Shown piece after piece: positions 1 to 64,000 of a stretch of DNA of 64,000 nt. This DNA comes from Guillardia theta CCMP2712 (taxonomy: Eukaryota; Protista; Cryptophyta), in assembly GCF_000315625.1 (NCBI RefSeq), contig NW_005434651.1:251051-315050 (forward strand), written 5' to 3'. Made by a program: the position numbers and the translations under genes. Position 1 is the first letter of the stretch; each line of letters starts with the position of its first letter. The notes beneath the pieces were generated by a model. The model searched no databases, was not told where the DNA came from, and saw only the letters and a list, made by a program, of their open reading frames with translations.

Positions 1-1780
1 CACCCGCCAGTGCACTCGCAAGGGAAAGCGATTTGATTTCACCGTTTGAAACTCTTCCTTTCACCTCGAGCTCGTTCCCTGGAAAAGTGTATCCTCCTCC
101 TACCGCCCAGCTCCTGCAAGAGCCCAACAGGGACAAAACGGTCAGCTGACTAACTCAAGGGGAGCAAGCATCCTCACTTCTCTGAGGTATAGAGGGCGCC
201 TACTTTGGCGTTTCCGAGGGTTTTCTCCACTGCAAGAGTGTAAGGGACAGAGAAAGCGGATCTCAGCACGTTCCTGTCCATGTCCACACGTCCTTCAAGA
301 TGGGAACCTTGCAGCTATCTGCACACCCTTCCTTCAGGTCTGATCACGAGAGGTCGAGCGTAGACCTGCAACAGCCTTTGCGGGTCGGATTGACGAGAGC
401 ACCGAGGTGCAGAAGGTCATCGGGCCGTTGGAATCGCTGCTGTCCTCAGTATACTTCGTGCTCGACCCGGCGAACTCCTCCTCTTCGGGCAGCGGCTGCG
501 AAAGAGCGCACGATGAAGGCAGGGGGACGAAGAGAACACTCATGGAACCTCAGGGATCAGGATGTTGTCTACTGCATCCCATACTTTGTCCATGATGTGG
601 TTGAGAGAACCGTCCGATGTGATCATCAACCCGAGTCCATTGTACCTGGCCACGTCCATCATCGTCGTCGTTGTCGTCGTCGTCGTCATCATCATCATCA
701 TCATCATGAAGAACCATAACAACAATTTCATCGTCAATCGTCTTGTCCCATCCTCCGCATCATCATACGCACTTCACAGACGCCATGGAATTGCTCATGG
801 TCAAGTTGGGGCTCCGGGAAAACTCTCCATCGATCGAGGTGGAAAAGCCACATGTGAAATTCCCCTGGACAAAAGACATGGCAACATCCATCTGAGGCGA
901 AACGTGGTCAGTTCTTCAGAATGACATCATTCGATCGCAACCTTCTTGCTGAGGTAATCTTGCCATGGCTTTGCGCCATCGATCTGAGTGACATTCATCA
1001 TCGCAGACGCTGCCATGTCCACATGCCCGTGAGGGAGAGGGACCTGCTTGCCATCAGTTGACCTGCCGGAGGGGAAGCGAGAGGATCGGAAGCAGAGCAG
1101 AGGAGGAGGGGAGGAGCTAGGGAGCGAATTTTGCCCACCCTGGATTGCATCGACACACGATTGTAGATCGTGTTGTTGGTGCGAGAGTTGGGCACAGTCA
1201 TTCCCTGGTTGAAAAGTCAAGACCGACGTCGAGACAAGTTAAGCGGTGCCTGTATTCCCAACTTGTTGTCTCCAGCTGACAAGACAGCCTCTGCATACAG
1301 ACGATGTTGAGGATCCACGGTAGCAGACAGGGAGAGGGGCCCGAACTGTCTCTTCGATCCTACAACGCCGATGATCTCATTGTAAGCCTGGGCGACAAAC
1401 TCAGCCACACGTCCTCGCTCTTCCTATCATTATGCACTCTGCACACCTTGCGGGTGAAGGTGCTTGTAATGCTCGTTCCAGCGGCCTGCATCCTCAAGTC
1501 TCCTCTGATGGATCCCATGTCGAACCCGTCTTGGAGGACGGCAGGCGTGACGTCCTTGAAAGTCTTTGCTCATCGACATGAACAATCAGGGAGTTCATTG
1601 TTCTCACCAGGGGACAGAAGTGCTTCTTGCTTTCATCCTTGAGATGTACTGTCCAAGGTGGGTGAGAAACAATAAGCGTGACAGCAGCTTCATCCTACCT
1701 GGCTGGCACGTGGCGTGGCTTGATGCCTGCCCAAGGAGGCATGCCAGGCAAACGAGGATCGCGAGCAAGTTCTTCCTCAT
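1..1780 (-). CDS. Multi-exon secreted/targeted hypothetical protein (3' end runs off the window start)
   Basis: Signal-peptide-like MRKNLLAILVCLACLLGQASS from ATG ~1780. Coding segments (TFKDVTPAVLQDGFDMG..., AYNEIIGVVGSKRQFGPLSLSATVD..., GMTVPNSRTNNTIYNRVSMQSR, VEKTLGNAKVGALYT, SWAVGGGYTFPGNELE) are separated by short introns. No family recognised. Confidence 0.55.
657..707. repeat. Compound (CGT)n(CAT)n microsatellite, probably intronic
   Basis: Directly visible trinucleotide runs. Confidence 0.9.
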
Positions 1781-2876
1781 TTCTTCTCTTGCCAGCAAAG
1801 CCCTTGAGAAATGCAACCTGAGGCCACAACTCAGTGTTACAACACTGAAGCGCGATCTTTCTGACGGGGAGAACTATTTCCTTCCGCCTCCAGGCAATCA
1901 CCCCCGTGCCCTTCGATATCACATAACCAAGTTCAAGCAAGTGCATCGAACAATCAACAGGTCACGATCCTTCTGTCTCACACTCTCTTATCTGCATCTG
2001 CACAGATTATCTTGATGGATGAACAAACAATTTGCAATCTGCCTCTGATTGAGAAAGCAACATAGAATGGAAGGGCTAGGGCAGACTGAGTCCGGGCCCA
2101 GGTGGGGATCTGATGATGCATCAGGATCGGAAGGAGCAGGTCATGGCTGCAGGGGCAGGGCAGGGAGGTTGCATGAGATAGGCAAGCGAGGAGGAGGGAG
2201 GAGGGATGAGGGGGGGGGGGGGGGGGGAAGGAAGGGGGGCCGGGGCAGGGGATCCCAGATAAAAGAGAGGACCATTAGAGCAAACTGCATGGGGGGATCT
2301 TGGATTGGTGTTAGGGGGTAGGGGTCCCAAATCTGAGATGATGGAGGGGTACTTTAAAGGTTTTTTTCAAGGGTGGGGCTTTGAAAGTGTTCCTTGGGCC
2401 AGGGTTGTGGTGGTGGTGAAAACGGATCAGGGGACCGGGGTAGAGAACAGAGGAACTGTGTCATTCAGGAGGGTGGGGGTGGTACATCGAAGAGACGTAT
2501 TTTCGATCTTGTCTGTTGCAACGGTCCGAGGGACATTCAACCCCCTCCCTGTCACCCCCACCCCCCAAAGAAATTACCACCCACCTATTGCTAATTCTAC
2601 CCCCCCTAATTAGCAAGAAGAGGACTTAAAAACAAAAGAATACCTTCTGGTGTACGAACACCACCCCTCCAAATATCCCATCACCCATGCGACCTTCGGC
2701 TTCCACCCCTTATTGCGTAACTAAGTCCCCTCGTTCACCACCACCCCTACACGCTTCTCACCCCCACCACGCCTTTCACATGATTCTCACCCTACCTTTC
2801 CCACACACCACCCCTACCCCTTGCAGTGTAGTATGTAATCAGGCTACATTAACCGTCAAGCGCAGTTGACACATAA

Positions 2877-2949
2877 GCCCGGTTAGCTCAGTCGGCAGAG
2901 CGCAAGGCTCTTAACCTTGTGGTCGTGGGTTCGAGCCCCACATCGGGCG
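2877..2949 (+). tRNA. tRNA-Lys(CTT)
   Basis: 73-nt cloverleaf: GCCCGGT/ATCGGGC acceptor stem, GCTC/GAGC D-stem, CAAGG-CTCTTAA-CCTTG anticodon arm, GTGGG-TTCGAGC-CCCAC T-arm; T5 tract ~15 nt downstream. Confidence 0.97.
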
Positions 2950-4300
2950 AAGCTCCGACTGAACTTTTTGGTCACTGAGTCTCCCTTTTAACTAGTAAAG
3001 TTAGATTTCCGCCGCCGAGTCTTGCCCACCCGCCGGGTGACTGACAGTGGCATCATGATGCGGCCCTCCCGGACCGGCGGTGACGGTGGGGGGCACTGCG
3101 GCTCAGTCTTTTTTTGCCACCCTGCTCTAACTTGTGCGCCTGACTCTTGAAGTTCCGAGGTGCCCGGCGGCCATCATGACTGCCTCTCCTGGCTCAGTAG
3201 TACCGTGTCTGTAAACTTGACGGTTGAAACGGTTCGGCGACGCGCCGCCGGGCCCCGCACGGCGCGGCCCGGCTCGGACGTCACCGTCCGACGAGTCACA
3301 GTACGGTACACTGCCTTCGGATCCCATCTTCAACCGAACGGTTCGGCGGTTTCACTTGTCCGAGTGTCAACGGTCAGTAACGGGCCTTCGACGCCCGGCA
3401 GCAATTTCCGGTACCGTCGCACCCGGTCACCAGTGACCGACCGTAGTACGTCACTGCGGCGAGTCAGGCTCCGACTGAGGCTGCCGAACTTCGGAACTTA
3501 TCGGAACCGGTGGCCCAGTGCATGACTTTGCCAACGGTCAGTTGTTCGAGGCACTGAGGCGGCCCCGTTCAGTCTCAGTACGGTCACGGTCACTGACCGT
3601 CGACACTGAGTGGCCGGTGTCACTCGGACTCGCTGAGTAAATGCGCGCAATCTGTTACTTAGTCACCGTGGCCGGGCAGTACGGTAGTAGAGGCCCCAGT
3701 GGCCAAACATGATCGGATGATCGCCGGTCAAACTGCCTTCCGAGATATTCGACCTGCAAGAGAGCACACTGGCATGCCGTCTCTACTCCACTGATCAGTG
3801 ACCGAGATATACTATGAGCCTACTTGGGATTCAAGGCCGCGCCCGCTGCAGCGCCGGTACCGGGCCCGGTATCATAGTATGAAAAATCCGGGCCAGGATT
3901 CTTGATTAGCGGTTATTATGACCGGTACTTTTGACTGCCCTTATACAGGTACTTGCCCTCGCACAGAAGCACCCTTTTACGGTAGTACCCCCCGGTGATT
4001 ATCATTCGGATTGATAGGGGGTGGGGTATTTGACTCGGAAAGGCTTATGATGGCATGGGCCGCCCGGTACTGTAACTGAACCGTTGAACCTGAGCCTGAG
4101 TGATCGCTGAGTGATACGTGTTCCGAAGTTCCTTGGAAGAGAAACTTCCGGAAGTTCAGATGCCCCCGTAATCGTCAGACCAAAAAAGACTGAGCAGTGA
4201 CGGTGGCCGGGGGCCCACCGCACTGTCACTGACCCGGCGGAATCTAACTTTAAAAAACTTGAAAGGGAGACTCAGTGACAAAAAAGTTCAGTCGGAGCTT

Positions 4301-4373
4301 CGCCCGATGTGGGGCTCGAACCCACGACCACAAGGTTAAGAGCCTTGCGCTCTGCCGACTGAGCTAACCGGGC
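4301..4373 (-). tRNA. tRNA-Lys(CTT), identical inverted copy
   Basis: Reverse complement of 2877-2949; T6 tract downstream on the minus strand. Confidence 0.97.
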
Positions 4374-4780
4374 TTATGTGTCAACTGCGCTTGACGGTTA
4401 ATGTAGCCTGATTACATACTACACTGCAAGGGGTAGGGGTGGTTTGTGGGAAAGGTAGGGTGAGAATTATGTGAAAGGCGTGGTGGGGGTGAGAAGCGTG
4501 TAGGGGTGGTGGTGAACGAGGGTGAACTTTGTTTAGGAAATGAGGAGGGGTGGGGTAAAGGGGAACTCTACAGCAATGGGGGTAGTAGATCAGGTCTCAG
4601 ACAAGGTGGGGTGAAACAATGAAGTTTGGGGGGTGGGGGGGTGGTCCTCTAAGGAAACCTCAAAATGCTCTCGATCTCCTTCTAACAACCTCCTCCTCTC
4701 CACACACGACTCCCTCCATGTTGAAACTGACCAGATTCCCAAGGGATGGTGGGCCAGGACGTTTGAGCTCGATATGGGTC

Positions 4781-5767
4781 CTACTGCTGTAATATTTGTA
4801 GATCAGACAGATAAATCGAAGGTCCAGACGTTCCCGAATCTGCTCCCCTTCCCCCAAAGAATGTCCGCATGTCCAGCAGATTCAGCTGATACAGGGGATC
4901 GGCCCTCGCCGGTAAACTAAAGACATCCCGTGAACAATGCACATGATTGACAAAAGCATCGATGGTGATGCGCATGAACTCCTTTCGAACACTTCCTTCT
5001 TCATCCTTACACGACTGAATGCCAAGACGTATTGAAAGCCTCGTCCAGACATCCCTGACGATGCTGACTGACAGCAGTCTAGTGCTCTGCACCGAGACTT
5101 CTTTATCGCCTGTCCGCAGAGGTTTGTGGAAACACTTGAGAACAAAGTTTGAGTTGCTGGTCCACCTCCAAAAGCTCCCCAGAATCTCCTCGCCCAGGGA
5201 AAAGCCAGGCAGTCGGCCTCCCTTCTCCCCGCACTGAAACCCTGCGGGAAACAGGACCTGGTACTGAAGGACGAAGTCATGTGGGAGGAGGGGGAGGCGG
5301 AAGAAACTATTGAGGCCGCCTGAGCTTGTGCTGCTGCCCCGGGTCATGCGCGGGGCAAGAGAGACCTTGAGTGCCATGGCCGACTCAGTCCCCAGGCTGT
5401 CATGGACCCCCTGAACAAGCGTGACGTTGCCAGCGTCAACTTTGACATCCGAGTCCCAGCTGGCAAACAGCTGGTGCAAGGTTGGGGTGTCGTCGAGCGA
5501 CGGAAAGCCTTGCCAGATCACTTTCCCGGTCCTTCTCAACTCGTCCATCCCTTGACCTTCCACCTCACTTGCAGTCTCAGAGCCCCTGCTGCTCATCTTC
5601 GAGCGATCCGCCAGCCCGTAGGAAGCGGCGAAGAAAAACTCCTCCTCCTCTGTCATCTCGACTCTTCGCTTGCTAGTGCTGGGCGTGTGAGGCATCGAGA
5701 GGAAGAACCCGCCAGTGAAAACCGACCAGCGCAGAGCCTCGCGGGAGAGTCGCCTGTGGTCAATATT

Positions 5768-5813
<46 letters not shown>

Positions 5814-8091
5814 TCTCACCTGAAAGCCGAGACCTTATCAGCGTACGGATGTCGAAATCGCGTGTCATAGAGCGGAGGGTTCAGCGCTTGCATGACTCGG
5901 GTGGAGACTACGACGTAGGGCTCGAAGCCGTCCTCGTACTCGATGTCATAGGAGGAGAGGTGGTCTGGGTGGAACAGCTGCACCCACTTTTCAAAGTCAG
6001 TCGCTCCATGGCCTTCCCTGTAATGGTCCAAATGGAAGCCGCGGATTTTGCTGGCATGCATTAGAGCCGCCATCTCTCCCCTCGCTGCTCTCAGAATGCT
6101 GCTGACGTCAGACACCCTAGAGGCCTCGAACGTTGGGACCACCAAGACAGTCAGCTCGTCCTTTTGGGAGCTCGAAAGGAACTTGTCTAGCCTCCTTGCA
6201 AGGCTATGGGAAGGGAGCAGGTCCGCGTCCACCAGCAGACTCCACTTCGTCTCCACCACCGCCAGCCCAACCTGCGCGTTCCAACTCAGTCACCATGGGG
6301 ACATTCTTCCTGCTAACCGATCGCACGAGGTTGGACGGATAGCGGCCCCGCGTCAGTGCAGAGAGCGAATTGCGGTCCATTGCCAGAGTGACAATCCGCA
6401 GCTGCCCCTGACATCCTACGAGGCTCAAGGATACCAGCCATCTCGCACAGCAGGCAAGAAAGCGTCCTATGAAACCGTCGGGAACGAGGATGGACAGGAC
6501 GGCGTTGTCGTTCCAGTGCCTGAGCTGTCGGATCGCACCGACAAGGTGGGAGAGTGAGCAGTGGGAGACAGCTGTGATAGCCCTGCTGCTCAACTTGCCG
6601 TAGGTTGTCAGCTGCTGGGAGTGATGCTGGACAAGCTCGTACTGGTGTGTAAAGAAGAAAATGTTCCGAAGTACCCTCCCAGTGCTCCGATGGAGAATGT
6701 CAAAGAAAGGAGTTGCTGTGCGAGTCAGTTTCCTTGTCATCATGGCGTGTAGGGAAGCTCTCGAGTGCTGGTACACCTTGAAAGAAGCCGTCAGGGCTGC
6801 GATGATACTTTCTCCTCTTCACCTTTTGGTCTCGCCAGAGCCCAAGTGGTCCAGGTAAACCTTGACCGCAATACTTGTCGAATTGAGGGCAATAGCAACA
6901 AGTGCGAGAGAAAGGATCGTTCCTAACGATTTCCGCCAACTTCATGTCGAGATGTTTGATTTGCTCCAGCCTTGAGTTATTCTCCCTGTCGTAGAACTCC
7001 TGAGCATCCCTCGACAACTCATGCTCTTGGTGCACGACGTACGCTTTGAAGCAGACCTGCGCACCTTCAATCAGGAAACGGCAGCGAAGGCTCGCGAGCC
7101 AAACACCCGGAAATGAAACCCTTGCACCGCCATCCGTCGAATGTGCGACACTTTGTTCCTACATCATCATCATCATCTCTTGCTCAACAACAATCACCGT
7201 CATCTCACCTCCCGTAGCCCTCGTACCTCTCATCGTACGCGGGAACCATCCACCTGCTGCAGTACTCAGCGGAGGGAGCGAGGAAGAGAAGGAAGCTCTG
7301 CCTCGAGACTATCACGTAGGGCTCAAATCCTTCCTCGTACTCTATCATGTATCCTGCCTTCCATGTCAGTGTGTACTTCAACGTTCGCTCACATTCCCGC
7401 CATTCTCCAATCTACCTTCGATCGACTCGCACGCTGTCCATAGCTCCCTCACTCGTTCTGCCGCGTGTCCTGTGGGAAACTTTTCTGTCTGGAATCCTAT
7501 CACCCGAGTTTTCTCAAGATCCTCCTCGTGCAGAAGCTTCTTTGCCATCTCATAGTCTCCTAGCACATCCTCAAGACTGATCGCCTCGCCTCCCCCCTTC
7601 TTCAGCTCCAGCGCAGGTACCACGATGGCGTTTCGCTCGACACAGCACCACCTCCACAGCAGCATCAAGATGTCTTCTTGCTGCAGCAGGGCAGAGAAGG
7701 TGACCGAAGGCAGCTGGTCCACGTCGCACAGGAACACAAGGTCGGTGCCGGCATGCGCGAGAGCGATGTTGCGCATGGCGTTGATGGGATACCGTTCGAA
7801 GTGAAGCTCGTCCTCCCAGACTGCAACGATCTGAGTGATGTCATGGCTACTCTGCTGCAGCTCCTGCACGCCCTCGTGGAACTCAGAGGACTGCGAGCTC
7901 GGAACCAGGACAGCAGCTACACAAGGGCCTGCCCACCGGGGCCGCAAGACCAGGAGGGAGGAGAACTTGTTCCAGCTGAGCTGGGTGACTAGAGTCACTC
8001 CCTTCCTCTGCTCTTCCTCTTCACTCTCCTCCTCCTCCCCCGCCTCCTTCTCCTCCTTCCTCCGCCCTTTCTCCTTTCCGGATCCAACCAT
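4781..8091 (-). CDS. Fusion protein: GT49 (LARGE/B4GAT1-like) + second GT49 + PL14-like polysaccharide lyase domain; 5' end unresolved, probably upstream of 8091
   Basis: GT49 motifs occur twice (VTLVTQLS..W.GP, YPINAMRN, CDVD, IEYEEGFEPY, PAYDERY; ITAVSHCS..W, YPSNLVR, VDAD, IEYEDGFEPY, PLYDTRF). PL14-like motifs: YQVLFPAGF...GGRLPG, WTRL, TFFGG, IYLSDL. ORFs join in frame across short introns (e.g. 5754-5819, 7254-7301). Confidence 0.8.
5771..5812. repeat. (CAG)14 microsatellite inside the 5754-5819 intron
   Basis: Direct. Confidence 0.95.
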
Positions 8092-8715
8092 TGCCCACGG
8101 TCTATCAAGTACCCACCCCAGAATCTAAAACAGGTAGGAATAACGAGGTAGGGTGGTGAGATGCGAATCGATAATGGCGAAGAGGGCGGAGGACGGGGAC
8201 GGGGAGGAGGGGGAGGGGGAGGCTGCAAGGGAGCGAGGAAGCTAGGAAGAGCTGGTTAACAAGTGGCATACCCATCATGTTGGTTGATGTTGTGCGAGGA
8301 AAGTCTGCTGAAAGTGCTTCATCGCTCAGAGGCCTCTAGCAACACGTTCGAGGCAGGAGAAGTGAATGTCGAGCTGGTCGAACCCTCTGATGTCTGATGC
8401 CCTCCTTGCCGTCTCCGCGTCCTCATTCTCTTTGTGAGAACCTCTAGAACATAAAGAGCAGCTGAGGAGCAGCTGAGGAGGGTAGGTGCAGTCGAGGGCT
8501 CGGCCTGGAGATTTTGGAGGCCGCACGTGCGGTCCAGCAAAGGAGGAGAATCTGATGTGATACAAATGAGACTGTGGTGACGTGCTAACGATACTCTTCC
8601 TATTCCCCTCCCTCCTCTCTTCTCATCTGCCTCCCTCCTCTCTCCCCTATCCCTCCCTCCCTCCCTTCCCCCGCTCCCCCTTTCCCTTCCCTTTCCCGTT
8701 TCTCCATGCAGGGCC

Positions 8716-10041
8716 ATGGCGGAGATCGGACACCATGCGGAGTTCGGGGCGTCTCACTCCTCCTACTACACCAAAGCAGAGGCAAAGGAGCACTACCCTA
8801 GCCTCGACGAAGTGCTCGGGAAGAAGATCGAGGACGAGGACGTAAGGGAGCTGACCAAGGAGCTGCTGGAGGCTTCCTCGAGAGTAGGAGACGCTCTCCG
8901 TGTGAACCTGGCGACTGTCGCTGCATCGCAGAACTCTGTGTTTGGCGATGTCCAGCTGGCGCTAGATGTCATAGCGGACAACATTCTGTGGGAGGCAGCC
9001 AAGGCATGCAAGCTGATCAAGGAGGCGGCGTCTGAGGAGGAGCCGAAGCTCGTGGAGACCAACCCCAACGGCAGGTTCACCGTCTGCTGGGACCCACTCG
9101 ACGGCTCCTCCATCGTCGACAATAACTGGGCGGTAGGGACGATCATCGGTAAGCGAGCAGAGCTTGCTGGGGTTGCGCCAGTAACGTCAGCGGATCAGGC
9201 GTGTGGGACAAGACGACAGGAATGCTGGGAGCGACGGGAAGGGATCAGATCACGGCGATGGTGGTCATGTACGGGCCGCGAACGACGGCTCTGATAGCGT
9301 GCGACGACGGAGTATACGAGTTTACTTGTATCACTGAAGATAGGTGGATAGCGTCAAAGGAGAAGATCAGGATCAACAAGGTTCGACGTTGATGTTGTTG
9401 GTGGTGATTGCGACCGTGATGGTGATGGTGATAACAACGAACATCAACATGAACATGAGGGGAGCAGGTGAAGAGAAGGATGTCCAGGAGTAGGAGGAGG
9501 GAAAGAAAAGTGGTCGAGATGATATGGACCATAGTGATGAAAGCCTTCAAGACAGCAACAGCAGCAAGGTTTTGTCTCTTTTCCCTCTGTTCTGACTCTC
9601 TTGCTTCAGGAGTCCAAGATCTTTTCACCAGCCAACCTCCGAGCCTGCGCCGATCTTGAAGGATATGAAAAGCTCGTCAGTTACTGGATGCACAACAGAT
9701 ACACTCTTAGGTACACTGGTGGACTCGTGCCCGACGTCTACCAGCAGTTCACCAAGGAGATGGGAATTTTCACCAACCCGAGCACGCCCAAGTCCCCAGC
9801 AAAGCTCCGACTCGCCTTTGAGGTGGCTCCGTACGCCTTCCTTGTGGAGAAGGCGGGAGGTTGCTCCTCCGACGGCGTCACCGGCAACTCCCTGCTGGAC
9901 TCCAAGATCGAGGCCGTTGATCAGGTTAGGAGACTTGACGCTAACCGGCACTGAGCGCCATGGCAGAGGACGGCAGCGTGCTTCGGATCAGAGGTGGAGG
10001 TGAAGAGATTCAACGAGATGGTATTGGGCAAGACAAGGTGA
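8716..10041 (+). CDS. SBP: Sedoheptulose-1,7-bisphosphatase (FBPase class I family), 4 exons
   Basis: Motifs FGDVQLALDVIAD, ASEE, WDPLDGSSIVDNNWAVGTI, YGPRTT, FSPANLRA, YTLRYTGGLVPDV, KLRLAFEVAP. Introns 9149-9198, 9381-9609, 9925-9966; stop TGA 10039-10041. Confidence 0.9.
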
Positions 10042-10237
10042 ACACCCGAATGAGATCGGGTCCGGTAGAGGACTTGTTGGACTTGTCGACGTTTGGAGTG
10101 CGGGCGTGTAAGCCTTGTGGAGTGAGAGAATTTTAAAAACTCATAGGCGTGTATATGCAAGGCGAAAACAAAGAAAAACTAAATGCACAACGAATCAAAG
10201 AATACAAAAAACGTGGAGGCTGCCGAGCCGAGCGTTA

Positions 10238-12162
10238 TCAACTAGCCTTCTCCCCGAAGCCGCACCATTGTACCTGCAGGCTGTACTGCTTCGCCTTTTC
10301 TACATCCATGTTCCCTGACACCGAGCTGAGCATCAGCTTGGTCGTGAAGCCCTTGACTGACGGGTCGTACACGGAGGTTACCCCTCCCATCTCGAAGAGC
10401 TTGCCTGTGCCCCTGAGGCTCGTAAGGTAGACGGGGGCCGGGCTGGCTTTGAAGTTGCACGATGACGTGTCGACGTACTCGTAGACGAGGTTGGTCGAGT
10501 CCGACTTCCACTGGCCCTCCGATATCCCGCAGCAGGCCCTCGCCGCGTTGCTCGCTACCGAGCTCCCCGACACCAGTCGTACTCCCGTGCAAGGGTACTC
10601 GGCCGCCGTGATCTCCTTGCGGTTGATGAGCATGTCTCCGGTCGGGAACACGGACCCGATCCCGCACCATCCCAGCTGCCAGTTGTTCGCTCGGGCATTT
10701 GCCTTGGTGACGGTGTCAAGGTACGAGCTCAGGCCCCCGATCATGGAGCGGAACGAGTTCTTAGGAAGGTCGGATCCCGGGTAGATGGAGGCGGTGCCGA
10801 CCGTGTCCTGCACGGCGCCCATGCCGCTCAGCGTACTGAAGTACTGTGGGCTCCCTCCGAACTGACAAGCCTTCGTGTTGATGTTGACTTGGATGCTTCT
10901 CCCTGCGTTGTCGTTGGACCAGTCATTGGGGGAGGTCAGCCCGCAGCAAAGCCCGACTTCCTGAGGCCCAGTGGACTCGCCCACGCCGCACCACTGCACC
11001 TTGACCTGGTTGGAGTTGACCTCCCACGCCTGTCGGGTCTTCGCCGGCGCCATCACGTACATACGAAAGCTGTCCTTCTTCGAGTCGTGGATGCTGCCCA
11101 CCCCGGCAAACCCGCCGATCAAGCTGTTGCCAAACACGCTGGTGAAGTACATCACATCGTCATTGAGGAACTTGCACCGGTCTGTGTTGACGTCGATGAG
11201 CGTGCCGTATGTCTTGAAGTCTTCCCATGCCACATTAGATGTGCCGCAGCACACGTGTTTCTTCGATTCCTCTCGGATCCCGGGACACATGTTAGCGCTG
11301 ATCACGTCGGTGTCCTTGCCTGCGGGACCCTGGGCACCCCTGGCTCCGATGTCACCCGGGGCTCCTGCATTACCGGGAGGACCAGGGGGTCCTCGTGCAC
11401 CAGGGGGGCCCTTGGGTCCAGGAAGGCCTCGAGTACCAGGGGTGCCAGGATCTCCCGGAGGTCCTCTGGGAGATTGCCCTCTGGGTCCCGGGTTTCCTCG
11501 TTGACCTGGAAGACCAGCCATACCATTCTCTCCTGGATATCCTGGGGGTCCATTGTCTCCTTTCTGTCCTGGTTCGCCGACGAGACCTCGCGGGCCCGGA
11601 GGTCCCTGGATGCCGGGGACGCCGGTCCTGCCTCGATCTCCCTGGTCGCCAGGTAGCCCAGGGAGGCCCATGGGGCCCATGTCGCCAGGAACTCCTGGTT
11701 CTTGGTTAGTTCATATTATGAAAACGGGAATGTGGCTCACCGGAGTTTCCCGTCACACCATATCTTCCAACGGCTCCTGTCAGCCCTTGTGGGCCAGGCG
11801 CACCAGGTGGTCCTCGTATACCCCTTGGTCCCAACCTTCCAGGTTCACCCGGCAGAACAGTTGTGGAGATCGGTACTGGCTCGTCCAATTTCCTCATAAA
11901 TGCTTTTTGCATCTTGGCCAACTTGATCAACCTCTTCTTGAGTTGCTGAACTGAGCATCATGTTATTCACTCTTAACACCAACGCAATGCCAGGATTACC
12001 TTTCGCCACCAAGCTTGAAGACATATCATCATCGGTTTCGGCAAAGAAAGGAGAATAATCATCGATGCGATTAGAGTGCGTCATGTCAAGTGACTTTTCC
12101 ACGCCATATATTGCCTGGGGATCAAATGACTGATCCAGTACTGTAACAAAGCTATTAGCCAT
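10238..12162 (-). CDS. Collagen-domain protein with three C-terminal Cys-rich (H-type-lectin-like) repeats, copy A; first exon unresolved upstream of 12162
   Basis: About 50 G-X-Y triplets, then 3x CCG..W..VxTxxCxF..YxTSLxG..G..SIY..F..WCGxG; N-terminal exons paralogous to copy B. Confidence 0.85.
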
Positions 12163-12384
12163 CTGAAAGAAAATAGACCAAGTAAACCAGGTGTTTGTTG
12201 TGATCCGTTAAGCTTGAATCTCCAAACCACGAAAATTGCGAAGAGGACGGAAGCTGCATAAGATTATAAGCATGCCTTATTGAAATCCAAGATTGCTAAT
12301 TGCGTTCCTTCGCGTCTCCTCCTTTCATCTAAATAAACCGTCGCCTCTCTCGCGCTACTAATACTATCCCTTTTTTTTCTCTCT

Positions 12385-12535
12385 CCGCCCTCCCCTCCCC
12401 TCCCCTCTCCTCTTCGCAATCTCCTCTCCTCTCCTCTTCGCCCTCTCCTCTCCTCTCCGCTCCGCTCCCCTCCCCTCCCCTCCCCTCCCCTCCTCTCCCC
12501 TCCTCTCCCCTCCTCTCCTCTCCTATCTCTCACCT
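12385..12535. repeat. CT-rich pentamer low-complexity tract between the divergent collagen genes
   Basis: (CCCCT/CTCCT)n. Confidence 0.85.
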
Positions 12536-12834
12536 CCCAGCAGCGCGGCCCCATCCCGTCGCATCCACCGTCCCGTCATGGCGACGACTCTTCGTGTCAT
12601 TCATAAGACCACCTACCCTATACCTTCCCCAATGCATTCTGAGTATATCAGGGGTACTGAAATTGATTGGGTGGGGTACTTCAGTCGATGTATACCCAAC
12701 AGGGTGGGTACTTATGGTCAGAGGTGAGGTACCGAGGGAGTAGAGTCAATCTACGAGGAGGGGGTGGGGGTGGGGTGTTGCGAAGAGGCGTCGCGATGGC
12801 AAGAACGCGATGGGAGGAGGGAGGGAGGGAGAGG

Positions 12835-14867
12835 ATGATCATGGCAGGTGGCGCATTCCTGTTCTCGCTCCTCCTCATCTCCTCGTGGACGAGCATGAGA
12901 GCTCTGCCCAGAGGAGAAGAGGTTGCTCTCGAAGGTGCTCCTTGTGATGGCACTGGAATCGAAGATTGTCAGATAGTGAAAAAGTTTGACCCCAAGGCGA
13001 TCTACTCCAGCGACGCCAACATTGACCTCGAACATCCTAACAGAATTGACTTCTATGGAGACATGTTCCAGAACTTCCCTAAGGGCGAAGACACCTTGCT
13101 CACGAAAGGTAAATATGACCTCCCACGCTTTGCGCCGGATGCTGATGTGACTTGCAGTGATGAAGCTGAAGAGAAAGCTGGCAAGCCTTGCAAGGAAGCA
13201 GAAGATGTTCATGGACAAGCTCGATCGTCCTCCTGCCGTTTCCGTCGAGGTCCTTCCTGGCGAGGTGATGCTTTGTTAAGTCTTGAGCACGGTCTAATCG
13301 AACCCATCAGCCCGGTAGAACAGGACCAAGAGGAGTAAGAGGAGTTGTGGGCCCGCCAGGGTACATGGGACTGACAGGACCGATGGGCCGTCCAGGCTTG
13401 CAGGGCAGACCAGGAGTTCCTGGCGACATGGGCCCCATGGGCCTCCCTGGGCTACCTGGCGACCAGGGAGATCGAGGCAGGACCGGCGTCCCCGGCATCC
13501 AGGGACCTCCGGGCCCGCGAGGTCTCGTCGGCGAACCAGGACAGAAAGGAGACAATGGACCCCCAGGGTATCCGGGCGACAACGGTCCAGCTGGTCTTCC
13601 AGGTCAACGAGGAAACCCGGGCCTGCGCGGAGACTCTCCACGAGGACCTCCGGGAGATCCTGGCACCCCTGGTGCTCGAGGCCTTCCTGGACCCAAGGGC
13701 CCCCCTGGTGCACGAGGACCCCCTGGTCCTCCTGGAAACGTCGGGCCCCAGGGAGACATCGGAGCCCGGGGTGCCCAGGGTCCCGCAGGCAAGGACACCG
13801 ACGTGATCAGCGCTAACATGTGTCCCGGGATCCGAGAGGAATCGAAGAAACACGTGTGCTGCGGCACATCTAATGTGGCATGGGAAGACTTCAAGACATA
13901 CGGCACGCTCATCGACGTCAACACAGACCGGTGCAAGTTCCTCAATGACGATGTGATGTACTTCACCAGCGTGTCTGGCAACAGCTTGATCGGCGGGTTT
14001 GCCGGGGTGGGCAGCATCCACGACTCGAAGAAGGACAGCTTTCGTATGTACGTGATGGCGCCGGCGAAGACCCGACAGGCGTGGGAGGTCAACTCCAACC
14101 AGGTCAAGGTGCAGTGGTGCGGCGTGGGCGAGTCCACTGGGCCTCAGGAAGTCGGGCTTTGCTGCGGGCTGACCTCCCCCAATGACTGGTCCAACGACAA
14201 CGCAGGGAGAAGCATCCAAGTCAACATCAACACGAAGGCTTGTCAGTTCGGAGGGAGCCCACAGTACTTCAGTACGCTGAGCGGCATGGGCGCCGTGCAG
14301 GACACGGTCGGCACCGCCTCCATCTACCCGGGATCCGACCTTCCTAAGAACTCGTTCCGCTCCATGATCGGGGGCCTGAGCTCGTACCTTGACACCGTCT
14401 CCAAGGCGAATGCCCGAGTGAACAAGTGGCAGCTGGGATGGTGCGGGATCGGGTCCGTGTTCCCGACCGGAGACATGCTCATCAACCGCAAGGAGATCAC
14501 GGCGGCCGAGTACCCTTGCACGGGAGTACGACTGGTGTCGGGGAGCTCGGTAGCGAGCAATGCGGCGAGGGCCTGCTGCGGGATATCGGAGGGCCAGTGG
14601 AAGTCGGACTCGACCAACCTCGTCTACGAGTACGTCGACACGTCATCGTGCAACTTCAAAGCCAGCCCGGCCCCCGTCTACCTTACGAGCCTCAGGGGCA
14701 CAGGCAAGCTCTTCGAGATGGGAGGGGTAACCTCCGTGTACGACCCGTCAGTCAAGGGCTTCACGACCAAGCTGATGCTCAGCTCGGTGTCAGGAAACAT
14801 GGATGTAGACAAGGCGAAGCAGTACAGCCTGCAGGTACAATGGTGCGGCTTCGGGGAGAAGGCCTAA
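12835..14867 (+). CDS. Secreted collagen-domain protein with three C-terminal Cys-rich (H-type-lectin-like) repeats, copy B
   Basis: Signal peptide [23 protein letters not shown]; basic helical segment ([21 protein letters not shown]); about 50 G-X-Y triplets; three ~100 aa repeats; two short introns near 13109 and 13265. Confidence 0.88.
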
Positions 14868-14936
14868 TCGCATCTTGTTGTTTTCGCACTAATCTTGAAA
14901 TACCACAAACGTGACAATTGACTCTCCTTACCTCCC

Positions 14937-17313
14937 TTACCCATCAGTCCTGCTCTGTATTGACGCAATTCGTGCCCATACTGCTTGACCGAACTGTTGT
15001 CCATTGAATGGAACAAGGCTGTACAGGAGGGGTGCTAGTCAGACTGGGGAAAGCAAGGAGAGGTTACGTACTCGCGCGGCATGTGGTTCCGAGCATAAAC
15101 AGAGAAGGCGTCTACCAGCAAGACGCACTTGTTCCGGAAGTGAAAACGATGCAGTCCCCTGCTCTCATCGCAACCATCACTGCAATGCGCCTCGCATGGG
15201 GTGGGAGGGAAAGGGGGCGGGTCCGCACTGACCTGTGGATCCCTCGCCTGGGCTCATGCCAAAGGCCGAAGAAGTTTGATATCGGTTTCCTGCCGCCCGA
15301 TCAGCGAGAGAGCGCGTGGGGTCAGAGTACCAGGGGGTGGACGAAGTGATGTGACCTTGAGAGTTGAGGGTGTGATTCGACAGACCGCCTTCATAGTACA
15401 CCACCTGAAGCAGCAGCATCAGCCTCTCTCACTCTCAGATAGCCAGGGAGTATCTGACCCAGGGCTGGGAGCAAGATTGATACTCGGTTATGAGATCGAG
15501 CTCCTTGAGATTCCGGACGACATGAGACGCAGCGAGCATGTTGCCCAGCATCTCCTCGTAGTTGCCCAGCAAGAGGCTCTCCGGCGAGACCTCCGACCCA
15601 TTCACTAACATCACAATATCAATGCGTGCGATACCATCTGGATGTGATCCGGCAGGTCGTTCAGCTTCAGTCGGCTGCAAACTTCGACGTTAGCTAGTGT
15701 CCTTGATCAAGACTCGAGCCAAATTCCTCGCAAGGACGGAATGGCAACCTGTCATATCGGCGATAGTGCATGGCATCCATGTTGGCTCCGCGTTCACCAA
15801 TGTGAAAATCCCGCGGAACCTGATGTACCTTTAGACCGCGGAGGAGGAGGAGGAGGAGGAGGAGGAGGAGGATCGTATGTAACCTCTGGAAACAGACATT
15901 CTCTGCCCTTCCTCTGTTCATCTTCACGCAGCCAATGATCCCAGTGAGTCTCTGATGACCAACATCATCCATCCGAGCGTACTGGCAAAGAAACTTACCC
16001 GGCCAGTGTGGAAGCCATTCATGCGTCACGATCTCCCGCAGGGCCAGCCAGCCCAGCCCGATGAACCATTCAGTCCGATAGACTTGACTGGAGTCCAGGG
16101 CAAGCGTCTCGAAGCCATTGTCGTTGTAGGCTGAGACGCAGTAGACGGTGGCGTCTTTTTTCATCACTACAATAAGGTCATGCTGAGGACAACTGTTTTC
16201 CTTCTCTTTCACTTTCCTGGTGCATACAGAAGGAAGAATTCCAGGAAATCAGGGGCGAAGACCATGTCTTCCTCTACGACAATGCAGAACCTACGCAAGG
16301 AGGGATGTAGAGGTTCAGGGTTGAAGGTTATCTGGATTCGCAAGACAAGTCACTCACTGCACTGACTCGTCGGCAAAGACATCACTCAGAACGAACTTGT
16401 AATGGTCTGCAATGTAGGCGGCAGATTCTTTCAGCTCTGCAAGAGAAGAATTCACGACCGACGAAAGCAAGACCTCTCGGAACCTTTTCTGACATGATGC
16501 TTTATCGCGACGCCCATGGAGGTGGCAGCCTGCAGCTCGGTCGTCAACCCATCCATGAAAAACCTTGGTCCTTACCTGAGAAGTCGATGCTTCGAAGCCA
16601 TCTTGATAGACCGTGATGCTCGAGCGTTTGACACCTCGCACAGACAGCAACGACGTCAGGCACCTACCACTCAGGTCAAGAGCTCCAAGAAAGCTATCCC
16701 CTCACGGCCTAACCTTCGCAAATACATCTCTCTGTTGTAGGCCACTACAGCTATAGGGAGATCTTTGAGGAGCTGCTGTCCACGAGGGTTGGACACAAAC
16801 AGAGTAGCTGTCATCGCTCTAGTTGCGTTCCCTGGCGCTTCTGACATACGAATCTGACTTATTGCATGATGAGCTGAGTCGGTAGCAAGGTATTCATGAG
16901 CGCTCCTATCTTCCCTTCCTCCTGTCAGCCTTTCCTCTTGATCCAGCGCTGGTTGATCAGCCACGACGTTAAAGTTGCTTCCACTTCCCCCTCCTCCCCC
17001 CCCCTCCTTCTATCTTTCCCAATCTTGCTGATCCTCCAACCCGATTCAGAGTTGAGCCACCAACCAGGGCGTTATCGGTATTTACATCTCCTCCTCCTCG
17101 TAGCCCTTCCGGCCACCGGCTACCTTCCATCTCCTTCGTCATCCTGCGAAGGATCCCCTGCATTCTCGCAGTCTCCGAGAGCGATCGGAGTGCTCTGGCG
17201 TCCAGGGACGATGATCGATGCAGCATGCTCGAGGAAAGGTGTGCAAACATCGCCATGTTCCACCAGCTCAGCCCGGCCACTGCAGCCAGCGCTACCATCG
17301 CCGACCTGGTCAT
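14937..17313 (-). CDS. GT13 beta-1,2-N-acetylglucosaminyltransferase, POMGNT1/GnT-I-like, multi-exon
   Basis: N-terminal anchor; motifs PIAVVAYNR, ITVYQDG, IADHYKFVL, VVEEDM.FAPDF, VYCVSAYNDNG, YRTEWFIGLGW, HWLR...RECLFPEV, HIGERG; C-terminal RGLHRF..VLLV..SVY resembles the POMGNT1 tail. Confidence 0.85.
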
Positions 17314-17594
17314 CCATAGCCACCAAGCCGAAACTTAGAAACTTTGATGTTCAAACTTTGAATGTCCAAACCTTATTCTTTGCTTTCACAAACTTTGGAA
17401 GTGTTGGTTAATGAATCTGAACCCGCCCCGCCACCACCATGCCATCTCCCGACCAGCCAACCTCCTACCTGATCCCGTCCCCGTCTCCGTCTCCCATTAT
17501 CGTCATGATCCTCCTCCTCCCATATCATCTTCATGCTCCTCTTGCTTCCTCGTGATCTCAATGCTCGTTTTCTTTCCCATCTGATTCAATAGTT

Positions 17595-19418
17595 TCACAA
17601 TAGTTGAGTTGATATGTCTTCGTCAACATTTTGTTTCTTTATTGCATTTGAATCATATTCATCATGGCACGAAGGTTGCTGATATGCGTAGTTGCGCTCA
17701 GGGATGAGTTCAGATGCAGCCGAATTGATCTCCAAGCAGGAGGAGGAGATCGCAAGGTATTGAAAGATGAATACTTCATCAGCGATTTTATTCTTTGTCA
17801 GGCTCAAGTCTGAACTTCAAAAGTCCATGAAGGAACGACAGAACCTGGCAACTTACCTGTGATTGATGTTCGTTTCCCTGAATCGTTCTGATCATGAATC
17901 GATGATAGACAACAACTCGAACAAGCATCTCAAGCAAGTCACGACGAACTCAAGATGTGAGAGCTGTTCAAAGCTCGAAGGATCAGAAACGATTGACATC
18001 CTGATTGTGAATCGCTAGGATGAAGGAGGCTTATGTCCAACAGGAAGAAAGCTTCCAACAGAAATGGAATGCAGAGCATGAAAGGTTGTAATGGCTGAGA
18101 GGGGTTGTTCACATGAAAATTGATATGTTGCAAAGATTTCAAGACCTAGTGGCAGATATCCAAAGAAAGTATTCTGAAGAAAGAAAACCATGGTTAGTCT
18201 GCTCCGAAGAAGCCGTAAGTCTATTTTATTCATTCATTTCACAGGATAACGAATTCAACAGAAGAAATCTCCACCCTCTACCAACAGACGAAGGAGTTTT
18301 CATCCACGTTGAGGGAGAACCCTTCAAAGCTGGATGAATGAATGACTTCATTGTAACGCACAGAAGGCGCTATTCTATTCATGTAGGTGTTATCCTCCCT
18401 TTTAAATATTAAAACTTTGGTCCATTCTTTCAGTGGCCCTTCCAAGGAGTCTGAGCCTATGGAAGAGTTCAAGCTTCAGATCACTCCGGGACTGACATAA
18501 GGTCTCAAGTGAACATAGTTTCACTCCTGCTCGCCTACAACCACGTCATTGGCCAAGTTGACATCACTGTCTGGGCATACCTTCTCAGAGAGCATAGAGC
18601 CTCCAAGTGAACCCCCTAGGCTGTAATCATCCATGCTTCAAAGGTCGTGAACCGACGTCGCATGTTCAACGAAAAGAACCTGAGAGAAGTTGTCCATGCT
18701 GGGAGATTGACGGATTGTCTGGGAATGCTTTCGATGGGGGTTTCAAATAATTCTTTTTCTGCAGCTATCAAAGACGTTTAGCATTGTAAAACGCAGCAGA
18801 ATGAAAAATTTACCCAGGCATTCTGGCAAAATCTCAGAGACAACACGAATGCACTTGCTTGAAGTCTGGATGGCTTCCTGTAACCTTGCACGTTCACGAG
18901 CAAATCGCTCTTTGTACTCCTCAAGGACATTCTAGCCGGGTTGTCAAATAAGAAAAGTGTTCCACAGACATTTTACCTGAAAGCGACGATTCTCTGCTTG
19001 CAATATGTCCCTGATCTGGGCGTCTCTTTTGGACATGTAGAGCCTGAACAATTATATGCACAAAACGCAGAAATCAAACCCAGCCAAAGACAAAGCCATC
19101 GAAAACCTGAACTCTTGCAGCTGTTGCTGATTGCGGTGAATCGCGCCTTCTTGCATCTTGCAACAGTTTAGTAAGAACCAAATTGGCTCACTCCAACCGA
19201 AATTGAAATCTTGAGTCTCTCCTCCTCATGCCGGCTATTCTTCAGCTCATGCTTCAAAGATTTAGATCCCAAGACAATCGCGCGATTGTCCTTACCTGCA
19301 GCTCAAGTATTTCATTTTCGCGAAGGAACTTCGCATCTATGTCCATGCTTGTCTTATCTAAAGGAAAAAATCAGTTTTGTTGTGTACCAGGAGAGCAAGA
19401 GTCACGCGCCATAGGCAT
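17595..19418 (-). CDS. Hypothetical multi-exon coiled-coil protein (boundaries approximate)
   Basis: Short coding segments (DIDAKFLRENEILELQ, SLKHELKNSRHEEERLK, EYKERFARERARLQEAIQ) bounded by GT/AG; no family recognised. Confidence 0.4.
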
Positions 19419-21360
19419 TGGCCGCCTGTCCGCCCACCGAAGAGTTCAAATAATTCGACATCTGATACCTTGAGAAACAAAAGAAGCTGTTATGCCTCGT
19501 TTAGAAGTGAAACCAAGGTCAAACGATAATCAAGATGTCTCAAAAGGTCTAGAACCCAGACAGGTAGGACATCACACGGAGCAATCTATGAACATTCTCA
19601 CATGTTTTGCTTGGCGTGAACGAGACACTCACAGAGAGGCAAGAAACAACATCAATCTGATTTGCGAGAGGAATAACAATATACAATATTCTGGACATAT
19701 CTACGATGATGAGTGGAGGGAGAGCAGCAGTGTGGGCAGGGCACACTATGGCAGCGGCAGCGGGCAGCTGGGGCAACGCAGAGGAACGAGTGGGAGGGGT
19801 ACGGCAGCTGAATGAGTAAACTTCAAAGGAACTGCAGGAGGAACTTGTGAGAAGGACGAGCAGTGGCACTGCAAAGGAAAGAGGAGCTACAACAGCAGCA
19901 GCAGCCACCAGGCGCGAGAGCTTCGAAGCTTATCGGTCCTGGCAAGGAACATGAGAAGCGAGGCAACGATGATGCTGCCAGACTCCTAGTCACCCGGTGC
20001 CGGGGGTACTGGGGAGGGGTAGTGTACACCAGGGATCGGAGGCACTTGAAGAGTGGGGTAGGGCCGTGCCTTCAACTTCTGAACCGTCTCTAGTGAGGCT
20101 GGGCCGTACTTTACCGTAACTTAGTAACGGGCCGGGGCACGGCGCCGGGGGCAGGCTCCCGGGCGGCCCGGGCCGGGCACTGACGCCGCTGCCCTGGCGG
20201 CCGGGTCAAAGCCTTGACCGTGAGGTGCCCTGAGGCAGTGCCGCCGCGCCGCTCGCGGCTGGTTATGGAAACGGTGACCCGGCATTAGTCAAAGTCTGAT
20301 CAGAATCAGAAACTGAACTCCGAAGGTATAATCAGGAGTCCGGGCCAACGCATAGTCACCAACTTGAACAGCCTGTTAATACTTCAAACTTCAGGCTTGC
20401 CAAAGTTCCGATTCAATGCACGGTGTAGCGAAGCGTGTCACTGAGGAGGCGGGGACTCCGGAAACGATGCCATCAGTAGCGCCCGCCGACTGAAGTTAGT
20501 CACGGCGGCCCGCCGCCCGTTTGAATTGCTGAGTAAACTGGGGGCCTGATTTTAGGGACTCAGACTCGCCGCCGTTCCCAGCGGCGGGGGCCGGGCCGGC
20601 CCGGGCCGGGCGCGGCGGCGGCGGCGACGGGAGTCACGACCAGTGTGACTCACTCTCAGGCTGGCAGTCACGGTGGCCCCCGGGCCGGGCCGCCCTGCCG
20701 GGCCCACCGCCGTGAGTCCCGGCCCTGAGATCAGTGATCTCGGGCCCCCGGGGGGTCCCGCCGTCCCGTCCCGCCGCGTGACGGTCAAAGCCTTGCCTTG
20801 AACTTAGATCTTCAACCGATGCGGCACTGCCAGCCGCAACCCGCGAGCTCCCCGGCGCGGCCCCTTCCGTCGGAGGCTCACGGAGTCACTGGTCCCCGGG
20901 CCCGGCTGCGAAGCCTACGGTACTACCGTAAGTGATCATCCGATCCTGTTTTACTCAACTCGCATGCCATTGTCCTCGTACTGACTTTTGAGTAAAAAGA
21001 CGAGGCGGCCGCAAAAACTCGCTCTCTGTACCCGGTTCTGTTGGACCCCTACCTGATCATTTACAAACCTTTTGCGGTCTCTTACACCCGTGCGAAGTCT
21101 GCTACTACCCACCCTTTGAATGGAATAAAAGTACCTTGCGAGGAGCATCTCCAACAGAGATGATCTTCATGGTGTCGATTAAGGGGTGGGTAGTCAAAGC
21201 AGTAGGGGTGTTCAAGTGATACTCCATGAGGAGGGGTCTGTTACCCAGCAACTCACAGTATTTCAATGGGTAGGGCACCACAAGGAAGGGAGAATCTTTT
21301 GAACAAGGTAGGGGTGATGAAAACTAGAGGGTAGGGGTCAACGAAGATAAAATAATATAA

Positions 21361-21460
21361 GTAACCAGCAGCTGATGGGAGGGTAGGGGTCAGTTACCAG
21401 CAGATGCTGATGGGAGGGTAGGGGTCAGTTACCAGCAGATGCTGATGGGAGGGTAGGGGT
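21361..21460. repeat. Three tandem 32-35 bp units (GTTACCAGCAGATGCTGATGGGAGGGTAGGGGTCA)
   Basis: Direct; the full unit contains the dyad CAGCA-GA-TGCTG and GGGTAGGGG. Confidence 0.85.
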
Positions 21461-21834
21461 TAATCACCAGCAACTGTTCACTTTGCCGAGTAGGGGTACT
21501 TTCAAGTAAATTGAAAGGTACTAGGTGGAAGCCAACATGGATTGCGAGGAACAGGGGGTAGGGTAGCCCTCCCGAGCTGGTGAAGGGAAAGAAGGAAATG
21601 CTCGATCCATCAGAAGCGAAGGCAAGAGAAAAGAACGGAGGATAGTGGTGTTGAGAGAAATTCATATCAGACATCAACATACGTGCGATACAATATTGCA
21701 GTTGAGAGTTGCTGAAGAGCAAGAAATAAATCATGAATGCTTCTGTCAAGAATTCATGTGGATTTCAGGAGTACCATACTTCTCAAAAAACATTGAGAAA
21801 ACGAGCTTCAATAATACGATCAGACCAAAAAACT

Positions 21835-24800
21835 ATGATATTATTGATCAGCATGTACATATTAACGGCATCCTGCACGAACATAACAAATCAGACAAAC
21901 GTAAATTGTACACAAAAGTCAGACAATTCTTCCATAGCTATTGCAACCCAACATATGTTGACAGAACAAAAGGAAGAAAACTTAAACCTGAATCAGATCG
22001 CATGTGAAACAAATAACTTTGGTCTATCCTGCCAACAAACCTGTTCCCCCGAGGTGAACTGTACTGGACATGGACGGTGCAGCGGGTGGGACGGGGAGTG
22101 CATATGCCTTGAGGGGTGGGGCGGGGCGCGGTGCGGAGAGGCGACGGGAGCGGGAAGCGGAGGGTGCGACGGGGAGCACGGGGGGCCGGGCTGCCTAGCG
22201 TGCAGGGCGGGAGAGTACGGGCAGGGGTGCAACGAGTCGTGCAGCGCGAACGCGACGTGCTCGGGGCACGGGCGGTGCGGCGGGTGGGACGGGGAGTGCA
22301 TATGCCTTGAGGGGTGGGGCGGGGCGCGGTGCGGAGAGGCGACGGGAGCGGGAAGCGGAGGGTGCGACGGGGAGCACGGGGGGCCGGGCTGCCTAGCGTG
22401 CAGGGCGGGAGAGTACGGGCAGGGGTGCAACGAGTCGTGCAGCGCGAACGCGACGTGCTCGGGGCACGGGCGGTGCGGCGGGTGGGACGGGGAGTGCATA
22501 TGCCTTGAGGGTTGGTTTGGAATGTTTTGTTCTGTGCCCTTGTTCAATTTGTCTTCTCCTTTTTGGATGTTGCTGTGACAGGTACCACAATGGATTTTTC
22601 AAGCACGCCTATATATGGTTCATCCATGTCATCTTCTAATGGTTCCAATTTTATGGATTTGTTTGGCACAACGAATCATTCATTTATTCTATCAAACGCA
22701 TCTTTCCCAGGACTGGAATCAACTGCCACGTGGATCTCACAGATAGTAAGTTCGACGACGAACTTAGACACGACGACTGGGGCAGGCGAGGGAGGAGCGT
22801 CGTCCACGACCCAGGCGAGTACGCCAGCGCCAAGCACGCCGTCTTGGCAGACAAGTGTTGACGGCTATCTTGTCGGAAATACTTCAAGCGCAGGCATCGA
22901 GACATCAGCGACGTGGGAGTCATCGACTAGCACGCCAGTGCCGAGCTCGACAGAGCTATCCAACGTGTCATCAACGTCGACGACGACTGCGATAGACAGC
23001 AAGCTGTACACGACGACGGGGGCAGGCGAGGGAGGAGCGTCGTCTACGACCCAGGCGAGTACGCCAGCGCCAAGCACGCCGTCTTGGCAGACAAGTGTTG
23101 ACGGCTATCTTGTCGGAAATACTTCAAGCGCAGGCATCGAGACATCAGCGACGTGGGAGTCATCGACTAGCACGCCAGTGCCGAGCTCGACAGAGTCGTA
23201 CAACGTGTCATCAACGTCGACGACGACTGCGATAGACAGCAAGCTGTACACGACGACGGGGGCAGGCGAGGGAGGAGCGTCGTCCACGACCCAGGCGAGT
23301 ACGCCAGCGCCAAGCACGCCGTCTTGGCAGACAAGTGTTGACGGCTATCTTGTCGGAAATACTTCAAGTGTAGGCATCGAGACATCAGCGACGTGGGAGT
23401 CGTCGACTAGCACGCCAGTGCCGAGCTCGACAGAGCTATCCAACGTGTCATCAACGTCGACGACGACTGCGATAGACAGCAAGCTGTACACGACGACGGG
23501 GGCAGGCGAGGGAGGAGCGTCGTCCACGACCCAGGCGAGTACGCCAGCGCCAAGCACGCCGTCTTGGCAGACAAGTGTTGACGGCTATCTTGTCGGAAAT
23601 ACTTCAAGCGCAGGCATCGAGACATCAGCGACGTGGGAGTCATCGACTAGCACGCCAGTGCCGAGCTCGACAGAGTCGTACAACGTGTCATCAACGTCGA
23701 CGACGACTGCGATAGACAGCAAGCTGTACACGACGACAGGAACGTCGTCTACGACCCAGGCGAGTACGCCAGCGCCAAGCACGGCAGTGCCGAGCTCGAC
23801 AGAGCTATCCAACGTGTCATCAACGTCGACGACGACTGCGATAGACAGCAAGCTGTACACGACGACAGGAACGTCGTCTACGACCCAGGCGAGTACGCCA
23901 GCGCCAAGCATGCCTTCTTGGCAGACAAGTGTTGACGGCTATCTTGTCGGAAATACTTCAAGCGCAGGCATCGAGACATCAGCGACGTGGGAGTCGTCGA
24001 CTAGCACGCCAGTGCCGAGCTCGACAGAGCTATCCAACGTGTCATCAACGTCGACGACGACTGCGATAGACAGCAAGCTGTACACGACGACAGGAACGTC
24101 GTCTACGACCCAGGCGAGTACGCCAGCGCCAAGCACGGCAGTGCCGAGCTCGACAGAGTCGTTCAACGTGTCATCAACGTCGACGACGACTGCGATAGAC
24201 AGCAAGCTGTACACGACGACAGGAGCGTCGTCTACGACCCAGGCGAGTACGCCAGCGCCGAGCTCGACAGAGCCGATCTCGACAGAGCTATCCAACGTGT
24301 CATCAACGTCGACGACGACTGCGATAGACAGCAAGCTGTACACGACGACGGGGGCAGGCGAGGGAGGAGCGTCGTCTACGACCCAGGCGAGTACGCCAGC
24401 GCCAAGCACGCCGTCTTGGCAGACAAGTGTTGACGGCTATCTTGTCGGAAATACTTCAAGCGCAGGCATCGAGACATCAGCGACGTGGGAGTCGTCGACT
24501 AGCACGCCAGTGCCGAGCTCGACAGAGCTATCCAACGTGTCATCAACGTCGACGACGACTGCGATAGACAGCAAGCTGTACACGACGACAGGAGCGTCGT
24601 CTACGACCCAGGCGAGTACGCCAGCGCCAAGCTCGACAGAGTCGTTCAACGTGTCATCAACGTCGTCAAATGTGACGAGTGCTATGCAGTTTTTGCTTGA
24701 AACAACTCCATCAGGTTCTTCATTCTTCAATTGGACTCAGTTCCTTAGTACAGCTAAACAAGACAACGATTACTTTAGTTCCCTCAAACTGCTTGAGCTT

Positions 24801-27800
24801 CCGCACGACGAATTGTTTAGGCTTACTGTCCTACAGCCTCAATTCATCAAAGGACTGGAGGCATTTGGTGTTTCATGGAAAGTTTCCATCAGTTTTGGTG
24901 GTGGGTCACTTCAGATGTTCCGAAATTTTCCTGTATTGGACAGCAACGGCCTCCTGACTGTAGACACGATTGCATTCCTGAATGGAGACTCTAAATGGAT
25001 TGTCCAGATCTCGGCTGATCAGCATAATTACACCACGACGCTATTTGAATTGGATATCCACGTCGTTCCAGTCAATGATGCCCCTGCATTTGATATGCCA
25101 TCCTCGGTCTCCATACTTGAGGACTCTGGTCTTACTCAAATCTCACACTTTGCCACCAATATCAGTGCTGGACCTCTCAATGAGCAGTGGCAGCAGGTAT
25201 ATTTCGTGATGTCTCCTTGGAAGTTCAGTGATGCTTCACACTTCAAACTTGTGCCAATGTTGTTTTCTAACGGTACTCTGCAATTATGGCCAGCCGATGA
25301 TTACTCTGGTGACACAATATGGAATGTTTCGTTGATGGACAATGGTGGAACTGACAATGGTGGACAAAACATTTCACTTCCCCGGTTGTTGACTGTACTC
25401 GTTCTTTCGGTGAATGACATGCCTTACTTTAGCATTCAACCCGTCCTAGTCATTCCATCTAACTCCAATTACATGACAATGGCACGTGTGGTGTTCAATA
25501 TCAGCTCCGGAGCACTCAACGAGGCGGATCAGACGCTGAGCTTCGACCTTGTGTCTGCTTCAAGGTGGGATAACCTTTCTCTGACGCTGACTCCCAATGG
25601 AACCCTCATTCTACAGAACTTCAAGGGTCTTGATGCCAAGGTGGTTGTGTTGGTGACCTTGACTGACGATGGTCTGATGGCTGCAAACGACTCTCTGACA
25701 TCACAACCGCGAAACTTGACGATTTACTTCGTGGCATCACCGCCGCCACCGTCTACCTTGATGTCATACAAGAAAGACTTCGCCATTGTCGAAGTGGTGT
25801 GGACTCATGGATGGATTGAAGACAGCTATAGTGGAATTTCGAACCAATTCAATTTTTCTTTTGTTGTCACCATTGTAGAGTGTAAAACAGATGCTTGTGT
25901 GCCTTCAGAGCTTTCCGTCAGTCCTAGGGATTGCTCGAACGGATCTTGTATTATAGATTTAAGGCTGACAAGCTGGAAGAGCTTTTACAGCGTTTCAGTT
26001 CAAGCAAAGAACCTCGTTGGATCCAGTTCTCCGCAGTCAGTCAAGTTTGCGGGCACTTTTGCGATTGATGTATCTTTACCTTTCATTAGCTCTCTTCAGT
26101 TCAACTTCAGCTCAACAGCATCCGAATCAATTCTTCTTGTGCACCTTCTTCCCCCTGAAAGCAACAACAGCGGATCACAGCACATCACTGAATATGAATT
26201 CGAACTTTGCCGTGCAATTGCAGACGTGAATGAGTCAGATTGCGTCTCCTTCACTGAAATCAATCCACACAGTGAGACTCAAACCTCGGACTACACCTTC
26301 ACTTTCCTTATCTCGTGGTTGAACTATAGAGAGTCTGAATTCTTCGTGAAAAATTCATCTCGTAAAATTTTGCTCATCAGAGGGCAGAACGTGTCCATCA
26401 GAGCAAGGGCGATTTACAGGTGTGTAATACTTGTCTTTTCCTTGCATGAATGTTGTTTTTTCACTTTTACTTAGAATCTTGTTTTGATTTTGTTTGGCAG
26501 CATTATCATAGGGCCATGGTCATTTCCATACAACTTTCGAGTTGCGGGGAAGCCCAATTCTACCATTGGATTGTCAACGAGAGAGACTGATGCCGTTCAT
26601 GTCCTATTGACATGGAGTCTTCCTGCTGACACTGGGTATGGAGATGAGGCAATGCCGCTGACCTGTTTTCAGATCACAGCAGCTACTTGTGCAGACATGA
26701 GCGAGCGATGTGTGGTGTGGAGAAAGTGTCTGGATCTGCAGTTTCTTTTGACCGCTGATGGTCAATTCCAGTACTCCTTTACAAATACTTCGTTGAAGAA
26801 CCCAGGAACTTACTTCTTCATGGTGTGCCCAGTAAATGAGCTCGGCCCTGCGGTTGATTGCGAGACGTCGAAGTCGGACTTTAACATCCTGCCAGTTATC
26901 TTTTCACCGTCATCTGTCCCAGTCTACTTCATTCTGCGTAATTCAACCACAAGGACTTTTGATGTGTGGTCAGGAGATCAGGTGACAAAGGACTTGAGTT
27001 TGATACTGACAAGCTTGCCACTCCAACTGTCTTGGGAGGAATTGGCTATCTCTCTTGTCATCCCCAACCTGACAATCTCACTTAATGCCACGGACTGGGC
27101 ATTTGACCTGAGATCTGCTTTTTTCACCATCCACCTTAGTCGAATCCTTGGCAGTCAAGTTTTGTTCTCAGCATTCGCAAACTCGGTGAAGGGAAACTTG
27201 CAAGTATCTATTAAGCAGAATCCATGGAAAAGAGTGGCTTTACCCATTGAGATCAATACAGGGTACCCCCAGATCGTCTTTGAAAGCATCAGTCCGTCTT
27301 CGGGAGAGATGGCGGGAGGTTATTTTGTGAATATCCAGTTGAGGGATTTTCTGGGGCCAAGGACCAGGTATTCTGCTGGACTGTACAATCTGTACACCGC
27401 AAGCATCTCAACAATCCAAGTTTTCTTTCGATCGGATGGTGTGTATAGGCAATCTCAATACTTCACTCTCACTAAACAGACCGCGGGAACTTCCAACTCT
27501 TATGATTTGTTCGTACTCTCCATTTTTGTGCCTGTGGCTGCTAAAGAGGGAGTTGCCGACATCGTGATGTACATATCAGGAAACCTTGCTGTCGCAAGTG
27601 ACATTTCTTTCCTGTTCGTTGGCATGAGCATAGTATCTGTCTCACCAAACTCCGGCATGATTAACCCTGGATCTGCCGGTCAGTCAATAAGCATGGTCAT
27701 CAACGGTGCCACAAGTGCAATCTCTCTCAACATTTCCCTCGCAGGTGTAAACTGTAAAGTCAACGGCTGGGTGATCCTTGGAACAAAGGTCTCTATTGAC

Positions 27801-30800
27801 GTCCTTCTCCCTGAATTGCCCACGTCAAAAGCTGGAGACTTGGAGTTAGTGGTCAAATACCCAGGAGGAAAGCTAAATAGTACCTGGAACTACATTCTTC
27901 CTCCTTCACCTTACATCGTGTACTCCTCCTTTGCCATCGATGGTGTCTCGAAGTTTTGGCTACAAACCGGAAAGTCTCACGTGATTTCGTTCCAAATCAA
28001 GAACCTCAGACCGAAGTATGGGTGGTCCTTTGACAATCTCCAACTCATTGTAGAGAGGGAGTACAATTGCACGTTTCAGAACGTTGGGGATTCGGTCCTT
28101 GTGAATTTCGCGATCGAAGCTTTGCAGGCAGGCGACAGGATCCCTTTGAGTGTAGTTGTGTTCTATCAGTCAGAAAGGGTTGGGGAGGTAACGACCTCAG
28201 ACTTTCCATCCGGTCAAAGCAAAGTCCTACTAGAATTCCGACAAGGATTCACCCCTGCCGTCGTAGACTACTTGCCGAGTGAAGGTCCTTCTCGAGGAGG
28301 AACTTTCGTCGTCATGGGAATCACAAAGATTGGAGCGTTCACTTCGCAAGGATATCAGATTCTTCCGGAAGTCAGGGTTGGCTCTGATTCTGTTCCCGTC
28401 ACGAGTTTCTGGTTGATCCCTCTTCAAAGCTGGATCAATCAAGACAGCACCTACAACCAGATCATGGTCTCATCTAATGTTTGGAACAACATGACCAACA
28501 CGACTCGGACCCTGTTTTCGAAGTACAAGAACGTTATCACGACCTCGGAACAATACGTCCAGAATGAACTCATGACGGATGCTTCTGTCATGAAAGATTA
28601 TATGATAATGGTCCTCAAGACACCACAACTGAACGTGACCAAACAAACGCGCGCTTTGATTACAATATCTTTTGGAAACAATTTCAATTTTAGCATCTCT
28701 GCAAACTTCACATACGTGCCTGACAACTTGAATGACCCGATCAAGGTCAACAGCATATCCACAGACTCAAACTCGCTCAGTTGCAGTTTGGAAGGAGGAT
28801 GTACTGTACGAGCAAGCTTGTCGAACTTTCCTATCGTTTACACTGTGAGGTTACGATCTATCTCTTGCTTGCTTATTAACGAGAACTCAGGTGAAAGACT
28901 TGGTCGTGCAGATGGACGTCCGAATTTGGCCCCTGTTGATCCTGTCGGATTCTTCGGAAACTCAGATTGAGTTTCAGGTACGGATCATCATTTAGATTTT
29001 AATCGTAATGCTACATGCACAGGTCCCACAAGCATCCAAAGAAGGAGTCACTTCGATCATTATCAGATCATCTTTCTCTTCTCAGAACGCTGTGGCGATC
29101 CCTTTCACTTACATCGATACGAACAAGCCCGAGATCTCCTATACAAGCCCAACATGGAGTTACTCTGATGGCGGGCAGATGGTCACAATTTTCCTGAGCA
29201 AACTTCCGTCGTCTATCCCTCAAAACGAGTTCTACGTGAACGTGCAGGGCAGCTTGAATAGCGTCTTGTTGAACTACAGCAGCTTTACTGTTGGATCAGT
29301 TGGCTCGATCGTAGGGAAAATCACCTTTATATTACCAGCATGTCAACCTGGACCAGTCAGCGTTTCTGTAAAGGCGGCTCAGAAGGTTTCGAATTCTTTA
29401 GTTCTGCAATGCCAAGCAATCCCGACGACTCCGCCTCTTGTCGACTCATTCAAACGAGAAAATCAATGTACGAAGCAAGAAATCGTCCAAGTAAAACTCA
29501 AGAATTTTAGGGTTGTGAGTGGTCCAAGCGAAGTTGCGTTATCGTTTGCTCAGAACACTAACGTCAGTGCCAGCACAATCCCAAATTTCATGGTCATGTC
29601 AGACTTGTCGAATACTTTCATGCAGTTTCCATATGACGCTACACAATATAGTTCAGGAAACGTGAAGGTCTGGGCAACTAGACAGCCGAACTTCATGATC
29701 GCTTTGAGCACACCATGCGTTGTACAACAAGCAATCACGCTGAGCTACGTCATTCCTTCCTGGGTTTATTCGGCTCGATCCACCAAGATGATGGCGGCCA
29801 TCAATGATTATGGTATCTACACCAACATCACACAGATCAAAGTGTTGTCCACCCTAAACGCAACCACATCTTCAGTGGTTTTCAACCGAGTCATCTCTGG
29901 TGGGGAGAATCTTTTGATGGTGAATTTCATCCTCATCGCAAATTTGGCTCAAGAGCACAATCTGACAGTGATTGGTTGCAACCTCGGGGTTTGTAACAAG
30001 AAGATTCTAGAGTTTCAAGTTTCAGTGCGGACAGACTTGAACCCAGTAGTGAGCAATTTTAATCCTCAATCGTGCAGATTTTATGGAGGAACTGAAATGG
30101 CCATCGAAGTCGACAACTTGGATCAGAACATCACCTCCGTCCTTGTTGACTTTGGGAAGAATGTTTCGGCAAAATCGATTCAAGTCCTTGACAAGAGCAC
30201 AAAGAAGAGTTTAGTGAAAGTTGATATTCCTTCAACTAATTATCCCAAAACAATTCTACTGTCTCTTTTCATCTTGTCACCTATCAAGCAGTGGAAGATA
30301 GCTTTCCCGACTCAGTTTGAGTACGCTGTTGCACCATTGCCCGCGATCCTCAAATTGTTCCCGACAGAAGCATATGTGGAAACTTCTTCAAACATCAGGG
30401 TGCTTATTCAGAATTTTCCTCCTGTCTCTTCGCCCTCGGACTTCGTCATACAATTTCTGATGAATGACGGCACAATGTTGAGTACTGCGGTGCAGCGATT
30501 GGAACTGAAGGCTCAAGCCACTTCTGACCTGCCAAACGTGCAAATAGACTTCCAGTCGCCAAATCAGAATCAAGCACAAACAGGTTTGGCAAACATGAAG
30601 GTGAAACATGCTCTCTATTCAAACAGGCAAGTGCATCGTTATTGACCAGTTTATGTTTTTGACTTGAGTGCCACAGTTTTGTCTCTTCTCCGTTCAGCTT
30701 TGTGGCTTTGTCTGAACCCAAGATTGTTAAGATTGAGTTGTTGGATTCTTCACCTGTATTGTCGTCAAGAGCCATGGGAGGGTTGAACGTCCCCATGTCA

Positions 30801-33800
30801 AAAGCAAGCCAGGTACATCAATCATCAACCAGATTGCTGTTTGTTTACTTGTTGATTCCTAGATACGAATCGTCGCAGAGAACGTGGTCGCATCCGCTCA
30901 GTACTCCGCAAAGGTGCGTTTGGACTGCAAAAGAGTAATTGAAATTGACGTCTTGGCAGGTTTTTTTGCAGGATAGTCTTGTTACGATTGTACATTCTTC
31001 CGTAGACCAAATTGCAAATTCTGGAGCTTTCATCATCATTGTGCCGCCAAGTGACTCGGCATCATCGGTGTTGGGGTTTGTCTCTACGACAGGCTTGCCA
31101 ACTAGTCAGTCATGTTCGACTTCATGTTGTTCGAGGCAGAGCTGCTTGCAGGAATGCGGCTCTGGATTCGTCTGCTTCTCACTTTCTTACTACGACGATA
31201 TCCAGCCGACAGTCGAGATTTTGACCGATGCTCAGGGTCCAGATGTTGGCGGTGACTTCGTAGACGTCATTGTATATCGCTATCCTACAATTGGCAGCGC
31301 AAATGATGTTTCGGTGACTTTCACTGACAGCTCCGGGCAAATCTTTGCTTTCGGCACCGTCTTCCTGTTGTACTCCAACGATCAAGAGACGAAGTTGTCG
31401 ATCAAGACCCCAGCAGTGAATCTGAATGGGCTCGCTTCCAACGTCTTTGACGTCTCCATCTTGGGACCGGTTGACCTCACCCTTCAATACACTTACGTCG
31501 CTACTTCACCCTTGGTCGTGTCAGGATCTGTACTTCCATCCCAAGGAAAGTCTAGCGGAGGAGTAGAAGTGTATCTTCAGATCATGTACTTCCCGTTTCC
31601 ATCTCAGGTTTCAGTCAGTTTTGCAGGAAACCTCCTCGACGACACAGCTGTGACAGTGGATGCTTCATCCACGCCTGTCAAGACTGTGCTCAGCTTCGTC
31701 ACTCCACAGACACAGCCGGGAAGTGTTCTAGTCACAGTGTTTCCTAGCACATGCCCTCTGCCGTGCGTGGATGCCGTGACATTTGACTTCAATCAAATCA
31801 GCGAAGCGCAAGTAGCTCTCGTTCCCCCGGTGCCTGTCTCATGCCCGAACAAAAACTCGTTGGTTCCTCCAATCATCTTGGGCAACTTTCCAAGCGGATA
31901 TGATGTAGCGAGCATGACTGTGACTGTGATCGATGGAGGCGGCACGAGGTTTCCTTCATCAGTTTCTTCAACGCAGCGGATTGATGCAGCAAGCGTTCAG
32001 ATCTCTGTGACCTTGCCTCAGAATTTGATGCCTGGACAACACACGGTCGAGCTGCAGTTTCAACCTGTTTCTGCAGTCATCTTGACCTTTACCATTGACA
32101 TTTACGACCCGGTGAGATGTCTAGAGCTCCCAGGCTCTTCTTCCTCTGACTTTGTTTTCGCAGACTTCTGTCCGCTTGCTCGGCATCGATCCAGTTGCAT
32201 TGCCGACCTCCTTCTTCCTATGGGGAAGAGCTGTCGCAGTCGATGTCTTGGTTTCGGTGCTGTGCGCCAACTGCCCTCAGGGGCTGAAGACTACTGACGT
32301 AACGGCCATGTATGACGGCAATATGGTCAGCCTGCTTTCGATCCGAGATGTCTCCTCGTGTTCTCCGTCTGCTATCGACTGCAATCGAACTTCCTTCCAA
32401 GTCCAGCTCAGCTCTGGTCTCACCGCAGGGTCAAAGTCCCTCATCATCACTAGCAACCTGGCCAAGTTCCAGTTGACCACGGCGATCTCGTCGCAAGAGT
32501 CCTGCAATTGGGACTCGTACTGCAACTCGTTCGCGTTGACCAGCGACGCTCTCTCTCTGCTAGATAGACCGATATCGGGTGAGCTTGTTCCTGCCCTGAC
32601 CTTGTGCTCTTACTCACAGACTTGAGTAGGTCAGACATGTAGCTTGCAATTCTGCATCGCGTCGCATGACATTCCGGACTTGAGCATACTCTCCGCCTCG
32701 CCGTCTTCAGGACCAGAAGCTGGAGGAACCTCTGTGAAGATTCAGCTGCAGTCCCTCAACGCGATGGATACATCAGACATCTTCGTGACATGCAACAATC
32801 AATTCATCAGCGTAGACAGGCTGGACTACAGCAACAAGGTCATCTACATATCGACACCGTCATATGACGGCAGCAAGAGGTCAGTAGTGATCACGGTCAA
32901 GTCAACAGGAGGAGCTGTAAGGTCTGCATCCTTTACCTTCACTTATGTCGGGAGTGGACCGCTGACGGTGCTGTCTGTGTCTGCTCGTGAGGTAGCACGT
33001 TCCATGGATCTCGATGTCCTCGTCTCGTTGAAGAACTTCCCCAAGCTTGACTTTCCCTTCAACAAGTCGAGGGTTTCGTTCGTCTTGCAGGACTTCGACG
33101 TGAGAATCATCGCGAGCTCGATCGTCAGCTCCACTTCTGATGGCACTGTGGCAGCCCTGAAAGTGTCTCCCATTCAAAACGGTCAATGGCCGATGGGATA
33201 CTTGCAAGTGAGGGTGTTTGAGACTTCAAGTGCTGGTCAGAACGAAGCAACTTTCAAAGTTCTGGTTATCGATGATCCTACCCCAACCGTCAGCTCCATC
33301 TCTCCTGAAGAGATAGATTGCTCAGTCTCAAATAATTTCGTTCTTGGTATCAAAAATCTCCCTCCGCTTGTGCGATCGACGGACCTCATTGTGTATGTGG
33401 ATCAATACCCGATGACGGTCAATCTGTTCCAGTCGCAAGGCCTCGTTGCAACCGTGAAATTGGGTCTCAGCGCAATCCCGTCCTGTAAGATTGGAAACAA
33501 CATCCTGAGCATACGTTCCCTTACCGACAGTCGAATCAACATCAACACAACTGTTGCGTTCAAGGCGAACACATCTTCCAAGCTTCTTCTGTATCAGCCA
33601 ACATCTTTCTACCTGGGGCAAAGTCGAGATGTGGAGATCTATCTCGACAACTTTCCCTCGGCTGCATGTGTTGACTGCGTGCAAGAAGCTTACCAGTCCT
33701 TGTTTGTCTGTGACGGGAAAAACGGAACGTTGAAAAGCGTGAGGGTGTCTCAAGGAAAGACTATCATTGTTGCCACTCTTCCCTTGTTCAAGTTTCCTGG

Positions 33801-36800
33801 GACAATCAGCTGTTCGCTCTCCTCATCAACGGTAGGCTGATGAAAACTCTCTCCATGGTTTTTCTTGCCTTTGACTTTTCTTTGCAGAATTCGGTTGCCT
33901 TCCAGGTCAGCTTGGTCCCGCCCAGCGTTACCATCTCCCCTATCGATGGACCTCAGAGTGGAGGGTCGCAGATCACCGTCGTTGCCGTTGGGTTTGACGC
34001 AACACTTCCAGAGCAGCTTGCCATTACAGTGGGGGGCTCAACAGCTAATATTGTGAGCGTACAGCCCACGTTCTACCAGCAGGTGTTTCCTGCTGTTAGA
34101 GTTGTTGCTGTTGCTCCTACTGCCCCCAACGTCGGAGTAGTCAGTTGCTCCATCTCCTCTATCTCCGCACTTTCTCAGCAGTCCTTCACTTTCCAGTACT
34201 TTCAGCTTCCTTCCATTGATTGGGTTCGTCCTAACGTGGCTACTGTGAACGGCAAAACCAAATCAGCCGATGGCCGGAGTGCAAGGTTCAAACTTTCAAA
34301 CTTTCCACCTCTGAATGGACCCGAAGACCTGGTGGTTCTGTTTGACGGCATGGAGTGTATCAGCACCTCCTGCTACGTTGCGGACATTCAAAGCGCGTCG
34401 GATCACTACATAGTTACCGTGCGAGTGCCGCCGAGGTCAAGCGGAGACAAGGTTGTGTCTTTCGCCTTCCGAAACTCCTTGCAATCCTCAGCCATCCGAT
34501 CTAACAGAGTTGCAACCACAACATTCCAGTACGTCAAACCATCACCAGCCATTTCATCCATACTTTGGTGTGCTGTCTGTAACACTGGCGACGCTTGCAT
34601 GCTGTATCGTCGATGCGGCGACTCTTCCTCCCCTCTCGTGTCAGAAGCAGACTCGAACGGGAAGGGCGTCGTCACGTTTGTGGTTGACAATCAAGAGTTT
34701 GCCTCGGGGGCGTCAGCGTCGGCTTCTTTGAACAACGTGGCGTACCTGCAGTTTCAACGGGTCGCTTTCGCCGCATCGGATGGCTCGCGTTTGGAGCTCG
34801 AGTTCAAGATGCCCAAGTTGAGCATGTCAGGACAGCTTTCGGGTGAACTGACGTTGAACAATCTCGGCTTGACCGTCAACATTCCGTTCCAAATCAAGCT
34901 CTTCAACAGTCAGATCTTGATCTCCTGCTACGAGGACGTCTACTCCATTTGTGCTGGCAGTTACACAGGCCCAGGGCCCGTCAAGGTCCGATTGACAAAC
35001 TTCCCGTATTCCCAAGGAGGACTCAGTTTCGTCGATTCGATCGTCGTCACTTTCGGCTACGTGCAGGTATGCACGTTGTGGCTGACCACATAGACTCTGA
35101 CAGGCGTCTTGCAGGCAACTTCACTCCGCCTCTTGAGCTTCAACATGACAGACGCAGTGTTGGAGGTTCAACCCCCGACATGCTCCAACTGCCCCTTTTC
35201 CAACGGAAGGAGCTCGGTGGACCTGTCAGTTGCTCTCCGAGCTGATTCTTCGACCAAAGCCACGACGACCTACAGCTACTGGAAGGCGCCAGAGGTCACA
35301 AGCGCCTCGTTCGATTCCAAGGGGATATCGATATCCGTCTTATTCGATCAGGTCTGTGCTGAGTTGGAATGACTGAAGAGTGTTGACGCATCTCCGCAGG
35401 CTGTGAGGGTGGTAGACGCCAGTGGCAGCAGCTCTTGCCCTCTGCTCGACGAGACCATGAGATCTCTTGGAGGCAGCGCTCAATGCTCGTGGACGACTTC
35501 AAGTCAGCTGCAGATCAGTCTCGACAGCACAGCTTCTGTTGTCCCAGGCTCGGTCTTGAGGTTTCAGGACGGAGCTCTCGCGCCGATTTACGAATTCGAA
35601 TCCAACAGGCTCTTGTCCTCGACTGTGAAGGCTCCAGCATTTCCAGTTGCGCTCTCCGTCTCCCTCAAAGGTCCTTCCACCGTCGACGCCTGCTCACCTT
35701 TGCAGCTGCAAGCCGAGGCTTCAAGTCAGCGGCCTGTGCTCTTCAGCTGGGACTGCAGCAACGACGATGCGCTCAAGTCTGCCATCTCGGGAGTTACGAG
35801 CAGTAACCTGACGTTCACGGCCGGAACTCCAGAGCTGCAAGTGTTCGACAAGACCTACGTATTGTCGGTAACCGCCACTGACTTCTTGGGAACCGTTTCA
35901 AAACCCGTCACGCTGAGGGTATTGAAGCGACGAGCTCCGTCTCCCGTCATCTCTTTCTCACCGCCCTACATCTCCACCACTCAGAATGCAGATGTCAAGG
36001 TCTTGGCTGAGATTCAGTTCTCCTCCTGCCCGGTAGAGCAGTCTGGCTTTCAATTTGCGTGGGGTCAGACGGCAGGGCCGTCAGTTGATCCCCAATACTT
36101 CAACTCATCTCTGCCCCAGCTCTACATCCCTGCTGGAGTGCTTAAAGCCGGCAGCTCTTACGTCTTCGAGTTCACAGCGAGCATGACGGTAGATGCCTCT
36201 AGAACTGCCAAGGGCTCCATCACTGTCGACGTTCGCAACCAGCAGCTCGTCGCTCTCATCTCGGGAGGCTCGCACATCCAGTCGTCATCCCTTCGCAACT
36301 TGGTCTTGGACGCGTCGTCGTCACGAGATCCTGATCAGAGCTCTACAGCAGCTTCTGGCCTCGTCTTCTCCTGGACTTGCTCGGTTTGGGATGGTTTCTC
36401 CGCGCAAGGCTGCAGAGATTCGAACAACAACGTGCTCAGCCTCCCCTCGTCCTCCATCGTCACCATCGCGCCTGGCACGTTGCCGGTGCTGGCGGGCATG
36501 GAGTACATCTTCAACGTCACAGTGAGCCTGCCCAACCGCATCCCCACGTCCTTCTCGATGCCAGTCACCCTCTACGAGGAGCCCATCCCCACCGCCAGCA
36601 TCGACTTCCAGGGAGGCACCAGAGGAGCCGATGGCTCTCTTTATGTCGCCAGCGTGGGACGAAAGCTCTTCTCGGGCGCCTGCGACCCGGCATCCTCCTC
36701 CTACCAGTGGGCCATGATGGCGGATTCAGTCAGCGTGCCCATAGGCAACGACACGTCCAACTTCCCGATGGGAGCTCAGGGACCGACGTTCATCGTTGCC

Positions 36801-39800
36801 TCCGACTACTTCCTTCCCGCAGTCTCTTACAGCCTCTCGCTCACTTGCTCGGCCAACGGCTTCGTGGGCCGCGCGTTCCTGTCCATGTCGGTCCTGCAGC
36901 CTCCGTATGGTGGGGCCTGTGAGGTGTGCGTGTATGATGACGCGGCAGGAGCTTGTCAGGCGGGCTCAGCAGGAACCGTCTCCTTCTCTCCATTTGAAAC
37001 CGTCAGGTTCTACTGCAGCGGATGGGCGAGCAGCAACGAACCTCTGCAGTATCGCTTCGGGGTTTCTTACAACGAGGGGACAGAAACCGACTGGCAGGCT
37101 TACTCCACCGCCTCCTACAACGACATCCCATGCATCAAGGCGGGAACGATGTTGCTGCTGGTGCAGCTGAAAGACGCCCTGGGCTCCGAGAACAGCATGG
37201 TAAGAGCGCCAGGCAGGATAGGATCCGTCACCAGCTGGAAGAGAGTCCGTGTGTCGAATGGAAGGGAAAGAGGAAGAAGGTTGTTGTCCAACCAGACGGG
37301 CCTGGACTGGACGAAGCTGGGAGGCATGATCACCTCAGCCATTCGACGAGGCCAGTGGGACGAGAGCTCACTGCTCATCGGAGCTGGTTCGGAACAAGCC
37401 TCGTTGGAGTTGGACTCAGGGATCCTTGACTACAGCTCGTGGCTCAAGTCCACGGAGACTCTGATCTCCAGCCTAGTCAGCGCAGCCAACATTGCCTTCT
37501 TTGACCCTGCGACTGCTTGCCAAGCTTTGAACATCGGAAAGAACCTTCTGAAACAAATCCCTTCCCTATCTTCGGAAGACATCACCAAAGTTACCTCACT
37601 AGTCAAGACGATGATCGACTCCAAGACCCTGTTCTCAGTCAAAACCCAGTTCGTCTGCGGTGAATCAGCTCTGTCGCTCTACTCGTCGCTCTTTCAGATC
37701 TTACAGGCGCAGGCTGCCAATCAGACGTGGGTGGCCGCGTCGGTCATGAATAGCTTTGAGCAAGCGATGTACAAGCTCATGAAGTTGCAGTCAGCCTCGT
37801 TGTGGCCCGGAGAATCTCCCATCACCATCTCCACCAACACCTCCCAGTACAAGATCACCAGGATGTACGCCAAGAACGTCGACAAATTCGCTTCCACCGT
37901 CGGCCTTACAGGGGAGTTCGCGTTTCCCGATAACCTCCAGCAGAGCCTCCAGCTAGGAGACAACGTGGTCATTGATGTGCATAGCGACGTGATGAGCAAT
38001 GCTGTAGACATGGAGCCCTGGCGGCCGGTGTCGCCGCTGGTTTCTCTTTCCCTCTCCCTCTCGCAGGACCTGGTCCCCTTGAAGGTCAGGAACCTGAGTG
38101 CTCCCATCCTCTTCGACCTCCCCGTCCTCACGGCGAGCGATAGCTACCTCTGCGTATACTGGAACGGCAGCGGGTACTCAGGGATCGGCTGTCGGGTGGA
38201 GCGAGTCAACGTTGGGACGGTGACTTGCGCTTGCAACCACCTGACCTCCTTCACGCTGCTGCCGCCTGTCGAGCTTCAACCCTTGTCCCCTCTCTCCTCC
38301 GTGCCGACCCCGACCTTCACTGTCACTCAGGAGTCCAACGGCGACTCCCAGTACGTCGGTTACGTCGCCGTTAGGATCCGCTGCAATGCATCGCAAGCCT
38401 ACATCAACTGGACAGTTGACTCGGTAACTCCAACGTGTCTCGTGCAGACATCACTCAACTCCACCTGGTCGTCGGCGCTCCCAACGCAGCTTGCTGACGT
38501 CACCGTGTACATCACGACCAACACGACTCTCAAGGCAGTCGCCTGCATCGATGGGCATGCCAGCGAGTTTGCCGAGCAGTCCTTCCACGTTCTCCCAACC
38601 ACGGAGCTGCTGCTGCGCCTGAGCTTCTCTGGCGTCTCGACCACTCAGCTCACAGATGCTGTGCTGAACCAGCTCAAAATTTTGATAGCGAAAGACCTTG
38701 GAATGCCCTCCTCGTTGTTGACCTTGAAGGACATGGCGACGGCATGGGTTCGAGCTCTGCACAACTACAAGCGAAGTCTGCACGCTGTCGTCGTCTTGGA
38801 GTGGGCAGTGATTCCTCTTTCTCCTCAGTTCGCGGTTTCCTTCCAGCAGCTGGTGGAGGGTGTGGGAGCCTCTGGCTTCAGCTCCATCTTTCAGCAGGTC
38901 GGCATCCAGGTCTCCGTGGTCAAGTTGGAAGTCGGGAAGCAAGGGAACATGACAGAGGTGCAGCTTTCTCCTGTCAGCACTACTCCGATAGCAGGAGCAG
39001 GAGCAGGAGCAGGGGGAGCAGGAGCAGGGGGAGCAGGAGCAGCAGGAGCAGGAGCAGGAGGAGCAGCATCGACACCGCCAGGGGTGGACAAGACAGCAGT
39101 GCCGTCGGGGAGCAGCTCGTCTTCGAATGAGAGCACCATGTGGATCGTGATCTACACGTGCAGCGCTGTGACCCTCTTCGCCGTGCTCTTGGCCTTGAAG
39201 AGGTACAGGAGGTACGTGCGAGACAAGAACAAGTCCAAAGTCGCCCCAACTGAGGACTCCTCGACCCCTGCCGATGCTCCTTCCGAGACTCAAAGGGACG
39301 AGGACACGACGGCAGCGATGGAGGAGGATGAAGACATGCCCGAGATCCTCGTGACTCGAGCTGGTAGCTCTGGTTTCACGGCGAACGTGCTGGTGCAGCA
39401 GCTGTCGGAGGAGGGAGGAGGGGAGGGAGGAAGAGGAGAAGAGCAGGAGGGAGCAGCAGCTTCACACCATGGAGTGGTTGACGCGAGCGGCAGACAGAGG
39501 AGGAAGTCAAAGATAGCAGGGCGGTACAAGACGAACATCAGGAAGATCTTAGAGGTGAGTTGCGTCAACGCACTTGCGAGATGTCAGCTGACTGATGCTC
39601 TTGCAGGAGATCAAAGACGGCAACAAGGTAGAGCCTGAAGAAGCAGCTGGGGGTGAGGTGGACTTGCTGTCCAGCTACTCTCTCCCTCAGGTGGACGAGG
39701 AGGTTGCAGACAAACAGACGCAGGAGGCGGAGGAGAAGCTGACGCCTATCGCTTCTGCTTGGACCGAAATCGCAGAGAGCAACAAAGATGATGACGCGAC

Positions 39801-39837
39801 GAATGCCGTTGTGCCCTTCGAGAGGGACAGAGCTTAG
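21835..39837 (+). CDS. Giant single-pass cell-surface protein (estimated ~5,700 aa): EGF-like, Ser/Thr mucin repeats, cadherin-like (VNDAP), FN3-like, multiple IPT/TIG, REJ, GPS, Fn3-associated, TM, acidic tail
   Basis: Consecutive + strand ORFs separated by short introns (first 22511-22581 checked in frame; later junctions not all checked). CSGHGRC EGF motifs; PVNDAP/SVNDMP; repeated SPxxGPxxGG IPT starts; LVLDASSSRDPD and QPPYGGAC (REJ); CVYWN...C.CNHLTSF (GPS, 38151-38255); TM MWIVIYTCSAVTLFAVLLAL followed by KRYRR. Start could be 21733. Confidence 0.8.
22080..22511 (+). repeat. 198-bp tandem coding repeat (~2.2 copies, EGF module)
   Basis: Period of 198 nt; near-perfect identity. Confidence 0.92.
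22767..24666 (+). repeat. 240-bp-based coding VNTR encoding a Ser/Thr-rich mucin-like region
   Basis: Four near-identical 240-bp units followed by internally deleted variants. Confidence 0.93.
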
Positions 39838-39854
39838 GTCAAACCCTCGACTAC

Positions 39855-39892
39855 ATTAGATTAGATTAGATCAGATTAGATTAGATTAGATT
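39855..39892. repeat. (TTAGA)n pentamer just downstream of the giant gene's stop
   Basis: Direct. Confidence 0.85.
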
Positions 39893-40184
39893 GGAGTTCA
39901 ATTTAGAGCTGAAGCCAATTTTTACTTTGTACAGTATGAAAGAATTCTCTTATACATGAGGGAGTGACCAGTTTACACAAGGAAAGGAGGGAGGAGAGGA
40001 TAGGGAGAAGAAAAGCAGGGAAGGAGACGGGGGGAAGGGGGAGGGGTGAGGGGGTGGAAGGGAAGGACGGGAGAAAGAGGGATTGCTCTACTCTCCTAAC
40101 TTTCTGCCATTCAATCCTCCTCGAGCTTCACCGCTTGGATCGAAGTTTTCTGCCAGTCTCGTCAGCATCAAGTCATCGGACATC

Positions 40185-42097
40185 TCAAGCTGTTGTGACC
40201 TGAAGCAGGGCTGTTTGCCTCAGCCCCGCAAACTGCACGCGAACTCTCTTGCCGTTCCCGACGACAGCGACGATGAGCCCGACGAGGTTGCGGTAGCGCG
40301 AAGACTTGGAGGTCACTCGAACGAGCATCCCCTCCTTCACCTCTTCCTCCTCCCTAACAGCTCCTCCCTCCTCGCCAGCGGAGGGCTTCGGCGCCTGCTG
40401 CTGGTGCTCTTTTCTCTCTACCCCGTCGGTCACTTCAAGCCCTCGAGTCTCCACACCTTCATCTCCCAACTCCTCTTCCTGAATCTCAAATATTTTCCCC
40501 GTACGCAAGTCCACCTCCTCCACGACCTGGATGAAATTAGTTCCAGGAGGGCGAAGCGAAGAAAGCGTAGTACGAGGAGGAGGAGGAGGAGGAGGAGGAG
40601 GAGGAGGAGGAGGAGGAGGTTGCAAGGGAAAGAGGGGCCAAGATTGGCAAGGATCTGGAGGGGCGTCACCTCAAATCCGTCGCTCCATGTCGTTCGTATT
40701 CCGATAGTCTTCTCATTAGCAAACACAACCCTCATGTCGTAGGAAGTTTCAAGCTCTTGAGCCTCGCCTTCGCGCCCCGCCAGCAAACTTGCCGACAACA
40801 CCACAACATCCGTTGCTTTCACGTCTTCGTGGACCTCAACTGCTCTTGGCACATCAAGTTTCACATCCGCCCCCTTTGATTTCACTGCCTCTCCTGGTTG
40901 CTTCACCTGCTCCTTGGTTGTCTGCAAGCTCATCTCGGGGCTTGCTTCCCCTAGCTTCATCGCCTTGTGCTCCTCCACGAGCTCAGACTCCTTCCCCCTG
41001 CTCTGTTTCAGCCCCTTTTCAGACAGAAGAGGCACCGACAGCTCCATCCCCTTGAAGGCCTTGGCGAAGGGATCAGCCTCCTCCTCCTCCTCCTCTTGGT
41101 CGGGCGTGTCCATCCCGATCTCCCTGCGAAACTCATGCAGGAGCTGAGCTTGCGAACTCTCTCCGTTCAGCCTGCTGAGGTAGTCATCCAGCATCTGATG
41201 CGCGTCCAGCTTCAACCCAGGGAACACGCGGTTGAGCAGATAGCCCTTGGTCCTCGTCAGCGGGTCATCCCCGGGTATCCACACGCTCCCCTGGTCGTAC
41301 TTGAGCTCGAACATGCCCGTCTCGAGCCGGTTGCCCTCCTCGCCCTCCTCGGCGATGTCGCCATCTGCCTCCAGCATGGCGCGAGCTGCATCGTCTGACC
41401 CCGAAGGCGGCATCTCGTCCTTCACTCTTACATCCTCAAACTCCTCAACTTGTTGCCCGTTCATGGGCTTCCACTCCTGGACCTCAGGGCGGTTGTCCTG
41501 ATCGCGAGTTTCCGGCACATCATGCATGGCCTTGTCCTCGCTCTCATCCTCTTCTGTCCAGCGGAAGTTCTCCACCGCGTTCGCCTCCGAGAGCCACTTG
41601 AACTCCTTCGACATCGACTTTGCCATGCGGTCCCCGAGTGATTCTGGACGGGTCAACGAGGACGGAGCGGCTGCATCCTGATTGAAGGAATACGCTGCTT
41701 GATTGTCCCTCCTCTTTGCTATGATTCCTGCAAGAGCCTCCCTTGCTCGCTCCAACTCGTTCATCCCTCCATCCCGCCGCTGGCTGCCAGACGCTGAAAG
41801 TGACCGCACGCCCTCTTGGCAGGATCTCATCCTGGAGCGAGGGGCCATGCTGGGAGAGCAAGACTTGGGAATGCCACGAACCTTAAGCCCTGTCATGAAG
41901 CAGAGAAGAGGATGACTTTCAACTTCTGCTGCCTCTGCACCTTCTTTCGGCCCTTGAATTTCGCACCTCAAACGCCACCCGCTGCACGGACTATGTTGGC
42001 ACATCCCTGACACTAGACAAGGAGACTGTTCAGCGTGGAAGGGGAAGAGGAGGAGGAGGAGGAGGAGGGTGTGAATAGAGGCTGTTGTATGCTGCAT
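40185..42097 (-). CDS. Signal-peptide protein with acidic linker and C-terminal KOW-like motif (possibly plastid-targeted)
   Basis: MQHTTASIHTLLLLLLLFPFHA signal then an S/R-rich segment; long ORF; last exon VKEGMLVRVTSKSSRYRNLVGLIVAVVGNGKRVRVQF; 3' end uncertain. Confidence 0.55.
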
Positions 42098-42662
42098 GCG
42101 TTGCCTTCCTCGTCCTCCTCGTCCTCCTTCCCGTCCTTGCCTGCCTGCCATTGTCGCAATACCGTCCCAAAAATCGCCAACCCTCCTCCTATAAATTTCA
42201 ATATTCTGCTTCAGATGTCAATATATTTCCTATAAATATTACACGATTATCCTTCATTTATTGTCCACACGCTGTAAATTTCTACGAAGCACGCTCTCGT
42301 GCTGCAGTAGAATATTGCAGATCTATTGAAGAAACCACCCCCACCTACTCAAATCCTTAATTGTACCCCAACCCGCCCGCAGCCCCATTTCGAAGCTCCT
42401 CTGAGATACATCCACCAACCACCTCTAGCAGTACCCACCTTTGTCCAATCACTACCCCATATTTTTATATCCAGTAAGACCATCAAGCACGGGTGATTGA
42501 CTACCCCCACCTATGATAGCCTCTAAAGAAATATGTATCATTGGTTATGAGCCACTTCAGCACTTTTAAAAAAAGATCCTCAGGAACTTTTACACGAAAA
42601 AAAAAGGAGGGAGCACGATCACCTCTCTTAGAGCCGAGCTGTTTGAGGAAACATGGATGGAT

Positions 42663-42781
42663 GGAGGAGGAGGAGGAGGAGGAGGAGGAGGAGGAGGAGG
42701 AGGAGGAGGAGGAGGTTGATGATTTTGATGATGATTTTGATGATGATTTTGATGATGATTTTGAGATGTTGATGTTGATGT

Positions 42782-42856
<75 letters not shown>

Positions 42857-42875
42857 TGATGATGACGATGACGAT
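42663..42875. repeat. Compound microsatellite (GAG)n-(GATGATTTTGAT)n-(GAT)n-(GAC)n
   Basis: Direct. Confidence 0.93.
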
Positions 42876-43283
42876 GAGGAGCAGGAGGAGGTGGTGGTGG
42901 AGGAGGATGTGGTGGAATAAGGTAGAGGGGATAAGGATAAGGTAGGGTTAGGGTAACAGAGGAGAATTCGAGAGAGGAAAACAAGGGAGAAAGAAGGATT
43001 CTTGATGACGAATGACGGGGAGGCAAGAGAAGAATAGGAGAGGAAGATTGTAGAGAATAAGGAGGACGAGGAGGACGAGGCTAGATAATGCCAGGAGTTG
43101 GTGGAGTGTTTTGGTGGAGCAGAGAGCAGGAAACGAGATAAGACATGAGTTGGTGGGAATAGAACAAGCGCATGCATCTGAATCATGCAGATGGTAACCA
43201 AACCATTTTTGAACGGAAAAAAATCGACAAATTTAAGTGTTCGCTCCTAGGCTGACTGCCCTCATTCTCCAGCCACAAGTAGG

Positions 43284-44654
43284 ATGCGATCATCTTCCAT
43301 CTATCTGCTCGCAGCCGCGTGTTCCCTTCTCCTGCAGTCCTGCGCGGCCCAGTGCAGTGAGGAGGAGGCCAGCTGCAAGACAGGGTCGAGGTACATCCTC
43401 AAAGATGGCAAGAAAGCTCTCGAGCTCGTGCAGGTGAGGGCGGCATGGAGGCGTCGAGCTGCTGACCCGCCTGTAGGTCATCGTGGTGCACCGACACGGG
43501 GATCGAACTCCCATCACCAAGAGCGCGGGCTCGTTTGTGCAGACAGAGGAGCTGAAGAGCATCTGGTCGTCGAAGATCAACGGGCATGAGTCCGTTCGTC
43601 GTTGGGGAGTGAGCAATCGGGACGACACAGGGACATACATCACGCACAACATCTCCTCCTCCTCCTCCTGGCCCTTCGGTCAGCTCACCAAGCGAGGGGC
43701 CGCTCAGATGAGGAGAGTTGGGGCTGAGCTGAGGGAGAGGTACGTGGGAGACTTGAACTTCCTGCCTGTGGACTTGCCGGCTGATCACTCCGAGGAGAAG
43801 TTCTTCATATACGTGCGATCCACCCGATATCCGCGAACTGTCCAGAGCGTGCAGAACTTGCTGCTAGGGTTGTACCCCGAGGACACGCGGCTCGAGGAGT
43901 CAGGAGCAGCTGGAGTGATCACCATCGAGAGCCAGGAGAAAGCGTTGGACCACATGACGGGGCTGAGCGACAAGCGATGCCCGCGAGTCAGGTCGCTGCT
44001 GTCGCAGATCGACACGACAGTCAAGCCACAAGAGAGTCACGTGAGGCTGCTCGACGAGCTCGCGGTGAGGATCAACCACACAGACAGTCAGCAGGACAAG
44101 ATGGTCATCGACGTCTGGATCCACCTCGCGGACGTGTGCCACTGCCATCGCTCGCACGGCATGGACGTTCCCTTCGGACTGACGCCCAACGAGATCGACT
44201 CGCTCATGGACTACAACACGTGGATGTGGAGCACGAGAATGAACACGCCTGAGCTCAGCAAGCTCGCCATCGGCGGCTTCCTCCAGGACATCCTGCGAGA
44301 ACTCAAGGCGACAGTGGCAGGAACCCCCCGGGCGAAACTGCTGGTGTTCTCCGGCCACGACTCCACGCTCTTCCCGCTGCTCAAGGCCCTCGACGCCTTC
44401 GACGAGAAGTGAGAGGGTGACGCGGAGGAGCGGGTGTTGATCTCTTGTGCAGGTGGCCCCCGTACGCCTCAAGAGTCCAGCTGGAGCTGCTCCGGGAGGT
44501 GGAGACAGGGACCTTCTATGTTCGCCTCCTCTACAACAACCAGCTCAGACATATGCTCGGCTCCTCCGACGAGTTTCTGCCCATCGAGCTGTTCTTCTCG
44601 AAGCTTGCGGGCATGGAGTCAGCTAACATTCACGAGGAGTGTCACAGGCAGTGA
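43284..44654 (+). CDS. Secreted/lysosomal histidine acid phosphatase (branch 2, ACP6-like), 3 exons
   Basis: Signal peptide; RHGDRTP, GQLTKRG, VRST..RT..S, SGHDST, WPPYAS motifs. Confidence 0.92.
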
Positions 44655-44781
44655 CATCATCTTCTTGCGATATCTTTATCTCTCAGAGAGGTTTATGCTG
44701 AAGTTATAGAGTGGTGGTGCCAGAAAGCCGTTGCCGCTACCTGTCATCAGAGTGTTGTCATGTTCGCCTTTCCCGCAGCTC

Positions 44782-45680
44782 CTAGGCGCAGCCTCCGCAT
44801 GACTTCTTCTTCCCCGCAGACGAAGACTCCTCCTGCTTGGACACCTGCTCCCCTCGCCGTCAGCTCTACACCAGCGAGGGAGTGTGAACTTGCCTGAACA
44901 GTTCCCGTCGACTTGTTGGGTCCTGGATGCTCCCCAAGTCTCTTCTTGATGTCTCTGGTGAGAGCAAAGAAAGCCTCGTCAACCATGCTCTTGTCCTTGG
45001 CCGAGGTCTCGTAGAAGGCCATGTTCAGTTGCTCTGCCGCCAGCCGTCAGCGCTGACGAGTGAGTGCAAGAAGAAACACGCTCACCAGCAAGCTTCCTTC
45101 CCTCCTCGGTGCTGACTTTTCGCTGCGCTCCAAGATCTGTCTTGTTTCCTACGAGTCGTCAGTGAGCTCGGGAGATCCCAGCGTCGCAAGCTCACCGATA
45201 AGGATCTTGTTGACGGGTTGGGAGGTATGCTTCTCGATGTTCTTAAGCCATTCCTCGATGTTCTTGAAGGATTGCTCGTTCGTGATGTCATACACCAGAA
45301 GAATACCCATGGCATTTCGATAGTGAGCAGTAGTGATGGTTTTGAAGCGTTCCTGTCCTGCTGTGTCGAGAAGTTGGAGCTTAATCTTCTTCCCATCGAG
45401 CTCAATCGTGCGAAGCTTGAAGTCAATTCCGATCGTAGGGGTACAATTCATGTCTGCGGTTCCAGCAGGCAGTCAGGATCTCAGACGTCGAGGACAAACA
45501 AGACAAGTCACCAAACGAGTCGTCTGAGAAGCGCAGAAGGAGGGACGACTTGCCAACCCCTTCACATCCCATCACGTCGAGGGCGCAGCAAGACAAGAGT
45601 GACATACCGCTATCACCGATCAACATCAGCTTGATGAGATAATCATACGATCCCATGCTCTTTCCTCCAGCTCCAGCCAT
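44782..45680 (-). CDS. Rab8/RabE(Sec4)-like small GTPase, multi-exon
   Basis: [61 protein letters not shown]; C-terminus KKKSCGGCA. Confidence 0.9.
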
Positions 45681-47777
45681 TTGAGCTAGGATATCTAGCG
45701 TTCGCGTCAGCACGGTTGACGAGCTCGCACACGCTGGACCTGTTCGTGAAGCTAAGGCTGAGTTCTGTTCTTGTTCCTGGTGCGAGCGTCTGGTCTGTGA
45801 CACAAGTCATCTTCATTGAAAAAACAACCTTCCCAGACACGATTGTTGACCGCTGACTACATGCAACCGTTGAAAAACTACCCAACCACAGCTTGCCACT
45901 ACTATCGTAGTATCTTGCACTGCAACACTATACTGCCCAAGACCAATCTATGATGACATTCCTACTCTTGACCTCATATCAATCAGCACTACAATCTACC
46001 CTCAATTCCGAGTAAACAATGCAGGCAAGTGTAGCAAGCCTCAATCTTTCGGTAATTTCCGACAAAAATAGTGAAATCCGATATCTCTCGCTCGGCAGAT
46101 GCCATCCATAAACATCTGAAAGACATCATGCACATGTTGTCTTGTTATCGATCAATCACATCAGGCGCGATAGTCTTGCATGTCATTTCTAGTGCAAAAT
46201 CCCATCCAAAATCTTCGAGAACGGGAATATACTCATTGCTTTCCAGGTAATTCAACGGACAGTTATCTCCCCACCTCCATATTCGCTCTAACATGCATCT
46301 TCACACGATGCTGATTGATTTCAACTCATCGAGCAACCAACATCCCTTGAAATCACCTCAAGCTTCACTGTGTGTCTCAGAAACAATTTCTTGTTCCTGG
46401 CGCTCTCGTTCCCTGAGTTTGTTCATCACACCTTCCCCCCTTGGCTTGTTCACTTTCTTTTCTCTTCTCGTCATCTTCCTACCTTCCAGCATGAAACTGA
46501 TCATCTCCCCCCTCTTCCTCTCTCCCTCCTCTATTTCTTCTTCCTGCTCGTTCACAGCTCCCCATCTCCCCGGCTCCATAGCCGCCTTGCCTAGACCCTA
46601 CTCACCCCTACCCCTCTACCCACTTCTCTACACCTACCCCACCGAGCCGTCATACCCCCACCCAGTGAGCTTGTCCATTACCACCCTACCACCAACGATC
46701 CTCAACCCCTTTGCAAGGAACATCCAGGAAACCATTTCAAATTGTTGAGAGCTTTTCAACTTTGACCCCCAACCACTCTAAAATACACCCTTTACTCCTC
46801 ATACCCTTATGTTGAATTCGATGTTTTGACCCTCCAAATTTGGACTACCCACCCCGACAGTAAGATTAATTCATCCTACCCTATGAAATCACCAATGAAA
46901 CTACCCCACCCCTCTTCTTTCTGCTTAACCCCACCAATGTCTTCACGACACCCACCCACCCATGCTGCCTCATCTCCATCATTCCCCTTACCCCCTTCTC
47001 CTCCCCTCAAAACCGGCTGGGTCAAAGGTACCCACCCCACAACATCAAATACCCCCTTGTATCCCCTGGAGCCATAATATTTAGAACCGGTAGTATGACT
47101 ACCCCTACTTGGGAACTGAAGGCAGTCCATCAGTTCTCCTCTCCTCTACGTCTCCTCTCGTGCCAACCAGGGGGTAGGGGATATAACCCCTACCAGTGAC
47201 TACCCGTAAATTCTATATATCACCGGTTTGAAACACCTAAAAAATACCCTCTAGAGGTCAACGGGGTCAGAACCCCCACTGTCAGTTTTTCCATGAACAG
47301 GCAGCAAGGGGGTGGACAGTACCCCCTTATGATCGAACAACCCAGGGGTAGCTCATCGGTCTAGGACCCGGGTACTTTCCCTAGAAGGCTTCTAACGAAG
47401 GCAGACGCACACGGGTGGGTCCTGATACGAATCGATCTAGCGAAACCGCATACCGTCCATCGGACTCAGTACTGGGCAGTAGTGACTGAGGCCTCGGAGC
47501 GTGACGGCCCGGCCAAGCCGCCCGGGCCGCCGGTCAGTGGACCGCACTGGGTGGCCCGTGGGCCCGGCCGGGCTGTCACCGTACCCGCGGCGACTGACCG
47601 TCCGATCAGCGCGGCCCGGCCCCGCCCGGCCGTCCTTACCGTCACAGTGACACAGCCTGGCAACACTCAGACTAGTGGGCCTGTAGTAGAACGGTCAGAG
47701 AGTTTATTTAAGTTAGGTCGGTTAAATCTGTTTGGTGTCTATCGACGTGAGCACCTGCCAACGTGTCAAGACTGCAG

Positions 47778-49369
47778 TCAAACTAGGCTCGAGGAGATTG
47801 AAACCTGCACAGTCTCAAGTATGCTGCCATCCAAGCTCACATCCCGCGCGTGGGCTCTGTTGGCGAACGGCCCATGGTGCATGTTCATCTCGATCTGGTT
47901 TCTGTGCTTGTGCTCTCCTCGTCCTTGCAAGATGTAGGAGCCGAATGCCAGGAGCAGGATCGATGAGATCCTGCCGGCCAGCCCGACGATGGTGTCTGGA
48001 AGCGGCTCGGAGAGCGCAAGGATGCCAAAGATCACTGGAGGGGAGCAACACGGGTGAGGGAACAGTCATCAGTGTACGACGAGGCGGAAGAGCAAGACAA
48101 ACCTGCGACCAGCAACGCAATCAAGTTGCTGTATGTGACAACTGCCAGCGCTCTGCCATCCTTCAGGCCCCTCGTTTGAGCCACAAAACCCTGTGAGGTC
48201 GTCACCCGAACAACAGGAAGGAAGGAGACTTACCGTCGACGTCAACAGAATGCTGAGGAAGATACCAAATGGAGCTGCAAAAGTTGAGCCGTTCTCCAGC
48301 GCGATCTTCATCCCCGTCCTGCAGAAGCACTGGCTGTCAAACTTCCCACGGGCAGCACGACACCACGAGGGATTCACCTGGTAGAGCATGCCGAAGTACC
48401 GAAGCACACGCCAGCACAGATCGAAGACGAGATGTCTTGAGGTATGAGCCTCTTTCTATGCAGGAGCTCACTGAACGCAGCCACGGAGAAGAAGAAGAGG
48501 AGGAGCAGGAAGGCGATGGAGAAATAAAACTCCTCCGGCCCGTCTCTCTCCACCGAGGTCCAACTGATCCCAAGGGTCCCCACGATGCAGATCACACAAC
48601 CGACCCAGTCCATGAACTGCATCCGGTCGGATGTCAAGTAGTGAGAAAATATGGCAACAAACGCCAGGCCGCTGCCCAGCACCGGCTGAACCACCGAGAC
48701 ATGCGCGAGGGAGAGGGCAACAAGGGTCATCAGGGCCCCACTAACATCCAAGATGAATCCTGTCAGCCACCAAGGGTTCGCGAGGTAACTTCGCACTACG
48801 TTCCCCTTCATCTGCAGCAGAGGCAGATCCTCCGTGCCTCGTTTTTGACACACCTTCCCGAGGTTCACCGACAGAGACGCAAGCAAGGCCACCAAGAACC
48901 CCAACCGCACTGAGCTGTCTGACTGCACTGGCTCCTCCCGCCCCACGTGCGATGAGTTGCTCCGGGGGCTTCCCTGGGCTGCCTCCAGCCTATCGTTGTC
49001 GACAGCAACACTCCCTGCATGAAGAGTTCGTTTGAAAGCTCGCTCCTCTGCAACTATTCTACCTCCCATGTCATCATCTAGACTGTGTCGGTCATGCGCA
49101 TTCTTGGACGAATGGTCACTTTCACGCTTGTGGTTGATGATGACGGAAGAGAGCAGTGGATTGGATTCAACAGGATGAGCCAGCATCGTCCGGGACGGGT
49201 GAGAGTTCGGCTCATGTCGACCTCCCTGATGAGAAAGAGCAAGCCTCCTCGGGCTTAGTGGGGGTTGAAAGATCTGTGCTGCCGCAGGCGCCCACAACAG
49301 GAGAGTTGACAACAAGAAAACGATCTGAATCGCATCGCTTCGCCTCAAACGCTTTGAAGAAACAGCCAT
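47778..49369 (-). CDS. NIPA/DMT-family (magnesium transporter-like) membrane protein with N-terminal extension
   Basis: NLGKVCQKRG, NPWWLTG, ALSLAHVSVVQP, FSHYL, multiple TM segments; 3' end approximate. Confidence 0.75.
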
Positions 49370-49694
49370 GGCTCGTTGAGACACGATCAATGCTCTATCT
49401 ATGCCGTGCAGCAGACCTTACCGCGTCTCACTCTGCCCCTGCAATCCCAGTCCATTCCCGCTAATTTCTGGCAGTGCTTTCCGTTCGCAGCAGCAGACTC
49501 AGCCACATTTCCTCCCTCCATCTCGATCGACCCTGTTTCAACGTCTTCTTTCCCAGTTTCCCTTCCCTCGCCTGTTTCCCTCTGCCTGCCAATGCCTGTG
49601 GTGCTACTGCTTGCTGTTGCCTTGCTCCTGCCCCTGCTCCTGCTCTCACTCTTGCTCCTGCTCTTTAGCAGGAACAGCAATCCTGCTCCCCCCA

Positions 49695-49723
49695 CACCCT
49701 CATCTTCCTCTTCCTCTTCTCTT

Positions 49724-49779
<56 letters not shown>

Positions 49780-49812
49780 TCTCTTCTCTTCTCTTCTCTC
49801 CCTGTCTTCCTC
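49695..49812. repeat. (CT)n/(CTCTT)n tract upstream of the NIPA-like gene
   Basis: Direct. Confidence 0.9.
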
Positions 49813-51572
49813 TCCCTATTCCACCTGCCCAATTGCGTCAACTCAGTCACAGTACCCACCCATTCCTATGAATTGTCACTCAGATGTACCCCTCCTTCTA
49901 GCCAAAAATCATCCACTCGAGTCCGAACCACTGACCGGTGAAATCGGGCCCGGCTCGTTTTACCGGCCGGGCCGCGGAGTTAAGTGACTAATAAGTCACT
50001 GTCAACTGGCAAGGCCGTTTAGCGGCACCGTGCACCGGGCCCGGCCCTTCGGCGGCGCAACGGCGTTGAGCGCACTGAGCCCGGACTCCCGGGGCCCGGG
50101 CCCCGGCGGCGCCGGCGGCGAGGGCCGCCCATCATACTATGATAATGCATGCCATCCGGGACTCTGTGACGCATATGCTCAGCGGCACGTCCCGCCAAAG
50201 CCCTTGACTGAGGCCTCAGTTCGAGTCGGACGGTCTTCCGCCATCGGACTCGAGTCGCTCAGCTCGCGGCGAACTTGGCAACTCAGCAGTGGCGCGGCCT
50301 GAGTCACCGTCTCAGTTCAACGGCCGCTTCTACAATGCGGCGGCCCAGTGCACGCAGTGCAACTTGGGGAACTTCCCCATGACACAGTGACTGACGCCGG
50401 CAGCACGGGCCGGCCCGGATGGCCCCGGCGGCGAGTCTCGGCCTCGCACTGCGGCAAGACGCCGGTCACCGATCGCCTCAGGTGATCCGACTTGCAAACG
50501 CAGCCTGCGCACTGTGCCATCGGCGGTCCAGGTGACCGTCTTCAAGCCTGTTCGCTGGGCTATGACATGGCATCGCGGGTCACTGTACGGTCCGTCACGG
50601 CGTGCATTTCGAAGTTCCCGGTCCGGTACCGTACTCAGTGTATGCGTCTCATTCCTTTGGCGGCGGTCGCCACAGCGACATCCGCGGCGGCGCCGATCCG
50701 ACGGCGCGCCGCGGCTGGCATGGCGCGGGGGAATGAGTCCCGGTGCGCGCAGTTAAGTGAAGGTATCAGTTACAATCAGTCACTACAGCCCATCAAGTTA
50801 AAAAGAACACTACATTTGAAGGTTTCCTCTATCCGGGCCGAACCATTATTGCTTCGGGAACCGAGCCGGAGGGCCTCAGAGCGACCTCGTATGACTCTTC
50901 AAACCCACCCCACCCCTTGACTGACGGCTGACGGCTCTCAGGAGGCTGACGGAAACCAGTGAGGGATCGCCTTGAAAGGAGGGGTACTCGCGGCCCTTTT
51001 GGGGGTCGCACCCGGGTGGTCCGTCGCTTCTCGCACACCGTACGTGTCGGGGTCTTTCAGATGGGGAGTAGATGTAAGGGGGGTGGGGTGGTAGTATGGT
51101 GCGACAGCCTGTACCCTGTCACGTATTACCACCACCCCTTCACGGAATTGGGGATCACCACCGGTGGTACTGCACCTCCTGGGAACTGATGAAAGGGGGC
51201 GGATCTGTCGGGGCGCTGACGCGAATACGAGGCGAGGAGATCGTCGAGGGACGGGGGGGAGACGAAGTGGCGAAGACAAGGAGAGGGAGAGGGGGAGCTG
51301 AGGACAGGATAGAGAAAGGAAGGAAGAGGAAAGAGCACGAGATGAAAGCCAGGTAACACACATCATGTGGACAAAGATGAGGAAGAGAAAGCAGGGAGTT
51401 GGGACAAATGCTTGCGGGAGAAATACAAAGCATGTACAGCACAGGTATGAAGAGTACTGCAGATGAAACGAAGAACAAACGTCAAATCAAGGATCATACA
51501 ACACCTTCCAAGTGCAGGAGACAAATACAGCAGCAGATTACAAGGAAGGCTCCACCCAATCCAAATAACCCC

Positions 51573-52649
51573 ATGACGACAGTTGATGACGAGGCAAACA
51601 CATTCTTCGAAAGTACTAGGCCATCCCTGCAAGAAGACTGCCCAGCCTTCCTCCAGCTCGCCGCCCTCCATCAAACCTTCCAGCAGCCCGACCTCGACCG
51701 CTGCGACTCCTTCGCCATCCGCAGATCCTCCCTCCTCGTCGGTGACCTCCTCGGCCAAGGCTCCTCCGGCGAGGTCAGGAGCGCCCTCTACAACGGTACC
51801 ACCGTCGCCGTCAAGACTCTCTGCTCCCAGCTCGACGTCCGCTCCAACGAGGGCAAGGACCTGCTCAAGGAGATCGGCATGATGAGCCACGCGTTCCGGC
51901 ACAAGAACGTGGTTGACTTCTACGGCATCTACGAGCACGACGGGCTGCCGTGGCTGGTGATGGAGCTCATGCCCGGCGGGAGCCTCGAGCACTACTACGA
52001 GGCCAAGAAGCGCTCCCGACGCGACGGGCGCTGGCGGCCCAAGACGAGGAGGGCGGTGTCGTGGGTGGAGGACATCCTGAGCGCGCTGGCGTACCTGCAC
52101 TCGCAGAAGCCGCCGGTGATCCACCGAGACATCAAGCCGGCGAACATGCTGCTGACGGGGGACGGGAGGACGGTGAAGATCGGAGACTTCGGGCTCAGCC
52201 GCATGTGCCCGCACGAAGAAATGCCGCGAGAGATGAAGACGTGTCGGGTGGATGCCTGTAGGTTTGAATGCAGTAGCAGACTTGAGCTGACGGGGACGAC
52301 GGGGACGTACCGGTACATGGCGCCGGAGATCTTCCGGGGAGAGACTCGGTACACTGCGGCAGTGGACGTGTACTCGTTCTCGCTGGTGATGTGGTACATC
52401 TTCGCCGGCGAGCATCCCTTTGCCGAGATGGATGGACACACGGTTGCGAGCATGGCGGCGAGACAATACATGCGTCCTGCTGTACCTAGCGATCGGGCGA
52501 TGCCGAGGGAGTTACAGGAGATGATGAAGCGGGCATGGGCGGGGAGGGGGGAGGAACGGCCGGGGGCAGAGGAGCTACTGGAGGAGGTGGAGGCATGGAG
52601 TGGGAAGGTAGCAAGGTGTTTTGATTTTAGAATCGCTCTGTCATGGTAG
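51573..52649 (+). CDS. Intronless TKL/Raf-like protein kinase, copy 1
   Basis: LGQGSSG, VAVK, HRDIKPAN, DFG, GTYRYMAPE, DVYSF motifs. Confidence 0.9.
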   Translation: MTTVDDEANTFFESTRPSLQEDCPAFLQLAALHQTFQQPDLDRCDSFAIRRSSLLVGDLLGQGSSGEVRSALYNGTTVAVKTLCSQLDVRSNEGKDLLKEIGMMSHAFRHKNVVDFYGIYEHDGLPWLVMELMPGGSLEHYYEAKKRSRRDGRWRPKTRRAVSWVEDILSALAYLHSQKPPVIHRDIKPANMLLTGDGRTVKIGDFGLSRMCPHEEMPREMKTCRVDACRFECSSRLELTGTTGTYRYMAPEIFRGETRYTAAVDVYSFSLVMWYIFAGEHPFAEMDGHTVASMAARQYMRPAVPSDRAMPRELQEMMKRAWAGRGEERPGAEELLEEVEAWSGKVARCFDFRIALSW

Positions 52650-53116
52650 AGGTGGTTCTCTCCTGAGATTCAAAGTTTTCGATCTGATTTATCAAAGTAC
52701 TTTATTTCAGCCTTGGTGACCCCCTGCGGACAATTGCGGCAGCATCGTCCCAAGTTTCCCATCGACCGTCCTGTCGTGCCGCCCGTGCAGGCAAGGCGGA
52801 GCCTGGAGTTGGAACTTAACAAGAATGTTATCTTGGGTGGAGCGTTCCTTAAAGTTGTCCACATTAGTAGAGGGATCCACGTTCAGGATCACCCCAACTT
52901 CTGCTTGCTAGGAGTCCTTGCTTTCTCAAGCCGCTAGACATTATTGGGTAGGCGTGGGGTCAGTCGGCTGTACATGCGGGGTGGGGTCAGTCGGGCCGCT
53001 AAGGGGTTTTGTGTCTGCGTCCTCTTGGCAAAACTGCCCTCTTTCTCAAACGGGAGGACAGAACAAGGACGAGAGAGATCGAGAAAGCTTCAACACTTCT
53101 CACCCAACCTGGACAA

Positions 53117-53228
53117 GCAAGGACCTGCTCAAGGAGATCGGCATGATGAGCCACGCGTTCCGGCACAAGAACGTCGTTGACTTCTACGGCATCTACGAGC
53201 ACGACGGGCTGCCGTGGCTGGTGATGGA
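53117..53228 (+). pseudogene. 112-bp internal kinase fragment (copy of 51853-51964)
   Basis: Near-identical to the KDLLKEIGMMSHAF...WLVME coding segment; unrelated flanks. Confidence 0.85.
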
Positions 53229-53675
53229 ACTAACACTGATGCGGGGATAAGCCAGCAACGTAGCGATAGTGCACTTAGGTATGAGCAGATGCCCTATGAA
53301 GCTAGATTTGTTGATCAGATCGTACAAATGTGCGGTACCGTACGTCTACGTCACTTAGTACACAATATCGATTCTACCACTGTATATAAATCACGCCAGG
53401 GTACCCGGCCACTCTCCTCGTATGGAGGCTCTTCAAACACGTCGACTTGCGGGACAAACTGGTTGGGGGTGGGAAGAAGGGGGGAAGGGGGAAGAGTGTA
53501 GAGGAGAGGGGTACTCTCGGAGTCAGATACGGCTGTGTCAAGGTGGTTTAACTTCAGATGGACCAGTCCTCTCTACCAGATTCACCCACCCTTGCAACCC
53601 CTCCTCCCTGTGGCAAGTTTAAAAGTGGACGTCGCAAACGCTAGGGTACAACAATGCTGAGATAACTGATAAGGC

Positions 53676-54827
53676 TTGTCTCCGCAAACAACAGCATATG
53701 CCCCAGAACGAACACTTACATTAGACAACTCAGTATCTGAAATCAAGCTTGTTTGCTGTCCCTCTCTGCAAGAAGACTGCCCAGCCTTCCTCCAGCTCGC
53801 TGCCCTCCATCAAACCTTCCAGCAGCCCGACCTAGACCGCTGCGACTCCTTCGCCATCCGCAGATCCTCCCTCCTCGTCGGTGACCTCCTCGGCCAAGGC
53901 TCCTCCGGCGAGGTCAGGAGCGCCCTCTACAACGGTACCACCGTCGCCGTCAAGACTCTCTGCTCCCAGCTCGACGTCCGCTCCAACGAGGGCAAGGACC
54001 TGCTCAAGGAGATCGGCATGATGAGCCACGCGTTCCGGCACAAGAACGTGGTTGATTTCTACGGCATCTACGAGCACGACGGGCTGCCGTGGCTGGTGAT
54101 GGAGCTCATGCCCGGCGGGAGCCTCGAGCACTACTACGAGGCCAAGAAGCGCTCCCGACTCGACGGGCGCTGGCGGCCCAAGACGAGGAGGGCGGTGTCG
54201 TGGGTGGAGGACATCCTGAGCGCGCTGGCGTACCTGCACTCGCAGAAGCCGCCGGTGATCCACCGAGACATCAAGCCGGCGAACATGCTGCTGACGGGGG
54301 ACGGGAGGACGGTGAAGATCGGAGACTTCGGGCTCAGCCGCATGTGCCCGCACGAAGAAATGCCGCGAGAGATGAAGACGTGTCGGGTGGATGCCTGTAG
54401 GTTTGAATGCAGTAGCAGACTTGAGCTGACGGGTACGACGGGGACGTACCGGTACATGGCGCCGGAGATCTTCCGGGGAGAGACTCGGTACACTGCAGCA
54501 GTGGACGTGTACTCGTTCTCGCTGGTGATGTGGTACATCTTCGCCGGCGAGCATCCCTTTGCCGAGATGGATGGACACACGGTTGTGAGCATGGCGGCGA
54601 GACAATACATTCGCCCGGGGCTGTCGAGCGTTGCAAGGATGCCGAGGGAGCTACAGGAGATGATGAAGCGGGCATGGGCGGGGAGGGGGGAGGAACGGCC
54701 GGGGGCAGAGGAGCTACTGGAGGAGGTGGAGGCATGGAGAGGAAAGAATGTGAGCTGTGTAAGCTATTTCGGATGGAATCGCAGTCGCGGAAAACGATAC
54801 CCGGAAATTTGTTCTAAAAATTGTTAG
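53676..54827 (+). CDS. TKL-like kinase copy 2 (no in-frame ATG before the kinase domain; upstream exon or 5'-truncated)
   Basis: Near-identical to copy 1 from ~53765; different N-terminus and C-terminal tail. Confidence 0.7.
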   Translation: MSPQTTAYAPERTLTLDNSVSEIKLVCCPSLQEDCPAFLQLAALHQTFQQPDLDRCDSFAIRRSSLLVGDLLGQGSSGEVRSALYNGTTVAVKTLCSQLDVRSNEGKDLLKEIGMMSHAFRHKNVVDFYGIYEHDGLPWLVMELMPGGSLEHYYEAKKRSRLDGRWRPKTRRAVSWVEDILSALAYLHSQKPPVIHRDIKPANMLLTGDGRTVKIGDFGLSRMCPHEEMPREMKTCRVDACRFECSSRLELTGTTGTYRYMAPEIFRGETRYTAAVDVYSFSLVMWYIFAGEHPFAEMDGHTVVSMAARQYIRPGLSSVARMPRELQEMMKRAWAGRGEERPGAEELLEEVEAWRGKNVSCVSYFGWNRSRGKRYPEICSKNC

Positions 54828-54879
54828 CAGTAAAGTACAAGTCACTACCGAGTCACCATGACACGGTTGCCCGTTCATC

Positions 54880-55790
54880 AGCTAAGCTGGGCAGTCTCTC
54901 AGATGTTCCCTCCAAATGATAACTGAGTCCTGACTTGAACAACACGCGTTTGACAGTGATGAGGAGCTTCCATCTCGTTGCAGCTTTGTAAAAACATTTC
55001 ACGAAACACGATGTGATTCTCAGCTTCAGATGCAGCACACAGAGAATCAAACTTTTGCATGCAAGCCCACATTGCCTCAACATGTCACAAGAATTGATCT
55101 TGCATCAAAATGACCACTCGTTGTCCTTGCTGTAATTTGTTGGAAACACGAGATCTGCGAAGAGCTTCCTTATTAACCTCAGTGAGCGATTGCTTCTGAA
55201 ACATGCATGTCCGAATGATACTTTCCGTTTCTTTTGCAGCACCGTCATTGACCATCCAAAAACACTCAACAGGAATCGACACACTGTTACAAAAATCTTC
55301 AACTGTTTGTTCGGCAACAACGCTGACAACATGAAACATCTCAGTGGTTTGCACTGGATGCTATGTCGCAAAATAAGCAGCAACGCGTTGCAAGGACGCC
55401 TTTCATTGCAACAAGGCTCCAAAATCCCTTCATGTCTCCTTTGAAATAAACTTCAAGGGGCAAAATTAGTTCTGGTTCATTCTCGTCAGAAGACGCCATT
55501 CGTGCACGCCCACCAATGCAATCAGGTCTTTCCATTCTCGGTAGCTTGGGTCTCTTGGATTAGTGCAGTACTGGAGGGAAGATACACATCCCAGAATTTC
55601 GCTGTTCAAAATGTTTTCACTCACATCATAGCAATACTTGACATTTTCTACAGTATCATCCATGCATATCAAGGGGAAAGTTGCAAGCGAAAGCGGAGAA
55701 TTCAAGTAGTCTTCTTGTTGCTGGATAAGTTTTTCAACGAACGAAATCACAACGGGATGAATTCAATTGAGCTGATGATCCAAGTCTTGT
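54880..55790 (-). pseudogene. Decayed intronless ORF of unknown function
   Basis: ORFs 55466-55750 and 55085-55354 are in the same frame; protein-like sequence continues through about 7 in-frame stops. Confidence 0.4.
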
Positions 55791-56603
55791 CCCGTCGAGA
55801 ACGGCCGGCGGCTGCACGAGTCAGTGCACCGCAATCCGATGATCGGACAAAGTATTAACAAAAGTCAGCTTGACAGGTCTACGGTACGGGCCCGGCGCCA
55901 GCTGCCAACACTTGACTGCAGCTCAAACACGGCATGCTTCATTGCAGGTTTGTGCCAGGCTTTCAATCTGTTGTCTTTATATTGAGGCAGGCAGTCAACG
56001 CGTTCTTTGAAACGATGCAGCACACTGCAACAGAGCAACCGCCATTGGGCCGGATAGACTTGTGAAAGTCTTTGCAGACAAGCTCAAGCCTTCACAGAAA
56101 GGCATCTAAGTAAGTGCAAGTGAAGAGCACGAAGAAGCTATTGTTTTCTACAGACAACCCTGGTGAGCGACGACAATGCAAAGCACGCGAGTAACCTCTC
56201 GTATACTGGTTACACCTCGGAGTCCTTTAGATGCCTATTCTCCCTTTGCATGGTGTCATAGAAATTTCATCTTGTTGGTGTAGCATCTCAATACACTGCA
56301 CTGCACCTTCCTGTGATCCAGTGGAGGTGCTTTTTAACGTCTGTTGCCGACGATAGCAACCCATGAAGCCCAGAGTTCGACAAGCATTCACACAAGACAT
56401 GACGAAGTTACACGTACTTAATCCATGCATGGTTAGCTGTTCTGCACACAAGATAAAATCTAGACTTTTTTTGTAGCATTCTTCGCGAAAAAAAACTCCT
56501 TTGCAGAGTTAAGAATTGCTCACAAAACACCGTTTGGAACAAGGAACATGAATTTATTTACATGTCAATATTGTACACTTTCATATTAGCAGTTCAATTT
56601 ACA

Positions 56604-56837
56604 TCACAATGTCATCTCCTCCCCTAGTGCGCTGACGATCACCGCCTTAGACTTGATCAGACGGATAGACCTCTCCAGGCACTCGAGCTGCTTCCTTCTC
56701 CACGACGACTGTTCGAGGCTCGAGATCCGCGCCTTGACGCGCTCGGAGGTAGCGATCTCATCTTGGGGGCTAGGGCAAGCAGGCTGTGCTGAGTGGGGCT
56801 GATGGGGCTGATGGGGCTGATGGGGCTGATGGCACAT
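56604..56837 (-). CDS. 77-aa microprotein, family member 1 (MCHQPHQPHQPH...SWRRKQLECLERSIRLIKSKAVIVSALGEEMTL)
   Basis: Last ~100 nt nearly identical to members 2 and 3. Confidence 0.6.
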   Translation of the reverse strand: MCHQPHQPHQPHQPHSAQPACPSPQDEIATSERVKARISSLEQSSWRRKQLECLERSIRLIKSKAVIVSALGEEMTL

Positions 56838-58186
56838 GATGGAAGGTAGGTAGCCGTGTAGGAGGGAGGGGGCGAGAGAGTTTTGGCGAGTTAGGATCGG
56901 GAGTTCTTTTGTAGCAGGGCCAGGGAGTACTACCCTACCACTCTTAGAGCTTGAGAAGCTTACAGAAGGAGGGGTGGAGAGAAGTGGGTTTAACGATATC
57001 CCTGAAAAAGAGTGTTTTCGCACATATCTCGTCGGTGAATCACGAACCTACCATGGCCACTTCTGACCCTCGTTCCTCCATTTGTAGGGGTAGGTCGAAT
57101 TCCTCCAAATAGACGGGGTCCTTTTACTATTGAGAAGGGGTAGGTAGAAATATGGAGTAGGAGGTGCGGCTAGGTGGTTCTTGATACAAGGGCTAAACAG
57201 TGCACAGACCGGGTAGTCCACGAGCAATTAAGGGGTAGGGTCCTACACCTCCATCCGACGTGCCTGTTATTCGAAACGTTTCGATTTCACATCTCTTCGA
57301 GAGCACATGGCACCCATGGCATCCGGATCTCGTTACGGTCGTGCGTGTTGGATCATCAAAGGACCCGGTAGAATAGCCCAGAAGAGGGGGTGGTATGTGT
57401 AAAGGAGTTTTGACTGGTCGAATCCCTCATCCCCTCACTGACCAACCATGGCAACCTTGAGACGGAGGTCCCTCCCGCTGAAACCTTCCAGAAGGTTCGA
57501 GACAACTGGCCGGTCTTTACCGAGTAAACTATCCATGATTGACCAAGGCATACCCTACTGACATCCTTTACTCAAAGTTAAGTTAAAAATCAGTACTCGT
57601 CCTAGTAGCGGGCCCGGGGGAACGGGAGTATTGTCCGGTCAGTACGGTAGTTGCGGGCCGGCCTCACTGGTCATCCTCTCTGAAAAGTTTTTGACCGGGC
57701 GACCAGAGCCGAGTACCATTGGAGCGGGCTCGGGAAAGAGGAGATCCCTTCCGCTGTGACTCGTCTATTTAGATCGATGAGCTTCTAGAAGCCTCTAGGC
57801 AGACAAGGTGTTAATCGGACAGTCAGAGATCCGTACCCCTTGTCATCCCTGTAATTCGCACCCCTCCTGCTATTGACTCCTTCCCTTACAGGAAACCTCA
57901 CCCCTTCATTTGCCTCCTACCCAACCATCGCGTTCTCCCCCGCCACTCCCTCGCCTTCTTCGGACGCCACCCCTTGACCCCCCCGTCTACCCCCTCTCTC
58001 CCCTCCTCCTCCCCCTCACCCCTCCCTCTCCCTCTCCCTAGCCTCAACGAATTAAACCTCTCAGCCTCCAGATTCTAAACACCTTCCCCCAACCCTCCAG
58101 CGCTTCCCACGCCACCGAGACTCCAGCGTCCTCGTCCTCGTGGTCTCCGCGTCAGCCCTTACCCTGCACCAGCGCTATCTACTGCA

Positions 58187-58393
58187 ATGACTCCATCCAC
58201 GCCATGCCCCCAAGCCGCCATCTGCTCGTCCCCTACTGCGCACAACAACAAGCCTGCTGCAGCACCTTCCTCTGCGGGCTTCACGGCGTCGTCGTGGAGA
58301 AGGAAGCAGCTCGAGTGCCTGGAGAGGTCTATCCGTCTGATCGAGTCTAAGGCGGTGATCGTCAGCGCACTAGGGGAGGAGATGACATTGTAG
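58187..58393 (+). CDS. 68-aa microprotein, family member 2
   Basis: Conserved C-terminal 33 aa shared across four loci. Confidence 0.65.
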   Translation: MTPSTPCPQAAICSSPTAHNNKPAAAPSSAGFTASSWRRKQLECLERSIRLIESKAVIVSALGEEMTL

Positions 58394-58784
58394 GACTCTT
58401 AGATTGTACTGGCCACACTGGCGAGCTGTACACTATATATCCATGTAGATGACATGTAAAGAAGCGATTTGTGAATAAAGCCTCAAAGACGATACACTGA
58501 TCATCTTATTCCTGCTTCCTTGCATGAGCACAATCAGCATGCAACGAAAACACCAACGTTGCCCGCGCCGAAAAGATTCCGTGGCATGTCCATGGAGCCA
58601 AAGCCAGTAGTTAAAACTGATTCAAACTGTACAGACTTGAGCCGACCCTGCCCTCCATCCAGATCTCTCATCTCATCACATTTTATTTACAAACATTTTA
58701 TTTACAAACAATCCAACATACCAACAAAACTGTACACTCTCAATCATATCTTACATCCTCTATCTCGTATCTTCGTCGTACTTC

Positions 58785-58991
58785 CTACAATGTCATCTCC
58801 TCCCCTAGTGCGCTGACGATCACCGCCTTAGACTCGATCAGACGGATAGACCTCTCCAGGCACTCGAGCTGCTTCCTTCTCCACGACGACGCCGTGAAGC
58901 CCGCAGAGGAAGGTGCTGCAGCAGGCTTGTTGTTGTGCGCAGTAGGGGACGAGCAGATGGCGGCTTGGGGGCATGGCGTGGATGGAGTCAT
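58785..58991 (-). CDS. 68-aa microprotein, family member 3 (identical inverted copy of member 2)
   Basis: Identical translation. Confidence 0.65.
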   Translation of the reverse strand: MTPSTPCPQAAICSSPTAHNNKPAAAPSSAGFTASSWRRKQLECLERSIRLIESKAVIVSALGEEMTL

Positions 58992-60096
58992 TGCAGTAGA
59001 TAGCGCTGGTGCAGGGTAAGGGCTGACGCGGAGACCACGAGGACGAGGACGCTGGAGTCTCGGTGGCGTGGGAAGCGCTGGAGGGTTGGGGGAAGGTGTT
59101 TAGAATCTGGAGGCTGAGAGGTTTAATTCGTTGAGGCTAGGGAGAGGGAGAGGGAGGGGTGAGGGGGAGGAGGAGGGGAGAGAGGGGGTAGACGGGGGGG
59201 TCAAGGGGTGGCGTCCGAAGAAGGCGAGGGAGTGGCGGGGGAGAACGCGATGGTTGGGTAGGAGGCAAATGAAGGGGTGAGGTTTCCTGTAAGGGAAGGA
59301 GTCAATAGCAGGAGGGGTGCGAATTACAGGGATGACAAGGGGTGGTGGAATCCGGTAAAGACCGGCCTTCCGGTCAGCAGAATCATTCCTCCAGATCCGG
59401 ACGCCACCAGCAATCGCTGTACAATAGTTTTAAGTGTAAACAGTTTTAATTGAGGTATCGTGATTGATTGCCTGGAAAGGTTCAGTACGGGTACAACACA
59501 AGAGGATTACAGGGGTGCTGGAGGGCATAGAGCCGTCATGGCTCCGGTAACCTGACTTTTGTCTTCTGGAAGGTCTTTACCAAATTTAAAAGTCTCCGCT
59601 TAAAAATTTCACCTTCTTACTACAGGGATATGTCGATCACGTTTGACTGGAACGTGATGTATGAGTCACTGTAACGTGATCCTCGTATCTTGTCGCCAGG
59701 GTACGATCTCCCGCTCGCTTCGTTCCTCGCCTGTGGATTTGTGAGCTTGTGCTCGTAGCCCGAGGACCTTGGTTCTCATCTTTCGCTTTTCAGCTTGTTT
59801 CGTTTTCAATTCTCGTGTGCATCCTTTCTCTACTCTGAGTACAACTGGAAATTCATCTTTCCCGGAAGCATTCTTGTGCTTTGAAAGCACTGTGAAGCTG
59901 GAGACCTCTTATTCTTCATCTGCAACCAGAAAGGGAGCAATCGAAGTGCATTTTGCTCGCAGCCAGCTTGGCTTTTGATGCACCGTTAACGCTTACATTG
60001 GGCAAGTTGTTTCTTGGTTCTCTCCTTTGCTGTTTCGGTTTGCTGTGTGTGTCCTTCATTGATTTCGCTGTCAACATAGTTCTCCCACTTCACATC

Positions 60097-60324
60097 ATGC
60101 TGGATTCTCCCACCACTGTACGGACAAGTCATGGATCTCTTCCCAATACCAACTTTCAGTCTTCGGCTATTCGAAGATTAGGGACAGAAGAAGCAGTGTC
60201 CGAGGCTAGAGAGTTCAACGAAAGCTTCCGGGAGAAACAGTTCGACAGTCTACAGCGATCAATTTCTTTGATCTTGATGAAGGCTGAGATTGTCAATGCT
60301 CTAGGAGAAGTTATGCGTTTGTAG
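60097..60324 (+). CDS. 75-aa microprotein, diverged family member 4 (...SFREKQFDSLQRSISLILMKAEIVNALGEVMRL)
   Basis: C-terminal 33 aa conserved at protein level despite nucleotide divergence; stop at the same position. Confidence 0.6.
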   Translation: MLDSPTTVRTSHGSLPNTNFQSSAIRRLGTEEAVSEAREFNESFREKQFDSLQRSISLILMKAEIVNALGEVMRL

Positions 60325-60642
60325 AGTGAGCCCACATGCTTGTATGATTAAATCCTATTACGTGACTACTGAGTCGGCATGTAAACTTCAATCACCAGCA
60401 CTCATCAGCTGATGACCGTACAGCGTGACTCGCACACTGGTGACCGCCGCCACTGTCATGGCACTGCCAGGCTGCACTGAGCCTCAGTGAACGGCCCTAC
60501 TAGTACGCCGGGCGGGTGACAGTGACCGACTGGCTCGGCGCACCGTCGTGACCATCGTTCGCTGGCATGGCGCAAGGCCCTGAGGGAGTCAGTTTCAAGT
60601 TTCGGAAACTCAGTCAGTGAAACGAGCATGGCATGTCCCAGT

Positions 60643-60721
60643 CCGGGCCCGGAAGACCCCGGGCCCGGTCACTGTGCCGGGCCCGGAAGACCCCGAGCCC
60701 GGTCACTGTGCCGGGCCCGGA
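60643..60721. repeat. 34-bp tandem repeat x2.3 (CCGGGCCCGGAAGACCCCGGGCCCGGTCACTGTG)
   Basis: Direct. Confidence 0.9.
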
Positions 60722-60772
60722 CAAACAGGTCAACCAGGAAGGAATTAGGAGGGAAGCGGGTTAGGAGGGAGA

Positions 60773-60902
60773 GAGAGGAAGACTGAGGAAAGAGCGTCAG
60801 GGTAGAGCCTGAGGAAGCGATAGTATGCTCAGATGAGGAGAGGAAGACTGAGGAAAGAGCGTCAGGGTAGAGCCTGAGGAAGCGATAGTATGCTCAGATG
60901 AG
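60773..60902. repeat. 65-bp direct duplication
   Basis: Period of 65 nt. Confidence 0.9.
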
Positions 60903-61223
60903 CACTGAAACTTGGCAGATAGTATGCTCAGATGAGCACTGAAACTTGGCAGATAGTATGCTCAGATGAGCACTGAAACTTGGCAGATAGTATGCTCAGA
61001 TGAGCACTGAAACTTGGCAGATAGTATGCTCAGATGAGCACTGAAACTTGGCAGATAGTATGATCAGATGAGCACTGAAACTTGGCAGATAGTATGCTCA
61101 GATGAGCACTGAAACTTGGCAGATAGTATGCTCAGATGAGCACTGAAACTTGGCAGATAGTATGCTCAGATGAGCACTGAAACTTGGCAGATAGTATGCT
61201 CAGATGAGCACTGAAACTTGGCA
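60884..61223. repeat. 34-bp minisatellite x10 (GATAGTATGCTCAGATGAGCACTGAAACTTGGCA)
   Basis: Ten head-to-tail units, one variant in unit 6; internal dyad TGCTCA-GA-TGAGCA; no spacers. Confidence 0.96.
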
Positions 61224-61330
61224 GCGGAGCGGTGCTGAAAGATGCTTGTAAGGTGTTCTGATAGAAGAATTGCTGATAGACGTATGTCGTGAGGCCAACG
61301 TTGTCGGTTGCGACCTGTCGCGTCACTTCC

Positions 61331-63445
61331 ATGCGAACTTGGGGAGCTCTCTTGTGCTGGATCCTTGCGTCCTGGTTGCTGTCAGCAGCGAGCTTCAACC
61401 AGCATCTCAGTAGCAGGGGAACAGGACGGGAGGGACCAAGACTTGGTACCGTCGCCTCCCATTTGACATCCGGACCTCGAAGGCTGCACCTTCGAGGAGG
61501 AGGCGACGAGGATGTCAGGGAGGAGAGAGAAATGGAGGGTGGGGGAGGTGGGGGAGGCTCTTCTCCCCCATCGAGGCACGTGAACGAGTGTGCAGGGGCT
61601 GACTTCGAGGCTTCGGACGAAGACATGTTCGACGACAGAACTGTGGAGATGTGAGGATGAGAGATGCGAGTAGTCGAACAATCTCAGTGAGATGTTCTTG
61701 TTGCAGAAGCAAGTGTGTCATGGACCTGACGGCGCATGCTCGCAAGAGGACTGAGGTTGACTCCGAGAACGCGAACATGGCAGGAAAGTACCTCGACATT
61801 CATGTCGGACAAAGTGCAAGCGCTGAAGACCTGAAAGAGAAGATGGTTCATCAGCTCAATGGAACCTTGGTGACCTCCATCCCCTCCTTTCCCCCTTCCC
61901 CTTCCCCTTCCCCTTCCCCTTCCCCTTCCCCTTCCCCTTCCCCTTCCCCTCCTCCTTCCCCTCCCCTCGCCGCCTCTGCTCTACAGTACTTTGATCTCCT
62001 CGCATTTTGTCCACCCTCATCTCGTCTGCCCTCTGCTGCCCCCCCCTCTCTCCTCGTGTCTCCTCACGCGGCTCCAGCTGGTTCCCGTCCACTTCAACAC
62101 TCTAGCCCAGGCCTTGGCTTCCTGTCCCAGCGGTGGGAAGATCGCGCTGCAAGCCGACAACTACAACTTGTCGCTCTATCGTGTCATCGTCCCCGAAGCG
62201 GTTCTCCTCCTCACCCTCCCCCTCCTCCTCCCCCTTCTTCTCCTCTCAGCTTCACTGCTTTCCCCTTCCTCCTTCGAGCTCTAGTCTGCTTTTTTCTTCT
62301 TCATCACCTCATCAAATAGTTTCACGTCTCCATCCTCTCGTTCAAGGGCAAGGTGGAACGCTGCTCACGAGGTGAAGTCGATGAAGCATGCGCGTGGAGT
62401 TGGCCGAAAAAACAGGAGGAGGAGGAGGGAGTTGAGGAGGAGGAGGAGGAGGAAGGGGAAGGGAGCCGGGGGGGGAGGGAGCCGGGGGGGGAGGGAGCCG
62501 GGGGGGGGAGGCTGAAATGTTGGCAGCCAAGATCAGCACCAGGTGGGAGCTGCTCGTCGGCTCGCAAGGGACGTTTGAGGCCATGGCGTTGATGCACAAA
62601 CCCGAGATGGAGGAAAGAAGCGGAGGAGGAGGGGAAGGTGGAGGAGGAGAGAGGTTAACTCTCTTGCAGGAGGAGGTCAACTTCCGGGTGCTTGGAGGTC
62701 CCTGGAAGTTCGTGGCATGCAGTATTCGAACTGTGCCAGACAAGCAAGGAAGTTGCGTCAGGTAGCGGAGGATTTGGAGGAGCACGATCGAGTCGAAGAT
62801 GAGAGGGAGGGGGGGAGAGAAATCGAGCGTAATGCAAAGAGCAATCAACGATCTCGATGACTAGCATAAGGCGATGACTGTAAAGGGAAGGAGGGAGGGA
62901 GGAGAGACGGAGAGACGGAGAGAAGAAAAGGCGCTGTGGGGGCAAGGCGAAGAGGAGAAGGAATCAACACTGCTCTTCATGCCGCTGACTTCGAGGCAGT
63001 ATTGGTGTTCCTGTGCTCGCCATGGGCTTCAGCGAAGTTTCGCTTGTGTACTGCGAGATCGGCATGCACACGAGGAGGAGGAGGAGGAGGAGTGACGGTT
63101 TGGCAGGAGGAAACCGAGATAGGCTCTGCTCCGAGTGCGTGTGTGGAATCGATGAATCTGTCTGGCTCCCCTCCCTCCCTCCCTCCCTCCCTCCCTCCCT
63201 CCCTCCCTCCCTCCCTCCTTCCCTCCCTCCCTCCCTCCCTCCCTCCCTCCCTCCCTCACTCACTCACTCACTCACTCCCTCACTCCCTCACTCACTCCCT
63301 CCCTCCCTCCCTCCCTCCCTCACTCACTCACTCACTCACTCCCTTCTACTCACATCGTTCAATGCAGGTCATCGAGATCGTCGCTTGCTCTTTGCGTTTC
63401 GCTCGATTCTCCTGCTTGAAACTTCTCGACGCCTCTGTGTGTGAC
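61331..63445 (+). CDS. Signal-peptide protein with right-handed beta-helix-like domain, multi-exon (probably continues 3')
   Basis: MRTWGALLCWILASWLLSAAS signal, LHLRGG; LVPVHFNTLAQALASCPSGGKIAL (beta-helix cap-like); WKFVACSI, VSLVYCEIG, IEIVACSL strands; microsatellite-filled introns. Confidence 0.55.
63167..63341. repeat. Intronic (CCCT)n/(CACT)n microsatellite
   Basis: Direct. Confidence 0.9.
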
Positions 63446-64000
63446 GTCAGTCTGTCTCACTTTCGGTACCACTCCTCCGCCACCTCTCTTCCTCCTCCTC
63501 CACCTTCTCTCTTCCTCCTCCTCCACCTCCTCTTCCTCCTCCTCCTCCTCCTCCTCCTCCTCCTCCTCCTCCTCCTCGGAATCTATCTTCTCTACGTCTG
63601 CATTTTGTTTTTCTGTTGTCTTTCAATGTCAACCACTCATCGCTCATCTCACTTCGTTCCTCTCTTCGGCTTTCGAGCACTTCAATCGCTGACTTCAATC
63701 CTCAGAGACGCAGGTTATGCCATTTCCCTTACGAGTTCGTGCAACGTCACTGGTGACTCCCTCTTCCCTTCCTCCTCTCCCCCTCACATTCTCCTCTTCC
63801 CCCTCAACCTCCTTCCTCCTCTCTACCTCGCGCTCTTGCTCTCCCTCGTCACCCACATCCCTTCTTGGCTTTCGTTGTCTTGCCCTCCTTCCTGTCGATT
63901 GCGCACTTGCTGCTCTTGTTTGCTGTCACTCAGCGGTTTCTCAGCGGTCAACTCCTCCTTCTCGCGCCTGCTCTTTGCCTCCTTCGTGACTTCCGACGAG

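Follow-up and report, generated by a model that had tools for sequence, protein, structure and literature searches.

A minus-strand gene of eight exons runs from an ATG at position 8091 to a stop codon at 4781–4783 of the window, the whole 64-kb stretch of Guillardia theta DNA that we analysed, and encodes a product of 980 amino acids. Coordinates, strand and motifs proved to be those of the initial annotation, the motifs CDVD and VDAD among them. The coding region is interrupted by seven short introns of 46–66 nt, one of them GC–AG, and all seven are spliced out in a single transcriptome contig of 2,928 nt (run X2) that spans positions 4660 to 7955; contigs from runs X4 and X1 contain subsets of the splice joints. 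The intron at 5754–5819, the only one of the seven already predicted, has GT..AG ends and a length of 66 nt, is spliced out in the transcriptome contigs, and leaves the predicted junction sequence. Splicing at the transcript-supported joints yields a stop-free ORF of 980 codons that includes ...DKVSAFRRLSREALRWSVFTGGFFLSMPHTPS... and has neither a start nor a stop signal between its domains, which confirms the expectation that the domains share a single transcript. The gene is laid out as follows.

4781–8091, minus strand: whole coding region, 980 codons plus stop, ORF from transcript-supported joints
7416–8091, minus strand: exon 1, from the ATG through the acidic, low-complexity N-terminus into GT49 domain 1, most of which it encodes (PF13896, 64.4 bits)
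7354–7415, minus strand: intron 1, 62 nt, GT–AG, joint in X1, X2 and X4
7302–7353, minus strand: exon 2, GT49 domain 1, EYEEGFEPYV block
7254–7301, minus strand: intron 2, 48 nt, non-canonical GC–AG donor, joint 7252/7301 in X2 and X4, boundaries checked
7209–7253, minus strand: exon 3, from transcript joints
7159–7208, minus strand: intron 3, 50 nt, GT–AG, from transcript contigs
7107–7158, minus strand: exon 4, from transcript joints
7057–7106, minus strand: intron 4, 50 nt, GT–AG, from transcript contigs
6823–7056, minus strand: exon 5, end of GT49 domain 1 (VVH284-Q-E-H287) and linker
6777–6822, minus strand: intron 5, 46 nt, GT–AG, joint in X1, X2 and X4
6318–6776, minus strand: exon 6, linker and N-terminal half of GT49 domain 2
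6272–6317, minus strand: intron 6, 46 nt, GT–AG, joint in X2 and X4
5820–6271, minus strand: exon 7, core of GT49 domain 2 (PF13896, 77.8 bits; LARGE1, E = 1.5e-6)
5754–5819, minus strand: intron 7, 66 nt, GT–AG, contains a (CTG)n run, absent from transcriptome contigs
4781–5753, minus strand: exon 8, end of GT49 domain 2 (FFLS676-M-P-H679), acidic linker, PL14-like domain and stop
4660–4780, minus strand: 3′ UTR, with contig ends at 4660–4670 and 3′-tag-like RNA reads piled at 4671–4827

The stretch containing the gene was found in 15 runs from six studies, none of them recorded as RNA. Contigs with spliced joints came from three runs (X1, X2 and X4), one in each of three studies, and we take these contigs to derive from RNA because they carry such joints; the 3′ reads at the gene came from one RNA-seq run. 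Upstream of the ATG there is an in-frame TAG at 8122–8124, and the interval from 8222 to 8092 contains no ATG. Splice-junction-like loose ends of contigs at 8040 and 8222 had suggested an upstream exon with a signal peptide, a candidate that we rejected. The X2 tail at 8222 leads to another genome contig, the X1 tail at 8222 has no match in the genome, and none of the three tails (one at 8040, two at 8222) is present in the 64-kb window; we attributed these ends to chimeric joins in the contig graph at low-complexity sequence rich in GAG and CT.

That Logan contigs form chimeras at low-complexity sequence in this same locus speaks for regarding the fusion itself as an artefact, in which read-through or chimeric contig assembly would have linked two or three adjacent genes. 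We find this scarcely credible, however, since one contig crosses the locus with seven precise splice joints and 980 codons free of stops, the joints recur across the three studies, no start or stop signal separates the domains, and the ORFs for the first and last domains of the Hanusia phi ortholog share one transcript label. A further Hanusia ORF (P0122) runs into a retained intron at the position of intron 1.

Two GT49 domains in tandem

Both of the GT49 domains that had been proposed, each with its DxD motif, were upheld. PF13896 matched the minus-strand ORF pieces with 64.4 bits (7378–8091) and 77.4 to 77.8 bits (5816–6259 or exon 7), the curated Pfam cut-off being 27 bits for PF13896 and PF21294 alike; database searches were run per exon or per domain rather than with the full 980-residue protein. 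In the PDB, both domains matched the glucuronic acid (GlcA)-transferase domain of LARGE1, with E values of 1.7e-10 for domain 1 (7ZVJ) and 1.5e-6 for domain 2. CDVD corresponds to residues 122–125 and VDAD to residues 520–523, which places the DxD motifs as follows.

7717–7725, minus strand: DxD motif of GT49 domain 1 (Asp123-Val-Asp125), aligned with LARGE1 D563-I-D565
6221–6229, minus strand: DxD motif of GT49 domain 2 (Asp521-Ala-Asp523), aligned with LARGE1 D563-I-D565

The surrounding segments, FLCDVDQLP in domain 1 and LLVDADLLP in domain 2, align with FLSDIDFLP of 7ZVJ/7UI6, and the FEPYV core is kept in both domains. Domains 1 and 2 share 30% identity, and in this genome, which holds at least a dozen GT49 loci, neither has a closer match than the other. 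Exon 6 alone had no Pfam match and aligns with GT49 domain 1.

The two domains differ in the C-terminal metal-binding histidine block (VH-x-P-H), for which we compared them with what we take to be the LARGE1 sequence. In domain 1 both histidines are present (His284 and His287), whereas in domain 2 the first, canonical histidine, found in LARGE1 and in all G. theta GT49 paralogs, is Ser676 and only the second (His679) is kept. The latter corresponds to the 'extra' His708 of LARGE1 (PMC9746966). With a serine at the position of the canonical metal-binding histidine, domain 2 is the less secure of the two as a catalyst and may be inactive.

The N-terminus is acidic and of low complexity in Guillardia and Hanusia alike, and neither shows a signal peptide or membrane anchor there. 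Scanned in 19-residue windows, the protein has nothing typical of a transmembrane segment; its best window (1.67) is located inside the GT-A fold. Signal peptides are present in G. theta GT49 paralogs; this protein has neither the signal peptide nor the type II signal anchor that a GT49 enzyme of the Golgi lumen would be expected to carry. Since neither species has such a signal, the protein may act on the cytosolic side of a membrane instead of in the Golgi lumen.

A PL14-like C-terminal domain and its former active site

The third domain and the two elements of its former active site that we discuss below are located as follows.

4784–5527, minus strand: PL14/PL36-like β-jelly-roll domain, residues about 733–980, from hhalign, protein-atlas, AF2, Foldseek and VIA
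5204–5221, minus strand: GGRLPG motif, residues 835–840, equivalent to PL14 GGKLPG with the catalytic Lys replaced by Arg837
5129–5143, minus strand: strand expected to bear Tyr-x-Tyr, here V-L-K-C-F (residues 861–865), with Ser-x-Arg deleted just upstream

The initial annotation had described a PL14-like domain spliced in frame to the transferases; remote homology and fold bear this out, whereas the Pfam score of 25.6 bits falls short of the cut-off of 27. That PF21294 match (4781–5695; 23.6 bits in Hanusia) aligns only profile positions 42–71, about 30 residues, and its summed score in the genome scan was 27.3 bits. Since the Pfam match was sub-threshold, the label needed profile–profile, language-model and structural evidence. 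Comparison with PL14 by hhalign gave a probability of 77.5% (E = 1.9e-5, 163 columns), and protein-atlas returned a feature score of 0.96, with PL14 as the family of its best rows, and a fold match to a PL14 cluster at a TM of 0.72. An AF2 model of the domain (pLDDT 72.8) matched the Aplysia lyase AkAly30 (5GMT) in Foldseek with E = 5.5e-10 and in VIA with Z = 18.8, other jelly rolls scoring 13–15. This fold match is tied to the homology call, because the AF2 alignment was seeded with PL14 proteins: a two-sequence alignment gave a pLDDT of 29.8, and a usable model was obtained only after real PL14 domains had been collected. Searches of PDB sequences with the domain or its two-sequence profile returned nothing relevant, and viral contigs scanned with the domain profile contained no relative. 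From profile comparison and modelling we conclude that the C-terminal domain is a remote homologue of PL14 with a PL14-like fold.

We obtained PL14 sequences by running the family model over 401 genomes from the phylum to which a Lentisphaera genome belongs; 19 of the 401 contained PL14. Among 13 diverse bacterial PL14 domains a Lys, an Arg and a first Tyr are invariant, and a Ser and a second Tyr nearly so. These positions map to Lys99, Ser126, Arg128, Tyr140 and Tyr142 of AkAly30, which are reportedly its active-site residues and essential, and whose spacing and positions agree with the sequence of 5GMT. The inactivating mutations K143A and Y185A of Aly36B, from the sister family PL36, hit the same Lys and first Tyr. 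A Tyr/Tyr mechanism is described for PL14, whereas PL36 uses the Lys (PMC8618178).

We aligned the cryptophyte domain with hhalign, with MAFFT (together with 24 PL14 proteins) and with HMMER (using the family HMM), and none of the three methods placed any of the five conserved active-site residues in it. The Lys of GGKLPG is an Arg; Ser-x-Arg lies within a deletion of 11–15 residues in the hhalign and MAFFT alignments; and the equivalents of Tyr140/Tyr142 are Lys863/Phe865 (hhalign) or Val861/Lys863 (MAFFT), with no Tyr within 10 residues of the aligned Tyr-x-Tyr position. Even the weakest bacterial PL14 matches retain Tyr-x-Tyr. HMMER could not align the second half of the domain, which has diverged too far, and it is conceivable that a catalytic residue has shifted or moved elsewhere. 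The loss of the lyase residues makes a sugar-binding tail more likely than a built-in lyase.

This result tells against the central proposal of the initial annotation, a synthase with its own lyase, in which the two GT49 domains would build a uronate polymer and an active PL14 domain would trim or release it; the annotation had named missing catalytic residues, which would make the domain a binding module, as the finding that would count against the proposal. Characterised GT49 enzymes add β-GlcA, and AlgL is a lyase that serves bacterial alginate synthesis. The proposed chemistry would be coherent, PL14 including β-1,4-glucuronan lyases (PMC11890756) and 3A0N being the vAL-1 lyase with bound GlcA, and certain unrelated lyase families have Arg as their base (PMC8618178). 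The domain is moreover of PL14 descent and keeps its GGxLPG motif and flanking strands strongly conserved in two species. We nevertheless consider the proposal very unlikely: no PL14 active-site residue is kept, Tyr-x-Tyr persists in the weakest bacterial matches, and the Pfam score is under the family cut-off. We also know of no β-jelly-roll lyase in which Arg is the base.

Among 1.84 billion representative proteins, the only relative of the C-terminal domain was that of Hanusia phi, which carries the same substitutions of catalytic residues (Arg for Lys, and so on). The orthologous Hanusia ORFs are 72% identical in GT49 domain 1 and 54% in the C-terminal domain. Within the latter, the former active-site strands are the best-conserved block: FQCGxKGGRLPG...FWRWTSNSNFVxKCxHKP is almost invariant between the two species and presents Arg, Lys, Trp and His where PL14 has Lys, Ser-x-Arg and Tyr-x-Tyr. 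An environmental relative is 41% identical to GT49 domain 1, and its sequence ends before any second domain would appear. We conclude that the architecture is new and lineage-restricted, and made of known families.

Near-invariance of this block despite 54% overall identity points to a constrained site, as would be expected if the domain had acquired a new enzymatic activity or mechanism (for instance epimerisation of uronates, hydrolysis, or lyase cleavage by residues at new positions) and acted through Arg837, Lys834, Lys863, His866 and Lys867. The related PL36 family has already switched its mechanism from Tyr to Lys (PMC8618178), and GH131 hydrolases have the same fold. We think such an activity quite unlikely, since it is without precedent, no catalytic acid/base pair can be identified, and a binding site would give the same conservation. 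The same block weighs against the domain being a ligand-free structural or vestigial appendage, with a role in oligomerisation or stability, on an ordinary transferase with a single activity and a single catalytic GT49 domain. GT-A proteins of two domains, one of them dead, do exist (GLT25D1 and B3GLCT), GT49 domain 2 lacks its canonical His, and the C-terminal domain is far diverged from other PL14 proteins, with its single match among the representatives. We regard this as unlikely all the same, because DxD is intact in both GT49 domains and conservation centred on a former active site is not expected of a mere spacer.

Proposed function and known systems

The reading we favour, with confidence a little better than even, is that of a single 980-residue protein in which a tandem GT49 transferase is joined to a PL14/PL36-derived, non-catalytic glycan-binding module. 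Each GT49 domain would be an inverting transferase that uses a UDP-sugar donor. The sugar passed on would be glucuronic acid if family precedent holds, a family-level guess from two characterised GT49 activities (LARGE and B4GAT1). The paired heads may make two successive or alternating additions, as LARGE1 or K4CP do. The lyase-derived domain would not cut; it would instead bind the acceptor or product glycan, probably an acidic one, and keep it near the transferase sites, much as ppGalNAc-transferases use their lectin domain. We infer this binding only from the descent of the domain and from its conserved basic and aromatic residues. A more far-reaching version, in which we place little confidence, is a signal-less, self-contained polymerase whose two divergent GT49 heads alternate to build a cytosolic acidic (glucuronate-containing) glycan, the PL14-derived domain, with its conserved former active-site cleft, serving as a processivity clamp or length ruler for the growing chain, or cleaving it by a non-canonical mechanism based on Arg or Lys. 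Were this so, the protein would be the first glycan synthase known from eukaryotes to contain a lyase-derived module for handling its product.

To our knowledge, GT49 is known biochemically only from the glycosylation of animal dystroglycan; in this gene two tandem copies of the domain are combined with a module derived from a lyase. If the C-terminal domain binds the product glycan, it would show plainly how a polysaccharide lyase can be reused as a lectin on sugar-building enzymes, and would give a handle on an acidic surface or matrix glycan of cryptophytes. A 'PL14' label from annotation in the style of dbCAN or Pfam would probably be wrong in predicting lyase activity.

Of the known systems, LARGE1 and LARGE2, matriglycan polymerases composed of a GT8 xylosyltransferase and a GT49 glucuronyltransferase, likewise have two GT-A catalytic domains in one polypeptide. 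The GT49 domain of LARGE1 has DxD, YP-N-RN, H-x-T-F-KW and FEPYVVV blocks in common with both domains described here, and binds Mn through Asp-x-Asp plus His (PMC9746966). Unlike in the LARGE proteins, both domains here are GT49 and GT8 is absent, there is neither a coiled-coil stem nor a type II membrane anchor, a C-terminal lyase-like domain is added, and the canonical His is Ser in domain 2. B4GAT1, a β-1,4-glucuronyltransferase, belongs to the same Pfam and CAZy family and has the same inverting GT-A fold with DxD, but is a single, Golgi-anchored domain, whereas in the cryptophyte protein the GT49 domain is duplicated in tandem and a further domain is appended. For that appended domain the best structural matches among PL14 lyases are AkAly30, at the Z score given above, and chlorovirus vAL-1 (3A0N/3GNE; Z = 17.8), with which it has in common the β-jelly roll, GGxLPG, an N-terminal W-x-D-W strand and a C-terminal FFGG; identity is about 17–18% to solved PL14 lyases in structural alignment and 15–22% to bacterial PL14 proteins. 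Those lyases are secreted stand-alone enzymes or viral wall-degrading ones, whereas this domain is fused behind glycosyltransferases. Aly36B of PL36 (6KCV/6KCW/6KZK) is equally close in fold (Z = 18.1), and Lys143 of its GGK motif acts as both base and acid (PMC8618178), which shows that a change of mechanism is possible in this lineage; Aly36B keeps that Lys and Tyr185, whereas the cryptophyte domain has neither. Two unrelated families offer analogies only: the ppGalNAc-transferases, in which a GT27 transferase carries its own glycan-binding module, a ricin-type lectin domain, and bacterial two-domain polymerases such as K4CP, in which two GT-A heads alternate.

Gene structure and transcript

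The initial annotation described a fusion of two GT49 domains and a PL14-like domain on the minus strand at 4781-8091. Mechanically called open reading frames (ORFs) matched the corresponding Pfam families, with only about 30 residues aligned in the PL14 match.

Mechanical ORFs and Pfam matches (cut-off 27)
7378-8091, minus strand: PF13896 Glyco_transf_49, 64.4 bits, E 1.5e-17
5816-6259, minus strand: PF13896 Glyco_transf_49, 77.4 bits, E 1.7e-21
4781-5695, minus strand: PF21294 Polysacc_lyase_14, 25.6 bits, E 1.1e-5

The gene is eukaryotic. In public data compared over 4200-8900, a 2,928-nt contig assembled from the sequencing run X2 spans 4660-7955 and skips seven segments; subsets of its splice joints recur in contigs of X4 and X1, runs from other studies. 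After correction of the contig joints for ambiguous bases, we defined seven introns of 46-66 nt, all GT-AG except 7254-7301.

Introns defined by transcript contigs
7354-7415, minus strand: intron 1, GT-AG
7254-7301, minus strand: intron 2, GC-AG
7159-7208, minus strand: intron 3, GT-AG
7057-7106, minus strand: intron 4, GT-AG
6777-6822, minus strand: intron 5, GT-AG
6272-6317, minus strand: intron 6, GT-AG
5754-5819, minus strand: intron 7, GT-AG

Once spliced, the gene reads without a stop for 980 codons, starting with the ATG at 8091 and closing at the stop codon at 4781-4783, and this ORF contains exactly the junction peptide predicted in the initial annotation. A single transcript is supported to the extent that assembled transcripts can show, and the spliced joints, the ORF and the peptide together confirm the feature as first observed. 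Searches and folding used separate exons or domains of the gene as queries, not the whole 980-residue protein.

Intron 2, within GT49 domain 1, is 48 nt long, a multiple of three, so that its retention would add 16 residues with the frame intact; an alternative isoform is possible. Intron 7 is largely a (CTG)n run, with a poly-Gln ORF on the plus strand, and was passed over as repeat in the read analysis.

Transcript contigs terminate at 4660-4670 and 3'-biased reads of a 2026 RNA run are heaped at 4671-4827, which together locate the 3' end of the transcript there. Within the gene, this run has reads over the 3' end only (4671-4830), and their first mates lie on the plus strand. Unrelated short tags of 9-11 nt precede positions 4661-4673, and in three reads a non-templated poly(A) follows 4830. 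The run looks like a 3'-tag library; alternatively, the 4671-4830 reads could come from a short plus-strand polyadenylated antisense RNA.

Contig coverage upstream halts near 8222-8281. Loose contig ends at 8040 and 8222 resemble splice sites to an upstream exon. Their sequence is absent from the 64-kb window. One tail at 8222 maps to a different contig of the genome and the second tail there matches nothing in it; we therefore rejected such an exon and attribute the ends to chimeric assembly at low-complexity sequence. An in-frame TAG (8122-8124) lies upstream of the ATG at 8091, and there is no ATG within 8222-8092. A short ORF at 8222-8290 (minus strand; ATG at about 8278) has a hydrophobic, signal-peptide-like start, lies in another frame than the main ORF and terminates before its ATG. 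The neighbouring gene, divergently oriented at 8716-9294 (plus strand), belongs to the FBPase/SBPase family (PF00316, 80.6 bits). Its transcript contigs begin near 8709-8713 and a splice donor lies at 8727; the two genes have a common intergenic region of about 500 bp.

The two GT49 domains

In a PDB search, both GT49 domains matched the GlcA-transferase (GT49) half of human LARGE1 (E 1.7e-10 and 1.5e-6). FLCDVDQLP of domain 1 and LLVDADLLP of domain 2 align with FLSDIDFLP of LARGE1, which holds its DxD motif, Asp563-x-Asp565 (PMC9746966). The domains share 30% identity (E 8e-19) and are mutual best matches among the GT49 genes of the genome, which points to an old internal duplication. In the C-terminal block, domain 1 retains two His residues, H284 and H287. 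Domain 2 has the second (H679) only, with Ser676 at the first, canonical metal-binding position, where all G. theta paralogs read keep His. Domain 2 is therefore the less certain catalyst of the two.

At least 12 further GT49 loci (23 exon-level matches) are present in the genome, and the four paralogs read through the N-terminus or flanks are all single-domain, two with signal peptides (L002, L004) and two with long flanking regions. This expanded set (loci L002-L012; contigs C217, C35, C39, C45, C21, C330, C242, C268 and C43) consists mostly of intron-poor ORFs of about 750-1,000 residues with one GT49 domain each, flanked by long repetitive regions of unassigned fold.

At its N-terminus the product of the fused gene is acidic and of low complexity, with no signal peptide or transmembrane helix. 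The ortholog in Hanusia, the sister of Guillardia theta, starts likewise; the signal anchor is absent in both species.

Descent and active site of the C-terminal domain

Both a word search and a search of 1.84 billion representative proteins gave a single relative of the C-terminal domain, from Hanusia (54% identity). The domain occurs once in the genome, and a scan of the assembly (87.1 Mb, 669 contigs) found no other PL14-like sequence; a PDB sequence search gave no match and a viral scan no relatives. A language-model feature search grouped it with PL14 clusters (score 0.96, 195 features in common). As a test of this grouping, we assembled a set of true PL14 domains from bacteria. A 16S pattern led to bacterial genomes, among them a Lentisphaera (G001), and the family model was run over 401 genomes of that phylum; 19 had PL14. 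These domains match the Aplysia lyase AkAly30 (5GMT; E 1.3e-33), as well as Aly36B of PL36 and the chlorovirus enzyme vAL-1. When the Guillardia and Hanusia pair was compared with 13 of the bacterial domains, profile against profile, the probability was 77.5% (E 1.9e-5) over 163 columns, which take in the domain from its first strands as far as its closing FFGG motif. An AlphaFold model (pLDDT 72.8, pTM 0.77) resembled PL14 and PL36 structures, a fold match that is not independent of the 26-sequence alignment seeding the model.

Fold comparisons of the C-terminal domain
Foldseek, 5GMT (PL14): E 5.5e-10
VIA-align, 5GMT (PL14): Z 18.8
VIA-align, 6KCV (PL36): Z 18.1
VIA-align, 3A0N (PL14): Z 17.8
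VIA-align, GH131, GH16 and lectin jelly rolls: Z 13-15
ESM Atlas fold search, PL14 cluster: TM 0.72

Taken together, sequence and model evidence places the domain in the PL14/PL36 lineage. Some verrucomicrobial PL14 domains lie within open frames of 876-1,106 residues (L143-L146, in G085, G299, G368 and G101), so PL14 is found in large multidomain bacterial proteins too.

Among the 13 bacterial domains, the Lys, the Arg and the first Tyr of a Lys / Ser-x-Arg / Tyr-x-Tyr set are invariant, and the Ser and second Tyr nearly so, at spacings of 24, 2, 12 and 2 residues. The set falls on chain residues 111, 138, 140, 152 and 154 of 5GMT, that is, Lys99, Ser126, Arg128, Tyr140 and Tyr142 of AkAly30. 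Qin et al. 2017 reportedly found these five to be mutationally essential. The Cys115-Cys124 disulfide and Gly118, both given in PMC8618178, anchor the 12-residue offset between the two numberings. PDB entries of Aly36B carry K143A/Y185A to trap substrate, and comparison with AkAly30 identifies these residues as the GGK Lys and the first Tyr. With the reviewed mechanisms (Tyr/Tyr in PL14; Lys as both base and acid in PL36; PMC8618178), this confirms the roles of both.

In Guillardia the motif reads GGRLPG, with Arg837, and a deletion of 11-15 residues has taken out the Ser-x-Arg loop. The strand due to carry Tyr-x-Tyr is V-L-K-C-F (residues 861-865), placing Lys863/Phe865 (hhalign) or Val861/Lys863 (MAFFT) at the Tyr positions, with no Tyr nearby in either alignment. 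The family HMM alignment (HMMER) ends just after GGRLPG-x3-G-x-E, and the Hanusia domain is in the same state. The lyase-like part is almost certainly not a canonical lyase. The initial proposal of a synthase with its own lyase is chemically coherent, but with these residues lost it fails the catalytic-residue test set in the initial annotation, and we regard it as improbable; a neofunctionalised enzyme carries similarly little weight. The single transcript, the GT49 pair and the PL14-lineage domain stand, leaving that interpretation partly supported.

The part best conserved between the two species, FQCGxKGGRLPG ... FWRWTSNSNFVxKCxHKP, surrounds the former cleft and has many Arg, Lys, Trp and His residues. 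It is more consistent with a site that still binds an acidic sugar as ligand than with a remnant in decay.

Distribution and proposed function

The cryptophyte Hanusia phi (EukProt) is the sole source of C-terminal domain relatives and of the best relative of GT49 domain 1. Its domain 1 ORF (72% identity) enters a retained intron precisely at the position of Guillardia intron 1, and its C-terminal ORF begins at a Met directly after that of intron 7. Both carry one transcript label (ORF numbers.5 and.2) and nearby accessions (P045090, P045087), which indicates, as read from these two ends of the transcript, that Hanusia probably has the same fused gene. The sequence of a more distant, environmental eukaryote ortholog of GT49 domain 1 (L155:351-2203, JGI metagenome 3300042313; 41% identity) is truncated ahead of any position for a second domain. 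The LWRWCC and RW-V-AYDERY-GYGRNKV blocks recur in this ortholog. Where the Guillardia gene has introns of 48-62 nt in the corresponding part, it has one of about 940 nt.

The domain architecture is new, lineage-restricted and assembled from known families. The evidence most favours a two-headed GT49 glycosyltransferase; its third domain would be a catalytically degenerate, lyase-derived module, predicted from its descent and conservation to bind glycan. By comparison with the sole characterised GT49 enzymes, the donor chemistry would be UDP-GlcA with a beta-linkage, and the two heads may act alternately or successively, by analogy with LARGE1 and K4CP.
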